This document shows positions 1 through 64,000 of a stretch of 64,000 bases of DNA, one piece after another; positions within the stretch are counted from its first letter, which is position 1; each line of letters opens with the position of its first letter. Both the position numbers and the translations under genes were made by a program. This DNA comes from Candidatus Babeliales bacterium (GTDB taxonomy: Bacteria > Babelota > Babeliae > Babelales > RVW-14). The notes beneath the pieces are model-generated. The model was not told where the DNA came from. It saw only the letters and a program-made list of their open reading frames with translations, and made no database searches. The stretch is taken from NCBI GenBank assembly GCA_041671765.1, contig JBAZAX010000007.1, forward strand, positions 68 through 64,067. The letters run 5' to 3'.

Positions 1-61
1 AATGGGTATGACAATCAACAATGGATTTTAAATAATTAATAGAATTCATAATGAAACTTTC

Positions 62-595
62 TTATCCTAAATTTTTACTGCCCCAAGCTTTTGCTCTTTC
101 TATAAGCTCAACAATAAAACCATACTTAAAATCTGAATAAGCAAACAATGTTGTATGGCCTAGGCTTATTGCCTGTTCTTTGACCTGAATATACTTTTTT
201 GCTTCGTCCGGATGAGAACTAAGATACTCCCTAACCATTAAATTATCACGCCATAAATCGCCGTTGTGCCTGACAACCGCCAGATTAAAACTTTGTTCAC
301 CTCTTTTTCTTAGATAAAATCTTTGGTTTGTCCAGGCTTTTCCAATGTAAACATAGCCCAATTGTTGTAAATCACTCTTCTCTTGATCGGAAATATAAAA
401 CTCGGAAACCCCTACTAAAATATCAACAACAGGCTTAGCAGTCATCCCAGGAACAGAAGTACTTCCATAATGGTTTATGGCAACTAATCGTGAAGCATCA
501 AAAACTTTTTTAATATTTTCAGATTCTTGCTCAAATAACTCGGGCCACATGGGATTATATGGAACAATCGTTATTTCTTCGTCAGTTACTTTCAT
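62..595 (-). CDS. GrpB-family (UPF0157) protein
   Basis: 177-aa ORF. IVPYNPMWPELF and HYGSTSVPGMTAKPVVDILVGV fit my recollection of the GrpB nucleotidyltransferase-fold family. Motif recall only. Confidence 0.75.
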   Translation of the reverse strand: MKVTDEEITIVPYNPMWPELFEQESENIKKVFDASRLVAINHYGSTSVPGMTAKPVVDILVGVSEFYISDQEKSDLQQLGYVYIGKAWTNQRFYLRKRGEQSFNLAVVRHNGDLWRDNLMVREYLSSHPDEAKKYIQVKEQAISLGHTTLFAYSDFKYGFIVELIERAKAWGSKNLG

Positions 596-727
596 AATAC
601 TTTCACACTGAAATTAAACCAGACTCTCTTTGATTTATCCCGAATATAAAATATACTTAATTATAAGATTTATTCAAAAATTTAAACTTAGTATAAAAAA
701 CGATCAAAATATGGGCATTGCAATATC

Positions 728-1249
728 ATGACAAACTCACAGTATTCTATCAGAGCCTTAACAGAACAGGACTTTCAGACCATGTTTCAATGGCTGCAAA
801 ACCCTCATGTTTCTTGGTGGTGGCAGGTAGGCACACAATGGCCGAAATTTGTAGAAAAATACAGACAGCACATCGAATGCGATTATATATTTCCATTTAT
901 TATGCAAGTCGATGGTAATGCTATTGGTTACATTCAATATTATTATACAAGCATGGTAGATATCAGCTGGGTAAACGAAATATCTGACAAACCGAAAAGT
1001 ACTGTCGGAATTGATATTTTCATTGGAAATCCTGAATATTTTGCCAAAGGCTATGGCACAATTTTTATGAAAATGTTTATCGAAGAGTTGTGGAAGCAAT
1101 CAGAGATAAAAAAAATCATAGTCGATCCGCAACCGGAAAATCTTCAGGCTATTCATTGTTTTAAAAAACTTGGGTTTACAGAAATTCGAAAAGTAACACA
1201 CCCCGAGGGTGATGAAATATTTTATATGGAATTGGATAGACCAGCCTAA
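728..1249 (+). CDS. GNAT N-acetyltransferase, AAC(6')-Ib-like
   Basis: 173 aa, colinear with AAC(6')-Ib as I recall it. LTEQDFQTMFQWLQNPHVSWWW vs LTEHDLAMLYEWLNRSHIVEWW; IGYIQYY vs IGYAQSY; IVDPQPENLQAIHCFKKLGF vs QTDPSPSNLRAIRCYEKAGF. Substrate not inferable. Confidence 0.75.
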   Translation: MTNSQYSIRALTEQDFQTMFQWLQNPHVSWWWQVGTQWPKFVEKYRQHIECDYIFPFIMQVDGNAIGYIQYYYTSMVDISWVNEISDKPKSTVGIDIFIGNPEYFAKGYGTIFMKMFIEELWKQSEIKKIIVDPQPENLQAIHCFKKLGFTEIRKVTHPEGDEIFYMELDRPA

Positions 1250-2205
1250 CGCTGATTTTTTGGTATATACTCAAAACCTCTGATAAATTTAAAATCCGGT
1301 GTGAAGACATCAAATATTCTTGCCCTTAGTTGAGCAGATTCTTCCGGATCATCTTGTTGTTCAAGTCTAAGCTTAAGATAGATTTTCAAAGATCCTTCAC
1401 TCCCAGCTATGTAAATAAGATCATTAATTTTATAATTAAAACGCGGTTCTGATGAAGTCCAAGCAATTTTAGAAATAAATTCAGCATAATAATCATTAAT
1501 TGCATCAATAAATGAATCCAATATTTCACTTCTTTTTATCGGATTACTTTCATAAAAAATTGGTACATAAACAACAATCACTGGGAAATTTTGACTTGTT
1601 ACTGCAGAAAAAAGATTAGGATCAACTACTTTAAATAATTTTATACTGCGTAATTTTGGATCTTTATATAATATTTTAAAAAAATGGCTAATAAATGATA
1701 TGAGATACTCTGGTTTTACTTGTAGATGAATTTTAAACTTGCAACCCATAATTTTGATGGCTTCGCGTCTTTCTAGCTCATTGTCGGAATAAAAGGCCCT
1801 TTCATATACCCTGTTGGGAACCCGAATTTGCGACTCAATCTGCGCCCATCTTGGATTTTTTAAATCTGGCCATACATCAGAAAAAAAGCATGCCACTTCT
1901 CCACCATTTTTTTCTAGAAAGTCCTGAACTGCAGAGTCGTATAACTTATTGTCATCATCTGAAAATAATGTTTTTTCAAAGTGATAACAAAAATCACTTG
2001 CCCCTTCGCGCTCAAAACAGACAAAGTTACCGTCATCTACAAAAAATATCCCCGGTTTTTTGCTTGGTTCGAGAATTTTTAAAAAATTTTCCGTACTATA
2101 CTCGATTAAGTCAAGCGACTTGTAGGTAAGACCTTCATCGCGTGCCATTGAGCTTAATGACTTAAATATTAAAAGCAAAAAAATGCTTATTTTGACAAAT
2201 TTCAT
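1246..2205 (-). CDS. hypothetical secreted protein (N-terminal signal-like leader)
   Basis: 319-aa ORF with leader MKFVKISIFLLLIFKSLSSMA. No family recognised. The stop overlaps the convergent GNAT stop by 4 nt. Confidence 0.6.
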   Translation of the reverse strand: MKFVKISIFLLLIFKSLSSMARDEGLTYKSLDLIEYSTENFLKILEPSKKPGIFFVDDGNFVCFEREGASDFCYHFEKTLFSDDDNKLYDSAVQDFLEKNGGEVACFFSDVWPDLKNPRWAQIESQIRVPNRVYERAFYSDNELERREAIKIMGCKFKIHLQVKPEYLISFISHFFKILYKDPKLRSIKLFKVVDPNLFSAVTSQNFPVIVVYVPIFYESNPIKRSEILDSFIDAINDYYAEFISKIAWTSSEPRFNYKINDLIYIAGSEGSLKIYLKLRLEQQDDPEESAQLRARIFDVFTPDFKFIRGFEYIPKNQR

Positions 2206-2335
2206 ATTCCCCCACTTAATTTATGTTTTCTTTAAATATCGTTCTTATCTCTTATAAACTTACGAAAAATTTTAGTTTTTGTAAAAAGGGCTGTTATATG
2301 ATATTCTCTTATTAATTAATTTTAAGAGGATTCTC

Positions 2336-3286
2336 ATGCAAATTCATCCACTCGAAGTCAAAAATTTAACGAAAACATTTCATTCCGAAAAGTTTTTATT
2401 TCAAAACAAAAAAAGCGAATTTACCGCTGTAAATGACATATCTTTTATCCTAAAAAAGGGCGAATTTCTAGGCTTTTTGGGCCCAAACGGAGCCGGAAAA
2501 ACAACTACAATACAAATGCTTCTCAATTTATTAACTTCAACATCCGGATCAATACAATTTTTTGGCAAAGATCCACTAAAAGACAGAAGCGTAATGCAAG
2601 ATATTTCATATGCAAGTGGATATATGAAACTTCCAAGCTCACTAACAGTACAGCAAGCTTTATTAATGTACGGAATGCTTTACAACATGAACATGTCCGT
2701 ACTCAAAGATAAAATAGATCTTTTTTTGAATCTATTTAACTTAAAACACTTATCACAACGCAAGGTTACCACCCTTTCGGCCGGACAAACCACAGCGGTT
2801 CTACTTGCACGAGCATTTCTGGTTGATCCAAAAATTGTTTTACTTGATGAACCAACAGCAGCGCTTGATCCCGAAAGTGCCTGTAGAATCAGAGATTTTA
2901 TTAAAACTGAGAACAAAAAAAATGGTGTCTCAATTCTTTTTACATCCCACAATATGCCGGAAGTTGCAGAGCTGTGCGACAGAATTTTGGTTTTAAAAGA
3001 CGGGAAAATCGTCGCAGATAACACTCCTGAATACTTGGTCTCAACAGTTTGCATAACACACGTTCAGTTGATTATTGGTGATGGAATGAAACGTACAATT
3101 GCATATGCCTTAGAAAATAAACTCGAACATAAAGTTGAGGACAGGCTCATTGAGATCAAAATTGATGAACACAAAATCTCTGAGCTACTTTCAGGCCTTG
3201 CCAATAAAAACGTCAGCTACACGCAGATATCAATTGAAAAACCAACACTCGAAGATTACTTTTTGACACTAGTAAAAAATCGCTGA
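2336..3286 (+). CDS. ABC transporter ATP-binding protein (ABC-2/DrrA-like)
   Basis: Walker A GPNGAGKTT, signature LSAGQ, Walker B LLDEPTAALD. AAGAGGA SD upstream. Confidence 0.9.
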   Translation: MQIHPLEVKNLTKTFHSEKFLFQNKKSEFTAVNDISFILKKGEFLGFLGPNGAGKTTTIQMLLNLLTSTSGSIQFFGKDPLKDRSVMQDISYASGYMKLPSSLTVQQALLMYGMLYNMNMSVLKDKIDLFLNLFNLKHLSQRKVTTLSAGQTTAVLLARAFLVDPKIVLLDEPTAALDPESACRIRDFIKTENKKNGVSILFTSHNMPEVAELCDRILVLKDGKIVADNTPEYLVSTVCITHVQLIIGDGMKRTIAYALENKLEHKVEDRLIEIKIDEHKISELLSGLANKNVSYTQISIEKPTLEDYFLTLVKNR

Positions 3287-3305
3287 TTATTAAAGGACCA
3301 TTAAT

Positions 3306-4106
3306 ATGAATTTCAAAATTAAACGTGTTTTTGCCGTTGTCATGCGCCACTTACTGTTAATGAAAAATCCGTTTGAACTGACAAGCCATCTTTATTGGGT
3401 TTTAATGGATGTGGTAATTTTTGGTTTTTTAGTTCAATCAATGAATAGACAGGGAAACAACTCTTTAAATATTGCTACAATATGCATTCTTACAAATTTG
3501 GCAGTTTGTTATGTTTTCGCGCGCGGAGCCGTAAGCCTGGCATCAACCCTTTTAAAAGATCTGTCTGATTTAAGTTTTGTAGGACTTATGGCAACGCCCA
3601 TAACAACTGCCGAATGGATTTTTTCCCAGATAATTGTGGCAGCAGTCTCTTCCGGAATAAGCTTTTTAATGGGATTTGTATGCATAGGAATTTTTTTTAG
3701 ATTTAATGTATTCTCGTCAGGGCTTGTTTTAATCCCTGCAATAATTTCTTTACTAATATCAAGCTGGACACTTGGAATTTTTATGCTTTCGCTTGTAATA
3801 GTTTTTGGGAAAAAATCATCATCTAGCATTCATACTGTTCCATGGCTTTTTCTCCCTTTTAGTGGTGTTTTTTACTCAGTAGCCATTCTTCCGGCATACT
3901 GCCAAAAGATAGCATCATGGCTACCTATGTTTTACATCTTTGACGGATTAACCCAGTATATTAAAAATGGACAAAGTATAAGTTTGGCTTTATTAAAAAG
4001 CACGGGACTGAATTTAATTTATTTCACAGTGGCAATTACCCTTTTTATGATAATGTTTAAACGACGAAAAAATATTGGTTTAACCCGACTTGAACTGGAA
4101 AGCTAA
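3306..4106 (+). CDS. ABC-2 type transporter permease
   Basis: 266 aa with about 6 hydrophobic spans, immediately downstream of the ATPase in the same operon. Confidence 0.75.
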   Translation: MNFKIKRVFAVVMRHLLLMKNPFELTSHLYWVLMDVVIFGFLVQSMNRQGNNSLNIATICILTNLAVCYVFARGAVSLASTLLKDLSDLSFVGLMATPITTAEWIFSQIIVAAVSSGISFLMGFVCIGIFFRFNVFSSGLVLIPAIISLLISSWTLGIFMLSLVIVFGKKSSSSIHTVPWLFLPFSGVFYSVAILPAYCQKIASWLPMFYIFDGLTQYIKNGQSISLALLKSTGLNLIYFTVAITLFMIMFKRRKNIGLTRLELES

Positions 4107-4127
4107 TCGCAACAAAGAGGGCTTTTC

Positions 4128-4952
4128 ATGGTTTTCAAGAAATTTTCACGCATAAACACCCTAGCTGTTATACCATTCTGTGTAATTAATGTGCCAAACT
4201 TGCCCGCTCGTGGTGAGTGTTTTTTGCAGGCCGCACCCTTCGATATACCTCGCAGAGCTCGGCACTCAGGGCGAGCGGCCAAAAAAAACGTATCGAACCA
4301 TGCGGGCATAATATTTACTTTGAATGGTATTATATTATTTTTATTATTCTTCAACGCATATTCTCTGAATGCAAATCTTGTTGAAATAAAAAAAATAAAT
4401 CCAACAATCAAACTCGATATTCGATACGCAACAACAAATAATTTTACAGGCAAAATTATTTATCCATCTGCACGGTGTTTTCTTGAAGAAGAGGTAACCA
4501 AGGCGCTTGATGCAGTACAAAAAGAACTAAATTCAATTGGTTATGGACTAAAAATATTTGATGGGTACAGACCACTTTCAGTGCAAAAAATATTCTGGAA
4601 TATATACCCTGATGAAAAATATGTAGCAAATCCAACCAAAGGATCCAAACACAACCGCGGAACAGCTGTTGATTTGACTTTGATTGATACCAAATCAGGA
4701 AAAGAACTAAAAATGCCATCTGAATTCGATGAATTCTCTTCACATGCAAACCGTAATTATGCAAAAATGAACGACAAAGCAGCTAAACACAACTGCAAGC
4801 TACTCGAATTTGTTATGAAAAAGCATGGTTTTATAGGTCTTACTAGCGAATGGTGGCATTTTGACTACAAAAATTGGAAAAAATACCCGATTCAGGATGT
4901 TTCATTTACAGAGCTAAAAACCCAAAATCCGCTAGTTAACAATTCTAATTAA
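4128..4952 (+). CDS. ddpX: D-alanyl-D-alanine dipeptidase (VanX/DdpX family)
   Basis: IRYATTNNFTG, GYRPLSVQ, SKHNRGTAVDLTLID and EWWHFDY match VanX-family zinc-dipeptidase motifs. ATG 4128 has AAGAGGG 6 nt upstream. The N-terminal approx 65 aa contains a GC-rich repeat, so the start is uncertain. Confidence 0.85.
   Translation: MVFKKFSRINTLAVIPFCVINVPNLPARGECFLQAAPFDIPRRARHSGRAAKKNVSNHAGIIFTLNGIILFLLFFNAYSLNANLVEIKKINPTIKLDIRYATTNNFTGKIIYPSARCFLEEEVTKALDAVQKELNSIGYGLKIFDGYRPLSVQKIFWNIYPDEKYVANPTKGSKHNRGTAVDLTLIDTKSGKELKMPSEFDEFSSHANRNYAKMNDKAAKHNCKLLEFVMKKHGFIGLTSEWWHFDYKNWKKYPIQDVSFTELKTQNPLVNNSN
4202..4280. repeat. GC-rich palindromic mini-element (copy E1, GCCCGCTCGTGGTGAG module)
   Basis: Starts GCCCGCTCGTGGTGAG, as at 26782 and 29204, and ends GGGCGAGCGGC, the inverted complement of its start. 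Stands out as GC-rich in an AT-rich background. Confidence 0.6.
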
Positions 4953-5235
4953 CGCCAGTTCGATAATTAGAAATCTACTTGTATTTTCGACTGGGACATT
5001 GCTTACGACGTGTACTTTTGTCATCCTGAACTTGATTCAGGATCTCTTTATTCAAGGCTTGAAGATCAAAAAAAGCTTGTATTTGTGAAATTTATTAATT
5101 TTATGGGTACTGAAATAAGGGATTTTATTTCATTTATATAGATCCTGAATCAAGTTCAGGATGACAAAAATACAATTCAAAGGCCTCTCTCCGTAAGTGT
5201 TTTAAAACTTTGTTGAATTATCGAGTTCGCGTTAA
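4949..5235. mobile_element. MITE-like non-autonomous element, copy 1 (287 bp)
   Basis: Terminal inverted repeats TTAACGCCAGTTCGATAATT (4949-4968) and AATTATCGAGTTCGCGTTAA (5216-5235). Internal approx 29-bp inverted repeat TTTTGTCATCCTGAACTTGATTCAGGATC (5016-5044 / 5141-5170). No ORF. Second copy at 23440. Confidence 0.75.
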
Positions 5236-5434
5236 TTAGATAGACAATTTTTAACCTTAAGTTTTCAGGCTGAAATCTTTTTAATCAATTCAATGCAAAA
5301 TCCTGGGTTTTATATCAAAAAACGCCTCCAACAAACCATAAGAAGTCGTCCTGACCCTTTTGCACATTGCTAAAATATTCGCTATTATTAATAATAGAAT
5401 TAAATAAAATTTATATTTTTATGGAGGTTATATC

Positions 5435-6490
5435 ATGAAAAAAAGTTTATTATTAACGCTTTTGACGTTAACTGCATTTCAGGTTTCAAGTAAAGTTTAC
5501 ACTATGAAACAAGACCAGGACGAAACTTCGAAAAAACGAGATCGTGAGGATCAGTCAAGAGAAGGGAAAGCCCCTGATGCAACACGAAGTAAACAAGATG
5601 CACCCAAAGGCGCCGAAGGCCAAGACCCTGAAGGTGCTGCACAGATAGCAGTGCCGGCAGCCGCCGCTGCAAGTGCCGAAGCCGCAGAAAATCGATGTGG
5701 AATTTGTTTTAATGATTTTGGGTCAAAAAATGAAGCTGGACAAGTTGTTACACAAATAAAACTTCCTTGTTGTAGTTATACAATTTGTGAAAAATGCTTA
5801 GAAGACGCCTTAAAAACTCGTCCCGTCTGTCCTCAATGCAGTGAACCAATTTCAAATCTAAAAATGCTTAAAGACAAAATAGTTGTTGCAATGATGCAGC
5901 GAAAAATTAAGGAAAAGAAAGACAGAATCAAAAAAGAACACGAAGAAGCAAGAGGACGTGAAAAAAGGGAACAAGAGACTGCTCGAATACAAGAGCAAAT
6001 CAGAAAATTTTCTTCCGGAGAGGATATTACGGCATATGTTGATGTTCCCGGAGATACTTTAGTAAATGTTTCATTCATATTAAAATTAAGAAACGCAGAT
6101 GACGAAGGACTCACAGTCTCTACTCAGCTACCTATACTACATTTTTTAGCCAAGGGTGGACCTGATGGACACGATGAATTTAAAGACGCTTTTGAACTTG
6201 TAAAATATTTTGTAGAAGAAAAGCATGCCAATATTAATCAAAAAGTAAGAGTTCCGGATCAAACCAAACGCTTTTATGGGAGAGGTGTTTTTGGAATAGA
6301 TGAATTTTTTAGAATAAATCCTTTCCAAGAAGATAATTTCGTAGAATTAACCCCATTGGAAATTGCTGAAGTATACGGAAATCACAGTATTGCTGCATAT
6401 CTGCGTGGTAAGATTGCAGAACAGCAAGCAGCTCAAGCTCGCGAAGCTGCCGAACGACACGCACCACCTGAGAAATGTGCTATACAATAA
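5435..6490 (+). CDS. leader-bearing RING-like zinc-finger protein with basic coiled-coil, possible degenerate ankyrin repeats and C-terminal CaaX box (CAIQ)
   Basis: Leader MKKSLLLTLLTLTAFQVSS. Eight-Cys cross-brace-like CGIC..PCC..CEKC..CPQC. K/E/R-rich helix. TPLEIAEVYGNHSIAAYL is ANK-like. Ends EKCAIQ*. GGAGG SD. Confidence 0.7.
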   Translation: MKKSLLLTLLTLTAFQVSSKVYTMKQDQDETSKKRDREDQSREGKAPDATRSKQDAPKGAEGQDPEGAAQIAVPAAAAASAEAAENRCGICFNDFGSKNEAGQVVTQIKLPCCSYTICEKCLEDALKTRPVCPQCSEPISNLKMLKDKIVVAMMQRKIKEKKDRIKKEHEEARGREKREQETARIQEQIRKFSSGEDITAYVDVPGDTLVNVSFILKLRNADDEGLTVSTQLPILHFLAKGGPDGHDEFKDAFELVKYFVEEKHANINQKVRVPDQTKRFYGRGVFGIDEFFRINPFQEDNFVELTPLEIAEVYGNHSIAAYLRGKIAEQQAAQAREAAERHAPPEKCAIQ

Positions 6491-6536
6491 TTATTGATTA
6501 GCTCAATTATATTTATATATTTATGGAGGTTATATC

Positions 6537-15615: not shown

Positions 15616-16821
15616 ATGAGTATGAAAAAGCTTTTGTTTTTAATCTCCCTGATTTTGCTTCCAGTTGGAGCATTTTATGTTTTTAGTAAAAAGCGTAAAG
15701 CAACAATAGTCGAACCGATTAAAACGGAAAAGCCCATTCGCAAGGCTCTTGTTCAAATGATTACAGCATCCGGTAATTTAAAAGCGAAAGAACAGATATC
15801 AGTTGGAAGCTTAGTAGCAGGAAAAGTTGTAGACATCAAGGTTGAAGACAATGATATTGTAAAAAAAGATCAAGTTTTAGCTGTTCTTGATGATGGAATC
15901 GGCGATACAGAAACAAGAAGATTAACTGCCAGTTTAGCCGAAGCAAAAGCAAATTACGTTTATCTCGAAAAATTTTATAAACGCCAAACGGCCCTTTATA
16001 AATCAGGGCAAATTTCTCAAAACAATTACGATCAAATAACACGCGACCTAGACATGGCAAAAACAAAGGTCGACCAAACAAAGGCTGCATTAGACTTATC
16101 AATGCAAACATACAATAATCTTTTCATTAAATCTCCCGCTGATGGAATTGTTATCGCCAAACGCATAGATTTGGGTCAGATGGTGACAGCAGTGTTACAA
16201 GCAACGGTTCTTTTTGAAATCGCAAAAGACTTACACGAAATGGAAGCATGGCTGGATGTTGACGAAGCAGATATAGGATTGGTAAAGGAAGGACAAGAGG
16301 CAATTTTCACAGTTGACTCATTTCCTAAAAAACATTTTGAAGGTAAAGTCAAAAGAATTCAGTATCAAGCAAAAATAGTTGATAACGTTGTAACTTATGC
16401 AACCGTACTTGATGTTAAAAATCCAAAATTGAGATTACGACCTGGTATGACAGCAAATGTTGAAATTAAAGTTGCCGAAAACACAAATGCTTTGGTCGTT
16501 TCAAATAAAGCGCTTCGAATCAATCCAATAAACGTGGAATATGTAGCCAACAAATTAAAATATAAACTTGAAAAAGTTTCCGTCGAAGAAAAATTGGCAG
16601 GTCAGAAATCCAAAAAAATTATGAAAGACTATGTTTGGATTCTTGATGGCAAAACACTAAAACAAATCGAAGTGAAAATTGGCAACAATGACGGAAAGTT
16701 TATAGAAATTAAAAAAGGTCTTGAGGATAATTCTAACGTAATCATTGAAGTGGAAGCTGCGCCAAGAGATAATCCTCTAAGTAAATTGTTTCCACAAGCC
16801 GGTGGAATCGGTAAAAAATAA
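15616..16821 (+). CDS. macA: efflux periplasmic adaptor (MacA/HlyD family)
   Basis: 401 aa with N-terminal TM, VAGKVVDIKVEDNDIVKKDQVLAVLD hairpin and coiled-coil. First gene of an adaptor-ATPase-permease operon. Confidence 0.85.
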   Translation: MSMKKLLFLISLILLPVGAFYVFSKKRKATIVEPIKTEKPIRKALVQMITASGNLKAKEQISVGSLVAGKVVDIKVEDNDIVKKDQVLAVLDDGIGDTETRRLTASLAEAKANYVYLEKFYKRQTALYKSGQISQNNYDQITRDLDMAKTKVDQTKAALDLSMQTYNNLFIKSPADGIVIAKRIDLGQMVTAVLQATVLFEIAKDLHEMEAWLDVDEADIGLVKEGQEAIFTVDSFPKKHFEGKVKRIQYQAKIVDNVVTYATVLDVKNPKLRLRPGMTANVEIKVAENTNALVVSNKALRINPINVEYVANKLKYKLEKVSVEEKLAGQKSKKIMKDYVWILDGKTLKQIEVKIGNNDGKFIEIKKGLEDNSNVIIEVEAAPRDNPLSKLFPQAGGIGKK

Positions 16822-16832
16822 GTGATAAAACC

Positions 16833-17519
16833 ATGAGCATAATTGAAGCTAAAGATATTGTAAAAACTTTTAGAATGGGTGAAACGGAAATTACGGCGCT
16901 CAAAGGTGTTTCACTCTCTGTCGAAAAAGGCGAATTCGTCGCAATAACAGGTTTTTCCGGGTCAGGGAAATCAACGTTAATGCATGTTTTAGGTTGTTTA
17001 GACATCCCAACATCAGGGTCTTATGTAATTGATGGGGTTGATGCATCAAAAGCGACTCGTGATGAATTAGCAAAAATTAGAAATCAAAAAATTGGTTTTG
17101 TTTTCCAAAAATTTTATCTCCTACCCGACTTAACAGCTTTGGATAACGTTGCACTTCCATGTTTGTATGCAGGAGAAAATGAGACTGCGGCAAGAGAAAA
17201 GGCTAAAAAGTTGCTTGAACTTGTGGAGCTTGAACATCGAATGGACCACTTCCCATACCAACTTTCAGGCGGACAACAACAAAGAGTTGCTATTGCACGT
17301 GCACTTGTTAATGAACCTGCAATGATTATGGCCGATGAGCCAACTGGAAATCTTGATAGAGCAACCGGTGAGAATATTTTACAGGTTTTTAAAGATTTTA
17401 ACGAAAAACAAAACGTCACTATAGTTATTGTAACACACGAGCAATCAATCGCAGCTCGCACAAAACGCATCGTGGAATTAGTTGATGGCAAAATAGTTTC
17501 TGATAAGAGGACACAATGA
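16833..17519 (+). CDS. ABC transporter ATP-binding protein (MacB/LolD type)
   Basis: GFSGSGKST Walker A, LSGGQQQRVAIARAL, IMADEPTGNLD. Confidence 0.9.
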   Translation: MSIIEAKDIVKTFRMGETEITALKGVSLSVEKGEFVAITGFSGSGKSTLMHVLGCLDIPTSGSYVIDGVDASKATRDELAKIRNQKIGFVFQKFYLLPDLTALDNVALPCLYAGENETAAREKAKKLLELVELEHRMDHFPYQLSGGQQQRVAIARALVNEPAMIMADEPTGNLDRATGENILQVFKDFNEKQNVTIVIVTHEQSIAARTKRIVELVDGKIVSDKRTQ

Positions 17520-18730
17520 ATACGTTACTGATAGTACAAACGGCATTCAGAACATTAAGACACCATACAATTCGTTCTGTTCTGACGACACTTGGTATAA
17601 TCATCGGAGTTGTATCAATTATTGCAGTTATGTCAATTGGAGAAGGTGCTAAATACCGAGTAAATCAGACAATTCAAAAGCTCGGAACAAATTTCATAAT
17701 TTTACTTGGCGGCTCCCCCAAAAATTTAAGCCAAAGTCGTGGGGGTGTAGGGTTTACGATTAAACCAAGTGATTTAGCTGCAGTCAGAGATGAATGCGAA
17801 GATTTAGATTTAATCTCACCGGGCGTCATCTGTCCAACCAAAGTCGTTTATGAAGGCGCAAACTGGCAACCAACAGTTGGAGGCGTTAATGAAAACTATC
17901 TTGAAATAAGGCAATGGGAACTCTCAGATGGGAATTTCTTCACTGATCAAGATGTAAAAGCCGGCAACAAAGTTGCAGTAATAGGGCAAACGGTAAAAAA
18001 AGAGTTATTTGGAACGCTTGACCCAATTGGGAAAGTTATAAGAATAAAAAAATTACCATTCAAGGTGATTGGGATTCTTAGCGAAAGAGGAAAATCTCCT
18101 GATGGCAGAGACGAAGATGATGTGATTTTTGCACCATACACCACGGTAATGAGAAAAATTCTTGGTAAGAATAATTTTACGGCATTAATAATGTCTGCAA
18201 AAACGAAAGAACGCCTTTCTGCCGCTACCGAACAGATACGTTCAATCGTAAGACAAAGACATAGACTACTTGAAACGGATGACGATGATTTCACCATTTT
18301 CACCCAAGACGATATTGCTCAAGCCACAGACTCCGCATCAATGGTTCTCAATTTATTACTGTTCATAATAGCGTCAATTTCGCTAATTGTTGGTGGAATA
18401 GGAATTATGAATATCATGCTCGTTAGTGTAAAAGAGAGAACAAAAGAGATTGGAATTCGCATGGCGCTTGGAGCCACCACCCAAAATATTCTTACTCAAT
18501 TTATTCTTGAGGCAATAATCATTTGCTTAATTGGTGGACTTGTTGGAGTTTTAATTGGAGTGGGAACGGCTGAAGCTATCGGGTTTATTCTTGAATGGCC
18601 AATTTTCATTTCAAAATATGCCGTATCCATCTCTTTACTATCATCTGCAATGATTGGCTTATTTTTTGGTTTTTATCCTGCATACCAAGCGGCAATGATG
18701 AATCCAGTAGAGGCATTGATAGAAAAGTAA
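17516..18730 (+). CDS. ABC transporter permease (MacB/FtsX type)
   Basis: 404 aa. ATGA overlap with the ATPase. MacB periplasmic domain plus FtsX TMs, ending YPAYQAAMMNPVEALIEK. Confidence 0.9.
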   Translation: MNTLLIVQTAFRTLRHHTIRSVLTTLGIIIGVVSIIAVMSIGEGAKYRVNQTIQKLGTNFIILLGGSPKNLSQSRGGVGFTIKPSDLAAVRDECEDLDLISPGVICPTKVVYEGANWQPTVGGVNENYLEIRQWELSDGNFFTDQDVKAGNKVAVIGQTVKKELFGTLDPIGKVIRIKKLPFKVIGILSERGKSPDGRDEDDVIFAPYTTVMRKILGKNNFTALIMSAKTKERLSAATEQIRSIVRQRHRLLETDDDDFTIFTQDDIAQATDSASMVLNLLLFIIASISLIVGGIGIMNIMLVSVKERTKEIGIRMALGATTQNILTQFILEAIIICLIGGLVGVLIGVGTAEAIGFILEWPIFISKYAVSISLLSSAMIGLFFGFYPAYQAAMMNPVEALIEK

Positions 18731-18796
18731 GACATAAAATAAATCGTAATAAATTAGGTAAATATTTTAGAAATGCATATTGGGGGGAGAGTTCGT

Positions 18797-19381
18797 ATGG
18801 ATTATATAAAAAATCCAAAAATGTTATTAATTTTTATTTCTGTTTTTTTAGTAACTGCTGCACATGTTTTTCCAATGCAAACAGAGGTCGTATCAATGCG
18901 AACAGCAGTATTAGACCAAAGAGAGCTAAGTGCCGAATATCTATTGACGCGAGACCCTTATATTATTATTGCTAGCAGAAACGTCAACCAGCGGGACCTC
19001 TCCGGACAAACTGCATTACATCATGCAGCCAAAAATGGCCATGCAGGCTTTATAAGAGATCTTATTATCTGTGGTGCCAACCCCACAATTTGTGATTTTA
19101 ATCTCATCCCACCGTTATTCTATGCGATCGAACACAAACATTTAGATTGCATATATGCTCTCACTAAACATACCCAATATGTTAATATTATTGGCCCAGG
19201 AAATAGAACAGCGATGCATCTGGCAGCATTGATGGGATATGCAGATGGTATAGCTGTTCTTATCAAAAAGGGAGCATTTGTAAATATTCGTGATGAAGAA
19301 GATAAAACTCCGCTATTTTATGCAAATTTATGTGGGCATAAAACTTGTGTTGCAATTCTTCTTGCAAATGGTGCTATATAA
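18797..19381 (+). CDS. ankyrin-repeat protein with N-terminal leader
   Basis: ATG 18797 after GGGGGAGAG. GQTALHHAAKNGHAGFIRDLIICGANP, NRTAMHLAALMGYADGIAVLIKKGAFVN, DKTPLFYANLCGHKTCVAILLANGA. Confidence 0.85.
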   Translation: MDYIKNPKMLLIFISVFLVTAAHVFPMQTEVVSMRTAVLDQRELSAEYLLTRDPYIIIASRNVNQRDLSGQTALHHAAKNGHAGFIRDLIICGANPTICDFNLIPPLFYAIEHKHLDCIYALTKHTQYVNIIGPGNRTAMHLAALMGYADGIAVLIKKGAFVNIRDEEDKTPLFYANLCGHKTCVAILLANGAI

Positions 19382-19463
19382 AGAAATCATCATTAATTTT
19401 ACCGCAGAACATGGCTACATAGCCACTAAATACAAAAAGTTCATTGACTATGCAACCAGATCC

Positions 19464-20105
19464 TTAGACGGAAATTAATTTAAAAAACACAAGTTTTCTA
19501 TTTTTCTGTCCCAACTTGTAGCTTTCAATCTTGTTAACAAACTCTTTGGCCTTTGTGTGACATTCCCAATGCTCGGCCGCCCAGTAAGCAATTGTAGCTT
19601 TGTTGTAAAAACATGATGGTTTAAGCATTCTTATCAGTTCAACTTCGTCAATGGCTGCACGGGTAACAAACATATCAATATCAAACTCTGTTTTACGTAA
19701 AAATGTTCGCCAGTCTAAATCACAAATTTCAATATCTGTGAGCTCAAGCATACTTATAAGATCGATCAAAAATTGAATCTTTTTCTTTGTAACTTCAATC
19801 AGATAGACATTAAGATGCGGAAACATAATTTTAAGTGGAATGGCAGGAAATCCCGCACCGGTCCCAATATCGCAAATTGATTTGATTTTGCTTAAATCAA
19901 CAAATTTGGCCAGTGACAATGAATCCTGAAAATGCTGTCGCACAATTCCTGATAAATCTTTAATCGCAGTTAAATTAAACTCTTCGTTACATTTTGACAG
20001 ATAGCGCTCATACATTTTAAATAATTCAACTTGCTGATCTGACAATTTTTCTTGTTCTTGAAAATCAGCCCAAACTTTTTCTTCTGGCTTTACCCTTATA
20101 CTCAT
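19464..20105 (-). CDS. rsmG: 16S rRNA (guanine527-N7)-methyltransferase RsmG (GidB)
   Basis: NLTAIKD, HFQDSLS, DIGTGAGFPAIPLKI, LIEVTKKKIQFL. Confidence 0.9.
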   Translation of the reverse strand: MSIRVKPEEKVWADFQEQEKLSDQQVELFKMYERYLSKCNEEFNLTAIKDLSGIVRQHFQDSLSLAKFVDLSKIKSICDIGTGAGFPAIPLKIMFPHLNVYLIEVTKKKIQFLIDLISMLELTDIEICDLDWRTFLRKTEFDIDMFVTRAAIDEVELIRMLKPSCFYNKATIAYWAAEHWECHTKAKEFVNKIESYKLGQKNRKLVFFKLISV

Positions 20106-20249
20106 TGAAAGTCCCTGGATATAAAATAAAAAACGATACTGTGATTCTAACTATAGCTTTTTCCATAAATACTTTGGTAGCTTAGTTATTGATTATAAGG
20201 GCTTTTTAAATAAGAGTAAACGTTAACCACAAATTCAGAAGGCGCAAAT

Positions 20250-21005
20250 ATGAATAAATTCAGTTTTTTTGCCGTTTTAATAATGTGTTTTATAAAATTA
20301 AACGCCGACAACAGGATTATTCTTTATCTAAAAACGGCACCGACAAATATCATAAATCAAGCATTGGCAGAAGCTAAAAATGAAGCCATCCCAGAAAAAA
20401 ACAAACAAACACTACCAAGTAAAACAGTTAAAAAACAGATAAATGGCGCCAGAACATGGTTAGTTCCAAAATTAAGTGGTTTTGTAGCAATTTATGCGGG
20501 TTTTATTGATATTTCTGATCGCGATGGCCTGATATCATTTCCACTCAGACATGTAACCCCAAAGCTTAATATTGCCATCACTGAGCAAATAAATCTTCTT
20601 AAAGTAAAAGAAAACACCATTGCACACCGCGAATTTTTACCACGAGACAAAGCACAAACAAAATTATATAACTTTGAACGCAAGGAAGACGTTGACCCGC
20701 AAGATCCAACCAAAAAAACTCAGTACTGGAGCGTTCAAGAGATTCCGCTACCCGCAGACAATAAAATAAATCCGCTAACACTTGTTATATTTGCCAAACC
20801 ATCAAACATATATGTACCGGTCGGAGATTTTATGTCTGTAGAGAGTAGTCACCTTGTTTTACCAGAAATTTATGTCATCGGAAATAAAAATCAATCCGAT
20901 ATTTTATTTCAAACACTTGACATCACAAGGTACTTCGAACCTATAACTAAAGAACAAGAAAAAATTGATGACAAAAAAGATCGATCCCTCATTAAAAATA
21001 TTTAA
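20250..21005 (+). CDS. hypothetical secreted protein
   Basis: 251 aa with leader MNKFSFFAVLIMCFIKLNA. No family recognised. Confidence 0.55.
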   Translation: MNKFSFFAVLIMCFIKLNADNRIILYLKTAPTNIINQALAEAKNEAIPEKNKQTLPSKTVKKQINGARTWLVPKLSGFVAIYAGFIDISDRDGLISFPLRHVTPKLNIAITEQINLLKVKENTIAHREFLPRDKAQTKLYNFERKEDVDPQDPTKKTQYWSVQEIPLPADNKINPLTLVIFAKPSNIYVPVGDFMSVESSHLVLPEIYVIGNKNQSDILFQTLDITRYFEPITKEQEKIDDKKDRSLIKNI

Positions 21006-21034
21006 TGTTTAACCCTTTATGCTAGGAGATCATA

Positions 21035-21136
21035 ATGGCTTGTGGTGGAAAATGTTGCCCAAAATGTGGCTGCGGAGCATGCAAATGCGGTAAATGTCCA
21101 AAATGTGGATGTAAACCTTGCAAGTGCAAAAAATAA
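21035..21136 (+). CDS. 33-aa Cys/Lys-rich metallothionein-like peptide (not in ORF track)
   Basis: AGGAGA SD 5 nt upstream of the ATG. Translation is MACGGKCCPKCGCGACKCGKCPKCGCKPCKCKK* (12 Cys of 33, CxC/CxxC spacing). A terminator hairpin follows. Confidence 0.5.
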   Translation: MACGGKCCPKCGCGACKCGKCPKCGCKPCKCKK

Positions 21137-21179
21137 TACTCATAAAAAATAATAATGGAATAGACAGAACATACGATTT

Positions 21180-21210
21180 GGCCAGCGTTCAGCTGGCCTT
21201 ATTTTTTTTA
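21180..21210 (+). terminator. rho-independent terminator
   Basis: GGCCAGC-GTTCA-GCTGGCC, followed by TTATTTTTTTT. Confidence 0.6.
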
Positions 21211-21846
21211 TACCGCCTGCATCAATTTGATAACCTGATCATCATTAACTTGAGAAAAATCTTGATAAAAAATACTGATAGCCCCAAAATTTACCGGTGC
21301 ATCAAGATATACAAGTTCATCTGATAGCCTTTTAAGCACATTGATTTGATCCTGCGGAATTACCGGAACCCCAATAATAATTCGCTTAGCTCCAAGCCCT
21401 CGAGCACTCAGCAGAGTTGCTTGCATCGTCATCCCTGTCGCTATTCCATCATCCACCAAAATAACAGTTTTGTTTTTTAAATTTAGATCTGCACGCCCTG
21501 GCCTATAAACCCGCATTCTTCTCAATGTTTCTTTTTTTTCAGCCTCAATAATTTTTTCCAAATCTTTACGTTCTAATTCAAAACTCTGAATTAACCTTTG
21601 ATCGAAAACTTCTTTTCCATCTGCAGTAATAGCACCTACGGCAAACTCCGGTTGTCCTGGCATTCCAATTTTTCTTGAAACTATAATATCAAGCGGTAAT
21701 TTTAGTTTTTTTGCAACTTCAAATGCAACAACCACTCCACCACGGGGCAATCCAATAACAACTGTGTTGTTTTGATCGACATGGTTAAGCAGTTTTTCAG
21801 CCAATTTTTTTCCCGCATCTGCACGATCTTTAAAAACCATAACCAA
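21208..21846 (-). CDS. phosphoribosyltransferase-family protein
   Basis: 212 aa. VIGLPRGGVVVA and PRPP-binding VILVDDGIATGMTM. Confidence 0.8.
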   Translation of the reverse strand: MVMVFKDRADAGKKLAEKLLNHVDQNNTVVIGLPRGGVVVAFEVAKKLKLPLDIIVSRKIGMPGQPEFAVGAITADGKEVFDQRLIQSFELERKDLEKIIEAEKKETLRRMRVYRPGRADLNLKNKTVILVDDGIATGMTMQATLLSARGLGAKRIIIGVPVIPQDQINVLKRLSDELVYLDAPVNFGAISIFYQDFSQVNDDQVIKLMQAV

Positions 21847-22084
21847 ACCCTCTCTTTCTCTTCATTATTAATTAGTCTTAGACTTCGTTGCTCTTTTCCA
21901 ATAATTCAACATAGAGCTTTTACAAGTGCAACCAACATAAAAAATATACTCACTAACCTTAATTTACAACACACAACCGATTCTTCATAAAAACATAAAT
22001 TTTATATATTGACTTCATGCCGCTTCTTAATTTATTTTTTATTTTAAAACAATAAAACAAATTTTTTATTTAAGGAAATATACC

Positions 22085-22711
22085 ATGATAGATTTAAATC
22101 TTTCAAGTTTAAAAAATTTATTAATAACAAAATTAAGAAATAAAAATACATCACGAGCAAAATTCAGGTACACATCAATGCAACTAGCCGGGTTGTTAGC
22201 CCTTGAAGCAGAATCAATAATTGAAACAAAAAAAATTAATGTCGAAACACCAATAACAACCACCACAGGATTGCAAATTAAAAAAAATATAATTCTAATT
22301 CCAATTTTACGATCGGGACTGGCATTACTGCCCGCCTTTATAAAACAGTTTCCTGACTGTGCAGTAGGAGTTGTTGGAATGAAAAGAGATGAAAAAACTG
22401 CGATTGCTCATCTTTATTACAAAAATATCCCCGCAATTTCAAATACTGATCAAGTTATTATTTTAGATCCAATGATAGCAACCGGTGGCAGCGGAACCGA
22501 CACTATAAAAATAGTTACAGAAATGGGTATTGATCAAAAACAAATTATTTTTGTTGGAATAATTGCAGCTCCGGAGGGAATTAAAGTTATGAAGCAAGCA
22601 TATCCCGATATTAAAATTATCGTAGCTATAACAGACGAAGGCCTGACGTCCAACAAATTTATAACGCCAGGCCTTGGTGATTTTGGTGACAGATTTTTTG
22701 GAACAGAATAA
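22085..22711 (+). CDS. upp: uracil phosphoribosyltransferase
   Basis: ILRSGLALL, ILDPMIATGGS, ITPGLGDFGDRFFGTE. Confidence 0.9.
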   Translation: MIDLNLSSLKNLLITKLRNKNTSRAKFRYTSMQLAGLLALEAESIIETKKINVETPITTTTGLQIKKNIILIPILRSGLALLPAFIKQFPDCAVGVVGMKRDEKTAIAHLYYKNIPAISNTDQVIILDPMIATGGSGTDTIKIVTEMGIDQKQIIFVGIIAAPEGIKVMKQAYPDIKIIVAITDEGLTSNKFITPGLGDFGDRFFGTE

Positions 22712-22739
22712 AAATCATTTAAAATAAAGGAATTTCAAC

Positions 22740-23417
22740 ATGCCTGCACCATTAATGCATATAGCTCTTGCCATTATTGCACTTAAAGGGCCTTTTAATA
22801 ACACAAACAAAAAAGATTTTATTTTAGGTACTAGTTTTCCAGATATACGCTATTTAAAAGTTATTGATCGTAAACAAACTCATGTGAAGGACATTGTATG
22901 GAATCGTATTGACCAAAAACAAAGTAATTTTAAATTAGGATATTTATTTCATTCATGGATAGATAACATATTTGATGAATTTATCCGTAATAACGATATT
23001 CCCAAAAAACTTCAATCAAAAACTTATTCTACACAGAGCTTCAAGTTTTTTGCAGACAAAATAATATATAACAAAATGAAATCGTCTTTTGCAGAAGTAG
23101 ATTGTTATTTTGATGATATAAACAAAGAAGAATTATCATTTGGAATTCAAAAAGAGGCTGTAATGCAATGGCACAAATTTCTTAAAAAATACTGCTTTCA
23201 AGGTAATCTTTATGTTACTGCGCAAGAATTTGCACTATTACCTAACACAACTTTAGAATCCATAGCTGCCGCCATAGCGCAAATGAATAAACAAAACGAT
23301 CAGGCAAGCAAAATCGTAGATGATTTCTACGATTTTGCTTGTAAAAAAATAACTGAAATCAAATTATTAAACTCCGAACAAAAGTCAAACCCTCTACTCA
23401 ATTCCCATATCACTTAA
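22740..23417 (+). CDS. hypothetical protein
   Basis: 225-aa ORF with no family recognised. Confidence 0.5.
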   Translation: MPAPLMHIALAIIALKGPFNNTNKKDFILGTSFPDIRYLKVIDRKQTHVKDIVWNRIDQKQSNFKLGYLFHSWIDNIFDEFIRNNDIPKKLQSKTYSTQSFKFFADKIIYNKMKSSFAEVDCYFDDINKEELSFGIQKEAVMQWHKFLKKYCFQGNLYVTAQEFALLPNTTLESIAAAIAQMNKQNDQASKIVDDFYDFACKKITEIKLLNSEQKSNPLLNSHIT

Positions 23418-23439
23418 ACTGGAATGTAGTAAATATTAT

Positions 23440-23786
23440 TTAATGCCAGTTCGATAACTAAAGACTGTTTATATTTTCTCATTGAATGTTGGTTGCAACG
23501 TGCGTTTTTGTCATCCTGAACTTGATTCAGGATCTCTTTTTTCAAGTATTGAAGATCAACAAAATGCTTGGATTGATGGAATTTATTAATTTTATGGGTA
23601 CTGAAATAAGCGACCTATTAACAAAAAATAACGGGGATTTTATTTTATTTATATAGATCCTGAATCAAGTTCCCAGCCGTCGCGTTTGAAACGCTATGGC
23701 GGACAGGCAGGATGACAAAAATACAATTCAAAGGCCCATCTCAGTAAGAGTTTTTAAGTCTCGCCGAATTATCGAGTTCACGTTAT
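23440..23786. mobile_element. MITE-like element, copy 2 (347 bp) carrying a nested 36-bp GC-rich insertion
   Basis: TIRs TTAATGCCAGTTCGATAACT and AATTATCGAGTTCACGTTAT. Colinear with copy 1, including the TGTCATCCTGAACTTGATTCAGGATC arms. An extra approx 24 bp and a 36-bp insert split the right arm. Confidence 0.75.
23673..23708. repeat. 36-bp GC-rich mini-insertion (GCCTGTCCGCC...GGCTGG family, reverse orientation)
   Basis: CCAGCCGTCGCGTTTGAAACGCTATGGCGGACAGGC interrupts GATCCTGAATCAAGTTC|AGGATGACA, which is intact in copy 1. Same length and termini as the insert at 26796-26831. Confidence 0.6.
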
Positions 23787-23795
23787 TTATGGCTA

Positions 23796-24569
23796 CTAAA
23801 ATTTAACCGCTTTTGCATTCAGTAATGCAGTCTCAAAAACTATTTTTCCATCATTTCTCGCCGCACAAATTCGATCAACGATATCCTGCGTAAATTCCCG
23901 AGCCTTGTCATCAGGCAATCCAGTTGAATGTGGCACCCAGGCAAATATTGCATTAAATAAATCTTCTTTATTTTGACATGTCCCTGCAAACAGCTCTTGC
24001 TTAACATTTATGTCCTGAAAGCCTGCATTTTCAAGAAGTTTGCCAAATCCACTCACTGTTTGAGGGAAATATGATTGAGGACGTTTTGAGAGAAATGGAG
24101 CCCATTTTTCAAATTCATAAACCTCTGACACCGGACCTCTTAAAAAGGCACCCATCTGTATAATAATTTTACCGCCTGGTTTCAAGTGTTTATACAAATT
24201 TTTAACTGCACTTTCCTGATCTTTAACCCAATGAAATGCAGCAAAACTAGTAATCAAATCAAACTTTTTATCAATTGAAAAGGTAATAGCATCACTGCAA
24301 ACAAATTCAAGATTCTTAATATTATTAAAACTACTTTTAGCCTCGGTAATCATGTTTGGTGAAATATCTAAACCGATAACTGTTCCTTCCGGGACATGTT
24401 TTGCAATCTCGGCTGTTATTCGCCCATCACCGCATCCAACATCAAGAACATTCTCATTTCCACGAAAATTTATTTCACGAATTGTACTTACACCATGATC
24501 AAACTGGCCATCAGAATTTTTTTTATAATGTTTTGCATCCCATTGATCTTGTTGATTATTTATATTCAC
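23796..24569 (-). CDS. class I SAM-dependent methyltransferase
   Basis: VLDVGCGDGRIT motif I. 257 aa, Tam/UbiE-like architecture. Confidence 0.85.
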   Translation of the reverse strand: MNINNQQDQWDAKHYKKNSDGQFDHGVSTIREINFRGNENVLDVGCGDGRITAEIAKHVPEGTVIGLDISPNMITEAKSSFNNIKNLEFVCSDAITFSIDKKFDLITSFAAFHWVKDQESAVKNLYKHLKPGGKIIIQMGAFLRGPVSEVYEFEKWAPFLSKRPQSYFPQTVSGFGKLLENAGFQDINVKQELFAGTCQNKEDLFNAIFAWVPHSTGLPDDKAREFTQDIVDRICAARNDGKIVFETALLNAKAVKF

Positions 24570-24616
24570 TTTATTTCCTAGAGTTTAAGTATTTTTAAAA
24601 TCTCTTTTTTGAATTT

Positions 24617-26728
24617 TTACTCAATTCCCATATCACTTAAAAATGCATCTTGAGTTGGTTTGCGGCCAAGAAAATCTTTCAACAACTCCTCAGGATCAAC
24701 ACTTCCGCCTTTGCTAAGAACTTTTGCAACAAGTTCTTTTCCTACTGCTGGATCAAACAAGCCTCGTTTTTTTACATCATAAAACAGATCTAATGCAAAG
24801 ACCTTTGCCCACATATAACTGTAATACTTTGCCCCATAGCCAACCAAATGGCCAAATGATGCATGAAAATGAGTTTGATCATCAAACTGAAGGTGTGATT
24901 GATACTTTTCAAATAATGCTTCAGTAATTGAATCAATATCTTTTATCTTCCCATCTTTAAAAAATTCAAGAGAGATAAAAGACAGGCAACATTGACGCAA
25001 AACAAAACTTCCCGAATCAAATTTTTTCATAAAGATAAGTTTGTCAATCAATTCATCCGGTAATGGCTGTCCTGATTGGTAGTGACTACTTAATTTTTTT
25101 AAGACTGACTTATCAGACATCCATTCTTCAAACATTTGCGACGGCACTTCAACAAAATCCGTTTTCACCGATGTACCCGCAAAACTTGCCATTTGCGTGG
25201 CACCAAGCACATCGTGCATTGCATGACCAAATTCATGAAAGAATGTATTCACATCATCAAATTTAAGCAGTGCCGGACGATCTTTTTGCGATTTTGGAAA
25301 ATTTGCAATGATCGCAAGAACTGCCGGCGCAATTTTTCCATTATCCTTAAGTTGTGTTGGAATAATCGGTGCACAACATGCATGACTGTATTTGTTTTCA
25401 CGAGGGTATAAATCAATAAACAGATATCCACGTAAAATATCCGTTTGGGAATCCAAAATTTTAATTAATAAAACATCATCATGCCAAGCCCATTCAGGTT
25501 TGGAAATCTCAAATTTAAGTCCTAAGAAATTTTGATAAATTTCAAAAATTGCATTTAACGTTTTATCCACAGGAAAATATTGTGCAATTTCACGTTCATC
25601 AATATTAAAATGTTTTTTCTTATAACAGGCTTTTATATAACTAAGATTCCATGGCTGAAGCTTCCCACACGAATTAATATTAACATCTGCGGGTAAATCT
25701 TTTAAAAAATTTTCTATCTCTATAGAAGCCTTTTTCTCTGATTTTATGGCAAGATTATTCAAAAATTCTTCTGCTGTTTCAAGTCTTTTTACCATCTCTG
25801 AATCAAGATCAAATTCAGAAAAATTCTTAAATCCCACTTTACGGGCAAGTTTATCACGATTTAGTATTATTCCATGTAAACAATCAATATTTATAGGCCA
25901 AGCACGATTATTAAACTTACGGTAAAGATCTTTTCTTGTATCTTCGCACGTACAATGCTGCATAACCTCAAAATAAGTAGGATAATCACACCCAAGAACG
26001 ATCTTGTCATTCTCACGAGGCAGAGAATCAATAAAATCTTTACCCAAACCCTGTAGCTTTGACTCATCAGTTAAGATAAAACTGTTATCTTTTGCAAGAT
26101 TTGACTCAAAATCTAACCCCAATTTTGAAAGCTCTTTCTCCAGCGCCTTTACTTTCTCAAGTTTATCATCAGGTAAATGTAACCCCTGACGTTCAAAATC
26201 TTTTAATGTTTCTTTTACAAAAAGCTGTTGCTCAGAAGTTAATTTTTCTTTTTCAAAATTAGCATGAGAGTAATCATTAAACACTTGGTAAACTTTTTTG
26301 TTGCAGGCAACATTCTCAACATAAAAATGGTTAAGCTCTATGGATGCCTCATGACAAGCTTCGCGAATGTCTTTTTCGGGACTTACCATCTCCAGAAACG
26401 AAAGTATACTGGCTACAATTGAAAATTTTCTATCTGCAGCATCAAGAGCCTGTGCCGTATTCTGAAAATTGTGCTCTTCCGGCTTAATGTTAATTATAGA
26501 ATCGATATCAGCTTTTAATAAATCTATCGCATATTTTGAATAGACTTTAACTTCATCAGACTTTTTTGGAAATACTTTTTTTACATTATCAAATGAATTA
26601 AAATCGTTTTCTATTATTTTTTTAAATTCAATAAAATTCATCGCACACCTACATCTTGCAACCAAATAAACACAACAAAAAACACCAACAACAGCCCCAA
26701 AAACTAAAAACCTTACATTAAATCGCAT
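24617..26728 (-). CDS. M3-family zinc metallopeptidase (oligopeptidase A/thimet-like), membrane-anchored
   Basis: 703 aa. HEFGHAMH zinc motif, downstream E in FVEVPSQMFEEW. N-terminal TM. Confidence 0.9.
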   Translation of the reverse strand: MRFNVRFLVFGAVVGVFCCVYLVARCRCAMNFIEFKKIIENDFNSFDNVKKVFPKKSDEVKVYSKYAIDLLKADIDSIINIKPEEHNFQNTAQALDAADRKFSIVASILSFLEMVSPEKDIREACHEASIELNHFYVENVACNKKVYQVFNDYSHANFEKEKLTSEQQLFVKETLKDFERQGLHLPDDKLEKVKALEKELSKLGLDFESNLAKDNSFILTDESKLQGLGKDFIDSLPRENDKIVLGCDYPTYFEVMQHCTCEDTRKDLYRKFNNRAWPINIDCLHGIILNRDKLARKVGFKNFSEFDLDSEMVKRLETAEEFLNNLAIKSEKKASIEIENFLKDLPADVNINSCGKLQPWNLSYIKACYKKKHFNIDEREIAQYFPVDKTLNAIFEIYQNFLGLKFEISKPEWAWHDDVLLIKILDSQTDILRGYLFIDLYPRENKYSHACCAPIIPTQLKDNGKIAPAVLAIIANFPKSQKDRPALLKFDDVNTFFHEFGHAMHDVLGATQMASFAGTSVKTDFVEVPSQMFEEWMSDKSVLKKLSSHYQSGQPLPDELIDKLIFMKKFDSGSFVLRQCCLSFISLEFFKDGKIKDIDSITEALFEKYQSHLQFDDQTHFHASFGHLVGYGAKYYSYMWAKVFALDLFYDVKKRGLFDPAVGKELVAKVLSKGGSVDPEELLKDFLGRKPTQDAFLSDMGIE

Positions 26729-26781
26729 TATAAGAAGCCCTTATTTAATAGATGTCTTCCGAAACCAAACAACTCCAACCA

Positions 26782-26865
26782 GCCCGCTCGTGGTGCCTGT
26801 CCGCCGAAGCTACTATCAAGCGAAGGCTGGGAGCTTGTCGAACCATCGCCCAAAGGGCGGCGGGC
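26782..26865. repeat. GC-rich palindromic mini-element (copy E3) with nested 36-bp insert at 26796-26831
   Basis: GCCCGCTCGTGGTG[36-bp insert]AGCTTGTCGAACCATCGCCCAAAGGGCGGCGGGC. Without the insert it matches the 48-bp copy at 29204. Confidence 0.65.
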
Positions 26866-26949
26866 AAAGATTCAGAAGAGCTTTAATGTTTTTTTACTTC
26901 ATTCTTTCATAAGTATAAGCATACAAGATTTTGTAATCACATACAAAGT

Positions 26950-26990
26950 ACAAAATAAAAACCCCCGCTTACAATTAAGTAAATGGGGGT
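26950..26990 (-). terminator. rho-independent terminator
   Basis: Minus-strand stem ACCCCCATTTAC / GTAAGCGGGGGT, followed by TTTTTATTTT. Confidence 0.6.
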
Positions 26991-27011
26991 CAAATTTAAA
27001 AACTAGAGGAT

Positions 27012-27716
27012 TTACTGTAAAGAACAGCTCTCTCTTTTAATTTTTCCGGCTTTGTCTGAAACGTGTCTTAAAGCCTGTCTTCCATGTCTCAATGTAAAAT
27101 CAGTTACCAAAGGAGCCGCTGCACCAGCAACATAACTCACACCACCGGTAGCAGGAATAGCAACTATGGCACCAACAAGATACAACCCCTCAACAACGTG
27201 TCCGGCTGTTCTATATGGATGAGCTTGTACATAACTTAACCCATCACGACCAAGAGCAAAAACTGCTGCACCCTTTGTTCGCACCACTTTGAACAATTCG
27301 CCATCAAAATTAAAGTACTGGTTAACTTTTACGTCACCGTGTTCGTCAAGCTTCAATTCGACTGTCTTTTCTGGTTGTGCAACCTGTGTTTGAACGATTT
27401 CCATTGGAGCTGTTTGCTCTTTGGCAGCAACGATCTCATTTAGCAATCTAACAATAGATTCATCCTCTACTCTTGCTGCAGCTGCTAATCCACGCGTATC
27501 GCCAGAAAACCAATTATCGCCATCTCTTGTATAAACTTCGCCCTGAACAGCTTCGCTATCTTTAAATGTCAATAATCCGGTTGCTCTATCCCATGTAGAA
27601 TAACGAACAATCGACTGGCCATATACTGCTGCTTCTGCAGGGGCCGTTTTTTCCATAGAATAAAGACCTGAACCTACCAATAACGCTGATGTTAGAACAA
27701 TAAACATCTTTTTCAT
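27012..27716 (-). CDS. leader-bearing protein with C-terminal hydrophobic segment, polybasic tract and CaaX box (CSLQ)
   Basis: Start moved to ATG 27716 (MKKMFIVLTSALLVGSGLYS) after AGGAGG. Ends DKAGKIKRESCSLQ*. No family recognised. Visibly more GC-rich than its surroundings. Confidence 0.65.
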   Translation of the reverse strand: MKKMFIVLTSALLVGSGLYSMEKTAPAEAAVYGQSIVRYSTWDRATGLLTFKDSEAVQGEVYTRDGDNWFSGDTRGLAAAARVEDESIVRLLNEIVAAKEQTAPMEIVQTQVAQPEKTVELKLDEHGDVKVNQYFNFDGELFKVVRTKGAAVFALGRDGLSYVQAHPYRTAGHVVEGLYLVGAIVAIPATGGVSYVAGAAAPLVTDFTLRHGRQALRHVSDKAGKIKRESCSLQ

Positions 27717-27982
27717 GAAATAACCTCCTAAAATATAACCTACCACTTTTACTTACTTATAACCTACCATTTCCCTCTGTCAAAGCTTTTAACGTTTCTT
27801 TGATCAGGACGAAAAGCCATTTTCAGACTTTTCTATTTAAAAACTTATAACTTATTATATACCTGTAAATTTAAATTGTAAAACGCCATACAGATCGGCA
27901 AATCCATAAAACAACTTCTTGCCGATAGCCCCCGATATAGTCATCTCCGAAAGCTAACCAAAAACACATTAAAGCTCTTAAT

Positions 27983-28283
27983 TTAACGTGAGTTCGAGAA
28001 TTAAATATTACGAAAGCCACTATAACGTCGTCCCAACGTAAGCCGTGATCCAGTAATGGTTTAGCCTAGACACCGGCCTACGCCCAGGCTACGCGCAAGG
28101 CTTCGCCGGGCACGGCCGGTGCGACAAATAGAATAGCACTTGGCAATGTGGAACCTTCACATGTAGTGTAATTTTTCTTAAATTGACAGCATTGGACCTA
28201 CGCCGGGAAGACCGAGGTGTAATATCGTTTAGCGTTATTACACCGCATAACATGAATCATTATGATTATAGAACTCGCGCCTA
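27983..28283. mobile_element. possible third, divergent MITE-like element (approx 301 bp) with GC-rich cargo
   Basis: Left end TTAACGTGAGTTCGAGAATT resembles the other TIRs. The right end GATTATAGAACTCGCGCCTA matches its reverse complement at about 13/20. Similar length, but the interior is diverged and holds GC-rich hairpins. Confidence 0.4.
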
Positions 28284-28321
28284 CTTAATAACCCAGGCTC
28301 GATCTAATCACTGATTTGATC

Positions 28322-28981
28322 CTATTTTAACAAATGAGAGGCATCCTGGCCACCATCATGGGCAAAAAACTTTCGTTGAATATACCCCGAAAGGTAATCT
28401 TGTGGTTGAAATCCTGCAAGAAAAGGCATCAAAAGCTGTCCATCTTTATAAAATAAAAAAAGTGGCAAATCAACCTTTTTCAGCTTATAAAACATCGAAA
28501 TTTGCATAAAAATATCCATATTTTGTGCAACATTTAATCCCGCAAATATAACTTGATTTTTGAATTCATCTGCAACTGCCTGAAAAACCGGTGCTACTTT
28601 ACCTGAATCCTGACTCATGGGTGAATAAATTTTCAAAACAACCGGTTTTGAATACGAATTTTTGACAACCAATTTGGTAAATTGTGCCATTCCCTGAATA
28701 TTAAAGACAAGGCTTTCAGGCACACTATCTGTTACACTTTCAGCTGCAATCTGAGCAGTATTGTCGGACGAATTTTTGGTTATATCACCAGATTGATGTT
28801 CTTGTTGGGGTTCTTGATGTTCGATTTGCTCCCGCTGTTCATATGCCACCTGCGATTTTTCTTGCCCAGCCCCGCCAGATCGCACAATTTTTGTAAATAA
28901 TCCGCCCTGGTCAGGCTCAACATAACAAAGTAGATAAGAAAACGTTAAAAAAAATAGAAAGCTAAACCCTAAAACCTTCAT
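28322..28981 (-). CDS. secreted thioredoxin-fold protein lacking the CxxC active site
   Basis: Leader MKVLGFSFLFFLTFSYLLC. The C-terminal half is colinear with thioredoxin (PVVLKIYSPMSQDSGKVAPVFQAVADEFKNQVIFAGLNV..LPLFLFYKDGQ), with SPMSQDS in place of WCGPC. Confidence 0.6.
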   Translation of the reverse strand: MKVLGFSFLFFLTFSYLLCYVEPDQGGLFTKIVRSGGAGQEKSQVAYEQREQIEHQEPQQEHQSGDITKNSSDNTAQIAAESVTDSVPESLVFNIQGMAQFTKLVVKNSYSKPVVLKIYSPMSQDSGKVAPVFQAVADEFKNQVIFAGLNVAQNMDIFMQISMFYKLKKVDLPLFLFYKDGQLLMPFLAGFQPQDYLSGYIQRKFFAHDGGQDASHLLK

Positions 28982-29203
28982 GACTCCCCCCTACCGTAAC
29001 TGTATTATCAGGCCCAACATACCCCACAACACTAAGATCTCGCCCCTAACGAGGATCTTGTCCCTTATTTATGATAAAAAATTACAGCCTGAAATTACAA
29101 TAAATGGGTTTTTAAGTTTAAAGTAGGGGGAGTTATACCCTACTTCGCAATTTATTGTTTCGTTATTTATTAGACTTCTTGCATAACTTGGAAATCTAAA
29201 AAA

Positions 29204-29251
29204 GCGCGCTCGTGGTGAGCTTGTCGAACCATCGCCCGAAGGGCGACGGGC
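29204..29251. repeat. GC-rich palindromic mini-element (copy E5, 48-bp core form)
   Basis: GCGCGCTCGTGGTGAGCTTGTCGAACCATCGCCCGAAGGGCGACGGGC. Internal hairpin TCGCCC-GAA-GGGCGA. Flanked by the inverted CTTGCATAAC / GTTATGCAAG. Confidence 0.65.
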
Positions 29252-29277
29252 TTAGGTTATGCAAGAGATTTATTAAG

Positions 29278-29979
29278 TTATTTATTAACACCTAGCTTAT
29301 CTGCCAACGCTATCGCCCCTTCGTGAGAAGGGTCCAAGAAGAGCACGGCCTCCATCTCAGTCTTGGCCAAAGCTTTGTTTTGTAATTTAAAAGCCGATAA
29401 AGCCAAAAAATAGTGCGCATCTACATATTCCGGAGCCAATGCTACCGTTCTAGAAAATTCACTTACGGCTTGTTCATAATTCTGCCTGTCAAAAAAGATC
29501 TTACCTCTGTTAAATACTGCAGCTTGAGGCGTAAAATAGTCACTATCCTTGGCCAGATTATCTAATATACTCAAGGACTTATCAACGTTCCCCATCTGCG
29601 CAAGCAAACAAGCATAGTTATTCAATATACTCGCACGCACCTTTGCAGATACATTGTCAAAAGCTAAGGCTGCCTCAAAACTTTGGCAACTTTGCTCAAA
29701 ATCTCCCAACCTAAAAAGTATTGTCGCTTTAACCGCCAAGAAATCAGCACTCGCCTTACAATTTATTGCCTCCTGAATATAAGACAAGGCCTTTCTGTAA
29801 GTAGTTTGGGGACTGTCGCTCTTATCTGAATTTTGTGAAACTTCCAACATGCAAAGCTTATAATAAGTTTGTGATAATTTCTCATTTTTATCGTCCAACT
29901 TTTTGCCACACCCGCACAAAAGCATTGCCAAACCCATACCAAATGCACAAAAAGTTCCTATCATTTTCTTTTTATTCAT
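29278..29979 (-). CDS. TPR-repeat lipoprotein
   Basis: Start moved to ATG 29979 (MNKKKMIGTFCAFGMGLAMLLCGCGKK, lipobox LLCGC) after GGGAGA. TPR-like A..Y..A..L repeats throughout. Confidence 0.75.
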   Translation of the reverse strand: MNKKKMIGTFCAFGMGLAMLLCGCGKKLDDKNEKLSQTYYKLCMLEVSQNSDKSDSPQTTYRKALSYIQEAINCKASADFLAVKATILFRLGDFEQSCQSFEAALAFDNVSAKVRASILNNYACLLAQMGNVDKSLSILDNLAKDSDYFTPQAAVFNRGKIFFDRQNYEQAVSEFSRTVALAPEYVDAHYFLALSAFKLQNKALAKTEMEAVLFLDPSHEGAIALADKLGVNK

Positions 29980-30110
29980 GACAATCTCCCATTGAATTTT
30001 ATAAAATTTTACCCTTTTGCCAACTACTGATATAATTAACGATACTCCAATTTCATGGCAACACTTTTGATTATTCACACTGCAATAGAATTTAAAATTA
30101 AGGAATATAT

Positions 30111-31538
30111 GTGCAATTAATTTGGGATGAATTTTTAAAACTCATCAAACAAGAGGCCGGAAGCCAAATTGTCGAAACATGGTTTAAAGCCGTTAGCCTA
30201 CAAGATTGGAATACGGCAACCGGAGCAATCACTCTTAAAACACCTAATCAATTTGTTAGCAAATGGATTCAGGAACACTACATAGAACTTTTAAAAAAAC
30301 ATCTCAGTAGACTTTTGCACGTAAATGAAATCAAAATAATTTTTATTTGCAGCGGCCAAGAAGCGCAACAAATTCGCAATATTATTCCTGCATCAACAAT
30401 TCAGACAACCTCAAACCAATTTCATATAACTCATTCACCAATAATAAACAGCGAGCCACAACAACAATCAAAGGCTTTGGTAAAAGTTTCAAAAAAAAAT
30501 CAGCCTAATCAATATGGCAATAATCTAAATGAAAATTATATTTTTGAAAATTTCATTGTTGGCCCAAACAATTCTCTTGCAAATGCCGCAGCTATCGCAG
30601 TAGTCGAAAATTTGGGAAAAGTTTATAATCCACTTTTTATATATGGCGGAACAGGTCTTGGAAAAACTCACCTTATGCATGCCATTGGTAATGCGGTAAA
30701 GAAGAAATATCCCAATATTACGGTATGCTATGAAACTACAGATAGATTTATTACAGAATTTATTAACTGCATTCGTTTTGATAAAGCTGATCAATTTCGA
30801 AGCAAATATCAAAAATTAGATCTCTTTTTACTGGATGATGTGCAGTTTTTATCCAACAAAGAACAAACTCAAGAGATATTTTTTCATATTTTTAATAATC
30901 TTTATGAAGAACGCAAACAAATAATCATGTCTAGTGACACATTCCCTAAAGAAATTGCCGGGCTGCAAAGTCGGCTAAAATCAAGATTGGAATGGGGCCT
31001 TGTGGCAGACATACAAATCCCTGATCTCGAAACAAAAATTGCAATATTAAACAAAAAGGCAGAACAAAATAAAATGAATTTGCCAAATGATGTCGCAAAC
31101 TTTATAGCATCACGAGTCATTTCAAACATTCGTGAACTGGAAGGGGCTCTAGTTCGCGTAAGCGCTTTTGCAGCTCTCATTAATACCCAAATTACTATTG
31201 AACTTGCGCAAAAAGTCCTTTTAAACTTGAGTAACCCTAAAACTGAAAATGCGTCTCTTGAAACTGTTTTAAAAATAGCAGCAAAAAATTTTGATGTTTC
31301 CATATTGGACATTAAAGCAAAGAAGCGACACAAAGAAATCGCTGAGATCAGACAAATTGTTTTTTATTTGATGAAAAAACTTACAAACTGCTCACTGCAA
31401 GTAATTGGCTCATTTGTAGGAGGACGCGACCACTCAACTGTAATCCACGCTATAGGCAAAGTTGAAAAAATGTGTTCGAATGATTTAGATATGGCAAAAA
31501 AAATAAAAAGGATTGAACAAGAAATAATGATGAATTAA
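30111..31538 (+). CDS. dnaA: chromosomal replication initiator DnaA (GTG start)
   Basis: 475 aa. Walker A GGTGLGKTHL, LLDDVQFL, SNIRELEGAL, C-terminal HTH GGRDHSTVIHA. Confidence 0.95.
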   Translation: MQLIWDEFLKLIKQEAGSQIVETWFKAVSLQDWNTATGAITLKTPNQFVSKWIQEHYIELLKKHLSRLLHVNEIKIIFICSGQEAQQIRNIIPASTIQTTSNQFHITHSPIINSEPQQQSKALVKVSKKNQPNQYGNNLNENYIFENFIVGPNNSLANAAAIAVVENLGKVYNPLFIYGGTGLGKTHLMHAIGNAVKKKYPNITVCYETTDRFITEFINCIRFDKADQFRSKYQKLDLFLLDDVQFLSNKEQTQEIFFHIFNNLYEERKQIIMSSDTFPKEIAGLQSRLKSRLEWGLVADIQIPDLETKIAILNKKAEQNKMNLPNDVANFIASRVISNIRELEGALVRVSAFAALINTQITIELAQKVLLNLSNPKTENASLETVLKIAAKNFDVSILDIKAKKRHKEIAEIRQIVFYLMKKLTNCSLQVIGSFVGGRDHSTVIHAIGKVEKMCSNDLDMAKKIKRIEQEIMMN

Positions 31539-31651
31539 GGATAGCTAAACTGTTTTTAGAAAAATGCTGTAGTTTCGAGGCGTTTGGTGCTAAATTTCTC
31601 TTAATGGCTTTTAGTTTGTAGAGTTTTGCTTGTGATTTATTAAGGAGACCC

Positions 31652-32938
31652 ATGAATTTAAAAACTATTTTTTTATCAGCAATATTACTAATTTGCACAG
31701 TACAAGTGTTTACTCAAGTGGCTGATCCCATAATGCCTTTGGATGCGACTCAAGAATTAAAAGATTCTGACATAACTATGACCAGTCAAATTCCTGATTC
31801 AATGCCGTCTGCCAATCAAACTCCTATCATGCCGCCCGTTTCAAACACAATTCAGGAAATACAACAAAAAACGCAAGACCAAACGACTCTAACAATCAAA
31901 GTTACACCTACACATTCCCAAACTTTAACAACTCAACAACAAACAATTTCGCAACAAAATGTAACCAAAGAACCACTAGATAAACAAAAAAATTCTAAAG
32001 CTAAACAAGCAAAAATAATAAATCTTAAACCCAAAGAAGGTACCCTAAAAGACTCCGAACTTGATTTTGAAGTTGAAAATCAAACTGGTAAAACAATTTA
32101 TGTGGTATGTTTTTCTTATATCAATAAACGTCAATTCAGCCGTTGGCGTTGGGATAAATCCTCTATTTATAAAATAGAAGACAACAAAAGTGTAATAATA
32201 GATCTTGATACAATTCCCGATGAAGAGAATCGCAATAAGACATTTGGATATTTGGGAATATTTGATAATAAAAAAGAGGCTGACGATTCAACTATTGAAT
32301 TACTTGATGACAACAAAAAAATAGATTTGGATATAATTGCACAATTACACGGAAAAAAGATTACGATAGAAATCGAAAAATATGGAATAGCAGGGGAATT
32401 CTATGATTTTGATTTTCAAGATATAGATAAAAAAAAAGAAGATAAAAAACAACCCGAACTAGATTTTTATGTTGAAAATAAAACGGGTAAAACAATTTTA
32501 GTAACATGTTTTGTTTATGAAAAAAAAGCAAAAGGAAACTGGTTAGCAAAAAAAACAAAGGAGGCATGGACGGCTGATGAAGACACGCGTGATGACATGA
32601 CTGTCTGGCGATTTGATAAGACGCCCATAATAAAATTAAAACAAAATGAAACAGGACTTATCGATGTTGATACCATAATCGAACCTCGAGATAGAATTTA
32701 TGTTCGCGGCTATTTAGCTATATTCGATGAAGATGAACAAGAATTAGCAGAAAAATCAATTTATGAGCTCATGCAATCAAGACGTCGATTAGAAATAGGA
32801 AAATTGATAGAATTAAAACACAAAAAAATTTCAATCTATACTGAAAAGTATGGAGCAAGTGGCAACTTTATCGATTATGTAGTGAAACCAACCCAAAAAC
32901 CGGATATCAAAAAAGTTATAAATGGATATTTAAAATAA
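31652..32938 (+). CDS. secreted protein with T/Q-rich linker and an internally duplicated approx 130-150-aa domain
   Basis: Leader MNLKTIFLSAILLICTVQVFTQ. ELDFEVENQTGKTIYVVCF...KKITIEIEKYGIAGEF repeats as ELDFYVENKTGKTILVTCF...KKISIYTEKYGASGNF. Confidence 0.6.
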   Translation: MNLKTIFLSAILLICTVQVFTQVADPIMPLDATQELKDSDITMTSQIPDSMPSANQTPIMPPVSNTIQEIQQKTQDQTTLTIKVTPTHSQTLTTQQQTISQQNVTKEPLDKQKNSKAKQAKIINLKPKEGTLKDSELDFEVENQTGKTIYVVCFSYINKRQFSRWRWDKSSIYKIEDNKSVIIDLDTIPDEENRNKTFGYLGIFDNKKEADDSTIELLDDNKKIDLDIIAQLHGKKITIEIEKYGIAGEFYDFDFQDIDKKKEDKKQPELDFYVENKTGKTILVTCFVYEKKAKGNWLAKKTKEAWTADEDTRDDMTVWRFDKTPIIKLKQNETGLIDVDTIIEPRDRIYVRGYLAIFDEDEQELAEKSIYELMQSRRRLEIGKLIELKHKKISIYTEKYGASGNFIDYVVKPTQKPDIKKVINGYLK

Positions 32939-32939
32939 C

Positions 32940-33851
32940 ATGAATAATACAGATCTTAAACCATTACACAAAAGCGTTTTAGTAAACGAAGTATTACAAT
33001 ATTTAGATCCAAAACCAGGCAAAACTTACGTTGATGCAACACTTGGCTGTGGCGGACACACATCCGCAATTCTTGATCTGGAACCAACTTGTAACGTAAT
33101 AGGCATCGATTGGGATCAAAAATCAATTGAACAAAATGCACCAATTTTAAAAGAAAAGTATGATGATAGAATAAATATCTTGTGGGGGAATTTCGCACAT
33201 CTTTATAAGTTATTAAAGAATGAGGGAATAAAAAACGTAGACGGAATATTGGCAGATTTTGGCACTTCGCAGCTTCAAATTCAGGAACGCGATGGGTTAT
33301 CGTTTATGACGGACACACCATTGGATATGCGTATGTCTAAATCACATTATCACATAACAGCCGCCACTATTTTAAATACATGCACCGAAAATGAGATAGC
33401 AAATATTCTGTTTGAATATGCTGATGAAACTTATGCAAGAAAAATTGCCCGCGCGATAATCAATAAACGTAAAACCGAGAGCTTTAAAACAACTCGCCAA
33501 CTTGTGGAACTTATCGAAACAATCATTCCCAGATACACCAAGACAGGCAAAAGACATACACATCCTGCAACAAAAACATTCCAAGCCCTACGGATAGCAG
33601 TTAATAATGAACTCGAGAACATTAAGTCGTTTTTGCATGCAAGTTTGCCTTTTCTTGCCCCTAATGGGAAACTTGTTTGCATTAGTTTTCATTCTCTTGA
33701 AGACCGAATTGTAAAAAGTTTTTTCAAGGAAAAGGAAGGTTTACTCGAACTAAAGATTCTAACACCCAAAGCAATAACCGCTTCAAGTGCGGAATTAGCA
33801 CTAAATCAGTCGTCCAGATCAGCAAAATTAAGAGCTGCTGAAAAAGCATAA
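32940..33851 (+). CDS. rsmH: 16S rRNA (cytosine1402-N4)-methyltransferase RsmH (MraW)
   Basis: HKSVLVNEVL, YVDATLGCGGHT, DFGTSQLQ, ISFHSLEDRIVK. Confidence 0.95.
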   Translation: MNNTDLKPLHKSVLVNEVLQYLDPKPGKTYVDATLGCGGHTSAILDLEPTCNVIGIDWDQKSIEQNAPILKEKYDDRINILWGNFAHLYKLLKNEGIKNVDGILADFGTSQLQIQERDGLSFMTDTPLDMRMSKSHYHITAATILNTCTENEIANILFEYADETYARKIARAIINKRKTESFKTTRQLVELIETIIPRYTKTGKRHTHPATKTFQALRIAVNNELENIKSFLHASLPFLAPNGKLVCISFHSLEDRIVKSFFKEKEGLLELKILTPKAITASSAELALNQSSRSAKLRAAEKA

Positions 33852-33880
33852 AACATTCGAATATAAGGCTGAAAAACTAG

Positions 33881-33909
33881 TTGACAAACATATTGTAAAC
33901 TATTAAATT
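33881..33909 (+). promoter_or_regulatory. candidate sigma70-type promoter upstream of spoVG
   Basis: TTGACA (33881-33886), a 17-nt spacer, then TAAATT. It would leave an approx 100-nt leader. Pattern match only. Confidence 0.3.
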
Positions 33910-43910: not shown

Positions 43911-43973
43911 TACCTTCTCCCCTATAAAATAAACTCCAAGCTACTAAATTAAAATTATCAGATTGTTGTTAGG

Positions 43974-44423
43974 TTAATTTTGCGTCGATATTTGGATAAT
44001 TCGACTTGAAATATCTTCCGAAATATAATCAATTTTTATATCGCAAACTTTTGGCCTAAGCTCATCACTGGCAAGCAATGAACTGATTACATCAGGCCAT
44101 TCAACAAAACTAACACTGTCTTTTTTTGCAAAATATTCATCAAAGCCAAGTACCATAAATTCATCAACTGAGGCTATTCGATAAAGATCAAAATGATTAT
44201 AAGTTGTGCCATTAGACTGGTAAGAATTCACATACCCAAAAGTTGGGCTTGTAACACCGCCTGGCACACCACACTGTCGCAGAACGCTTCTAATTAATGT
44301 AGTTTTACCGGCACCAAGTGGTCCTGTAAATGTAAATATCGAATATTTTTTTAATAATGGCATAACTTCTTCTTTTGCAACCTGATCAACTTGCTCCGAA
44401 TTAAACTTAAGCTTTACAATCAT
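43974..44423 (-). CDS. tsaE: tRNA t6A37 biosynthesis ATPase TsaE
   Basis: Start moved to ATG 44423 (150 aa). GPLGAGKTTLIR, SPTFGYVNSY, HFDLYRI. Confidence 0.85.
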   Translation of the reverse strand: MIVKLKFNSEQVDQVAKEEVMPLLKKYSIFTFTGPLGAGKTTLIRSVLRQCGVPGGVTSPTFGYVNSYQSNGTTYNHFDLYRIASVDEFMVLGFDEYFAKKDSVSFVEWPDVISSLLASDELRPKVCDIKIDYISEDISSRIIQISTQN

Positions 44424-44451
44424 ATGGTTCCGTATGCTTTTATAAATATAC

Positions 44452-45111
44452 TTAATGCAATTTTTTAACTTTTGATAACAATTGACGATCTTTTTTGGAT
44501 AATTTTGATGAAGCACTCTTTCGACTCTTCCCTCGGTCCAAATCAACATCGTCCTCTTTGTTCACAAAAAAGCCTGCCTGCTCCATCATCATATCAAGGG
44601 CCTTGCGGTCAACCTTTTTGCCATTAAGCTCCTCATCATCTTGATCATACTTTTCAACCTCAAGCACGGTTGTGGCGCCTGGCACAACCGCCTGAGTTGA
44701 CAACTCTTGAGCGGCCTCTTCGAGCAAAAAGCTCTGCATAATCCCGTAAAAATCAAGACTGCCCAAGGTGGTAGCCCCTGCTTTTTCGCATGCTTGAATA
44801 ATTTTACGATCCATTGTCACAACAAGCACATCCATGCCTTTATGTGAATCGGCATATTCGATTATCCAGTCGTCAGCGGTACTTTTTTGTCCGGAAAACA
44901 TAACAGTAACCCCCTCGTGGATCTCACGGGTTGCATGGCTAAAAGGACCGGCATCAAAAACAACAATCAGCTCTTTAATCTCTTTTGGTTTCCTACTTTT
45001 GTAATATCCAAGCTGCCTTATAAAGGCGTTACGCTCTTTGTCTATACGCCCTTTTACATGCGGAAAAATTTGTTTCAAAAGGTTATATCCGTCTATCACA
45101 ACAATCATCAA
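44452..45111 (-). CDS. NYN-domain protein, YacP/Rae1-like, with charged C-terminal extension
   Basis: MMIVVIDGYNLLKQIF..LIVVFDA..VMFSGQKSTADDWIIEY..VVTMDRKI follows the YacP pattern as recalled. Confidence 0.7.
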   Translation of the reverse strand: MMIVVIDGYNLLKQIFPHVKGRIDKERNAFIRQLGYYKSRKPKEIKELIVVFDAGPFSHATREIHEGVTVMFSGQKSTADDWIIEYADSHKGMDVLVVTMDRKIIQACEKAGATTLGSLDFYGIMQSFLLEEAAQELSTQAVVPGATTVLEVEKYDQDDEELNGKKVDRKALDMMMEQAGFFVNKEDDVDLDRGKSRKSASSKLSKKDRQLLSKVKKLH

Positions 45112-45234
45112 ATTTCCTCAATTTAATTAATTTAATTAATTTTTAGTCTAAACATTCCTTTTTTTAATTCCAAGTGTTAGCATTGTTTTATTGATTCTTA
45201 TTTAAGTAACAATGTTTAGAATACAATTTGTGTA

Positions 45235-46110
45235 GTGGAGAATAAAGTGGCAAAACAAATCCAATTAAAACAAAAAATAAAATCCATTCAAACAACAAAA
45301 AAAATAACCAATGCTCTTCGACAAGTCTCAATGTCCATGTATTCTAAGCTCGAACATAACTCCACCGCTGTTCGCAATTATACAGAAAATTTGAAATCTC
45401 TTTTCACCGAGCTGGTTTGTTATGACCAAACTTGGCAAAATCCGTTACTATTTCCAAAAAGCTCAACTCCAAATCATTTAATTATTATCGTCTCAACCTC
45501 AAAGGGACTTTGTGGCGGCCTGAATTCGAACCTTTTTAAATTCCTTGAAAAAGAATTTGCAACAAAAAAATATCAGAATTCCAAATTTATAACAATAGGA
45601 AACAAAGCCACTAGTTACATCAGAGAAAATGAATTGGGTGAGATAATATCAAATTATCATGATTTCAGTTCGAGTAACTATATCTCAATTGCAAGTGACC
45701 TCATAACCAAATTTATAGATGCCTCAACACCCTTCACATCAATTACTTTTTTCTACAATGAATCAAAATCATTTTTCGCACAAAAACCAAATAAATTCCA
45801 ACTTGTTCCACTCCAAGTTGATTCAGAGGTAAAAAATCGCAAGACACACAAAGAATTAATTTGGGAACAAAATACAAATGATACACTTGATTATCTTTCA
45901 ATAAGATACGTCAAAGGACAGATTCTTTTCATGCTATTTCAAGCACTTATTTCAGAATATTCAGCACGCTTTGTGGCTATGGACAGCTCCACAACCAACG
46001 CTGATAAATTCATTGAAACAGTAACGCTGCAGTATAATAAAATGCGTCAGGCAGAAATTACCAAAGAAGTTTCCGGCCTATGCGCAGGATTTATGGACAA
46101 AAACTCCTAA
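45235..46110 (+). CDS. atpG: F1 ATP synthase gamma subunit-like protein (solitary)
   Basis: N-terminus IQLKQKIKSIQTTKKITNALRQVSMS and C-terminus YNKMRQAEITKEVSGL match gamma-subunit terminal helices. The alternative GTG at 45247 (MAKQIQ..) sits 6 nt after GGAG. No other atp genes are adjacent. Confidence 0.75.
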   Translation: MENKVAKQIQLKQKIKSIQTTKKITNALRQVSMSMYSKLEHNSTAVRNYTENLKSLFTELVCYDQTWQNPLLFPKSSTPNHLIIIVSTSKGLCGGLNSNLFKFLEKEFATKKYQNSKFITIGNKATSYIRENELGEIISNYHDFSSSNYISIASDLITKFIDASTPFTSITFFYNESKSFFAQKPNKFQLVPLQVDSEVKNRKTHKELIWEQNTNDTLDYLSIRYVKGQILFMLFQALISEYSARFVAMDSSTTNADKFIETVTLQYNKMRQAEITKEVSGLCAGFMDKNS

Positions 46111-46179
46111 TTTTGGGCTTTATTTCCTCATATTTTCGCCAAAACTTTGATCCAGTCAAAACTTTGGTATACTCAAAAT

Positions 46180-48192
46180 ATGAAGTTTATTAAAAAAGGT
46201 CTCGACCTTTCGCAAAAATTCAAATTAAATTCACCGTACAAGCCAAGTGGCGACCAGCCCGAAGCGATAGAGCAACTTTGCAAAAATCGCCCGGGTAAAT
46301 CTGTTTTATTGGGTGCCACCGGATCAGGTAAAACCTTTACACTGGCCAACGTCATCGCAAAACAGAATAAACCGGTTCTGATTTTATCACCAAATAAAAC
46401 ACTGGCAGCACAGTTATACGAAGAATTTAGTCTATTTTTTCCCGAAAACAAAGTCTGTTACTTTGTAAGTTATTACGATTATTACCAACCGGAATCATAC
46501 CTGCCTTCACAGGATATATACATTCCAAAAGAGACCAAAATAAACACCGAAATTGAACGCCTTCGCGTTGAAGCCACTGCATCTATCATAAACCGCAATG
46601 ATGTAATTATTATTGCATCGGTCTCTGCCATTTACTCACTTGGTAACCCATGGGATTACCGTAAATTGACACTCCAACTCAAAGTTGGCGACAAATTCTC
46701 ACGCAAAAAATTAATCGATGAACTTATTTTCATTCAGTATAGACGCAACGACACAGAAAATGCATCCGGCAACTTCAGAGTTATGGGAAACACGATAACG
46801 GTTAACCTGCCATACATGCACGACAATTTACGTCTTGAACTCTTTGGCGACAAGATCGAGTCTATTGAGCTAATCGATAAAAATAATCAAAAAGTTCTAC
46901 GTGAGCTTGATAACGTTTTAATCTTTCCAGCTAAACACTTTTTGACAACACAAGACAAACGTGACGAGGCAATTAAGCAAATTAAAGCCGATCTTGAAAT
47001 TGAAGCTGCCAAAATAGAAAATCCGCTATATCGCGAAAGATTAATTACTCGAACCAATCACGATATCGAAATGTTAGAAGAGACCGGATACTGCACCGGA
47101 ATTGAAAACTATTCACGCTACTTTGACGGCCGCAAACCGGGCACTGCTCCATATCCTCTCTTTGATTTCTTTGACAACGAATTTTTACTAATAATAGACG
47201 AGTCGCACGTTGCAATTCCACAGTTACACGGAATGTATAAAGGCGACAAAGCGCGTAAAAAGGCTCTTATCGATTTTGGATTCAGGCTTCCTGCCTCGTA
47301 TGATAACCGACCGCTGAAATTTGAAGAGATAGAAAAATATTTCAATGACGTTATCTTCGTCTCAGCAACACCAAGTGAATATGAGATAAAAAGCGCTAAT
47401 ATTATAGCTGAACAAATTGTTCGCCCAACAGGAATTATTGACCCTCAAATTGAGGTCGTTAAACGTGAAGGCGTTAAGGGCGAGGGCCAATTGACACACT
47501 TAATCGAACAAATTAAAAAAACATCAGACAACGGCTTTAGAACGCTTGTCACCGTTTTAACCAAAAAAGCAGCCGAAGATTTGGCACAATATCTTGAAAA
47601 TCAAAAAATTAAAGTATGCTACATGCACAGTGACATCAAAACCCCACAACGTACGGAGCTTATTCACAAACTCCGCGCCGGTGTTTTTGACTGTCTGGTT
47701 GGTATCAACCTGCTTCGTGAGGGATTGGATATCCCAGAAGTTGCACTAGTTGCAATTATGGATGCTGATATTGAAGGCTTCTTGCGAAATACAAAATCAC
47801 TTATTCAAACAATCGGACGCGCCGCGCGTAACATAGAAGGCAGAGTCATATTTTACGCCGACCGCGTAACAGGTTCAATGCAGCAAGCAATTGATGAAAC
47901 CAACCGCCGTCGTAAAATTCAAAGCGAATATAACACGGAACACGGTATAACTCCTGAATCAGTTACGCGAGAGGTAGGCAAAAGCATCTCGAAGCTTCAA
48001 GAACGAATCATGCAAGCTTCAAAATATAAACCTAAAACAAAAATTTCGGCTAAACCAAAAACCATCGAAGAAGCCAAAGCGCTTATTGAACAGTTTGAAG
48101 AAGAAATGCGCTTGGCTGCAGAGGATTTGGATTTCGAAAAGGCAATCGCACTACGCGATAAGATCCTGGAACTGCGTAAAGCAGTTGGTTAA
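46180..48192 (+). CDS. uvrB: excinuclease ABC subunit B
   Basis: Start moved to ATG 46180. PSGDQPEAI, GATGSGKTF, DESHV, C-terminal UVR domain (AAEDLDFEKAIALRDKILELRK). Confidence 0.95.
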   Translation: MKFIKKGLDLSQKFKLNSPYKPSGDQPEAIEQLCKNRPGKSVLLGATGSGKTFTLANVIAKQNKPVLILSPNKTLAAQLYEEFSLFFPENKVCYFVSYYDYYQPESYLPSQDIYIPKETKINTEIERLRVEATASIINRNDVIIIASVSAIYSLGNPWDYRKLTLQLKVGDKFSRKKLIDELIFIQYRRNDTENASGNFRVMGNTITVNLPYMHDNLRLELFGDKIESIELIDKNNQKVLRELDNVLIFPAKHFLTTQDKRDEAIKQIKADLEIEAAKIENPLYRERLITRTNHDIEMLEETGYCTGIENYSRYFDGRKPGTAPYPLFDFFDNEFLLIIDESHVAIPQLHGMYKGDKARKKALIDFGFRLPASYDNRPLKFEEIEKYFNDVIFVSATPSEYEIKSANIIAEQIVRPTGIIDPQIEVVKREGVKGEGQLTHLIEQIKKTSDNGFRTLVTVLTKKAAEDLAQYLENQKIKVCYMHSDIKTPQRTELIHKLRAGVFDCLVGINLLREGLDIPEVALVAIMDADIEGFLRNTKSLIQTIGRAARNIEGRVIFYADRVTGSMQQAIDETNRRRKIQSEYNTEHGITPESVTREVGKSISKLQERIMQASKYKPKTKISAKPKTIEEAKALIEQFEEEMRLAAEDLDFEKAIALRDKILELRKAVG

Positions 48193-48313
48193 TTTTCTTT
48201 CAATTATTTATCGAAAAATATTTTCGCATGATTATACTTAACACATAATTATACTTAGAAACAAGTGAAATCGTTTGTTATGTTTTAATCAAACAGAAAA
48301 AAAGGATTCGTTT

Positions 48314-48886
48314 ATGAAGAAAGTTCAATCCATTTGGCTTTTTGCTGTTGCCTTATTTACTATTTCAACATCTGCATTTACCATGTCAAAAACTTCAGTA
48401 GAACCTGATTCAATAAACACTGGTTCTATCTTTAGACTATCCCCTGAACTTCAAGAAATTTATCGTTCTTGGAATAATGCTTCGGGATCAATTGTTTTTC
48501 CCTGCATCGAATATAAAGTTGGGGAAGTCACTAATAAAATTGCTTTTTTTTCGGACAAAGAATGGTTCGATGCTTCTGTAGAAATTCCAAGCGATATTTT
48601 AGAGTTTGATATATATCTGCCAACTACAATGTTTGGAAACTATATTAAATTTACATTTAGTCCAGCAAGATGTCATTTTCCAGCACCAGATCTTTCTCAT
48701 CTTGACCAAGAAATATTAAGTGAAATTTTCCACCCACAACCACAATCGTTTATCTCTAAAGGCCACTATTCTATTGATATAAGATACATTTTAAATTCAG
48801 CAAAACCGGTTTGTGCACAGTGTATATTAATTCGAGAAAATCAAGCAAGAAGCAATATACTTGTTTCCATAAGTGACATGCCTTAA
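48314..48886 (+). CDS. orphan secreted protein, tandem paralog A
   Basis: The internal Met of the track ORF gives leader MKKVQSIWLFAVALFTISTSAFT. Shares SPELQ..Y.SW...SG..VFP.IEYK.G....K..FFSD...FD..V.IPS.ILE.DIYLPT.MFGN.IKF with the next gene. Confidence 0.6.
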   Translation: MKKVQSIWLFAVALFTISTSAFTMSKTSVEPDSINTGSIFRLSPELQEIYRSWNNASGSIVFPCIEYKVGEVTNKIAFFSDKEWFDASVEIPSDILEFDIYLPTTMFGNYIKFTFSPARCHFPAPDLSHLDQEILSEIFHPQPQSFISKGHYSIDIRYILNSAKPVCAQCILIRENQARSNILVSISDMP

Positions 48887-48919
48887 TTTAGACGGCTTTA
48901 AAAATAAAGGGAGTTTTTT

Positions 48920-49408
48920 ATGCAAAAAATTAAATCTACATTACTTGCTACAATTGCCATGGTTGCAATATTTGCACATTCTGTAGCAGCCGTTTCTTTT
49001 TTAAAATTATCTCCACAACTACAAAACGATTACACATCTTGGCATCAAACTTCTGGTGTAACTGTTTTTCCTTACATCGAATACAAATATGGGAATGCAA
49101 CTTATAAATCCACATTTTTTTCGGACGAATATTTATTCGATACCATGGTACAAATTCCAAGCAATATTTTAGAGCTTGATATATACCTGCCTACCGCAAT
49201 GTTTGGTAATGTTATTAAGTTCCAAATTAGCGCTGAAAGAAACTTATTATATTTTAATATAAGTGATATTGAAGATGGAATTTTTTACATAAATCCAGGA
49301 CCTTTGATCTATGATGAAACTCTTTATTATATTACCATGGAATATGTTACTGACTCAGAGCAGCAAATCTACAGACGATGCTTATTAATCCCTGAAGCTC
49401 AACCGTAG
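48920..49408 (+). CDS. orphan secreted protein, tandem paralog B
   Basis: Leader MQKIKSTLLATIAMVAIFAHSVAA. Paralogous to 48314..48886. Confidence 0.6.
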   Translation: MQKIKSTLLATIAMVAIFAHSVAAVSFLKLSPQLQNDYTSWHQTSGVTVFPYIEYKYGNATYKSTFFSDEYLFDTMVQIPSNILELDIYLPTAMFGNVIKFQISAERNLLYFNISDIEDGIFYINPGPLIYDETLYYITMEYVTDSEQQIYRRCLLIPEAQP

Positions 49409-49543
49409 AAAATGCATTTGTTTGCATAAATTTTGGCCAAGCCAATTTCTTATATCATATGTGTAAATACTTGACGCAAGACAATTTAAACGTTAAAAAT
49501 AGATGCATGTTTTTTAGTCAGCTTAACAATAGGGAATACACAC

Positions 49544-50467
49544 GTGATAAAAGATAAGTTTGTTATAAATTTTAAGAAAAAGTCTAATATATTTTTGGCA
49601 ATCACAATGGCCACTTTACTAATTTGTTCAACATTGCATGCCATGGTAGAGGATGACTCAACCAACGCGCTTGGGCTTGCAACAAGCGACGGCAACCTAC
49701 TAGAAATGGCTAGTCTTATCGAGATGGGAGCTGATGTAAACAGTGCAACTATCATTGATGGCCAATTAAAAACCCCACTTTTTATTGCTATTTCAAGAAA
49801 CAATTTAAAGGCCGTTAAATTTTTGGTTATGAAGGGAGCCTTCATTGATGTATCATCAAGTAACTCACCCTCACAAGAAGATCCTTTATGCCTAACGCCT
49901 GTGCATTATGCAGCAATGCTTGGGTACGAAAATATTTTCAGAGCTCTTATTATGAATGGAAAATCCGCAACAGAAATTGCTGTCATAAATTTAAGGGATC
50001 ATCATGGCAATACGCCACTTCACTATACTGCCAGACAAGGCAGTGAGTCAAACACAAGGTTATTACTTGAAAAAGGCGCAAATCCAAATGCCATAAATAG
50101 TTTGGGTTATACACCCATTTTTGATGCTGCATTTAATGGACATGCACATATAATTCAATTACTGCTTGAATCAGGAGTATCTCTCTATTTAAACGATGTT
50201 AGGGGAATAGTTCACTCTGCTCTTGCTGCAGCTTGTAGCAACGGACAAGTTGGTGCAGTTGAAATATTACTAGCAAAATGTACTTTTACATTAAAAGATA
50301 TAACTGAATCAATTGATCGACTAAGCTCCTTTGTTCGTCACTCTGATGCATGTTGCACCGGCAAACCCAAAGAAGCCAAATGTGCAAAATGTCTTGCGAA
50401 TGAAGAGAAAATAAGTCATATATTTATCGCGTTAAGCGTAAAACAAGGGCTGTTGAGGGCGATTTAA
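49544..50467 (+). CDS. ankyrin-repeat protein (GTG start) with N-terminal hydrophobic segment
   Basis: GNTPLHYTARQGSESNTRLLLEKGANPNA, GYTPIFDAAFNGHAHIIQLLLESG and others. Leader IFLAITMATLLICSTLHA. Confidence 0.85.
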   Translation: MIKDKFVINFKKKSNIFLAITMATLLICSTLHAMVEDDSTNALGLATSDGNLLEMASLIEMGADVNSATIIDGQLKTPLFIAISRNNLKAVKFLVMKGAFIDVSSSNSPSQEDPLCLTPVHYAAMLGYENIFRALIMNGKSATEIAVINLRDHHGNTPLHYTARQGSESNTRLLLEKGANPNAINSLGYTPIFDAAFNGHAHIIQLLLESGVSLYLNDVRGIVHSALAAACSNGQVGAVEILLAKCTFTLKDITESIDRLSSFVRHSDACCTGKPKEAKCAKCLANEEKISHIFIALSVKQGLLRAI

Positions 50468-50484
50468 AAATAGCGCAAATCAAA

Positions 50485-50518
50485 ATGGCCCCTGCTGTTG
50501 GCAGGGGCCATTTTTTTA
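50485..50518. terminator. bidirectional rho-independent terminator
   Basis: ATGGCCCCTGC-TGTTG-GCAGGGGCCAT followed by TTTTTTT. The reverse strand also has a T-run. Lies between convergent genes. Confidence 0.7.
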
Positions 50519-50560
50519 TTGAAGAATTGTTAGGATTTATAATTATAAAACCTACTCAGC

Positions 50561-50773
50561 TTAAGCTTTTCTGACAAACTCCCAAATCACACGACCTTTG
50601 CAATTTCGACATGGAGGAAATGTTGCCCCTTTGGTAAGAGGAATTTCTCTTTGGTCCTCTGTTTTGCAACTCTCTTTACCTTTGCAGTCTCTATCTTTCA
50701 AACGATAAATCCCAGACTCCGGGCAAATCTCTCCAATGTAAAAAGTGTCACCTCTTTTAAGCACCTTAAGCAT
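50561..50773 (-). CDS. small Cys-containing hypothetical protein (possible zinc ribbon)
   Basis: 70-aa ORF. ICPESGIY..C..C..PPCRNC pattern. Family uncertain. Confidence 0.5.
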   Translation of the reverse strand: MLKVLKRGDTFYIGEICPESGIYRLKDRDCKGKESCKTEDQREIPLTKGATFPPCRNCKGRVIWEFVRKA

Positions 50774-51001
50774 TGCTCTCTCCTTTCATTAAATGCTTCC
50801 ATTAAAACTTGGACCTACCCCTTGCTGTCACTAACCTATCACGAAAGAATTGTCATAAAAAAGAATTTGCTTAAATTGGCATTCAACAAGAAGGTAATTA
50901 CTTTTTTAAAATTAAAACTTATATATTACTTTCCTTTTTTCTCACTCACATGTTAAAATTTTACAACTTTGGTCGGAAATATAACAAATAACAGGAGAAA
51001 A

Positions 51002-51649
51002 ATGAAAAAATTATTTTTGAATTTTCTTATTTTTACAACAACGGTATTTACAATACAATTCGTCAAACCAATGGGCCAAATAGAACCGCCAAAAACACTT
51101 TTTATTGCACCAAATTTTCAATGCTCCTTAAATTTTAAAGCTCAACAAGCCAATGTGGTTCAATTGGAGTACCAAATTGATAATCCAAATAAAAAGCTTT
51201 CTCCACTTAGCCCGGCCAACTCATTTGATATAACATTCGTAACACTAACCTTTTCTCTATTTAATAACAGCATAGACGCCACATGTCTTTTGAAAAATAT
51301 TTCGATTTCGGGAGAAAAAGCAACCACTTCTCTCTCTCAAATTCTTCTAAATAGTGGAATATTAGGGATTGACGCATTCATGGCACAAGAATTTAATCGC
51401 CCTAAAATGATTAAACATCTTATTGAAATAGCTTTGAGCATATACTTTCGAGAGCATGTTATTAGTTCCCCAAATTGTGTACTTTGCCTAAAAAAAATAA
51501 ATTATCAAAAGTCTATTATGCTTTTAAAATGCGGTAGTACAGTGCATAAAAAATGTTACAAAAAACACGCAGCGGAGATAATATGCACCACATGCAACAA
51601 TGTTATGACGGAGGATTTTTGGTATAAATTAAAAGCATTACCTAAATAA
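51002..51649 (+). CDS. leader-bearing protein with C-terminal RING-like zinc finger
   Basis: ATG 51002 after AGGAGA (MKKLFLNFLIFTTTVFTIQF). C-terminal CVLC-x14-C-x4-H-x2-C-x3-H-x5-C-x2-C. Confidence 0.6.
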   Translation: MKKLFLNFLIFTTTVFTIQFVKPMGQIEPPKTLFIAPNFQCSLNFKAQQANVVQLEYQIDNPNKKLSPLSPANSFDITFVTLTFSLFNNSIDATCLLKNISISGEKATTSLSQILLNSGILGIDAFMAQEFNRPKMIKHLIEIALSIYFREHVISSPNCVLCLKKINYQKSIMLLKCGSTVHKKCYKKHAAEIICTTCNNVMTEDFWYKLKALPK

Positions 51650-51663
51650 ACAGGAATTTTAAT

Positions 51664-52434
51664 ATGAATAAATTAGTCAAAATTGTAAGTTTAACGACAA
51701 TTTTAACTTCAAATTTTTTATTATCTGCCATGGAACGACAAACATATGCAACAGATATAAAAATGCAAACACATATTCTAACAAAATTATACACAGGAGG
51801 TACGCTGCAGATTGGAGGCAATCGAATCGAGTGCAAGGATAATCGCATTTTTGTTTATTCTTCCAGAGTACACGGAATCAATGAAGACATCCTGAGAAGC
51901 ACTTCATTCGAATTATTACAACAACAAGGACTTGTTCAAGAAATTTTAGTCGACACTGATGCATATGAATTAATGACATCAAAACTATCTCCTAATTTTC
52001 GTGAGTGTAATAACATTTCGTCTGGAATTGACTTTAAAAATTCAGCAAAAAAACTTGTCAGTCAATTTCGTGATAAAACCAAATTAAATGAATTTATAAC
52101 AAAAATATTGGACTGTTTAAATGTAAGACACCCTGCCTATGGCTCAATATTTTTGTTGGCATCAATTTTCATATCAAATAAAGGACGATTCATCCTGGAT
52201 GATCTAACGGACGCTTCGTTATTTGATGAATTGGGAAGATTGAATAAAGAGATATATTTATTGGTTAATCACTTAATTCAAATAAAATTGCAAAGCGTGA
52301 AACCTTCTGATGATCCAAGGGAACCTCTACTACAACGAATGAAGCCCGAGATTGATGATAGTTTTGTAGCCGCTGGCGTTACAGTTGTCGCAAGAAAGCT
52401 CTTGTCTGAGATAAATGTACTAATAAAATTGTAA
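51664..52434 (+). CDS. hypothetical leader-bearing protein
   Basis: 256-aa ORF, MNKLVKIVSLTTILTSNFLLSA. No family recognised. Confidence 0.5.
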   Translation: MNKLVKIVSLTTILTSNFLLSAMERQTYATDIKMQTHILTKLYTGGTLQIGGNRIECKDNRIFVYSSRVHGINEDILRSTSFELLQQQGLVQEILVDTDAYELMTSKLSPNFRECNNISSGIDFKNSAKKLVSQFRDKTKLNEFITKILDCLNVRHPAYGSIFLLASIFISNKGRFILDDLTDASLFDELGRLNKEIYLLVNHLIQIKLQSVKPSDDPREPLLQRMKPEIDDSFVAAGVTVVARKLLSEINVLIKL

Positions 52435-52440
52435 ACCGGA

Positions 52441-53337
52441 TCAGATCTTCTTCCATAACAAAACGTTATTTTCAAAAATTGCTTCAATTTGTTTTAAATC
52501 ATAAAGATATGAAAGATATGATTTAACTGTACTTCCCACAAGAATATACTGATTGAAATCCAAGATTAAACCATAGTGATCAAATAATTTTTTCAAAAGA
52601 TTTTCAAAATTAATTGGATCCACACAGTATTCCAAAATAGTGTCGGTAACTTCATTTATTTTGTTTTTGTTTATTTTTACAAGTTGTTTAATATCATCGG
52701 TCGAATCCGCATGAGATGGAATAAAAAGACATGCATGCATCTGCTCAAGTTTATCCAATGTCTGAATAAAACTTTTAACATCATAAAGAAAAGTTATGTG
52801 ATATTTATTCAACACGTTTGAGCTAAAAAGACTGTCTCCGGCAAAAAAAACTTTATCCGGTGTCATTACTCCTATCATATCCATAAAGTGTCCTGGTAAT
52901 GGCACAGCCCGGAGCGTTGTATCCACAATCAAAGCATTTTCGCAATCATAAGATATAATATCAGTCACGTTGGAAGGCTGTGACAACAGAAATTTATTTC
53001 TCATTTTTGAATTAGGATATGCACCAAATAAAAATGATGACTCTAAAACCGGATCCGATATAAAAGCGGCTTCGAAGCGTGTTGCAGCAATGCGACAATT
53101 AGTTTTTTCCTGAAGATATGAATTTCCTCCGACATGATCCGCATTTGAATGCGTATTGATAATCATTTTAAGTGTCCAGTTGTTTGACTGAAGAATAGAT
53201 AAAACTTTTCTGGCGGCATCTTTGTCATTACCACTATCTATTAAAATAACCTCGTTATTATCTGTTACAAATAACCCAATGTTAGTAGGCGATTTGATAT
53301 ACCATGTGCGTCCACTCAAATGAATTAATTCGGACAT
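52441..53337 (-). CDS. MBL-fold metallo-hydrolase
   Basis: INTHSNADHVGG (HxHxDH variant with N), downstream H/D ligands (PGHFMD, IPSHAD). Confidence 0.8.
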   Translation of the reverse strand: MSELIHLSGRTWYIKSPTNIGLFVTDNNEVILIDSGNDKDAARKVLSILQSNNWTLKMIINTHSNADHVGGNSYLQEKTNCRIAATRFEAAFISDPVLESSFLFGAYPNSKMRNKFLLSQPSNVTDIISYDCENALIVDTTLRAVPLPGHFMDMIGVMTPDKVFFAGDSLFSSNVLNKYHITFLYDVKSFIQTLDKLEQMHACLFIPSHADSTDDIKQLVKINKNKINEVTDTILEYCVDPINFENLLKKLFDHYGLILDFNQYILVGSTVKSYLSYLYDLKQIEAIFENNVLLWKKI

Positions 53338-53543
53338 TAAAAATCCTTTGCATAAACTCTATGTATTTTTGCGTATTTTTTTATTTCTTCCAATTTTACC
53401 GATAATCCTGAGTATAAATTCAGTTATATTTCACGCAATATTTTAGAAAGAAATTCACATAAAAAAGGTGGTTTTTGTAAAACTTTATTCGTTTACGAAA
53501 AACCACCAGAATACTTTTTTAAGTTATCTCTATAACAAAAATT

Positions 53544-56294
53544 TTATAAAATCGAACACCACCATGATGATTCTTTTGTCAGGCCACTTATTATCATGGA
53601 GCTGATCAATGCATCTTTTCGAACGGAAGAAAGCTGTGGTCTATATGGGTTTAGAACGGCAACCGATTCATCTTGGCTACCTGCAACAAGGCTTTCAAGA
53701 TTATATCTAAAAAACCAGTATTGTTCTGGAGAAACAGCAACAACACCTCGCATTAACTCTATTAAAATACCTCTTTTAATACCCAACTTACACCCAAGAA
53801 TGCTGTATGCATTACATGCGATGCTAACCAACAAAGAACGTTGTGTGTTTGTACGATCTTCTGATACAAGATATTGTTTGGCATCTGCCAAAAATTGCCT
53901 ACTTATTGAAGCCAAATCGACACTCAAATCACTATGACAAATTATACTGATATAACGTCTTGAATAACTGAATATCAGCGCAGATAATACATCAATATTT
54001 TTTTGTCGCTTTATAAAATTTTGCAAAGCATGAAGGGCTGTAATTCCTGCAGGCAAGTAAGCCAAAGTTTTAGCCGCATTCTCCCTATTCTCTGCCTGAA
54101 GTACTTTATGTAAAAAAGCAACAGTATTTTCTGCGGCAATAAACATACATGCAGCTTTTAATGGATCTGAAGGAAGTAATGCCGGAACAAGCGCATAACA
54201 AGCCGATATTGCACAACGTGTATTAATGTCATCTTTGGGATAAGAAGCTTGATTATGCGGTATAGTTTGAAAATTTACATCAAACAAAGACTGCCCTATT
54301 TTTTGTAGAAAATAAATTACCTCTTCTCGTATATTTTGTCTCAATGACGAATCTTCAAGAGCTTCAATCAAATGATAAACAATTTGCATAGCCGAACCAC
54401 TTTGAGGAATTATTTCCTTATCATGGATATAAAAAATAAGAACTTGAATTGATGGATCTGCAATAGAAGAAGCCTCTCTGACAAAATTTTGTATAAGTGC
54501 CTTTTTAGGAGAAATCCCAACTGCCAGTAATAATCTGATTAAAAAAGCTTTCACAAATTTATTATCAAGATTCTGACTCAACGCTCTAATAACATCGTCA
54601 AATCCAACCAATTCTCTTTTATCAAAATGCTTACGACCTGGTATAAGCAGGAACAAAGGCTCTAACAAATCAATCGCATTTTTAATATCACCCCGAGCCT
54701 GACTCTGTAGCAAACAAACACCTCGATACCAAGAAAGAAGATGTTTATTCCCTAACTTTTCAATAAATGCAATCGCTTCATCATGCTTACCATCCCTATA
54801 ACAACGCGCTATGAATGCATTATTATCTACTTGCGATGGTTGTTCGTGAACTTCTTGTTTAGACACTTGGGGAGCGGGTTGTAATGACGATTCTGCTTCA
54901 GGCTTAACTTCTTCTTTTCTATGCTCAACCATTTTTACAGACTCCTGTCTGATAGGGGCTTGCTTTTCTGGAGCTTTTTCTTTTTTACGCTCAGGTTTTT
55001 TGGCATGCTTTTGCACAACCTGTTTATCTTGAGGTTGTTGCGCCGCAACAACTTTAGACACTAAAACCTCAGGCGTTGCAACTGGTTTGTCAGGCACCGA
55101 ACGCAAAACCACAGAACTTGATTCCAGCTCTTGGGGAGCAGGGGAAGTAGATTGCAACAACGGGTGCGTTTCAGTCTTAATTTTTTCTTTTTTCTTTTCA
55201 ACTGATTTTACAGGCTCCTGTTTCTTAACAGCCGGCTGTTTATCAGCCGGGCTCAAAGATTGCGTATCAACCGCCCTAGGCTGTTGTAGATCTTGTTGCG
55301 CTGGAGAATCTTGTCGCCCTAAAACTTCTGTATGAGCCAAAGCCTCAGATACTTCAACCGTCTTTTTAGGCTCTGAACTCAATCTTATAAAACTTGGTAT
55401 AAACGCAGGGGCATCAGGATTTAATTTGCTTTTGTTCTCAGTCAATAAAACGTGAGTTGAAGATGAAGTCGATGGAGCTGGTTGTGGTAGTGCCGGCTCC
55501 GGTAACAATTGCAATGGTAATATTGATGTATGCTCAGGTGCAAGTACAAAATCAAAATGATAATGTCGAACAAACACCTGTGCCACGGGACACCCATCCA
55601 CAGCAGCAGAAAAAATCTTTCCCAAAAGCAACTGTTTTGGCCACTGAATAGAACGCCACACATCTGAACGTTTTTTTTCGACTCGCTTCGAACCAATATG
55701 AGCCATATGTTGTAACCACTTGTGATCATTCTGAGCAAGATTGTGTAACTCTTCTAATATCCGATATTCAAGCGAAGATCGAGCAAGATGTACCGGATCA
55801 AGCTGTGCAAATATTTGTTGATTAACATCAGGTTCATGTTTGTAAGAATCTCGCTCTCGAACAAATTCTTGCAGTTGAGAAAGTTCATCAAAAGTCAGTA
55901 AGTTCATCTGGTGCCGCTCGTGCGCAGCCCAAAGAGCATCACACTCGCGATATTTTTTCACAATCTTAGATTTAATACTTTTTAAAAGCGAATCTTTGTC
56001 GACACGTGAAAGACATCGATCATTCTGTAAATATAATTCTTGCAATTCAAGACCATTAATATCTTCATGTATCCTTGAAAGAACATCCTTGATAAATTGC
56101 ATTTCAAAAAATTCAATTTTCATATAACGATCATAAGTCTCGCAGCACTGTGCAATATATTGATCTCTTGCAATCTGTTTCTGTTCAGACGAAGGGCCGG
56201 CGTAAGACTCCATTCCGAATAATTGAAAATTAACATTTAATAAACTTATTGCAAAAATAAAACCTTTAAACGATAGAAAGCATAACCTTTTCAT
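53544..56294 (-). CDS. large (916 aa) leader-bearing orphan protein with P/Q/K/E-rich disordered centre, helical C-terminal half and CaaX box (CSIL)
   Basis: Leader MKRLCFLSFKGFIFAISLL. Central low-complexity region (KKQEPVKSVEKKKEKIK.., KKPERKKEKAPEKQ..). Ends SSWWCSIL*. Confidence 0.65.
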   Translation of the reverse strand: MKRLCFLSFKGFIFAISLLNVNFQLFGMESYAGPSSEQKQIARDQYIAQCCETYDRYMKIEFFEMQFIKDVLSRIHEDINGLELQELYLQNDRCLSRVDKDSLLKSIKSKIVKKYRECDALWAAHERHQMNLLTFDELSQLQEFVRERDSYKHEPDVNQQIFAQLDPVHLARSSLEYRILEELHNLAQNDHKWLQHMAHIGSKRVEKKRSDVWRSIQWPKQLLLGKIFSAAVDGCPVAQVFVRHYHFDFVLAPEHTSILPLQLLPEPALPQPAPSTSSSTHVLLTENKSKLNPDAPAFIPSFIRLSSEPKKTVEVSEALAHTEVLGRQDSPAQQDLQQPRAVDTQSLSPADKQPAVKKQEPVKSVEKKKEKIKTETHPLLQSTSPAPQELESSSVVLRSVPDKPVATPEVLVSKVVAAQQPQDKQVVQKHAKKPERKKEKAPEKQAPIRQESVKMVEHRKEEVKPEAESSLQPAPQVSKQEVHEQPSQVDNNAFIARCYRDGKHDEAIAFIEKLGNKHLLSWYRGVCLLQSQARGDIKNAIDLLEPLFLLIPGRKHFDKRELVGFDDVIRALSQNLDNKFVKAFLIRLLLAVGISPKKALIQNFVREASSIADPSIQVLIFYIHDKEIIPQSGSAMQIVYHLIEALEDSSLRQNIREEVIYFLQKIGQSLFDVNFQTIPHNQASYPKDDINTRCAISACYALVPALLPSDPLKAACMFIAAENTVAFLHKVLQAENRENAAKTLAYLPAGITALHALQNFIKRQKNIDVLSALIFSYSRRYISIICHSDLSVDLASISRQFLADAKQYLVSEDRTNTQRSLLVSIACNAYSILGCKLGIKRGILIELMRGVVAVSPEQYWFFRYNLESLVAGSQDESVAVLNPYRPQLSSVRKDALISSMIISGLTKESSWWCSIL

Positions 56295-56511
56295 AACATC
56301 TCCATTATTTGCTTTATCTGTTTTTAATAACGTACACTGTATATATTTAAAAAGTGTCTATTAAATATATATTTTTATATTATCAATTTCTATTTGAACG
56401 TCAATAATGGCCTGAAATTTTGGCTTTTTAAGCTCAAGAACAACTAAATGTTTTCAGCCTGAAACTATTTAGTTGTTTTAAAGACCATGCCATGGCGTAT
56501 AAAGTCTTGAA

Positions 56512-56543
56512 TAAAAAAATGGACCCTGTCTTCAGGGCCCATT
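56512..56543 (-). terminator. rho-independent terminator
   Basis: Minus strand GGGCCCUG-AAGA-CAGGGUCC (one G-U), followed by AUUUUUUU. Confidence 0.55.
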
Positions 56544-56573
56544 AAATTTTAAAGTATTATTAAAGTAATTTAA

Positions 56574-57071
56574 TTACTTACAACAATTTTCCAAATCTTC
56601 AAGTAACATTACCAAATCTTGCTCGTGCGTAACTTCATCCTCAAGAATTTTAGAAATTATATTTGCTGTAACAAAATCTTTACCATAAACATCATTCAGC
56701 AGAGAGTTGTAAAACTTAATTGCACACTGCTCGCCTTTTATATTTTCTTGCAAAATAATTTTTGAACTCTCAGACTTAACAGCATTATACTTACAACCGG
56801 CAAATTTTTCCCATTCACTTGGAAGCATTTTAACAACTCCACCAAGCTGAATAATACGGTCCGTTATCATCTGAGCATGTGCTAACTCTTCACCGGCATG
56901 CTGTACCAATTCTGCAACAATGGCAGGACGCATAACCCCTTTTGCAATTTGTGCACCAAGCCAGTATTGATAGTATGCAGACCACTCATCAGCAAAAGCC
57001 GTTGTTAATTTTTTTAACAAATCTTTTACATCGACATCGGCAATATCTTTTCCAACTAATTTTACGGCCAT
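56574..57071 (-). CDS. ferritin-like di-iron protein (Bfr/Dps superfamily)
   Basis: 165 aa, four-helix pattern with E..H pairs (AGEELAHAQ, EDEVTHEQD). Confidence 0.75.
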   Translation of the reverse strand: MAVKLVGKDIADVDVKDLLKKLTTAFADEWSAYYQYWLGAQIAKGVMRPAIVAELVQHAGEELAHAQMITDRIIQLGGVVKMLPSEWEKFAGCKYNAVKSESSKIILQENIKGEQCAIKFYNSLLNDVYGKDFVTANIISKILEDEVTHEQDLVMLLEDLENCCK

Positions 57072-57269
57072 AACATTCTCCTTCTACTGATTTGAAAATT
57101 AAACATAATTCAAAGTTACATTTTTTTTGATGCTTTGGAAACTCTCGATTTTATACAGCTTTGAAAGCACAAATTTTAATTAAATCTCAAAAAAATTGTA
57201 TGCAATCACGCTTTAATGCCAGAATAATTTTAAAGGTTATATAAAATCTATATTTTAGTAAGGGGAGTT

Positions 57270-57752
57270 ATGGATAAACAGGCATTCTCATTAATAGAAC
57301 TTATGATTGTTGTTGCAATAATAGCATTTTTGGCAACCGTTTCGGTACCGCAATATTTGAAATATCAAGCCAAGGCTCGACAAGCAGAAGTGGCGGTAAA
57401 CCTTGCCTCTTTGCATACAGCAATGCAGGCATACTTTATAGAACACGGCAGCTACACAAATGTCTTAAATGGTGAAGGTGGAATCGGCTGGAAGCCGGAG
57501 GGATATTCAGGCGGTGGCAAAAATGAAAATTTTTACTACACTTATGGCTTCAATTTTGCAGGAGCACAGGAAGGCGTACATTATTTCACAGGAAAACTTG
57601 AAACATCAAAAGATAGCATGGGCCAATGTTCAGTAGAAGGCGGACATTTTGTAGCCAAAGCCTCGGGAGATGTTTATGGAAAAGGAAAATCTGACGTTTG
57701 GACAATGAACGAAAGCCGTAAGCTGGTGCACGAAGTCGATGGTTTGGAGTAA
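57270..57752 (+). CDS. type IV pilin / pseudopilin (prepilin N-terminal methylation domain)
   Basis: MDKQAFSLIELMIVVAIIAFLATVSVPQYLKYQAKARQAEV. Confidence 0.85.
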   Translation: MDKQAFSLIELMIVVAIIAFLATVSVPQYLKYQAKARQAEVAVNLASLHTAMQAYFIEHGSYTNVLNGEGGIGWKPEGYSGGGKNENFYYTYGFNFAGAQEGVHYFTGKLETSKDSMGQCSVEGGHFVAKASGDVYGKGKSDVWTMNESRKLVHEVDGLE

Positions 57753-57879
57753 CAATAAAAATCCATTTTTTCTTCTATAATATTAACTTTTTTTCTAAAA
57801 AAAAAGAGTTGATATTATTTCTTGCATTATCTGCCACATCTGGCAAAATATACTTATTGAAATCAAAACTATACGGATT

Positions 57880-57957
57880 GGGGCTGTAGCTCAGTTTGGT
57901 TAGAGCGTCCGCCTGTCACGCGGAAGGTCGCGAGTTCGAGCCTCGTCAGCCCCGCCA
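57880..57957 (+). tRNA. tRNA-Asp (anticodon GUC)
   Basis: Hand-folded. Acceptor GGGGCTG/CAGCCCC, D arm GCTC..GAGC, anticodon stem TCCGC/GCGGA with loop CTGTCAC, T arm GCGAG-TTCGAGC-CTCGT, encoded CCA. Confidence 0.92.
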
Positions 57958-58327
57958 TTTGATACTATCGGTCAAATTTAGGAACAAATCAAATGGTTTT
58001 TGTACGTCCCAGTCGATGTTTTCCCCCTCCATTCTCAAGTTCGATAGTATCAGTTTTATAAGTTGGCGCTTTTCTTCCACTTCAGAACTCGTAAATAATT
58101 CATGAGCACGGTTTACTATCTCCAGCACGTATTTTGCGCTCATAAAATAGTTATCTTCCGCCCCCTGTAAACTTTCAATTCGAATCGTAATTTCGGTCAG
58201 TTGAAAATGCCCCAGTGGCATATAATTCAAATGTCTTTTTAACAATTTCACTTGCATATTCATAAACAATAATATCAGTATTAACATCATCTTTTTTCTG
58301 GTTTAAATAAATTTTATTTGCAGCCAT
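57946..58327 (-). pseudogene. decayed serine (large-resolvase type) recombinase remnant abutting tRNA-Asp
   Basis: Two frames carry recombinase-like pieces. One is MAANKIYLNQKKDDVNTDIIVYEYASEIVKKTFELYATGAFS.. then a stop. The track ORF 57946..58290 has a C-terminus ..EKRQLIKLILSNLRMEGENIDWDVQKPFDLF. The catalytic domain is missing. The stop overlaps the last 12 nt of the tRNA. Homology is from memory of family C-termini. Confidence 0.55.
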
Positions 58328-58425
58328 TGTCCCATATTTGGATAAAGTAAAAAGATATCGTTTACACCCAATATTTATGCTATTATGTATTTAAATAAAT
58401 AAGTAAATTTTAACAGGAGTATGAA

Positions 58426-58677
58426 ATGAGTTTAAAAAACGACACATCACGTATGACAATAGATATTCCCAAAGCAAGTCATAAACAACTTAAGACTCTC
58501 TCAGCCGTCTTAGGAAAAAGCATTAGAGAGATTGTAACTGAATCAATCGAAGACTATCTTCACCACGTTAAGTTACCGAATAAAAAAACGCTCAAATCCA
58601 TTCAAGACGTTGAAAATGATACGAATCTTACAAAAACAAAAAGTGCCAAAGATCTTTTTAAAAAATTGGGTATATAA
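58426..58677 (+). CDS. RHH antitoxin, DinJ/RelB-like
   Basis: 83 aa. N-terminal RHH (RMTIDIPKASHKQLKTLSAVLGKSIREIV). The C-terminus NKKTLKSIQDVENDTNLTKTKSAKDLFKKLGI parallels the E. coli DinJ tail (..NQLTIQSIKNSEAGIDVHKAKDADDLFDKLGI). Confidence 0.7.
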   Translation: MSLKNDTSRMTIDIPKASHKQLKTLSAVLGKSIREIVTESIEDYLHHVKLPNKKTLKSIQDVENDTNLTKTKSAKDLFKKLGI

Positions 58678-58802
58678 TGTTAACGCTTATTTATCTAAAG
58701 ATTAACCAAATCAGAGATTACTGAAATAGAGCTGAAAGCTCAAATTGAACATCAAGCAATACTGGAAGCCAAATATATTAAATCGTTATAAAAGGATCTG
58801 TA

Positions 58803-60212
58803 ATGAAGATGCCGCAATTAAAAGCAATCGTCAAACATGGAGAGTCTGAGATATTAGAGTTCAAAACTTCAACAGGATCACTCGATGGTGCAATGAAAAC
58901 AGTGTGTGCTTTTTTGAATAGTGAAACAGGTGGCACAGTTATTTTTGGCGTCAAAGATAATGGCCAAATCGTTGGACAAGAAGTTACAGACAAAACGCGA
59001 AAAGAGATTGCTGTAGAATTAAGCAAAATAGAACCACATGCAAAAGTTGATGTTCAATTCGTAAAAGTTGCAGGAAATCACCAAGCCATTGTCTTGCTGG
59101 TAACCCCTGGCGAGAAAGCTCCGTACACCTATGATGGTCGAGCATTTATCCGTAATCAATCAACAACTGGAAGAATGGCAAAAGAAGAGTATATGTATCT
59201 GCACAACCAAAATAATCCTACGTTATGGGAAGGATTAACGAGCTCTTCGTGTAAGTTAAGCGATCTTGATCACAATCGAATCAGAGAAGTTGCTCGTCTA
59301 GCAGTTGCTGAAAAAAGACTCCCAGAGATAGCCATGAAAGCAAGTATTCAGGGTATCCTCAAAAAATTTAAGTTGATAATAAATGAAAAGCTCACAAACG
59401 CTGCAGTAATCTTGTTTTGTAAAAACGAGCAAAAACAATTTATGCAATCCAGCATTAAGCTTGCACGTTTTGCCGGAACTGATAAAACCAAATTCTTAGA
59501 TACCAAAATGTTTAATGCAAATGCATTTGATCTATACGATAAAGCAATCGATTTTCTAACCTTTAGCTTGCCAGTAGAAGCTCGAATAGAACCCGGCAAC
59601 CCTAAACGCGTTGAAGAGCCTGCCATACCTTATAATGTTTTACGAGAAGCGATTACCAATGCCTTGGTTCATCGTGATTATAGCCACGCGGGAGGCTCAA
59701 TAGATATTGCGGTTTATGATGACCGCATAAACATTTCTAATATTGGCTCTTTGCCAAAGGGCGTTCTTTTAACGCAATTATCAAAAGAACATCCATCAAT
59801 TGCGCGAAATCCCCTTATCGCACATGTGTTCTATTTATGCGGAAAAATTGAAAAATGGGGCCGTGGTACACTTGATATGATTCAAGATTGCAAAAGAGCA
59901 GGCAATCCACTACCAAAATTCGAAGAAATTGGCGGAAGTTTTTCAGTAACATTGCCACTTAAAAGATCGATTCGGTCAGCCAGATTTATCAGTGAAACAC
60001 TGCAAGACACGTCTATAACGTTAACAACTCGACAAAAAGAGATACTGGATATTCTGAAGCAAGGACCGCTTAAAATGCCTAAAATCATCGAGAAAATGAA
60101 CACGAAGCTATCCTTTAGAATGATGCAACTTGAGCTTGCCAAACTAAAAAAAATGTCGCTCATAAAATCCACTGGGAGAACCAAATCCACTCTCTGGAGC
60201 CTAGCCAATTAG
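58803..60212 (+). CDS. AlbA_2 (Schlafen-like) + HATPase_c_4 + C-terminal wHTH protein (often mis-annotated RecG-like)
   Basis: GESEILEFKTS..AMKTVCAFLNSETGGTVIFGV (AlbA_2). REAITNALVHRDYSHAGGSIDIAVYDDRINISNIGSLP and IEKWGRG (HATPase_c_4). C-terminal LTTRQKEILDIL wHTH. Confidence 0.8.
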   Translation: MKMPQLKAIVKHGESEILEFKTSTGSLDGAMKTVCAFLNSETGGTVIFGVKDNGQIVGQEVTDKTRKEIAVELSKIEPHAKVDVQFVKVAGNHQAIVLLVTPGEKAPYTYDGRAFIRNQSTTGRMAKEEYMYLHNQNNPTLWEGLTSSSCKLSDLDHNRIREVARLAVAEKRLPEIAMKASIQGILKKFKLIINEKLTNAAVILFCKNEQKQFMQSSIKLARFAGTDKTKFLDTKMFNANAFDLYDKAIDFLTFSLPVEARIEPGNPKRVEEPAIPYNVLREAITNALVHRDYSHAGGSIDIAVYDDRINISNIGSLPKGVLLTQLSKEHPSIARNPLIAHVFYLCGKIEKWGRGTLDMIQDCKRAGNPLPKFEEIGGSFSVTLPLKRSIRSARFISETLQDTSITLTTRQKEILDILKQGPLKMPKIIEKMNTKLSFRMMQLELAKLKKMSLIKSTGRTKSTLWSLAN

Positions 60213-60216
60213 AATC

Positions 60217-60264
60217 GCGAAATGATTGCGAAATGATTGCGAAATGATTGCGAAATGATTGCGA
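60217..60264. repeat. 11-bp perfect tandem repeat GCGAAATGATT x4 plus a partial unit
   Basis: Units at 60217, 60228, 60239 and 60250, then GCGA. Begins 5 nt after the stop codon at 60212. Confidence 0.85.
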
Positions 60265-60314
60265 CGCAGTTCTAAACCTTACACATCTTAAATTTTATAA
60301 CCTGTTCTTTTATA

Positions 60315-60349
60315 ATGCCAAACGAATTATTAGCGTTTGGCATTTTTAC
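60315..60349 (+). terminator. rho-independent terminator
   Basis: AATGCCAAACG-AATTATTAG-CGTTTGGCATT followed by TTTT. Confidence 0.65.
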
Positions 60350-60482
60350 TTTCTTAGCATCTGTTAACTGGAAAATGGTTGTGAAAAAAATTGACTTTGT
60401 TCGGCAACAAGTTACCCTATGGAAAAAAGTTATGCATAACAGTTAAACAATATAACCCAAAAATGTTTATACAAGGCCAAAA

Positions 60483-61496
60483 ATGCTACAATTACGTAAA
60501 CTTTACTTATGTCTGTTTTTTGTGAGTCTTGAGACTGCATACGCCTATACACCAACAACATGGATAGAAGGAACTCCCAACAATCTCTTTTCCCCTCCAT
60601 GTGTTTCAAATGTGCATGGCAGATTCAAAAAATGTTCACCGTGGCAAGGCCATGTGCAAGCAAATCTTTTCAGTGTGGTACAACCCAACGAATCTTATTA
60701 TGGATATGAAGGATATGGAATTGCGCTACAAGGCCACCTACACCTAGATGGATTACTGAAAGGCTTATATGTGCAACTCTATGTTCCGACGCTTTTAGTA
60801 CATGAAAAGATACGTAGGTGGAGCTGGTTAAGTGGACCGCAAAAATATTATAGTGGTTACTCCGCTTCCATAGCTGATATTCCCACTTTGATAGGATGGG
60901 AGGCAATTCAAAGAAAAAGTTGGCATGTTTCAGGGTATTTTGTTGGAACAATTCCCACGTCAAAACATAAATTATTTCATCATGGATTAGCGTATCCATC
61001 TATTTCGTATAATCGTCAATTTTCATGTGCTCCCGGGCTGGAGAATTTTGTTCGTTTATGGGGAAAACCGAAGCACCATATTGATTGGCTTACTGAAGCT
61101 GATGTAACATTTCGGCGGGGCTTTAATGACACATGGGTCACGATCAATTGGACGGATAATTCAAGTACATTGGTACCAATAAGAATTCATGCAAATCGGA
61201 TGTATAGAGTTCGATCGGATATAGCATATAAATTTAAGCATTTTATCAGTGATTTTGGAGTGCAATATCTCAATATCCCCGAAGAAGAATGCTCTTTAAT
61301 TAATCAACCACCGACATCAATGGATACGGTTATCAGTCCCAGCCAAGAGATGTGGGATGTATTTTTGGACATAGGCTGGGAAATGCAACTTGCTAAATTA
61401 CCATCATATGTCACGATTGGCGTACACTATGGAATAGGCGAAGCTAATACCCCTGAATATTGGGATATTAATGTAAAAGTTGGCACACAATTTTGA
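60483..61496 (+). CDS. putative outer-membrane beta-barrel protein
   Basis: Leader MLQLRKLYLCLFFVSLETAYA. Aromatic-rich alternating segments. C-terminal ..INVKVGTQF ends in Phe, as in OMP sorting signals. Family not recognised. Confidence 0.45.
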   Translation: MLQLRKLYLCLFFVSLETAYAYTPTTWIEGTPNNLFSPPCVSNVHGRFKKCSPWQGHVQANLFSVVQPNESYYGYEGYGIALQGHLHLDGLLKGLYVQLYVPTLLVHEKIRRWSWLSGPQKYYSGYSASIADIPTLIGWEAIQRKSWHVSGYFVGTIPTSKHKLFHHGLAYPSISYNRQFSCAPGLENFVRLWGKPKHHIDWLTEADVTFRRGFNDTWVTINWTDNSSTLVPIRIHANRMYRVRSDIAYKFKHFISDFGVQYLNIPEEECSLINQPPTSMDTVISPSQEMWDVFLDIGWEMQLAKLPSYVTIGVHYGIGEANTPEYWDINVKVGTQF

Positions 61497-61680
61497 AGCT
61501 CGTGATAAATAATTTGATTTAAAAAACAAGGTCCGCAAATCTTGCAAATCTTATTCTTTTGTTCTTGAAGAGACATGAATATCTCATTCTAATTAGTTAT
61601 TTCTAATTTTAGTTGAGATTTTGTTAAAGATTTAAGATACTAAAATTCAAAGTGAGTTGTAAAAAGAGAAGTGTAGTAAT

Positions 61681-61920
61681 ATGACGCCAAATATTTTAAG
61701 GTATAAAAATTACAGGTTCTTTTTCTTTTCTCGCGAGGAATCCAGAATGCACGTGCATGTTAGATCTTCTGAAGGAGAAGCGAAATTTTGGATTAAACCT
61801 ATGATTGCACTTGCAGATTATAGTGGATACTCGGAACGACAGATAAGAGAACTTGCAAAGATTGTGGAAAAATATGAAAAAGAAATCCAAAAATCTTGGG
61901 AACTCTATTTCGGTTGCTGA
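61681..61920 (+). CDS. DUF4160-domain protein
   Basis: YRFFFFSREESRMHVHV matches the DUF4160 signature (..F.F.S.E...PH.HV). Confidence 0.75.
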   Translation: MTPNILRYKNYRFFFFSREESRMHVHVRSSEGEAKFWIKPMIALADYSGYSERQIRELAKIVEKYEKEIQKSWELYFGC

Positions 61921-62140
61921 AATCCAAGGTATATCAAAACAGGGGTTATGGATTTTTGTAAAAGATCAGGAATTTTTCCTGCCATTTGATGAATATCCAT
62001 GGTTTGCAAAGGCAACAATTAATCAGATCTATGATTTTGAGCTTTATCACGAAAAGCATCTGCATTGGCCATCTTTGGATGTTGATTTGGACGTTGATTC
62101 ACTTAAATATCCTGAGGCATATCCATTGAAATGCAAATAA
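61874..62140 (+). CDS. DUF2442-domain protein
   Basis: GLWIFVKDQEFFLPFDEYPWFAKATINQI..HLHWPSLDVDLDVDSL matches the DUF2442 pattern. ATG 61874 preferred over the TTG in the track. Overlaps the DUF4160 gene. Confidence 0.7.
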   Translation: MKKKSKNLGNSISVAEIQGISKQGLWIFVKDQEFFLPFDEYPWFAKATINQIYDFELYHEKHLHWPSLDVDLDVDSLKYPEAYPLKCK

Positions 62141-62372
62141 GATTTTTGAAGGCAACTCAAGCTCGCTCACCAAAGTTTTTAAAACGATATAAAAAATGCC
62201 TTAAACCCTAATTTTATTACAATTTCAAAGCCAAATAAGCCCCGCCACACCACAATTATTTCATTTGTAATTAATTCCCCATTTTTACCCCCACCCCATT
62301 TGTTAAAGACGGCCAGATCAGGCAAGCTAGATTCAGGTTAAGAATTTTTAGTAATTTATTGGGGGTTATATC

Positions 62373-64000: not shown

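Follow-up and report, generated by a model that had tools for sequence, protein, structure and literature searches.

A cosmopolitan family of nested hairpin modules in a Candidatus Babeliales genome and a candidate GIY-YIG nuclease partner

Three GC-rich elements in the genome of a Candidatus Babeliales bacterium, denoted here E1, E3 and E5, belong to a family of short hairpin modules that is found in many bacterial phyla, and represent in our estimate, with a probability of roughly 0.6, the end hairpins of a nuclease-repeat system that runs parallel to Ssn-NTS, here in solo or nested form. To our knowledge, short palindromic repeats are common in bacteria and most of them have no known partner enzyme; the only repeat-enzyme pairings that we have met are those of REP with RAYT and, since 2025, of NTS/SRM with Ssn. 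The contribution of the present analysis is a near-identical repeat shared by very distant phyla, combined with a proposed partner nuclease from an uncharacterised family, a pairing that opens the hairpin reader, the mutual nesting of the modules and their in-frame entry into genes to test.

The three elements and their boundaries

The window, i.e., the whole stretch of 64,000 nucleotides that was analysed, is part of contig 7 of the source assembly (1.45 Mb in 50 contigs, 35.5% GC). The source genome is denoted G000 and its two congeners G003 and G002; contigs are given as C followed by a number. The common 5′ module that an earlier note on this DNA had seen in the three elements is real: the 14-mer GCSCGCTCGTGGTG matches exactly at 4202, 26782 and 29204, always on the plus strand, and no further match appears in the window when up to two mismatches are allowed (three matches against a chance expectation of 0.05). 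The outer modules of E1, E3 and E5 belong to the class denoted H, which is defined by the triplet pair TGG/CCA; modules with the triplets TCC/GGA or CCC/GGG are denoted D, and K is a second, more abundant family. The cores and the inserted blocks are as follows.

E5 core, 29204-29251, plus strand: the 48-mer GCGCGCTCGTGGTGAGCTTGTCGAACCATCGCCCGAAGGGCGACGGGC, made up of a minimal H module (CGCTCG-TGG-TGAG-CTTG-TCGAA-CCA-T) and the hairpin TCGCCC-GAA-GGGCGA.
E3 core, 26782-26865, plus strand: an H module (TGG/CCA class), then a second hairpin, TCGCCC-AAA-GGGCGG, with GCCCGC/GCGGGC closing the whole.
K module nested in E3, 26796-26831, plus strand: 36 nt, CCTGTCCGCCGAAGCTACTATCAAGCGAAGGCTGGG, placed after GGTG of the H module.
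E1 core, 4202-4307, plus strand: outer H module, GCCCGCTCGTGGTGAG ... GTATCGAACCATGCGGGC.
D module inside E1, 4236-4274 (C7:4303-4341), minus strand: CCC/GGG class, in reverse orientation at the apex of the outer module.
E5 block, 29168-29276, plus strand: MITE-like unit of 109 nt.
E3 block, 26749-26874, plus strand: 126 nt, the unit that is common to C22 and missing in the congeners.
E1 block, 4149-4328, plus strand: exactly 180 nt, absent from G003, within the ORF of a VanX-like dipeptidase (4128-4952).

Removal of the 36-nt insert from E3 leaves the E5 core with 3 of 48 bases changed, which bears out the earlier description of E3 as the E5 core plus a nested 36-mer. The end of E1 had been placed at 4280, which is wrong: the sequence GGGCGAGCGGC at about 4270-4280 terminates the reverse-oriented module nested within E1, and the outer module has its actual right arm, GTATCGAACCATGCGGGC, at 4290-4307.

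The GC-rich cores are smaller than the units that were inserted, as delimited by the blocks that are common to copies or missing in sister genomes. The E5 block has inverted, AT-rich ends of 16-17 nt, formed by the arms TTAGACTTCTTGCATAAC (29170-29187) and GTTATGCAAGAGAT (29256-29269) on either side of the core, and a possible 8-nt direct repeat, ATTTATTA, is found at 29165-29172 and 29268-29275. The block is located between the stop codon of a TPR lipoprotein gene (29278) and a terminator-like hairpin (29128-29152), and thus probably lies in the 3′ UTR of that gene; a second terminator-like hairpin of minus-strand genes is present in the window at 26958-26995. Other copies of the E5 block are found at C32:5263-5370 and at C15:18350-18487, the second hairpin of the latter having a K module in its loop, and the same arms also bracket an element of about 420 nt at C3:10000-10440. 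The E3 block is intergenic, 21-146 nt upstream of the start codon of an M3 peptidase gene (26728, minus strand), and has a homologous copy at C22:12536-12661, in which GTGGT/ACCAT of E3 corresponds to GTCCT/AGGAT, a double compensatory change. The E1 block resides in frame after codon 7 of the gene for the VanX-like D-Ala-D-Ala dipeptidase, the ORF of which remains open; the repeat unit proper spans about 4163-4332 and has the arms ATACCATTC and GAATGGTAT, which are common to E1-type units. As a result of this insertion the signal-peptide region of the dipeptidase is moved 60 codons downstream, and a normal leader, MNGIILFLLFFNAYS, could be regained through an in-frame TTG (4321-4323).

Module anatomy and base pairing

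The module comprises an outer stem, TCG, a triplet NNN, TGAG, a variable part X, (TA)TCGAA, the complementary triplet N′N′N′ and the other side of the outer stem; the minimal core is stem, TCG-NNN-TGAG-CYTG-TCGAA-N′N′N′, stem, and the apex of the H and D modules is TGAGCYTGTCGAA. X can be CTTG or CCTG (the minimal form), a further hairpin, e.g., TGCGCAC-nnnn-GTGCGCG, or a whole module in the opposite orientation, the last option giving E1 its Russian-doll structure. Many H modules of the genus carry a second hairpin, with GCCCGC/GCGGGC enclosing both hairpins, and this second hairpin covaries among copies (TCGCCC/GGGCGA, TCACCC/GGGTGA, TCACCA/TGGTGG). Additional copies are present throughout the genome: the pattern of left arm plus right arm has 47 matches in the 1.45 Mb of G000, counting nested and overlapping ones. 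The K family, which is the source of the 36-mer inside E3, gives 111 matches to its left-arm pattern in G000 at up to two mismatches, some of them by chance; in otherwise identical copies, K modules occupy different sites, namely after GGTG (E3), in the loop of the second hairpin (C15) or before TCGAACC (C12 and C14). A further K-family module, CCTGTCCGCCATAGCGTTTCAAACGCGACGGCTGGG, is located in the window at 23672-23707 on the minus strand, just left of the start of the minus-strand ORF listed at 23796-24569.

The triplets are complementary in 254 of the 296 minimal modules from all loci, for a chance of 1 in 64, and this, along with the double compensatory change between E3 and the C22 copy, argues that module pairing is under selection. 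At least nine triplet types are found, the three main ones plus CAC/GTG, CTG/CAG, TGC/GCA, GAC/GTC, CGC/GCG and GGC/GCC. There are also 13 TCC/GGG modules, with a T.G pair on the TGAG...TCGAA top strand, and none of the mirror A.C type; this 13:0 asymmetry suggests that a single strand folds and is read. Inverted doublets of H and D modules are common, for instance, in G002, a reversed D module followed after a spacer by an H module, or TGG(+)/CCC(-) pairs 64 nt apart in Methylotuvimicrobium buryatense, and the mismatched triplets in such H/D doublets would disfavour a single long perfect palindrome.

Several other structural readings were tried and rejected. A kink-turn at the GA/GA apex fits only the subtype in which X begins with TG and ends with GTA, and was dropped because the GA...GTC subtype and the minimal form do not fit; for tRNA-like and attC-like structures, the consensus features are missing. 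Derivation from rRNA or tRNA, against which the earlier note had weighed its reading, finds no match to rRNA, tRNA or Rfam: at the gathering score, the Rfam search returned only two tRNAs elsewhere in the window, and the region 26700-29320 has no match even at E <= 1.

Recent gain and in-frame copies

The E3 and E5 blocks are missing at the syntenic loci of both G003 and G002, and the E1 block is missing in G003; the flanks in G003 are 87-89% identical to those in G000, and G002 is more distant. Given this absence in the congeners, a single gain in the source lineage is the most parsimonious account, so that E1, E3 and E5 would be recent acquisitions. Elsewhere in G000, composites are found in frame in the genes for a UDP-xylose-synthase-like (UXS) epimerase, a second epimerase, TrmD, a DsbD-type membrane protein (DsbD_TM) and a heparinase-like protein, and Pfam domains run on at either side of the insert. 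The view that these elements form a modular family comparable to REP/BIME and RPE has therefore held up, on account of their modularity, nesting, insertion polymorphism relative to the congeners and in-frame copies in genes. Where a copy separates two genes transcribed in the same direction, its orientation relative to them is not markedly biased (7 anti, 4 same). Contig C37 (11.1 kb) has a GC content of 47%, compared to 35.5% for the genome, and may be foreign DNA or a binning contaminant.

Distribution across bacteria

The module family is cosmopolitan, contrary to the earlier supposition that it is specific to one lineage. An exact-pattern scan with one genome per species detected the module on at least 120 contigs; among the matches listed are Methylococcaceae, Nitrosomonadales/Burkholderiales, Moraxella, Lysobacterales, Chloroflexota/Dehalococcoidia, Nitrospirales, Fibrobacteres, Tectomicrobia, Binatia, Sulfuricurvum and Dependentiae. 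The CGCTCG variant of the module also occurs in a Dependentiae MAG (L090). Beyond chromosomes, 40 plasmids, the majority from Moraxella osloensis and Sphingobium, carry the module, and viral contigs have it in 21 stretches. In four distant genomes, the copies of the minimal module TCGNNNTGAGCNTGTCGAA were counted, with a reversed-pattern control of 0:

Methylotuvimicrobium buryatense 5G: 91 copies
Moraxella lacunata NCTC10359: 146 copies
Dehalococcoidia chromosome (complete): 106 copies
Nitrospirales MAG: 29 copies

The three main triplet classes are all represented in each of these four genomes. Within the order of the source genome the distribution is patchy, with the module in 26 of 41 genomes at 0 to 76 copies each. 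The literature searched, with subscription journals outside its scope, contained neither a description of these sequences nor a link between UPF0213-type GIY-YIG proteins and repeats. On the Dehalococcoidia chromosome (L211, about 1,749,500-1,752,300), four H modules are spaced exactly 352 nt apart, with a fifth 442 nt beyond the last of them; they belong to a tandem array of a longer unit with one module per repeat.

A GIY-YIG gene bracketed by modules

A gene search of G000 identified four small GIY-YIG genes, two of which are flanked by hairpin repeats of different kinds.

GIY-YIG gene of contig 21, C21:12106-12396: 97 aa, starting MQYFYVYILKCNDGSYYTGHTDNIEARVSQHQQG; the single intact D-flanked copy in G000.
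Ssn-like GIY-YIG gene of contig 28, C28:14782-15027: canonical-looking, with inverted NTS-like hairpin flanks GTCGCCCCGG..CCGGGGTCCAG (C28:14685-15108).

In the orientation of the gene, the contig 21 locus has a D module 76 nt upstream and an inverted D module 18 nt downstream, both of the TCC class. Among the 19 orthologues in relatives (at least 40% identical), 10 have modules on both sides and 14 on at least one side, and in the 10 two-sided cases the flanking pair always belongs to the same triplet class; in one of these genomes (G016), it is the TGG class, as in E1, E3 and E5. The same layout is also present in the Nitrospirales MAG and, with the variant apex TGAGCGAAGTCGAA, on a Sphingomonas plasmid. 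In 65 metagenomic loci with GC contents of 32-68%, modules are found on both sides in 25 and on at least one side in 53, the triplet class is the same in 16 of the 25 two-sided loci, and the median distances between gene and module are 28 and 24 nt. The inverted repeat of some loci is free of mismatches for 34-55 nt and extends outward via more nested modules.

The presence of the gene is also correlated with the number of modules. In the set of 41 relatives, the gene is found in 12 of the 18 genomes with at least five modules and in 3 of the 23 with fewer (Fisher p = 0.0008, odds ratio 13). Nevertheless, six module-rich relatives, all of them MAGs, are without the GIY-YIG gene, and no gene of this subtype was found in Moraxella lacunata (146 copies) or Methylotuvimicrobium buryatense 5G (91 copies); modules thus persist, and may even spread, where this gene is missing.

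The contig 21 protein retains the conserved catalytic positions of the GIY-YIG domain. Among solved structures, the UPF0213 proteins 1ZG2 and 1YWL come closest to it. It is 42% identical to B. subtilis yazA and only 34% identical to the SRM-flanked Ssn-like paralogue, and is closer to the UPF0213 structures (E = 1.3e-12 against 3.8e-5). The gene of contig 28 with its NTS-like hairpins implies that G000 has two different nuclease-hairpin pairs.

Other candidate partners were considered and rejected. A DUF559 nuclease is found in 3 of 41 genomes, and in G000 is a domain of a 1109-aa ORF that has no link to the modules. Around 205 modules from 120 cross-phylum loci, only common housekeeping families recur among the neighbouring genes, and the genes between module clusters of the Dehalococcoidia chromosome show nothing consistent.

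Proposed mechanism and alternative explanations

Under the proposed explanation, an inverted pair of modules constitutes the terminal repeats of a minimal unit, the sole gene of which codes for a predicted single-domain GIY-YIG nuclease of about 95 aa and of the UPF0213/YazA type. The Ssn-NTS system (PMC11893778) offers an analogy: most likely, the target of the nuclease is one strand of the module folded into a single-stranded hairpin, next to which the DNA would be cut, and the T.G wobbles confined to one strand give an indirect hint of this. Repair or copying would then spread the modules, with a preference for the apices of other hairpins that would give rise to Russian-doll nests, and selection would retain only the intergenic or in-frame copies. 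The architecture points to the GIY-YIG enzyme as the probable reader of the hairpin repeat; its binding to or cutting of the hairpin, the specificity for single strands, the role of the nuclease in the spread and the copying mechanism are what we infer from the Ssn precedent. A GIY-YIG nuclease alone is incapable of strand transfer, so the copying step needs something more than the nuclease-repeat reading provides. Since the E5 and E1 insertions include AT-rich inverted arms, a different, classical transposase may have made the last move. The flanks of the contig 21 gene count against the explanation, being of the TCC class whereas E1, E3 and E5 are of the TGG class, and another possibility is that the GIY-YIG gene is a passenger, homing into inverted doublets that were already there. 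The broader generalization, namely that the H and D modules and the UPF0213/YazA-type mini GIY-YIG proteins make up a second pan-bacterial nuclease-repeat system, sister to Ssn-NTS, with structure-targeted spread into hairpin apices, is tentative, its odds falling somewhat short of even.

The AT-rich arms are also the starting point for an account in which the three blocks are ordinary MITEs, mobilized by a DDE transposase that reads AT-rich TIRs, and the GC-rich modules are passengers already nested at that time in the centre of the MITE. The 16-17-nt inverted ends and the possible 8-nt direct repeat of E5, the reappearance of these ends around the element of about 420 nt and the common arms of the E1-type units are all consistent with this account, which we regard as unlikely but deserving of some weight, because a full-length IS with these ends was not found in the G000 assembly, a target duplication is seen at one copy only (E5) and there in AT-rich sequence, and both the cross-phylum occurrence of the module and the module-in-module nesting are left unaccounted for. 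It is, moreover, compatible with the nuclease-repeat explanation, as a second layer of mobility. Quite improbable is a scenario without any dedicated enzyme, in which replication and repair by the host (through template switching at hairpins and gene conversion) make the palindromes spread and nest, and the GIY-YIG gene acts as a selfish homing gene with the palindromes as its target. The existence of module-rich genomes without the gene, and its location at the apex of long nested palindromes, are what this scenario would lead one to expect; speaking against it are the near-identical 13-nt apices across phyla, which require a sequence-specific reader, the presence of the three triplet classes in all phyla examined and the great regularity with which gene and modules are arranged.

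The conservation of the asymmetric apex while the stems covary, and the occurrence of G.U-type wobbles on one strand only, could be taken to indicate that the modules are genes for structured non-coding RNAs (for example, with a kink-turn-like GA/GA internal loop) that are kept for an RNA function. This is very unlikely given that the modules occur in both orientations relative to neighbouring genes, are found in frame within ORFs and form inverted terminal pairs around the nuclease gene, and that Rfam gives no match; folding z-scores are unremarkable for E3 and E5 (those for E1 are -3.2 and -3.8). An even poorer case can be made for classical REP/REPIN elements moved by RAYT, a Y1/HUH tyrosine transposase, the type of partner (RAYT/IS200) that the earlier note had in mind. 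The modules do resemble REPs in being short GC-rich palindromes that often form inverted doublets, and a search of the 41 relatives and the four distant module-rich genomes for Y1 genes located them in 16 of the 41 relatives, but these genes show no association with module counts (Fisher p = 0.75), and Y1_Tnp (PF01797) is missing from G000, from Moraxella lacunata and from the complete Dehalococcoidia chromosome, the latter two with more than 100 module copies each. Furthermore, the modules are without a GTAG tag, and the RAYT-like genes of the relatives are flanked not by H or D modules but by a different palindrome, AAAGGGCCGGCGCGAACCGACCCTTT, which lies on both sides of such a gene in one congener (L191, G003:C9) and on one side in another relative (L199, G015:C1) and which, together with the Y1 genes, seems to make up a distinct REP-RAYT system within the family.

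If the H and D modules and the mini GIY-YIG proteins do form such a second pan-bacterial system, this would provide the first function for a branch of the uncharacterised UPF0213/YazA-type family, explain the spurious peptides (PFVVSLSNH, PFDKLRANG and the like) that are encountered in many genomes, and point to a structure-targeted spread that is able to cross phyla via plasmids and phages. A nuclease that is site-specific for single-stranded DNA would, in addition, bring a new specificity to the Ssn toolbox. For genome annotation, the repeats are a source of false ORFs, false N-terminal extensions and extra loops in real proteins.

Relation to known repeat systems

The Rickettsia palindromic elements (RPEs) are palindromic repeats of an AT-rich intracellular-type bacterium that insert in frame into protein genes. 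The modules described here share with them the type of host and the in-frame palindromes in genes that stay open, but belong to another sequence family, are much shorter (cores of about 26-50 nt), are mutually nested and are shared across phyla. The small dispersed repeats (SDR) of Nostocaceae are reportedly very small and nested in other repeats and hairpins (work of Elhai and colleagues from 2008); the tiny size and the nesting are common to both families, whereas the sequences differ.

With the REP/BIME/REPIN-RAYT systems, the modules have in common the GC-rich imperfect palindromes that occur as singlets and inverted doublets, the mosaic arrangement and the cognate gene flanked by repeats (PMC2817692, PMC3116915). 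Unlike in these systems, the flanked gene codes for a GIY-YIG protein rather than for a Y1/HUH enzyme, Y1 is missing from module-rich genomes, and the modules begin with CCG(Y)TCG and have no GTAG (or CGTC) tag at the end.

The Ssn nucleases, which act on single-stranded DNA and are associated with NTS/SRM repeats, have been described recently, with the family defined as cd10448 (Chenal et al., 2025, Nat Commun, PMC11893778). The similarities are a small single-domain GIY-YIG gene between inverted hairpin repeats of 20-50 nt, tens to hundreds of solo repeat copies genome-wide, an oriented hairpin with a conserved non-palindromic part and an occurrence across phyla. The differences concern both partners: E1, E3, E5 and the H/D consensus do not match, on either strand, the SRM consensus given there, HGTCWYN(0-2)YYVSBRHN(0-5)WNVSBRGN(0-2)RNCYNB (PMC11893778), and the nuclease of the present system, the activity of which is a prediction, is nearer to the UPF0213 structures and only 34% identical to the SRM-flanked paralogue. 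Extensive nesting and in-frame copies in genes, as seen here, were not found described for Ssn-NTS in the sections of that paper considered here (PMC11893778). The window itself contains a hairpin of the Ssn type (NTS/SRM-like), GTCGCACCGGCC...GGCCGGTGTCTAGG, at 28064-28129, between the genes at 27012-27746 and 28322-28981, with a K-family module nested in its loop.

Follow-up and report, generated by a model that had tools for sequence, protein, structure and literature searches.

A CaaX-terminated, leader-bearing orphan protein of a Babeliales bacterium as a candidate host-lipidated effector

Why should a bacterial protein end in a tetrapeptide of the kind that eukaryotes use for lipid anchoring, placed directly behind a hydrophobic stretch and a K/R-rich tract? 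The locus that raises this question lies in a 64,000-nucleotide stretch of DNA from a Candidatus Babeliales bacterium (GCA_041671765.1 JBAZAX010000007.1:68-64067), which we refer to as the window, and it encodes a protein that terminates in CSLQ. The assembly amounts to 1.45 Mb in 50 contigs at 35.5% GC and is 93% complete; the best named relatives of its DnaA, encoded 2.4 kb from the CSLQ gene, belong to Candidatus Dependentiae/Babeliales at ~60% identity. Cultured Dependentiae are intracellular parasites of protists, in which ~44% of CDS have signal peptides, putative effectors among them, and in which outer-membrane vesicles appear early in infection (PMC6561590).

The gene, its signals and the layout of its product

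The ORF at 27012-27716 on the minus strand is real, encoding 234 aa plus a stop with a tail that reads ...GLYLVGAIVAIPATGGVSYVAGAAAPLVTDFTLRHGRQALRHVSDKAGKIKRESCSLQ*, and the order of hydrophobic stretch, K/R tract and Cys at -4 described in the earlier note is indeed present at this position. The features of the gene are as follows.

27012-27716, minus strand: CDS of 234 aa, stop TAA at 27012-27014, member of an orphan family
27714-27728, minus strand: start ATG (27714-27716) and Shine-Dalgarno GGAGG (27724-27728) at a spacing of 7 nt, by direct reading
27657-27716, minus strand: Sec-type leader, residues 1-20 MKKMFIVLTSALLVGSGLYS, followed by invariant M21-E22
27405-27623, minus strand: conserved N-terminal module, residues 32-104 (W42, TGLLT, W69, GD, AAAA, helix)
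27189-27404, minus strand: variable middle, residues 105-176, largely replaced in distant orthologues
27105-27188, minus strand: two-lobed, weakly hydrophobic Gly/Ala/Pro-rich segment, residues 177-204, by hydropathy
27027-27104, minus strand: basic tail, residues 205-230 TDFTLRHGRQALRHVSDKAGKIKRES, 7 K/R and 3 D/E
27015-27026, minus strand: CaaX box C231-S-L-Q234, codons TGT TCT TTA CAG
27854-27882, minus strand: promoter-like TTTACA-17-TATAAT, 11/12 matches, within the conserved ~180-bp upstream block 27717-27896
26950-26990, minus strand: terminator-like hairpin CCCCC..TTAC / GTAA..GGGGG, then a T run, just past the stop, by direct reading

The terminator-like hairpin, whose loop and bulge are too large for the limits of the automated scan and which was found by reading, mostly overlaps 26909-27002, a downstream block that relatives share in conserved form. 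ARAGORN reported nothing near the gene. The protein and its family gave no significant match in Pfam, NCBIfam or PDB profile searches, and a search of 5.8 billion proteins retrieved 8 relatives; when 1.84 billion representatives were searched with a profile, 5 proteins only came back, all of the same family and two of them new, which brings the number of relatives to 10. Of 201 genomes of the order, only those of the window's genus gave real family hits, and 3 of its 4 genomes did.

The leader contains no Cys and hence no lipobox, and it is near-invariant across the family, with a dN of 0 and a dS of 0.15 between the window and the relative L002. It is more conserved than the mature protein, and the M21-E22 pair that follows it is retained in 11/11 family members. 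Its synonymous sites are conserved too, since dS is 0.15 over the leader codons (27651-27716, minus strand), which number only 22, and 0.54 over the gene as a whole. Possible causes are constraint at the nucleotide level, gene conversion or an internal start.

Downstream of the leader, the N-terminal module is the one part for which a structural model is informative. The AF2 model of the full-length protein is unusable (pLDDT 35), whereas a model of residues 32-104 with five positional orthologues as input reaches a pLDDT of 83.8 and a pTM of 0.73, and it predicts a small sheet of four to five strands packed by a C-terminal helix. Foldseek found no credible match to this module in the PDB (best E 1.2, TM <=0.43), so that the fold gives no function.

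The hydrophobic segment is weak. Its best 19-residue Kyte-Doolittle mean is 1.68 and its summed Hessa scale is ~+4 kcal/mol, compared with 2.49 and -3.2 for a true transmembrane helix of a LolE-like permease encoded in the window, these being crude, plain sums that lack position-dependent terms. It consists of two lobes, GLYLVGAIVAI and VSYVAGAAAPLV, with ~12 residues on each side of a PATGG turn; distant orthologues have charged residues at this turn (ELAGDQLSP, GVPLD) and a longer region, of 35-62 residues. On the basis of its sequence, we take the segment for a membrane determinant that is marginal and hairpin-like. The membrane effectors secreted by T3SS and T4SS sit just under the hydrophobicity needed for capture by the inner membrane (PMC6110835), and the CSLQ segment resembles those described by Krampen et al. 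2018 (PMC6110835) in being weaker than bona fide bacterial transmembrane helices. By analogy, it would pass Sec by the same sub-threshold logic, but the T3SS/T4SS effectors bypass Sec, whereas the CSLQ protein carries a Sec leader. Chlamydial Inc proteins are delivered by a T3SS and have a bilobed hydrophobic domain of ~40-60 residues, and we know of no CaaX box among them. Like theirs, the CSLQ segment is two-lobed with a Pro/Gly turn, but with 28 residues and no T3SS marker in the genome the protein cannot be counted as Inc-like.

The basic character of the tail is modest. Seven K/R face three D/E in residues 205-230, the 20 residues before the Cys have a net charge of +4, and the tract is interrupted (KAGKIKRES), with four K/R and two D/E in the last 10 residues before the box, for a net of +2. 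The tail is nevertheless the most basic among the box-bearing ORFs of the genome. K-Ras4B, with which the earlier note had compared it, combines an uninterrupted polylysine run with a farnesylated CaaX box and lacks a hydrophobic segment. The comparison holds insofar as a farnesyl-type box directly adjoins K/R residues in both proteins; it fails in that the CSLQ tract is slight and broken, follows a hydrophobic segment, and is replaced by an acidic tail in P0010, the most distant positional orthologue. The analogy is only loosely apt, because 9% of all ORFs in this Lys-rich proteome have a tail with a net charge of at least +4 and because basic residues are expected behind a hydrophobic segment, where the positive-inside rule predicts them.

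A sorting signal for sortase or exosortase was also considered and ruled out: neither PF04203 nor PF09721 has a match in the 93%-complete genome, and the 30 residues of tail after the segment, closed by a conserved box, are laid out differently from such signals.

Conservation and genome-wide excess of the terminal box

The earlier note had proposed examining homologues for conservation of the K/R tract together with the box, and the two differ in this respect. CS[L/I]Q closes the protein in 10/10 relatives, including positional orthologues at ~25-38% identity, and its Cys is never lost. The tail has a net charge of +3 to +5 in only 9/11 family members, with nearly invariant K225, and falls to +2 in P0009 and -4 in P0010; since the latter still ends in CSIQ, the family can do without the basic tract. 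In the six distinct gene sequences examined, the codons of the box vary synonymously (TGT/TGC, TCT/TCA, ATA/ATT/TTA, CAG/CAA), and the two residues that precede the Cys vary freely (ES, EN, AA, PD, SI).

The box is not peculiar to this family. In a crude set of the longest ORFs of at least 100 aa across the genome (n=1133), 11 end in C-x-[ILVM]-[Q/M], where 0.21 would be expected from the internal frequency or from shuffled tails (Poisson p ~8e-16), and when the pattern is required to end 1-8 residues earlier, it is found 0-1 times. X is Q or M in every one of the 11 boxes, which fits boxes of the farnesyltransferase type (PMC11152559): Q at X lies outside the L/I/M set taken by geranylgeranyltransferase I, the strictly farnesylated boxes CASQ and CAHQ end in Q, and an aliphatic a2 combined with X = Q is in keeping with the canonical farnesyl-type pathway that includes aaX cleavage and methylation (PMC11152559). 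The CSLQ box itself combines a Cys at -4, an aliphatic a2 and an X acceptable to a prenyltransferase. Leaders are enriched among the box ORFs, where a simple classifier assigns one to 8/11 (10/11 by eye) as opposed to 33% of all ORFs (Fisher p 0.008).

Given the invariance of the box in orthologues, the synonymous variation of its codons, its excess over the genome and the restriction of X to Q or M, comparison of the genes shows the box to be under protein-level purifying selection and supports the view that CSLQ at the terminus acts like a CaaX box maintained by selection. A PDZ class I C-terminal motif was ruled out on inspection, since the terminal Q is not hydrophobic.

Two other leader-bearing CaaX ORFs lie in the window, at 5435-6490 (CAIQ) and 6537-7670 (CEIM). 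Both resemble the CSLQ protein in their MKK... leader, in the Met after the leader and in their farnesyl-type box, and the 6537-7670 protein also shares the hydrophobic segment. Outside the leader, however, neither is homologous to the CSLQ protein; in hhalign, the leader is all that aligns between the latter and the 6537-7670 protein (probability 4.7%). A further ORF of 916 aa at 53544-56294 (minus strand) has the same type of leader (MKRLCFLSF...LFGMES); its terminal box, CSIL, is of the geranylgeranyl type, in contrast to the Q/M boxes of the count.

Possible readers of the box

Which enzyme could act on such a box? Searches of the genome for the protein prenyltransferase subunits (Prenyltrans PF00432, PPTA PF01239) and for ICMT (PF04140) gave no match, and neither the T4SS marker VirB4 nor the T3SS marker FHIPEP was found, while three secretins are present; the genome being a 93%-complete MAG, these absences are not absolute. 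With no prenyltransferase, sortase or exosortase of its own, the bacterium leaves a host enzyme as the only evident reader of the box. It is for want of an own prenyltransferase that mimicry of a eukaryotic membrane-anchor signal, as the earlier note had put forward, is the best-supported reading, and one that we consider likely on what is sequence evidence throughout. Secretins in the company of neither VirB4 nor FHIPEP fit the Sec-type leader, but they do not account for the step from periplasm to host cytosol, for which we know of no route in Dependentiae.

The scenario that we find probable is that the CSLQ protein is a lineage-specific, Sec-exported effector that is farnesylated by the host, with the hydrophobic segment and the basic tail as extra membrane determinants. 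Its export, delivery to the host, lipidation and target membrane are all points that we infer. To judge from its sequence, the N-terminal leader would take the protein through Sec, and the two-lobed segment, from its hydropathy and from the principle noted for T3SS/T4SS effectors (PMC6110835), would be too weakly hydrophobic to be arrested in the bacterial inner membrane. A secretin-type pathway or outer-membrane vesicles might then carry the protein out of the cell. Once its C-terminus met the host cytosol, host farnesyltransferase would modify Cys231 of the CSLQ box, and the farnesyl group, the K/R-rich tail and the hydrophobic hairpin would together hold the protein on a host or vacuole membrane, where it would present the small N-terminal module that we assume to be its business end.

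Lipid anchoring by the host, which is probably what the CSLQ protein undergoes, has precedents in some Legionella effectors. AnkB of Legionella pneumophila is a CaaX effector farnesylated by the host, in which a basic stretch near the box adds membrane specificity (PMC3417404). AnkB is a closer precedent for the CSLQ basic tail than K-Ras4B. Together with the other CaaX ('Pel'/CMP) Dot/Icm effectors, it resembles the CSLQ protein in being bacterial with a eukaryote-type CaaX end, and the ~11 CaaX effectors per Legionella genome are of the same order as the 11 box ORFs here. The Legionella proteins, however, are T4SS substrates without a Sec leader, whereas the CSLQ protein has a Sec-type leader in a genome in which neither VirB4 nor FHIPEP was found; they share no sequence or domain relation with it, it has a two-lobed hydrophobic segment in addition, and it is known here from its sequence. 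Salmonella SifA, likewise an effector that host enzymes prenylate at a C-terminal CaaX box (PMC3417404), is less similar, being delivered by a T3SS, modified by geranylgeranyltransferase I, differently folded, and devoid of a leader and of a hydrophobic segment.

It is possible, but unlikely in our view, that the CSLQ protein is instead a resident type I protein of the bacterial envelope, with the leader cleaved, the module periplasmic, the segment spanning the membrane, the tail cytoplasmic and the box put to bacterial use. Type I inner-membrane proteins are likewise recognized by a leader, a C-terminal hydrophobic segment and basic residues behind it, an arrangement that conforms to the positive-inside rule, and in this topology the tail would face the bacterial cytoplasm, beyond the reach of host enzymes. 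The failure to find T3SS and T4SS markers in the genome sits well with residence in the envelope. The box would then be recognized by an Rce1-like protease or by some bacterial C-terminal modification, and the genome does encode a single Rce1-like/CPBP intramembrane protease (G000, C9:39823-40104; PF02517, 49 bits). However, such proteases occur in 11/14 control bacterial genomes, so that the presence of one says little, and the alternative bacterial readers (prenyltransferase, sortase or exosortase) were not found in the genome. The segment also lies far below a real transmembrane helix on the Hessa scale. Moreover, the box recurs on 10 other unrelated ORFs, and besides the 6537-7670 protein 0/9 of those scored have a comparably hydrophobic segment, which argues that the box is independent of a membrane span. 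Nor would envelope residence explain why X is limited to Q or M, exactly as with a eukaryotic farnesyltransferase.

A variant that keeps the lipid, and that we regard as decidedly improbable, is a lipidated tether: the hairpin would be lodged in the envelope of the bacterium, in vesicles or in the membrane of the vacuole, and the farnesylated basic tail in the membrane of a host organelle. By analogy, such a protein would join bacterium and organelle in a contact like that of Chromulinavorax, around which a mitochondrion wraps (PMC6561590).

We think it very doubtful that the terminal Cys is kept for a non-lipid role, as the partner in an intermolecular disulfide or as a metal ligand once exported, or within a C-terminal degron or docking peptide, with the likeness to a CaaX box being coincidental. 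C231 is the sole Cys of the window protein (0.4% of residues), and next door, at 28322-28981, a syntenic gene encodes a thioredoxin-like exported protein, both of which would suit a redox or other Cys-based role. Yet such a role leaves unexplained the invariant S, [L/I] and Q that follow the Cys and its constant -4 position, as well as the 11 ORFs that stop right after C-x-aliphatic-[Q/M] when shifted registers yield next to none.

Origin of the locus and implications of the box

The earlier note had singled out the codon composition of the CSLQ gene as GC-rich, and overall this stands: the gene has 42.4% GC, where the ORFs of the genome average 35.7% (z = 2.0, 97th percentile). This surplus is nevertheless confined to codon positions 1 and 2 (57.0% and 42.6%), while GC3 is typical of the genome (27.7%, mean 28.5%). 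It stems from amino-acid content, the protein being rich in Ala, Gly, Val and Arg, with Ala (12.4%), Val (11.1%) and Gly (9.0%) each at about double the proteome value. The same pattern of composition is found in most other CaaX ORFs of the genome.

The gene lies between a thioredoxin-like gene and an M3 peptidase gene near dnaA in the window and in four relatives (L002, L003, L009, L010), and its dS to L002 (0.54) falls among those of its neighbours (0.44-1.0). The rapid evolution that the earlier note had offered as one of two explanations is borne out: protein identity to L002 is 66% where neighbours have ~90%, and dN/dS is 0.37 as opposed to 0.05-0.11 for DnaA, RsmH, a TPR protein, the M3 peptidase and a 428-aa protein (31652-32938). 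The fastest part is the middle (residues 104-170), with a dN/dS of 0.59, compared with 0.23 for segment plus tail and 0 for the leader; against L003, BLAST aligns the CSLQ gene over the leader alone.

Two neighbours deserve mention in their own right. The upstream gene at 28322-28981 (minus strand) encodes a leader-bearing thioredoxin-like protein (Pfam E 1.5e-5) and is syntenic with the CSLQ gene in L002, L003 and L009, the relatives with a readable upstream flank; its product is fast for the region, at 74% identity and a dN/dS of 0.26. The gene at 31652-32938 (plus strand), beside dnaA, encodes the leader-bearing 428-aa protein, contains an internal duplication (32047-32128 versus 32446-32527, 77%), and is syntenic in L002 and L003, diverging fast in the latter (64%).

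Repeats flank the gene on both sides, as the earlier note had indicated, and they are as follows.

26749-26885, no strand: GC-rich dispersed repeat in the downstream spacer, with copies on 7 other contigs and at 29217-29272
27976-28283, no strand: three GC-rich dispersed modules (27976-28053, 28075-28125, 28197-28279) in the upstream spacer, distal to the promoter

Taken together, the flank repeats of the two sides have copies on contigs C1, C2, C4, C5, C15, C19, C21, C22, C32, C33 and C49, and the orthologous spacers in L002 and L003 contain neither set. The spacers (upstream/downstream) measure 605/283 bp in the window, 293/172 bp in L002 and 258/148 bp in L003, and they are conserved only over the 180 bp next to the promoter (27717-27896) and the 94 bp next to the terminator (26909-27002). 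Since the repeats thus lie in extra DNA outside the conserved blocks, they are lineage-specific insertions into the spacers rather than the borders of a mobile cassette. Shared repeats are carried by ~17% of the genome's intergenic spacers. When folded as DNA, the flank repeats form modest hairpins only (z -1.5 to -2.3), and an Rfam scan of 20-35 kb matched the flanking GC-rich repeats to no RNA family, with one tRNA elsewhere.

Repeats are found in other parts of the window as well. Four neighbouring spacers near dnaA, those on either side of the CSLQ gene among them, hold dispersed GC-rich repeats (23418-23795, 26729-27011, 27747-28321, 28982-29277), and the copy at 29217-29258 matches 26831-26872 at 88%. 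An intergenic block of ~260 bp is duplicated 18.5 kb apart (4979-5238 and 23469-23789, 81-89% identity); within it is a 40-nt inverted repeat (5011-5050 / 5135-5174), and one of the two copies of the block immediately precedes the CAIQ gene. At 39476-39679, a run of repeats phased at 15 nt encodes Lys/Cys-rich units (..KCKDKKCKCVKCKDPKCKCTQCK..).

That the CSLQ gene is a recently acquired or repeat-mobilised cassette, the other explanation of the earlier note, is refuted despite its elevated GC and the dispersed repeats in both spacers, since its GC3 is native, its dS lies within the range of its neighbours, its locus is identical in five genomes, and the spacers of relatives are shorter and repeat-free, the window's repeats lying outside the conserved promoter and terminator. 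The comparisons instead indicate a gene that is old at its locus and vertically inherited, evolving fast under overall purifying selection.

What would it mean if this box were used? To our knowledge, host prenylation of bacterial effectors has been shown only for proteins of Legionella and Salmonella injected by a T3SS or T4SS, and no effector-delivery route is known to us in Dependentiae; our search of the literature found no paper that links Dependentiae with protein prenylation. What is new here, as far as sequence allows, is a CaaX-tailed candidate effector with a Sec leader in place of a T3SS/T4SS signal, and the CSLQ protein may add a case in which three membrane determinants (hairpin, basic tail and lipid box) are stacked. 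If the tether reading were true, it would be direct evidence that plain Sec-exported proteins, in a phylum without injection systems, reach the cytosolic enzymes of the host. More generally, use of the box would require that ordinarily exported proteins bring their C-termini into the host cytosol; effector delivery in Dependentiae would then become testable, and CaaX boxes would serve as a cheap genomic marker of the effector set.

Follow-up and report, generated by a model that had tools for sequence, protein, structure and literature searches.

Why should a bacterial protein with an export leader end in CSIL, a C-terminus that reads like a eukaryotic prenylation signal, and what does the long disordered centre of the same protein carry? 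The locus lies in a window of 64,000 nucleotides (the whole stretch of DNA that was analysed). The source bacterium, an intracellular parasite of protists, belongs to the Dependentiae (Babeliales). This phylum of protist parasites is widespread, and very little is known of its effectors. An open reading frame at 53544..56294 on the minus strand encodes, exactly as claimed in an earlier note on this DNA, a 916-aa protein ending in ..SSWWCSIL. It is a genuine gene that stands by itself, and the order pilin, ferritin, 916-aa-protein gene is kept in relatives. Two candidate expression signals lie 5' of it:

56377..56404, minus strand: promoter-like site TTGACG-16 nt-TAATAT (with TG), from a consensus scan and sequence reading.
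56299..56306, minus strand: ribosome-binding site GGAG, a few bases 5' of the ATG at 56294, read from the sequence ...aataatggagatgttATG.

Judged by its match to the consensus, the first of these is a putative promoter of the gene's own; upstream of it lies the ferritin terminator hairpin (56518-56543). The internal Met28 codon has no GGAG-like ribosome-binding site on reading of the sequence, and the leader in front of it is therefore probably translated. The protein itself is built from the following parts:

56214..56294, minus strand: residues 1-27, MKRLCFLSFKGFIFAISLLNVNFQLFG, Sec-type leader with a basic n-region, a hydrophobic core and a polar c-region, from the sequence.
55545..56213, minus strand: residues 28-250, conserved helical N-terminal domain with long helices at 37-90 and 97-130, from the AF2 model and the alignment.
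54828..55544, minus strand: residues 251-489, intrinsically disordered K/E/P/Q/S-rich centre, from pLDDT (23-32), composition and conservation profile.
55389..55433, minus strand: residues 288-302, SKLNPDAPAFIPSFI, canonical PAM2 (PABP MLLE-binding) short linear motif, Pfam PF07145.
53697..54827, minus strand: residues 490-866, modelled alpha-solenoid of ~17 helices with degenerate Sel1/TPR-like repeats, AF2 pLDDT about 80.
53559..53696, minus strand: residues 867-912, Ser-rich flexible tail with Trp-Trp at its end, in front of the CaaX box, pLDDT 32-46.
53547..53558, minus strand: residues 913-916, C-S-I-L, CaaX box of the CaaL type (GGTase-I class) with the TAA stop directly after it (53544-53546), from the sequence and the orthologues.

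The layout of leader, low-complexity centre and helical C-terminal half had been described before, and the strings quoted for it are present, with 251-489 disordered (pLDDT below 30; K/E/P/Q/S = 55%) and 490-866 all-helical; the helical domain at 28-250 had been overlooked. The leader type is kept in orthologues and in the paralogue P0011, and Met28, which directly follows it, is invariant in 7/7 homologues. Since a crude hydrophobicity filter, which flags 30% of the genome's ORFs, failed to flag this leader, we can only infer its cleavage. Residues 28-250 share 70-90% identity between close orthologues and are modelled as helices (pLDDT 45-82), with zero family matches in Pfam and NCBIfam. 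An identity as eL22 for residues 33-99, the sole match of a PDB sequence profile search (E = 0.0074, 17.8 bits), was rejected because the model shows long helices there and not an eL22-like alpha/beta fold. The sequence of the tail 867-912 is conserved (ISSMIISGL.KESSWW).

For the C-terminal half, structure prediction and a fold search had been proposed. The first yielded the alpha-solenoid; the second gave no specific fold, as Foldseek with the full-length AF2 model against the PDB returned no match at E <= 0.001 and generic ARM/HEAT/karyopherin solenoids only, so that a specific function is not assignable to this half. Sel1 (PF08238) and TPR models do not match the 916-aa protein, its homologue P0007 scores 28.7 bits with Sel1, under the cut-off of 30.7, and the paralogues show weak TPR/Sel1 matches. 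As modelled, residues 490-866 form a generic alpha-solenoid that is 'Sel1/TPR-like' and not a member of the Sel1 or TPR families. Its core (494-828) is common to CaaX-less paralogues (P0011: 26% identity, E = 1e-18). Sel1-like-repeat (SLR) proteins of intracellular bacteria, e.g. LpnE and EnhC of Legionella, are exported alpha-solenoids of degenerate Sel1/TPR helical hairpins, presumed to make protein-protein contacts. The 916-aa protein is like them a leader-bearing protein of an intracellular bacterium with a solenoid of degenerate Sel1/TPR-type hairpins, and differs from them in its missing Pfam Sel1 match, with sub-threshold matches only among its homologues, and in the absence of a specific structural match.

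The description of the protein as an orphan holds. Pfam matched the short PAM2 motif alone, NCBIfam gave zero matches, and an exhaustive profile search of 1.84 billion representatives found 11 relatives, each of them from the same single Babeliales lineage. Adding two word-indexed searches and a scan of contigs from genomes and metagenomes brings the family to about a dozen sequences; the alignment is still shallow, and the N-terminal domain still has low confidence in the AF2 model.

The terminal CSIL has the composition of a CaaX box, with Cys four residues from the end, a2 = Ile and X = Leu. Its conservation, on which the earlier note had staked its reading, is borne out by the alignment of C-termini: Cys stands at -4 in 11/11 available family C-termini and Leu at X in 10/11, down to 32% identity. 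The boxes listed for the family are CSIL (six), CTIL (three), CSLL and CGIL, plus CSIS in one fragment, and the residues just upstream are variable. At the codon level, TGT (Cys) is fixed in the orthologues, and the changes around it are synonymous or fall at the a1 position (TCG/TCA/ACG). Read from these sequences, the CaaX box is more than a chance ending. Genome-wide, Cys at -4 is observed in 26 ORFs (about 15 expected), mostly leader-bearing orphans, and CaaX endings are associated with leaders at a Fisher p of about 0.01, a value which is only indicative, as the crude leader predictor flags 30% of ORFs and misses the leader of the 916-aa protein.

The assignment of X = Leu to GGTase-I agrees with a humanised yeast assay, in which CTIL, the box of three orthologues, was fully geranylgeranylated by human GGTase-I, while CaaS/Q sequences were not GGTase-I substrates (PMC11152559). 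The companion rule that X = Q or M directs FTase is consistent with the result for CaaS/Q and is a simplification for Met, because CaaM boxes can be dual-specificity (PMC11152559). No polybasic stretch adjoins the CSIL box, unlike in many GGTase-I substrates, and this counts against the reading proposed below. A search with PF01239 (PPTA; prenyltransferase alpha subunit) found nothing at E <= 0.1 in this genome, which is 93% complete. Since the bacterium lacks a CaaX prenyltransferase of its own, modification of the box would fall to host enzymes.

In Legionella and Salmonella, bacterial effectors are known to be prenylated by the host. The AnkB and Pel proteins of Legionella are of this kind, and the lipid added by host prenyltransferases anchors them to host membranes on the cytosolic side (PMC2916131, PMC13081727). 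The likeness to AnkB and PelA-K of Legionella pneumophila lies in an amoeba-adapted intracellular bacterium, a conserved terminal CaaX and no own prenyltransferase. There is, however, no sequence or domain homology between these proteins and the 916-aa protein, and the Dependentiae are another phylum. AnkB and the Pel proteins are delivered by the Dot/Icm T4SS, whereas the 916-aa protein has a Sec-type leader and its genome is without VirB4; the AnkB box is of the farnesyl class and the present one a CaaL box of the GGTase-I class. A PAM2 motif, present here, has been reported for none of the Pel or AnkB proteins.

The PAM2 motif also changes the picture of the centre. A scaffold-type effector with a disordered linker had been suggested, which fits the solenoid and the linker, but the centre is not just a linker, the PAM2 motif within it having been missed. 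PF07145 scores this motif with 21.5 bits when the whole protein is searched, with 26.1 in the six-frame translation and with 27.1 as a peptide, against a curated cut-off of 20. It is the single match in the genome (six-frame, 2.9 million residues; per-genome E-value 1.8e-5), and none of 14 control genomes has a match over the cut-off. The published consensus is LNxxAxEFxP (PMC7356810, PMC2854688), and its positions Leu3, Asn4, Pro5, Ala7, Phe10 and Pro12 are occupied by L291, N292, P293, A295, F298 and P300. All six of these binding-determinant residues are invariant in the 6 PAM2-bearing orthologues of the alignment (n=6 only, all close relatives), with synonymous codon changes present within the motif. 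Position 9 is Ala here, and Ala, Ser or Val across orthologues, instead of the preferred Glu. The motif lies in a predicted disordered region (pLDDT 25-29; no secondary structure across 250-489 in the AF2 model), of which it is the best-conserved 10-mer (rank 1/230 windows), with 80% against a mean of 29% in the most distant, 46%-identical orthologue, and it is kept in 6/7 full-length homologues. Because its disordered centre carries a conserved canonical PAM2, the 916-aa protein has a specific predicted host target. An MLLE domain was found neither in this genome nor in 30 relatives, and any MLLE partner must therefore be host-encoded. A phmmer search of the PDB with the 40-residue PAM2 region gave zero matches; deposited PAM2 peptides mostly fall under the 20-residue minimum.

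We propose, tentatively and with a little less than an even chance, that the 916-aa protein is a modular host-directed effector, a host-geranylgeranylated adaptor that would tether or sequester host PABP. The Sec leader would take the protein across the inner membrane, and a secretin-dependent route or outer-membrane vesicles may then carry it to the host cytosol. There, as the conserved motif suggests, host GGTase-I would add a C20 geranylgeranyl group to Cys913 of CSIL; after removal of -SIL and methylation, the lipid and the neighbouring Trp-Trp would hold the C-terminus in a host membrane. The disordered linker of ~240 residues would present the peptide LNPDAPAFIP to the MLLE domain of the host cytoplasmic poly(A)-binding protein, while the helical N-terminal domain and the Sel1/TPR-like solenoid may bind additional partners. 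Taken together, these steps would place an adaptor on a membrane, where it tethers or sequesters PABP and the polyadenylated mRNPs bound to it, and host translation or mRNA turnover could in this way be redirected or damped to the benefit of the parasite.

The eukaryotic PAM2 proteins Paip1, Paip2, ataxin-2, eRF3, Tob, PAN3 and GW182 share with the 916-aa protein the 12-residue LNxxAxxFxP motif, its place in a disordered region and the same determinants, and most of them serve as adaptors, recruiting some other activity to PABP at the poly(A) tail (PMC2854688, PMC7356810). In contrast to them, the 916-aa protein is bacterial, has Ala for Glu at position 9, shows no homology beyond the motif and no PAM1, and adds a CaaX box as predicted lipid anchor. 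In Ustilago maydis, Upa1, with a lipid-binding FYVE domain and PAM2, tethers PABP-containing mRNPs to a membrane and thereby links the MLLE-domain proteins Pab1 and Rrm4 and their mRNAs to it (PMC4466420). Upa1 likewise combines a membrane-targeting module with PAM2-type peptides in a long disordered protein; unlike the 916-aa protein, it is a protein of the host itself, uses FYVE and not a prenyl group, makes its essential contacts through PAM2-like motifs for Rrm4, and has no sequence relationship to the protein described here.

A host-prenylated scaffold effector could also act through its helical domains at a membrane chosen by the lipid, with LNPDAPAFIP serving another partner or a structural role and not PABP. 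We consider this unlikely. It would account for the stronger and wider conservation of the CaaX box compared with PAM2, since P0007 and P0008, which are more distant in the family, have the CaaX and no PAM2; docking to PABP is thus not essential to the family. The missing Glu9 points the same way, as does the score, which at 27 bits with PF07145 is 3-8 bits under textbook peptides (30-35 bits for what we take to be the human Paip1, Paip2 and ataxin-2 sequences). PAM2-scoring peptides are also rare at phylum scale: two further, unrelated Babeliales proteins carry one, and as their homologues neither cover nor keep the motif, these are single instances only. Because two of the three carrier proteins lack conservation of the motif, some PAM2 matches can arise by chance. 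Against a chance or structural role, however, stand the presence and invariance of all six binding-determinant positions, the low per-genome E-value and the position of the motif as the most conserved island in a fast-evolving linker. A disordered, predicted cytosol-facing context is, moreover, where PAM2 motifs work.

The step to the host cytosol bears on a further alternative. A Sec leader directs proteins to the periplasm, which counts against a role in the host cytosol, and no dedicated effector-injection system was detected in the genome, a VirB4-type T4SS ATPase being absent; three secretins are present. The protein might accordingly be a bacterial envelope or periplasmic protein that never meets host enzymes, with WWC[ST]IL kept for a disulfide, as a metal or cofactor ligand, or for sorting or anchoring, and with both eukaryotic-looking motifs coincidental. 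This is quite improbable, as it would require one protein to hold two independent conserved linear motifs that are specific to eukaryotes, when no MLLE or prenyltransferase was found on the bacterial side. It would also leave an excess of CaaX-ended leader proteins in the genome, RING-finger proteins without a bacterial substrate system included, and a 240-residue disordered K/E/P/Q linker would be unusual in a periplasmic protein. Among bacterial C-terminal sorting signals we know of none like a four-residue CaaX with no transmembrane helix. Cultured Dependentiae, moreover, live in the cytoplasm of the host and secrete many eukaryote-like proteins with leaders; Chromulinavorax forms a replication body there, and 44% of its CDS have signal peptides (PMC6561590).

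Very improbable, finally, is a target in another host MLLE protein, such as an E3 ligase of the HYD/UBR5 type or an MLLE fusion specific to protists, which would make the protein an adaptor of the ubiquitin pathway and not of mRNA or translation: MLLE domains do occur outside PABP, in UBR5/HYD (PMC5592244) and in Ustilago Rrm4 (PMC4466420), and neighbouring effectors in the genome are RING-type E3 look-alikes, but among eukaryotic MLLE proteins PABP is universal and far more abundant than any other, and the motif belongs to the canonical PABP-binding kind and not to the Rrm4-specific PAM2-like variant (PMC4466420).

For the preferred reading of a lipid-anchored PABP adaptor, the PAM2 motif weighs more than the CaaX box in significance. 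Our literature search found no paper that pairs 'Dependentiae' with 'prenylation', and no account of a bacterial protein mimicking the PAM2 ligands of PABP. In eukaryotes, PABP stands at the centre of translation and mRNA decay, and viruses often target it. A lipid-anchored PAM2 adaptor would offer a simple hypothesis for how an energy-parasitic bacterium captures or shuts down translation of host mRNA at a membrane. Going further, we hold it possible, with considerable doubt, that this is the first bacterial PABP-docking effector: host GGTase-I would pin the PAM2 adaptor to a host membrane, perhaps beside the replicating bacterium, where it captures PABP and its mRNAs and so relocates or silences host translation, and PAM2 mimicry may be recurrent in protist-infecting bacteria. 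If true, Dependentiae proteins with Sec leaders do enter the host cytosol, which bears on effector delivery in the whole phylum. Since both motifs are short and conserved, each prediction is open to point mutants (C913S, F298A).

A few observations concern the surroundings. Three other CaaX ORFs that had been pointed out in the window are present, with CAIQ, CEIM and CSLQ, and the suggestion that the set may use both host prenyltransferases agrees with the leader-bearing ORFs of the genome, in which both classes are represented, with the CaaL boxes CSIL, CNIL and CGLL and about a dozen of the C..Q/M/S type. Of the two further Babeliales proteins with a PAM2-scoring peptide, the L010 protein is not significant at phylum scale, where its E of 7.4e-4 is multiplied by 261 species genomes (about 1-1.8 Mb each). 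The GC-richer centre of the 916-aa gene was considered as an in-frame palindromic repeat insertion of the genome's kind, an origin that we rejected because 54700-55700 holds no direct or inverted repeats. Besides PAM2, the disordered centre contains minor conserved islands at ~406-416 (..TPEVL..) and at 431-441 (basic, KKPERKKEK).

The most informative feature of the protein encoded at 53544..56294 (-), an ORF of 916 residues with the C-terminal end LTKESSWWCSIL-stop, is a conserved PAM2 peptide in its linker. The ORF and its CSIL end are present as described in the earlier note, and the view of a scaffold-like effector with a GGTase-I-type CaaX box holds as far as the sequence goes, but is incomplete because PAM2 was missed. 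The gene, which lies on contig 7 of a genome of 1.45 Mb (50 contigs, 93% complete), is a transcription unit of its own, since the following elements were found upstream:

56518-56543: hairpin terminator, closing the upstream ferritin-like gene
56404-56377 (-): promoter-like TTGACG-16-TAATAT, between this terminator and the ORF
just before the ATG at 56294 (-): GGAG

The protein is composed of five parts:

residues 1-27: leader (basic n-region, hydrophobic core); the next residue, Met28, is the same in all homologues
residues 28-250: conserved helical domain, modest model confidence
residues 251-489: centre rich in K/E/P/Q/S (55% of residues), modelled without structure (pLDDT 23-32)
residues 490-866: all-alpha solenoid, confident model (pLDDT about 80)
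residues 867-916: flexible Ser-rich tail in the structure model, ending WWCSIL

No family match was found for residues 28-250 by domain-model search. The helical C-terminal half, as noticed before, was predicted as an all-alpha solenoid. Foldseek of the full-length model against the PDB gave no match at E <= 0.001 and returned only generic ARM/HEAT/karyopherin solenoids. Sel1/TPR matches in homologues were all sub-threshold, and this half is best described as a putative degenerate Sel1/TPR-like interaction scaffold.

A family of about a dozen sequences, from one lineage only, emerged from two word-indexed searches, scans of genomes and metagenomes, and an exhaustive profile search that had 11 matches among 1.84 billion representatives; the family alignment is shallow. 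The six full-length orthologues (46-89% identity) keep the synteny of pilin, ferritin and the studied gene, while P0007 and P0008 stand further off within the family (about 32% identity). The long paralogues P0011 and P0013-15, four in all, have no more in common with the protein than the solenoid core and the type of leader (26% identity, E = 1e-18) and carry neither CaaX nor PAM2.

PAM2 (PF07145) is the one Pfam domain reported in the protein (residues 288-302, SKLNPDAPAFIPSFI, 21.5 bits; curated cut-off 20 bits) and is located within the modelled disordered linker. Searching all six frames of the genome gave this match (26.1 bits, E = 1.8e-5) and no other, PF07145 exceeded its cut-off in none of 14 control genomes, and the strict pattern LN[PVA].A..F.P occurs a single time in the 2.9 million six-frame residues of the genome. 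In the published consensus LNxxAxEFxP, the two hydrophobic pockets of MLLE take up Leu3 and Phe10, the latter called 'the single most important residue'; the turn is stabilised by Asn4, position 5 prefers Pro, Ala7 does not vary and Pro12 is usual (PMC7356810, PMC2854688). All these residues are present in the bacterial peptide, the sole deviation being Ala for the preferred Glu9. In isolation it scores 27.1 bits with PF07145, compared to 34.6 for human Paip2, 31.5 for human ataxin-2 and 30.2 for human Paip1 peptides. LNP[DE]AP[ASV]F.P is kept in all six orthologues with synonymous codon differences inside the motif, and in the 46%-identical orthologue P0006 PAM2 ranks first in conservation among 230 linker windows of ten residues (80% vs 29% mean). 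Since no MLLE domain is encoded in this genome or 30 relatives, any PAM2 partner must be a host protein. P0007 and P0008 lack PAM2, which points to either a gain inside the family or a loss on their branch. Overall, functional MLLE binding is slightly more likely than not; it seems rather unlikely that the protein is a prenylated scaffold with a PAM2-like island of another purpose.

A PAM2 scan of all 261 species genomes of the phylum (145 genera, about 0.8-1.8 Mb) gave only three independent proteins above cut-off, the studied orthogroup and two large, unrelated proteins from other Babeliales families:

L009 648..4544 (-), G056:C4: 1298-aa protein of another family, PAM2-scoring RKLNPSAPVFIPGG, 23-24 bits
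L010 3158..5422 (-), G029:C2: 754-aa leader-bearing protein, C-terminal PAM2-scoring GLNPKAKEFIPKA, 20.5-21.8 bits

Their homologues do not keep PAM2, and the weaker match is not significant at phylum scale. These peptides are leads, not support. The L010 protein and its Babeliales homologue at locus L022 (1009..3108, -) have a basic C-terminal tail KKR..HNPY.K in common (KKRRVHNPYAKF, KKRYTHNPYQKT).

According to the earlier note, a terminal CSIL that is not conserved would refute its interpretation. This objection falls, since every C-terminus available for the orthogroup has Cys at -4:

CSIL: 6 sequences
CTIL: 3 sequences
CSLL: 1 sequence
CGIL: 1 sequence
CSIS: 1 sequence, a 69-residue fragment

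The TGT codon is fixed among a1 and synonymous changes, and the residues ahead of the Trp-Cys pair differ (SSWW, SWLSW, SFLSW, TFFSW). CaaL/I/M boxes belong to the GGTase-I class; an assay in humanised yeast showed complete geranylgeranylation of CTIL by human GGTase-I, and sequences of the CaaS/Q type were no substrates of GGTase-I (PMC11152559). Genome-wide, 26 of 1133 ORFs, mostly leader-bearing orphans, have Cys at -4 compared to about 15 expected; other terminal positions mostly have 12-18 Cys and only -9 comes near (24). About a dozen of these ORFs end with Q, M or S, and three with Leu, the studied CSIL and two leader-bearing ORFs:

C5:58561-60135 (+), contig 5: CNIL
C35:5028-6722 (-), contig 35: CGLL

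At sequence level only, this supports the suggestion of the earlier note that the set may use both host prenyltransferases. The 93%-complete genome encodes no prenyltransferase alpha subunit. Prenylation of the protein is probable. A purely bacterial envelope protein, in which both motifs are coincidental, is quite improbable.

Three secretins are encoded in the genome, and no VirB4-type T4SS was found. Chromulinavorax, a cultured member of the Dependentiae, forms its replication body directly in the host cytoplasm, has signal peptides on 44% of CDS and sheds vesicles (PMC6561590), hence secreted proteins could meet cytosolic enzymes. We propose that the Sec leader takes the protein out and that host GGTase-I modifies Cys913, as suggested by the conserved motif and the precedent of Legionella AnkB/Pel (PMC2916131, PMC13081727). 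Lipid and Trp-Trp would anchor the tail in a membrane, the long linker would offer PAM2 to the MLLE of host PABP, and the two helical domains may bind further partners. In this way the protein could tether mRNPs close to the parasite, sequester PABP or recruit a decay or ubiquitin activity. This whole chain of export, lipidation and PABP capture remains tentative, falling just short of even chances; an MLLE target other than PABP is the least probable alternative. The closest functional analogue, Ustilago Upa1, connects endosomes to MLLE proteins, along with their mRNAs, by means of a FYVE lipid-binding domain and PAM2-type peptides (PMC4466420). As CaaX effector the protein is a variant, in an unstudied phylum, of an already known kind. 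For a bacterial candidate ligand of PABP we found no precedent in the literature: no paper on PAM2 mimicry by bacteria turned up, and the word PAM2 is absent from reviews of how bacterial effectors mimic motifs.

Residues 33-99 (window 56001-56198) gave a marginal match to the eukaryotic ribosomal protein eL22 in a PDB profile search (E = 0.0074, 17.8 bits). Due to the long helices predicted there, we judged it as chance, and note the coincidence that another region of the protein carries a motif related to translation. The disordered centre contains two more conserved islands (window 54972-55079, residues 406-441), which could be extra linear motifs, e.g. an NLS-like or membrane/RNA-binding patch:

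residues about 406-416: ..TPEVL..
residues 431-441: basic cluster KKPERKKEK (orthologues: KRKKEK)

A K-rich segment of ~17 residues (PVKSVEKKKEKIKTETH; residues 361-380, window 55155-55214), accompanied by no DNA repeat, is present in this genome and the partial orthologue at locus L029 and missing in the remaining orthologues. The locus is flanked by two leader-bearing RING-finger proteins (zf-RING_2; window 50969-51649 (+) and 5435-6490 (+)) and an ankyrin protein (window 49544-50467), thus the studied gene adjoins an islet of eukaryote-like effector genes.
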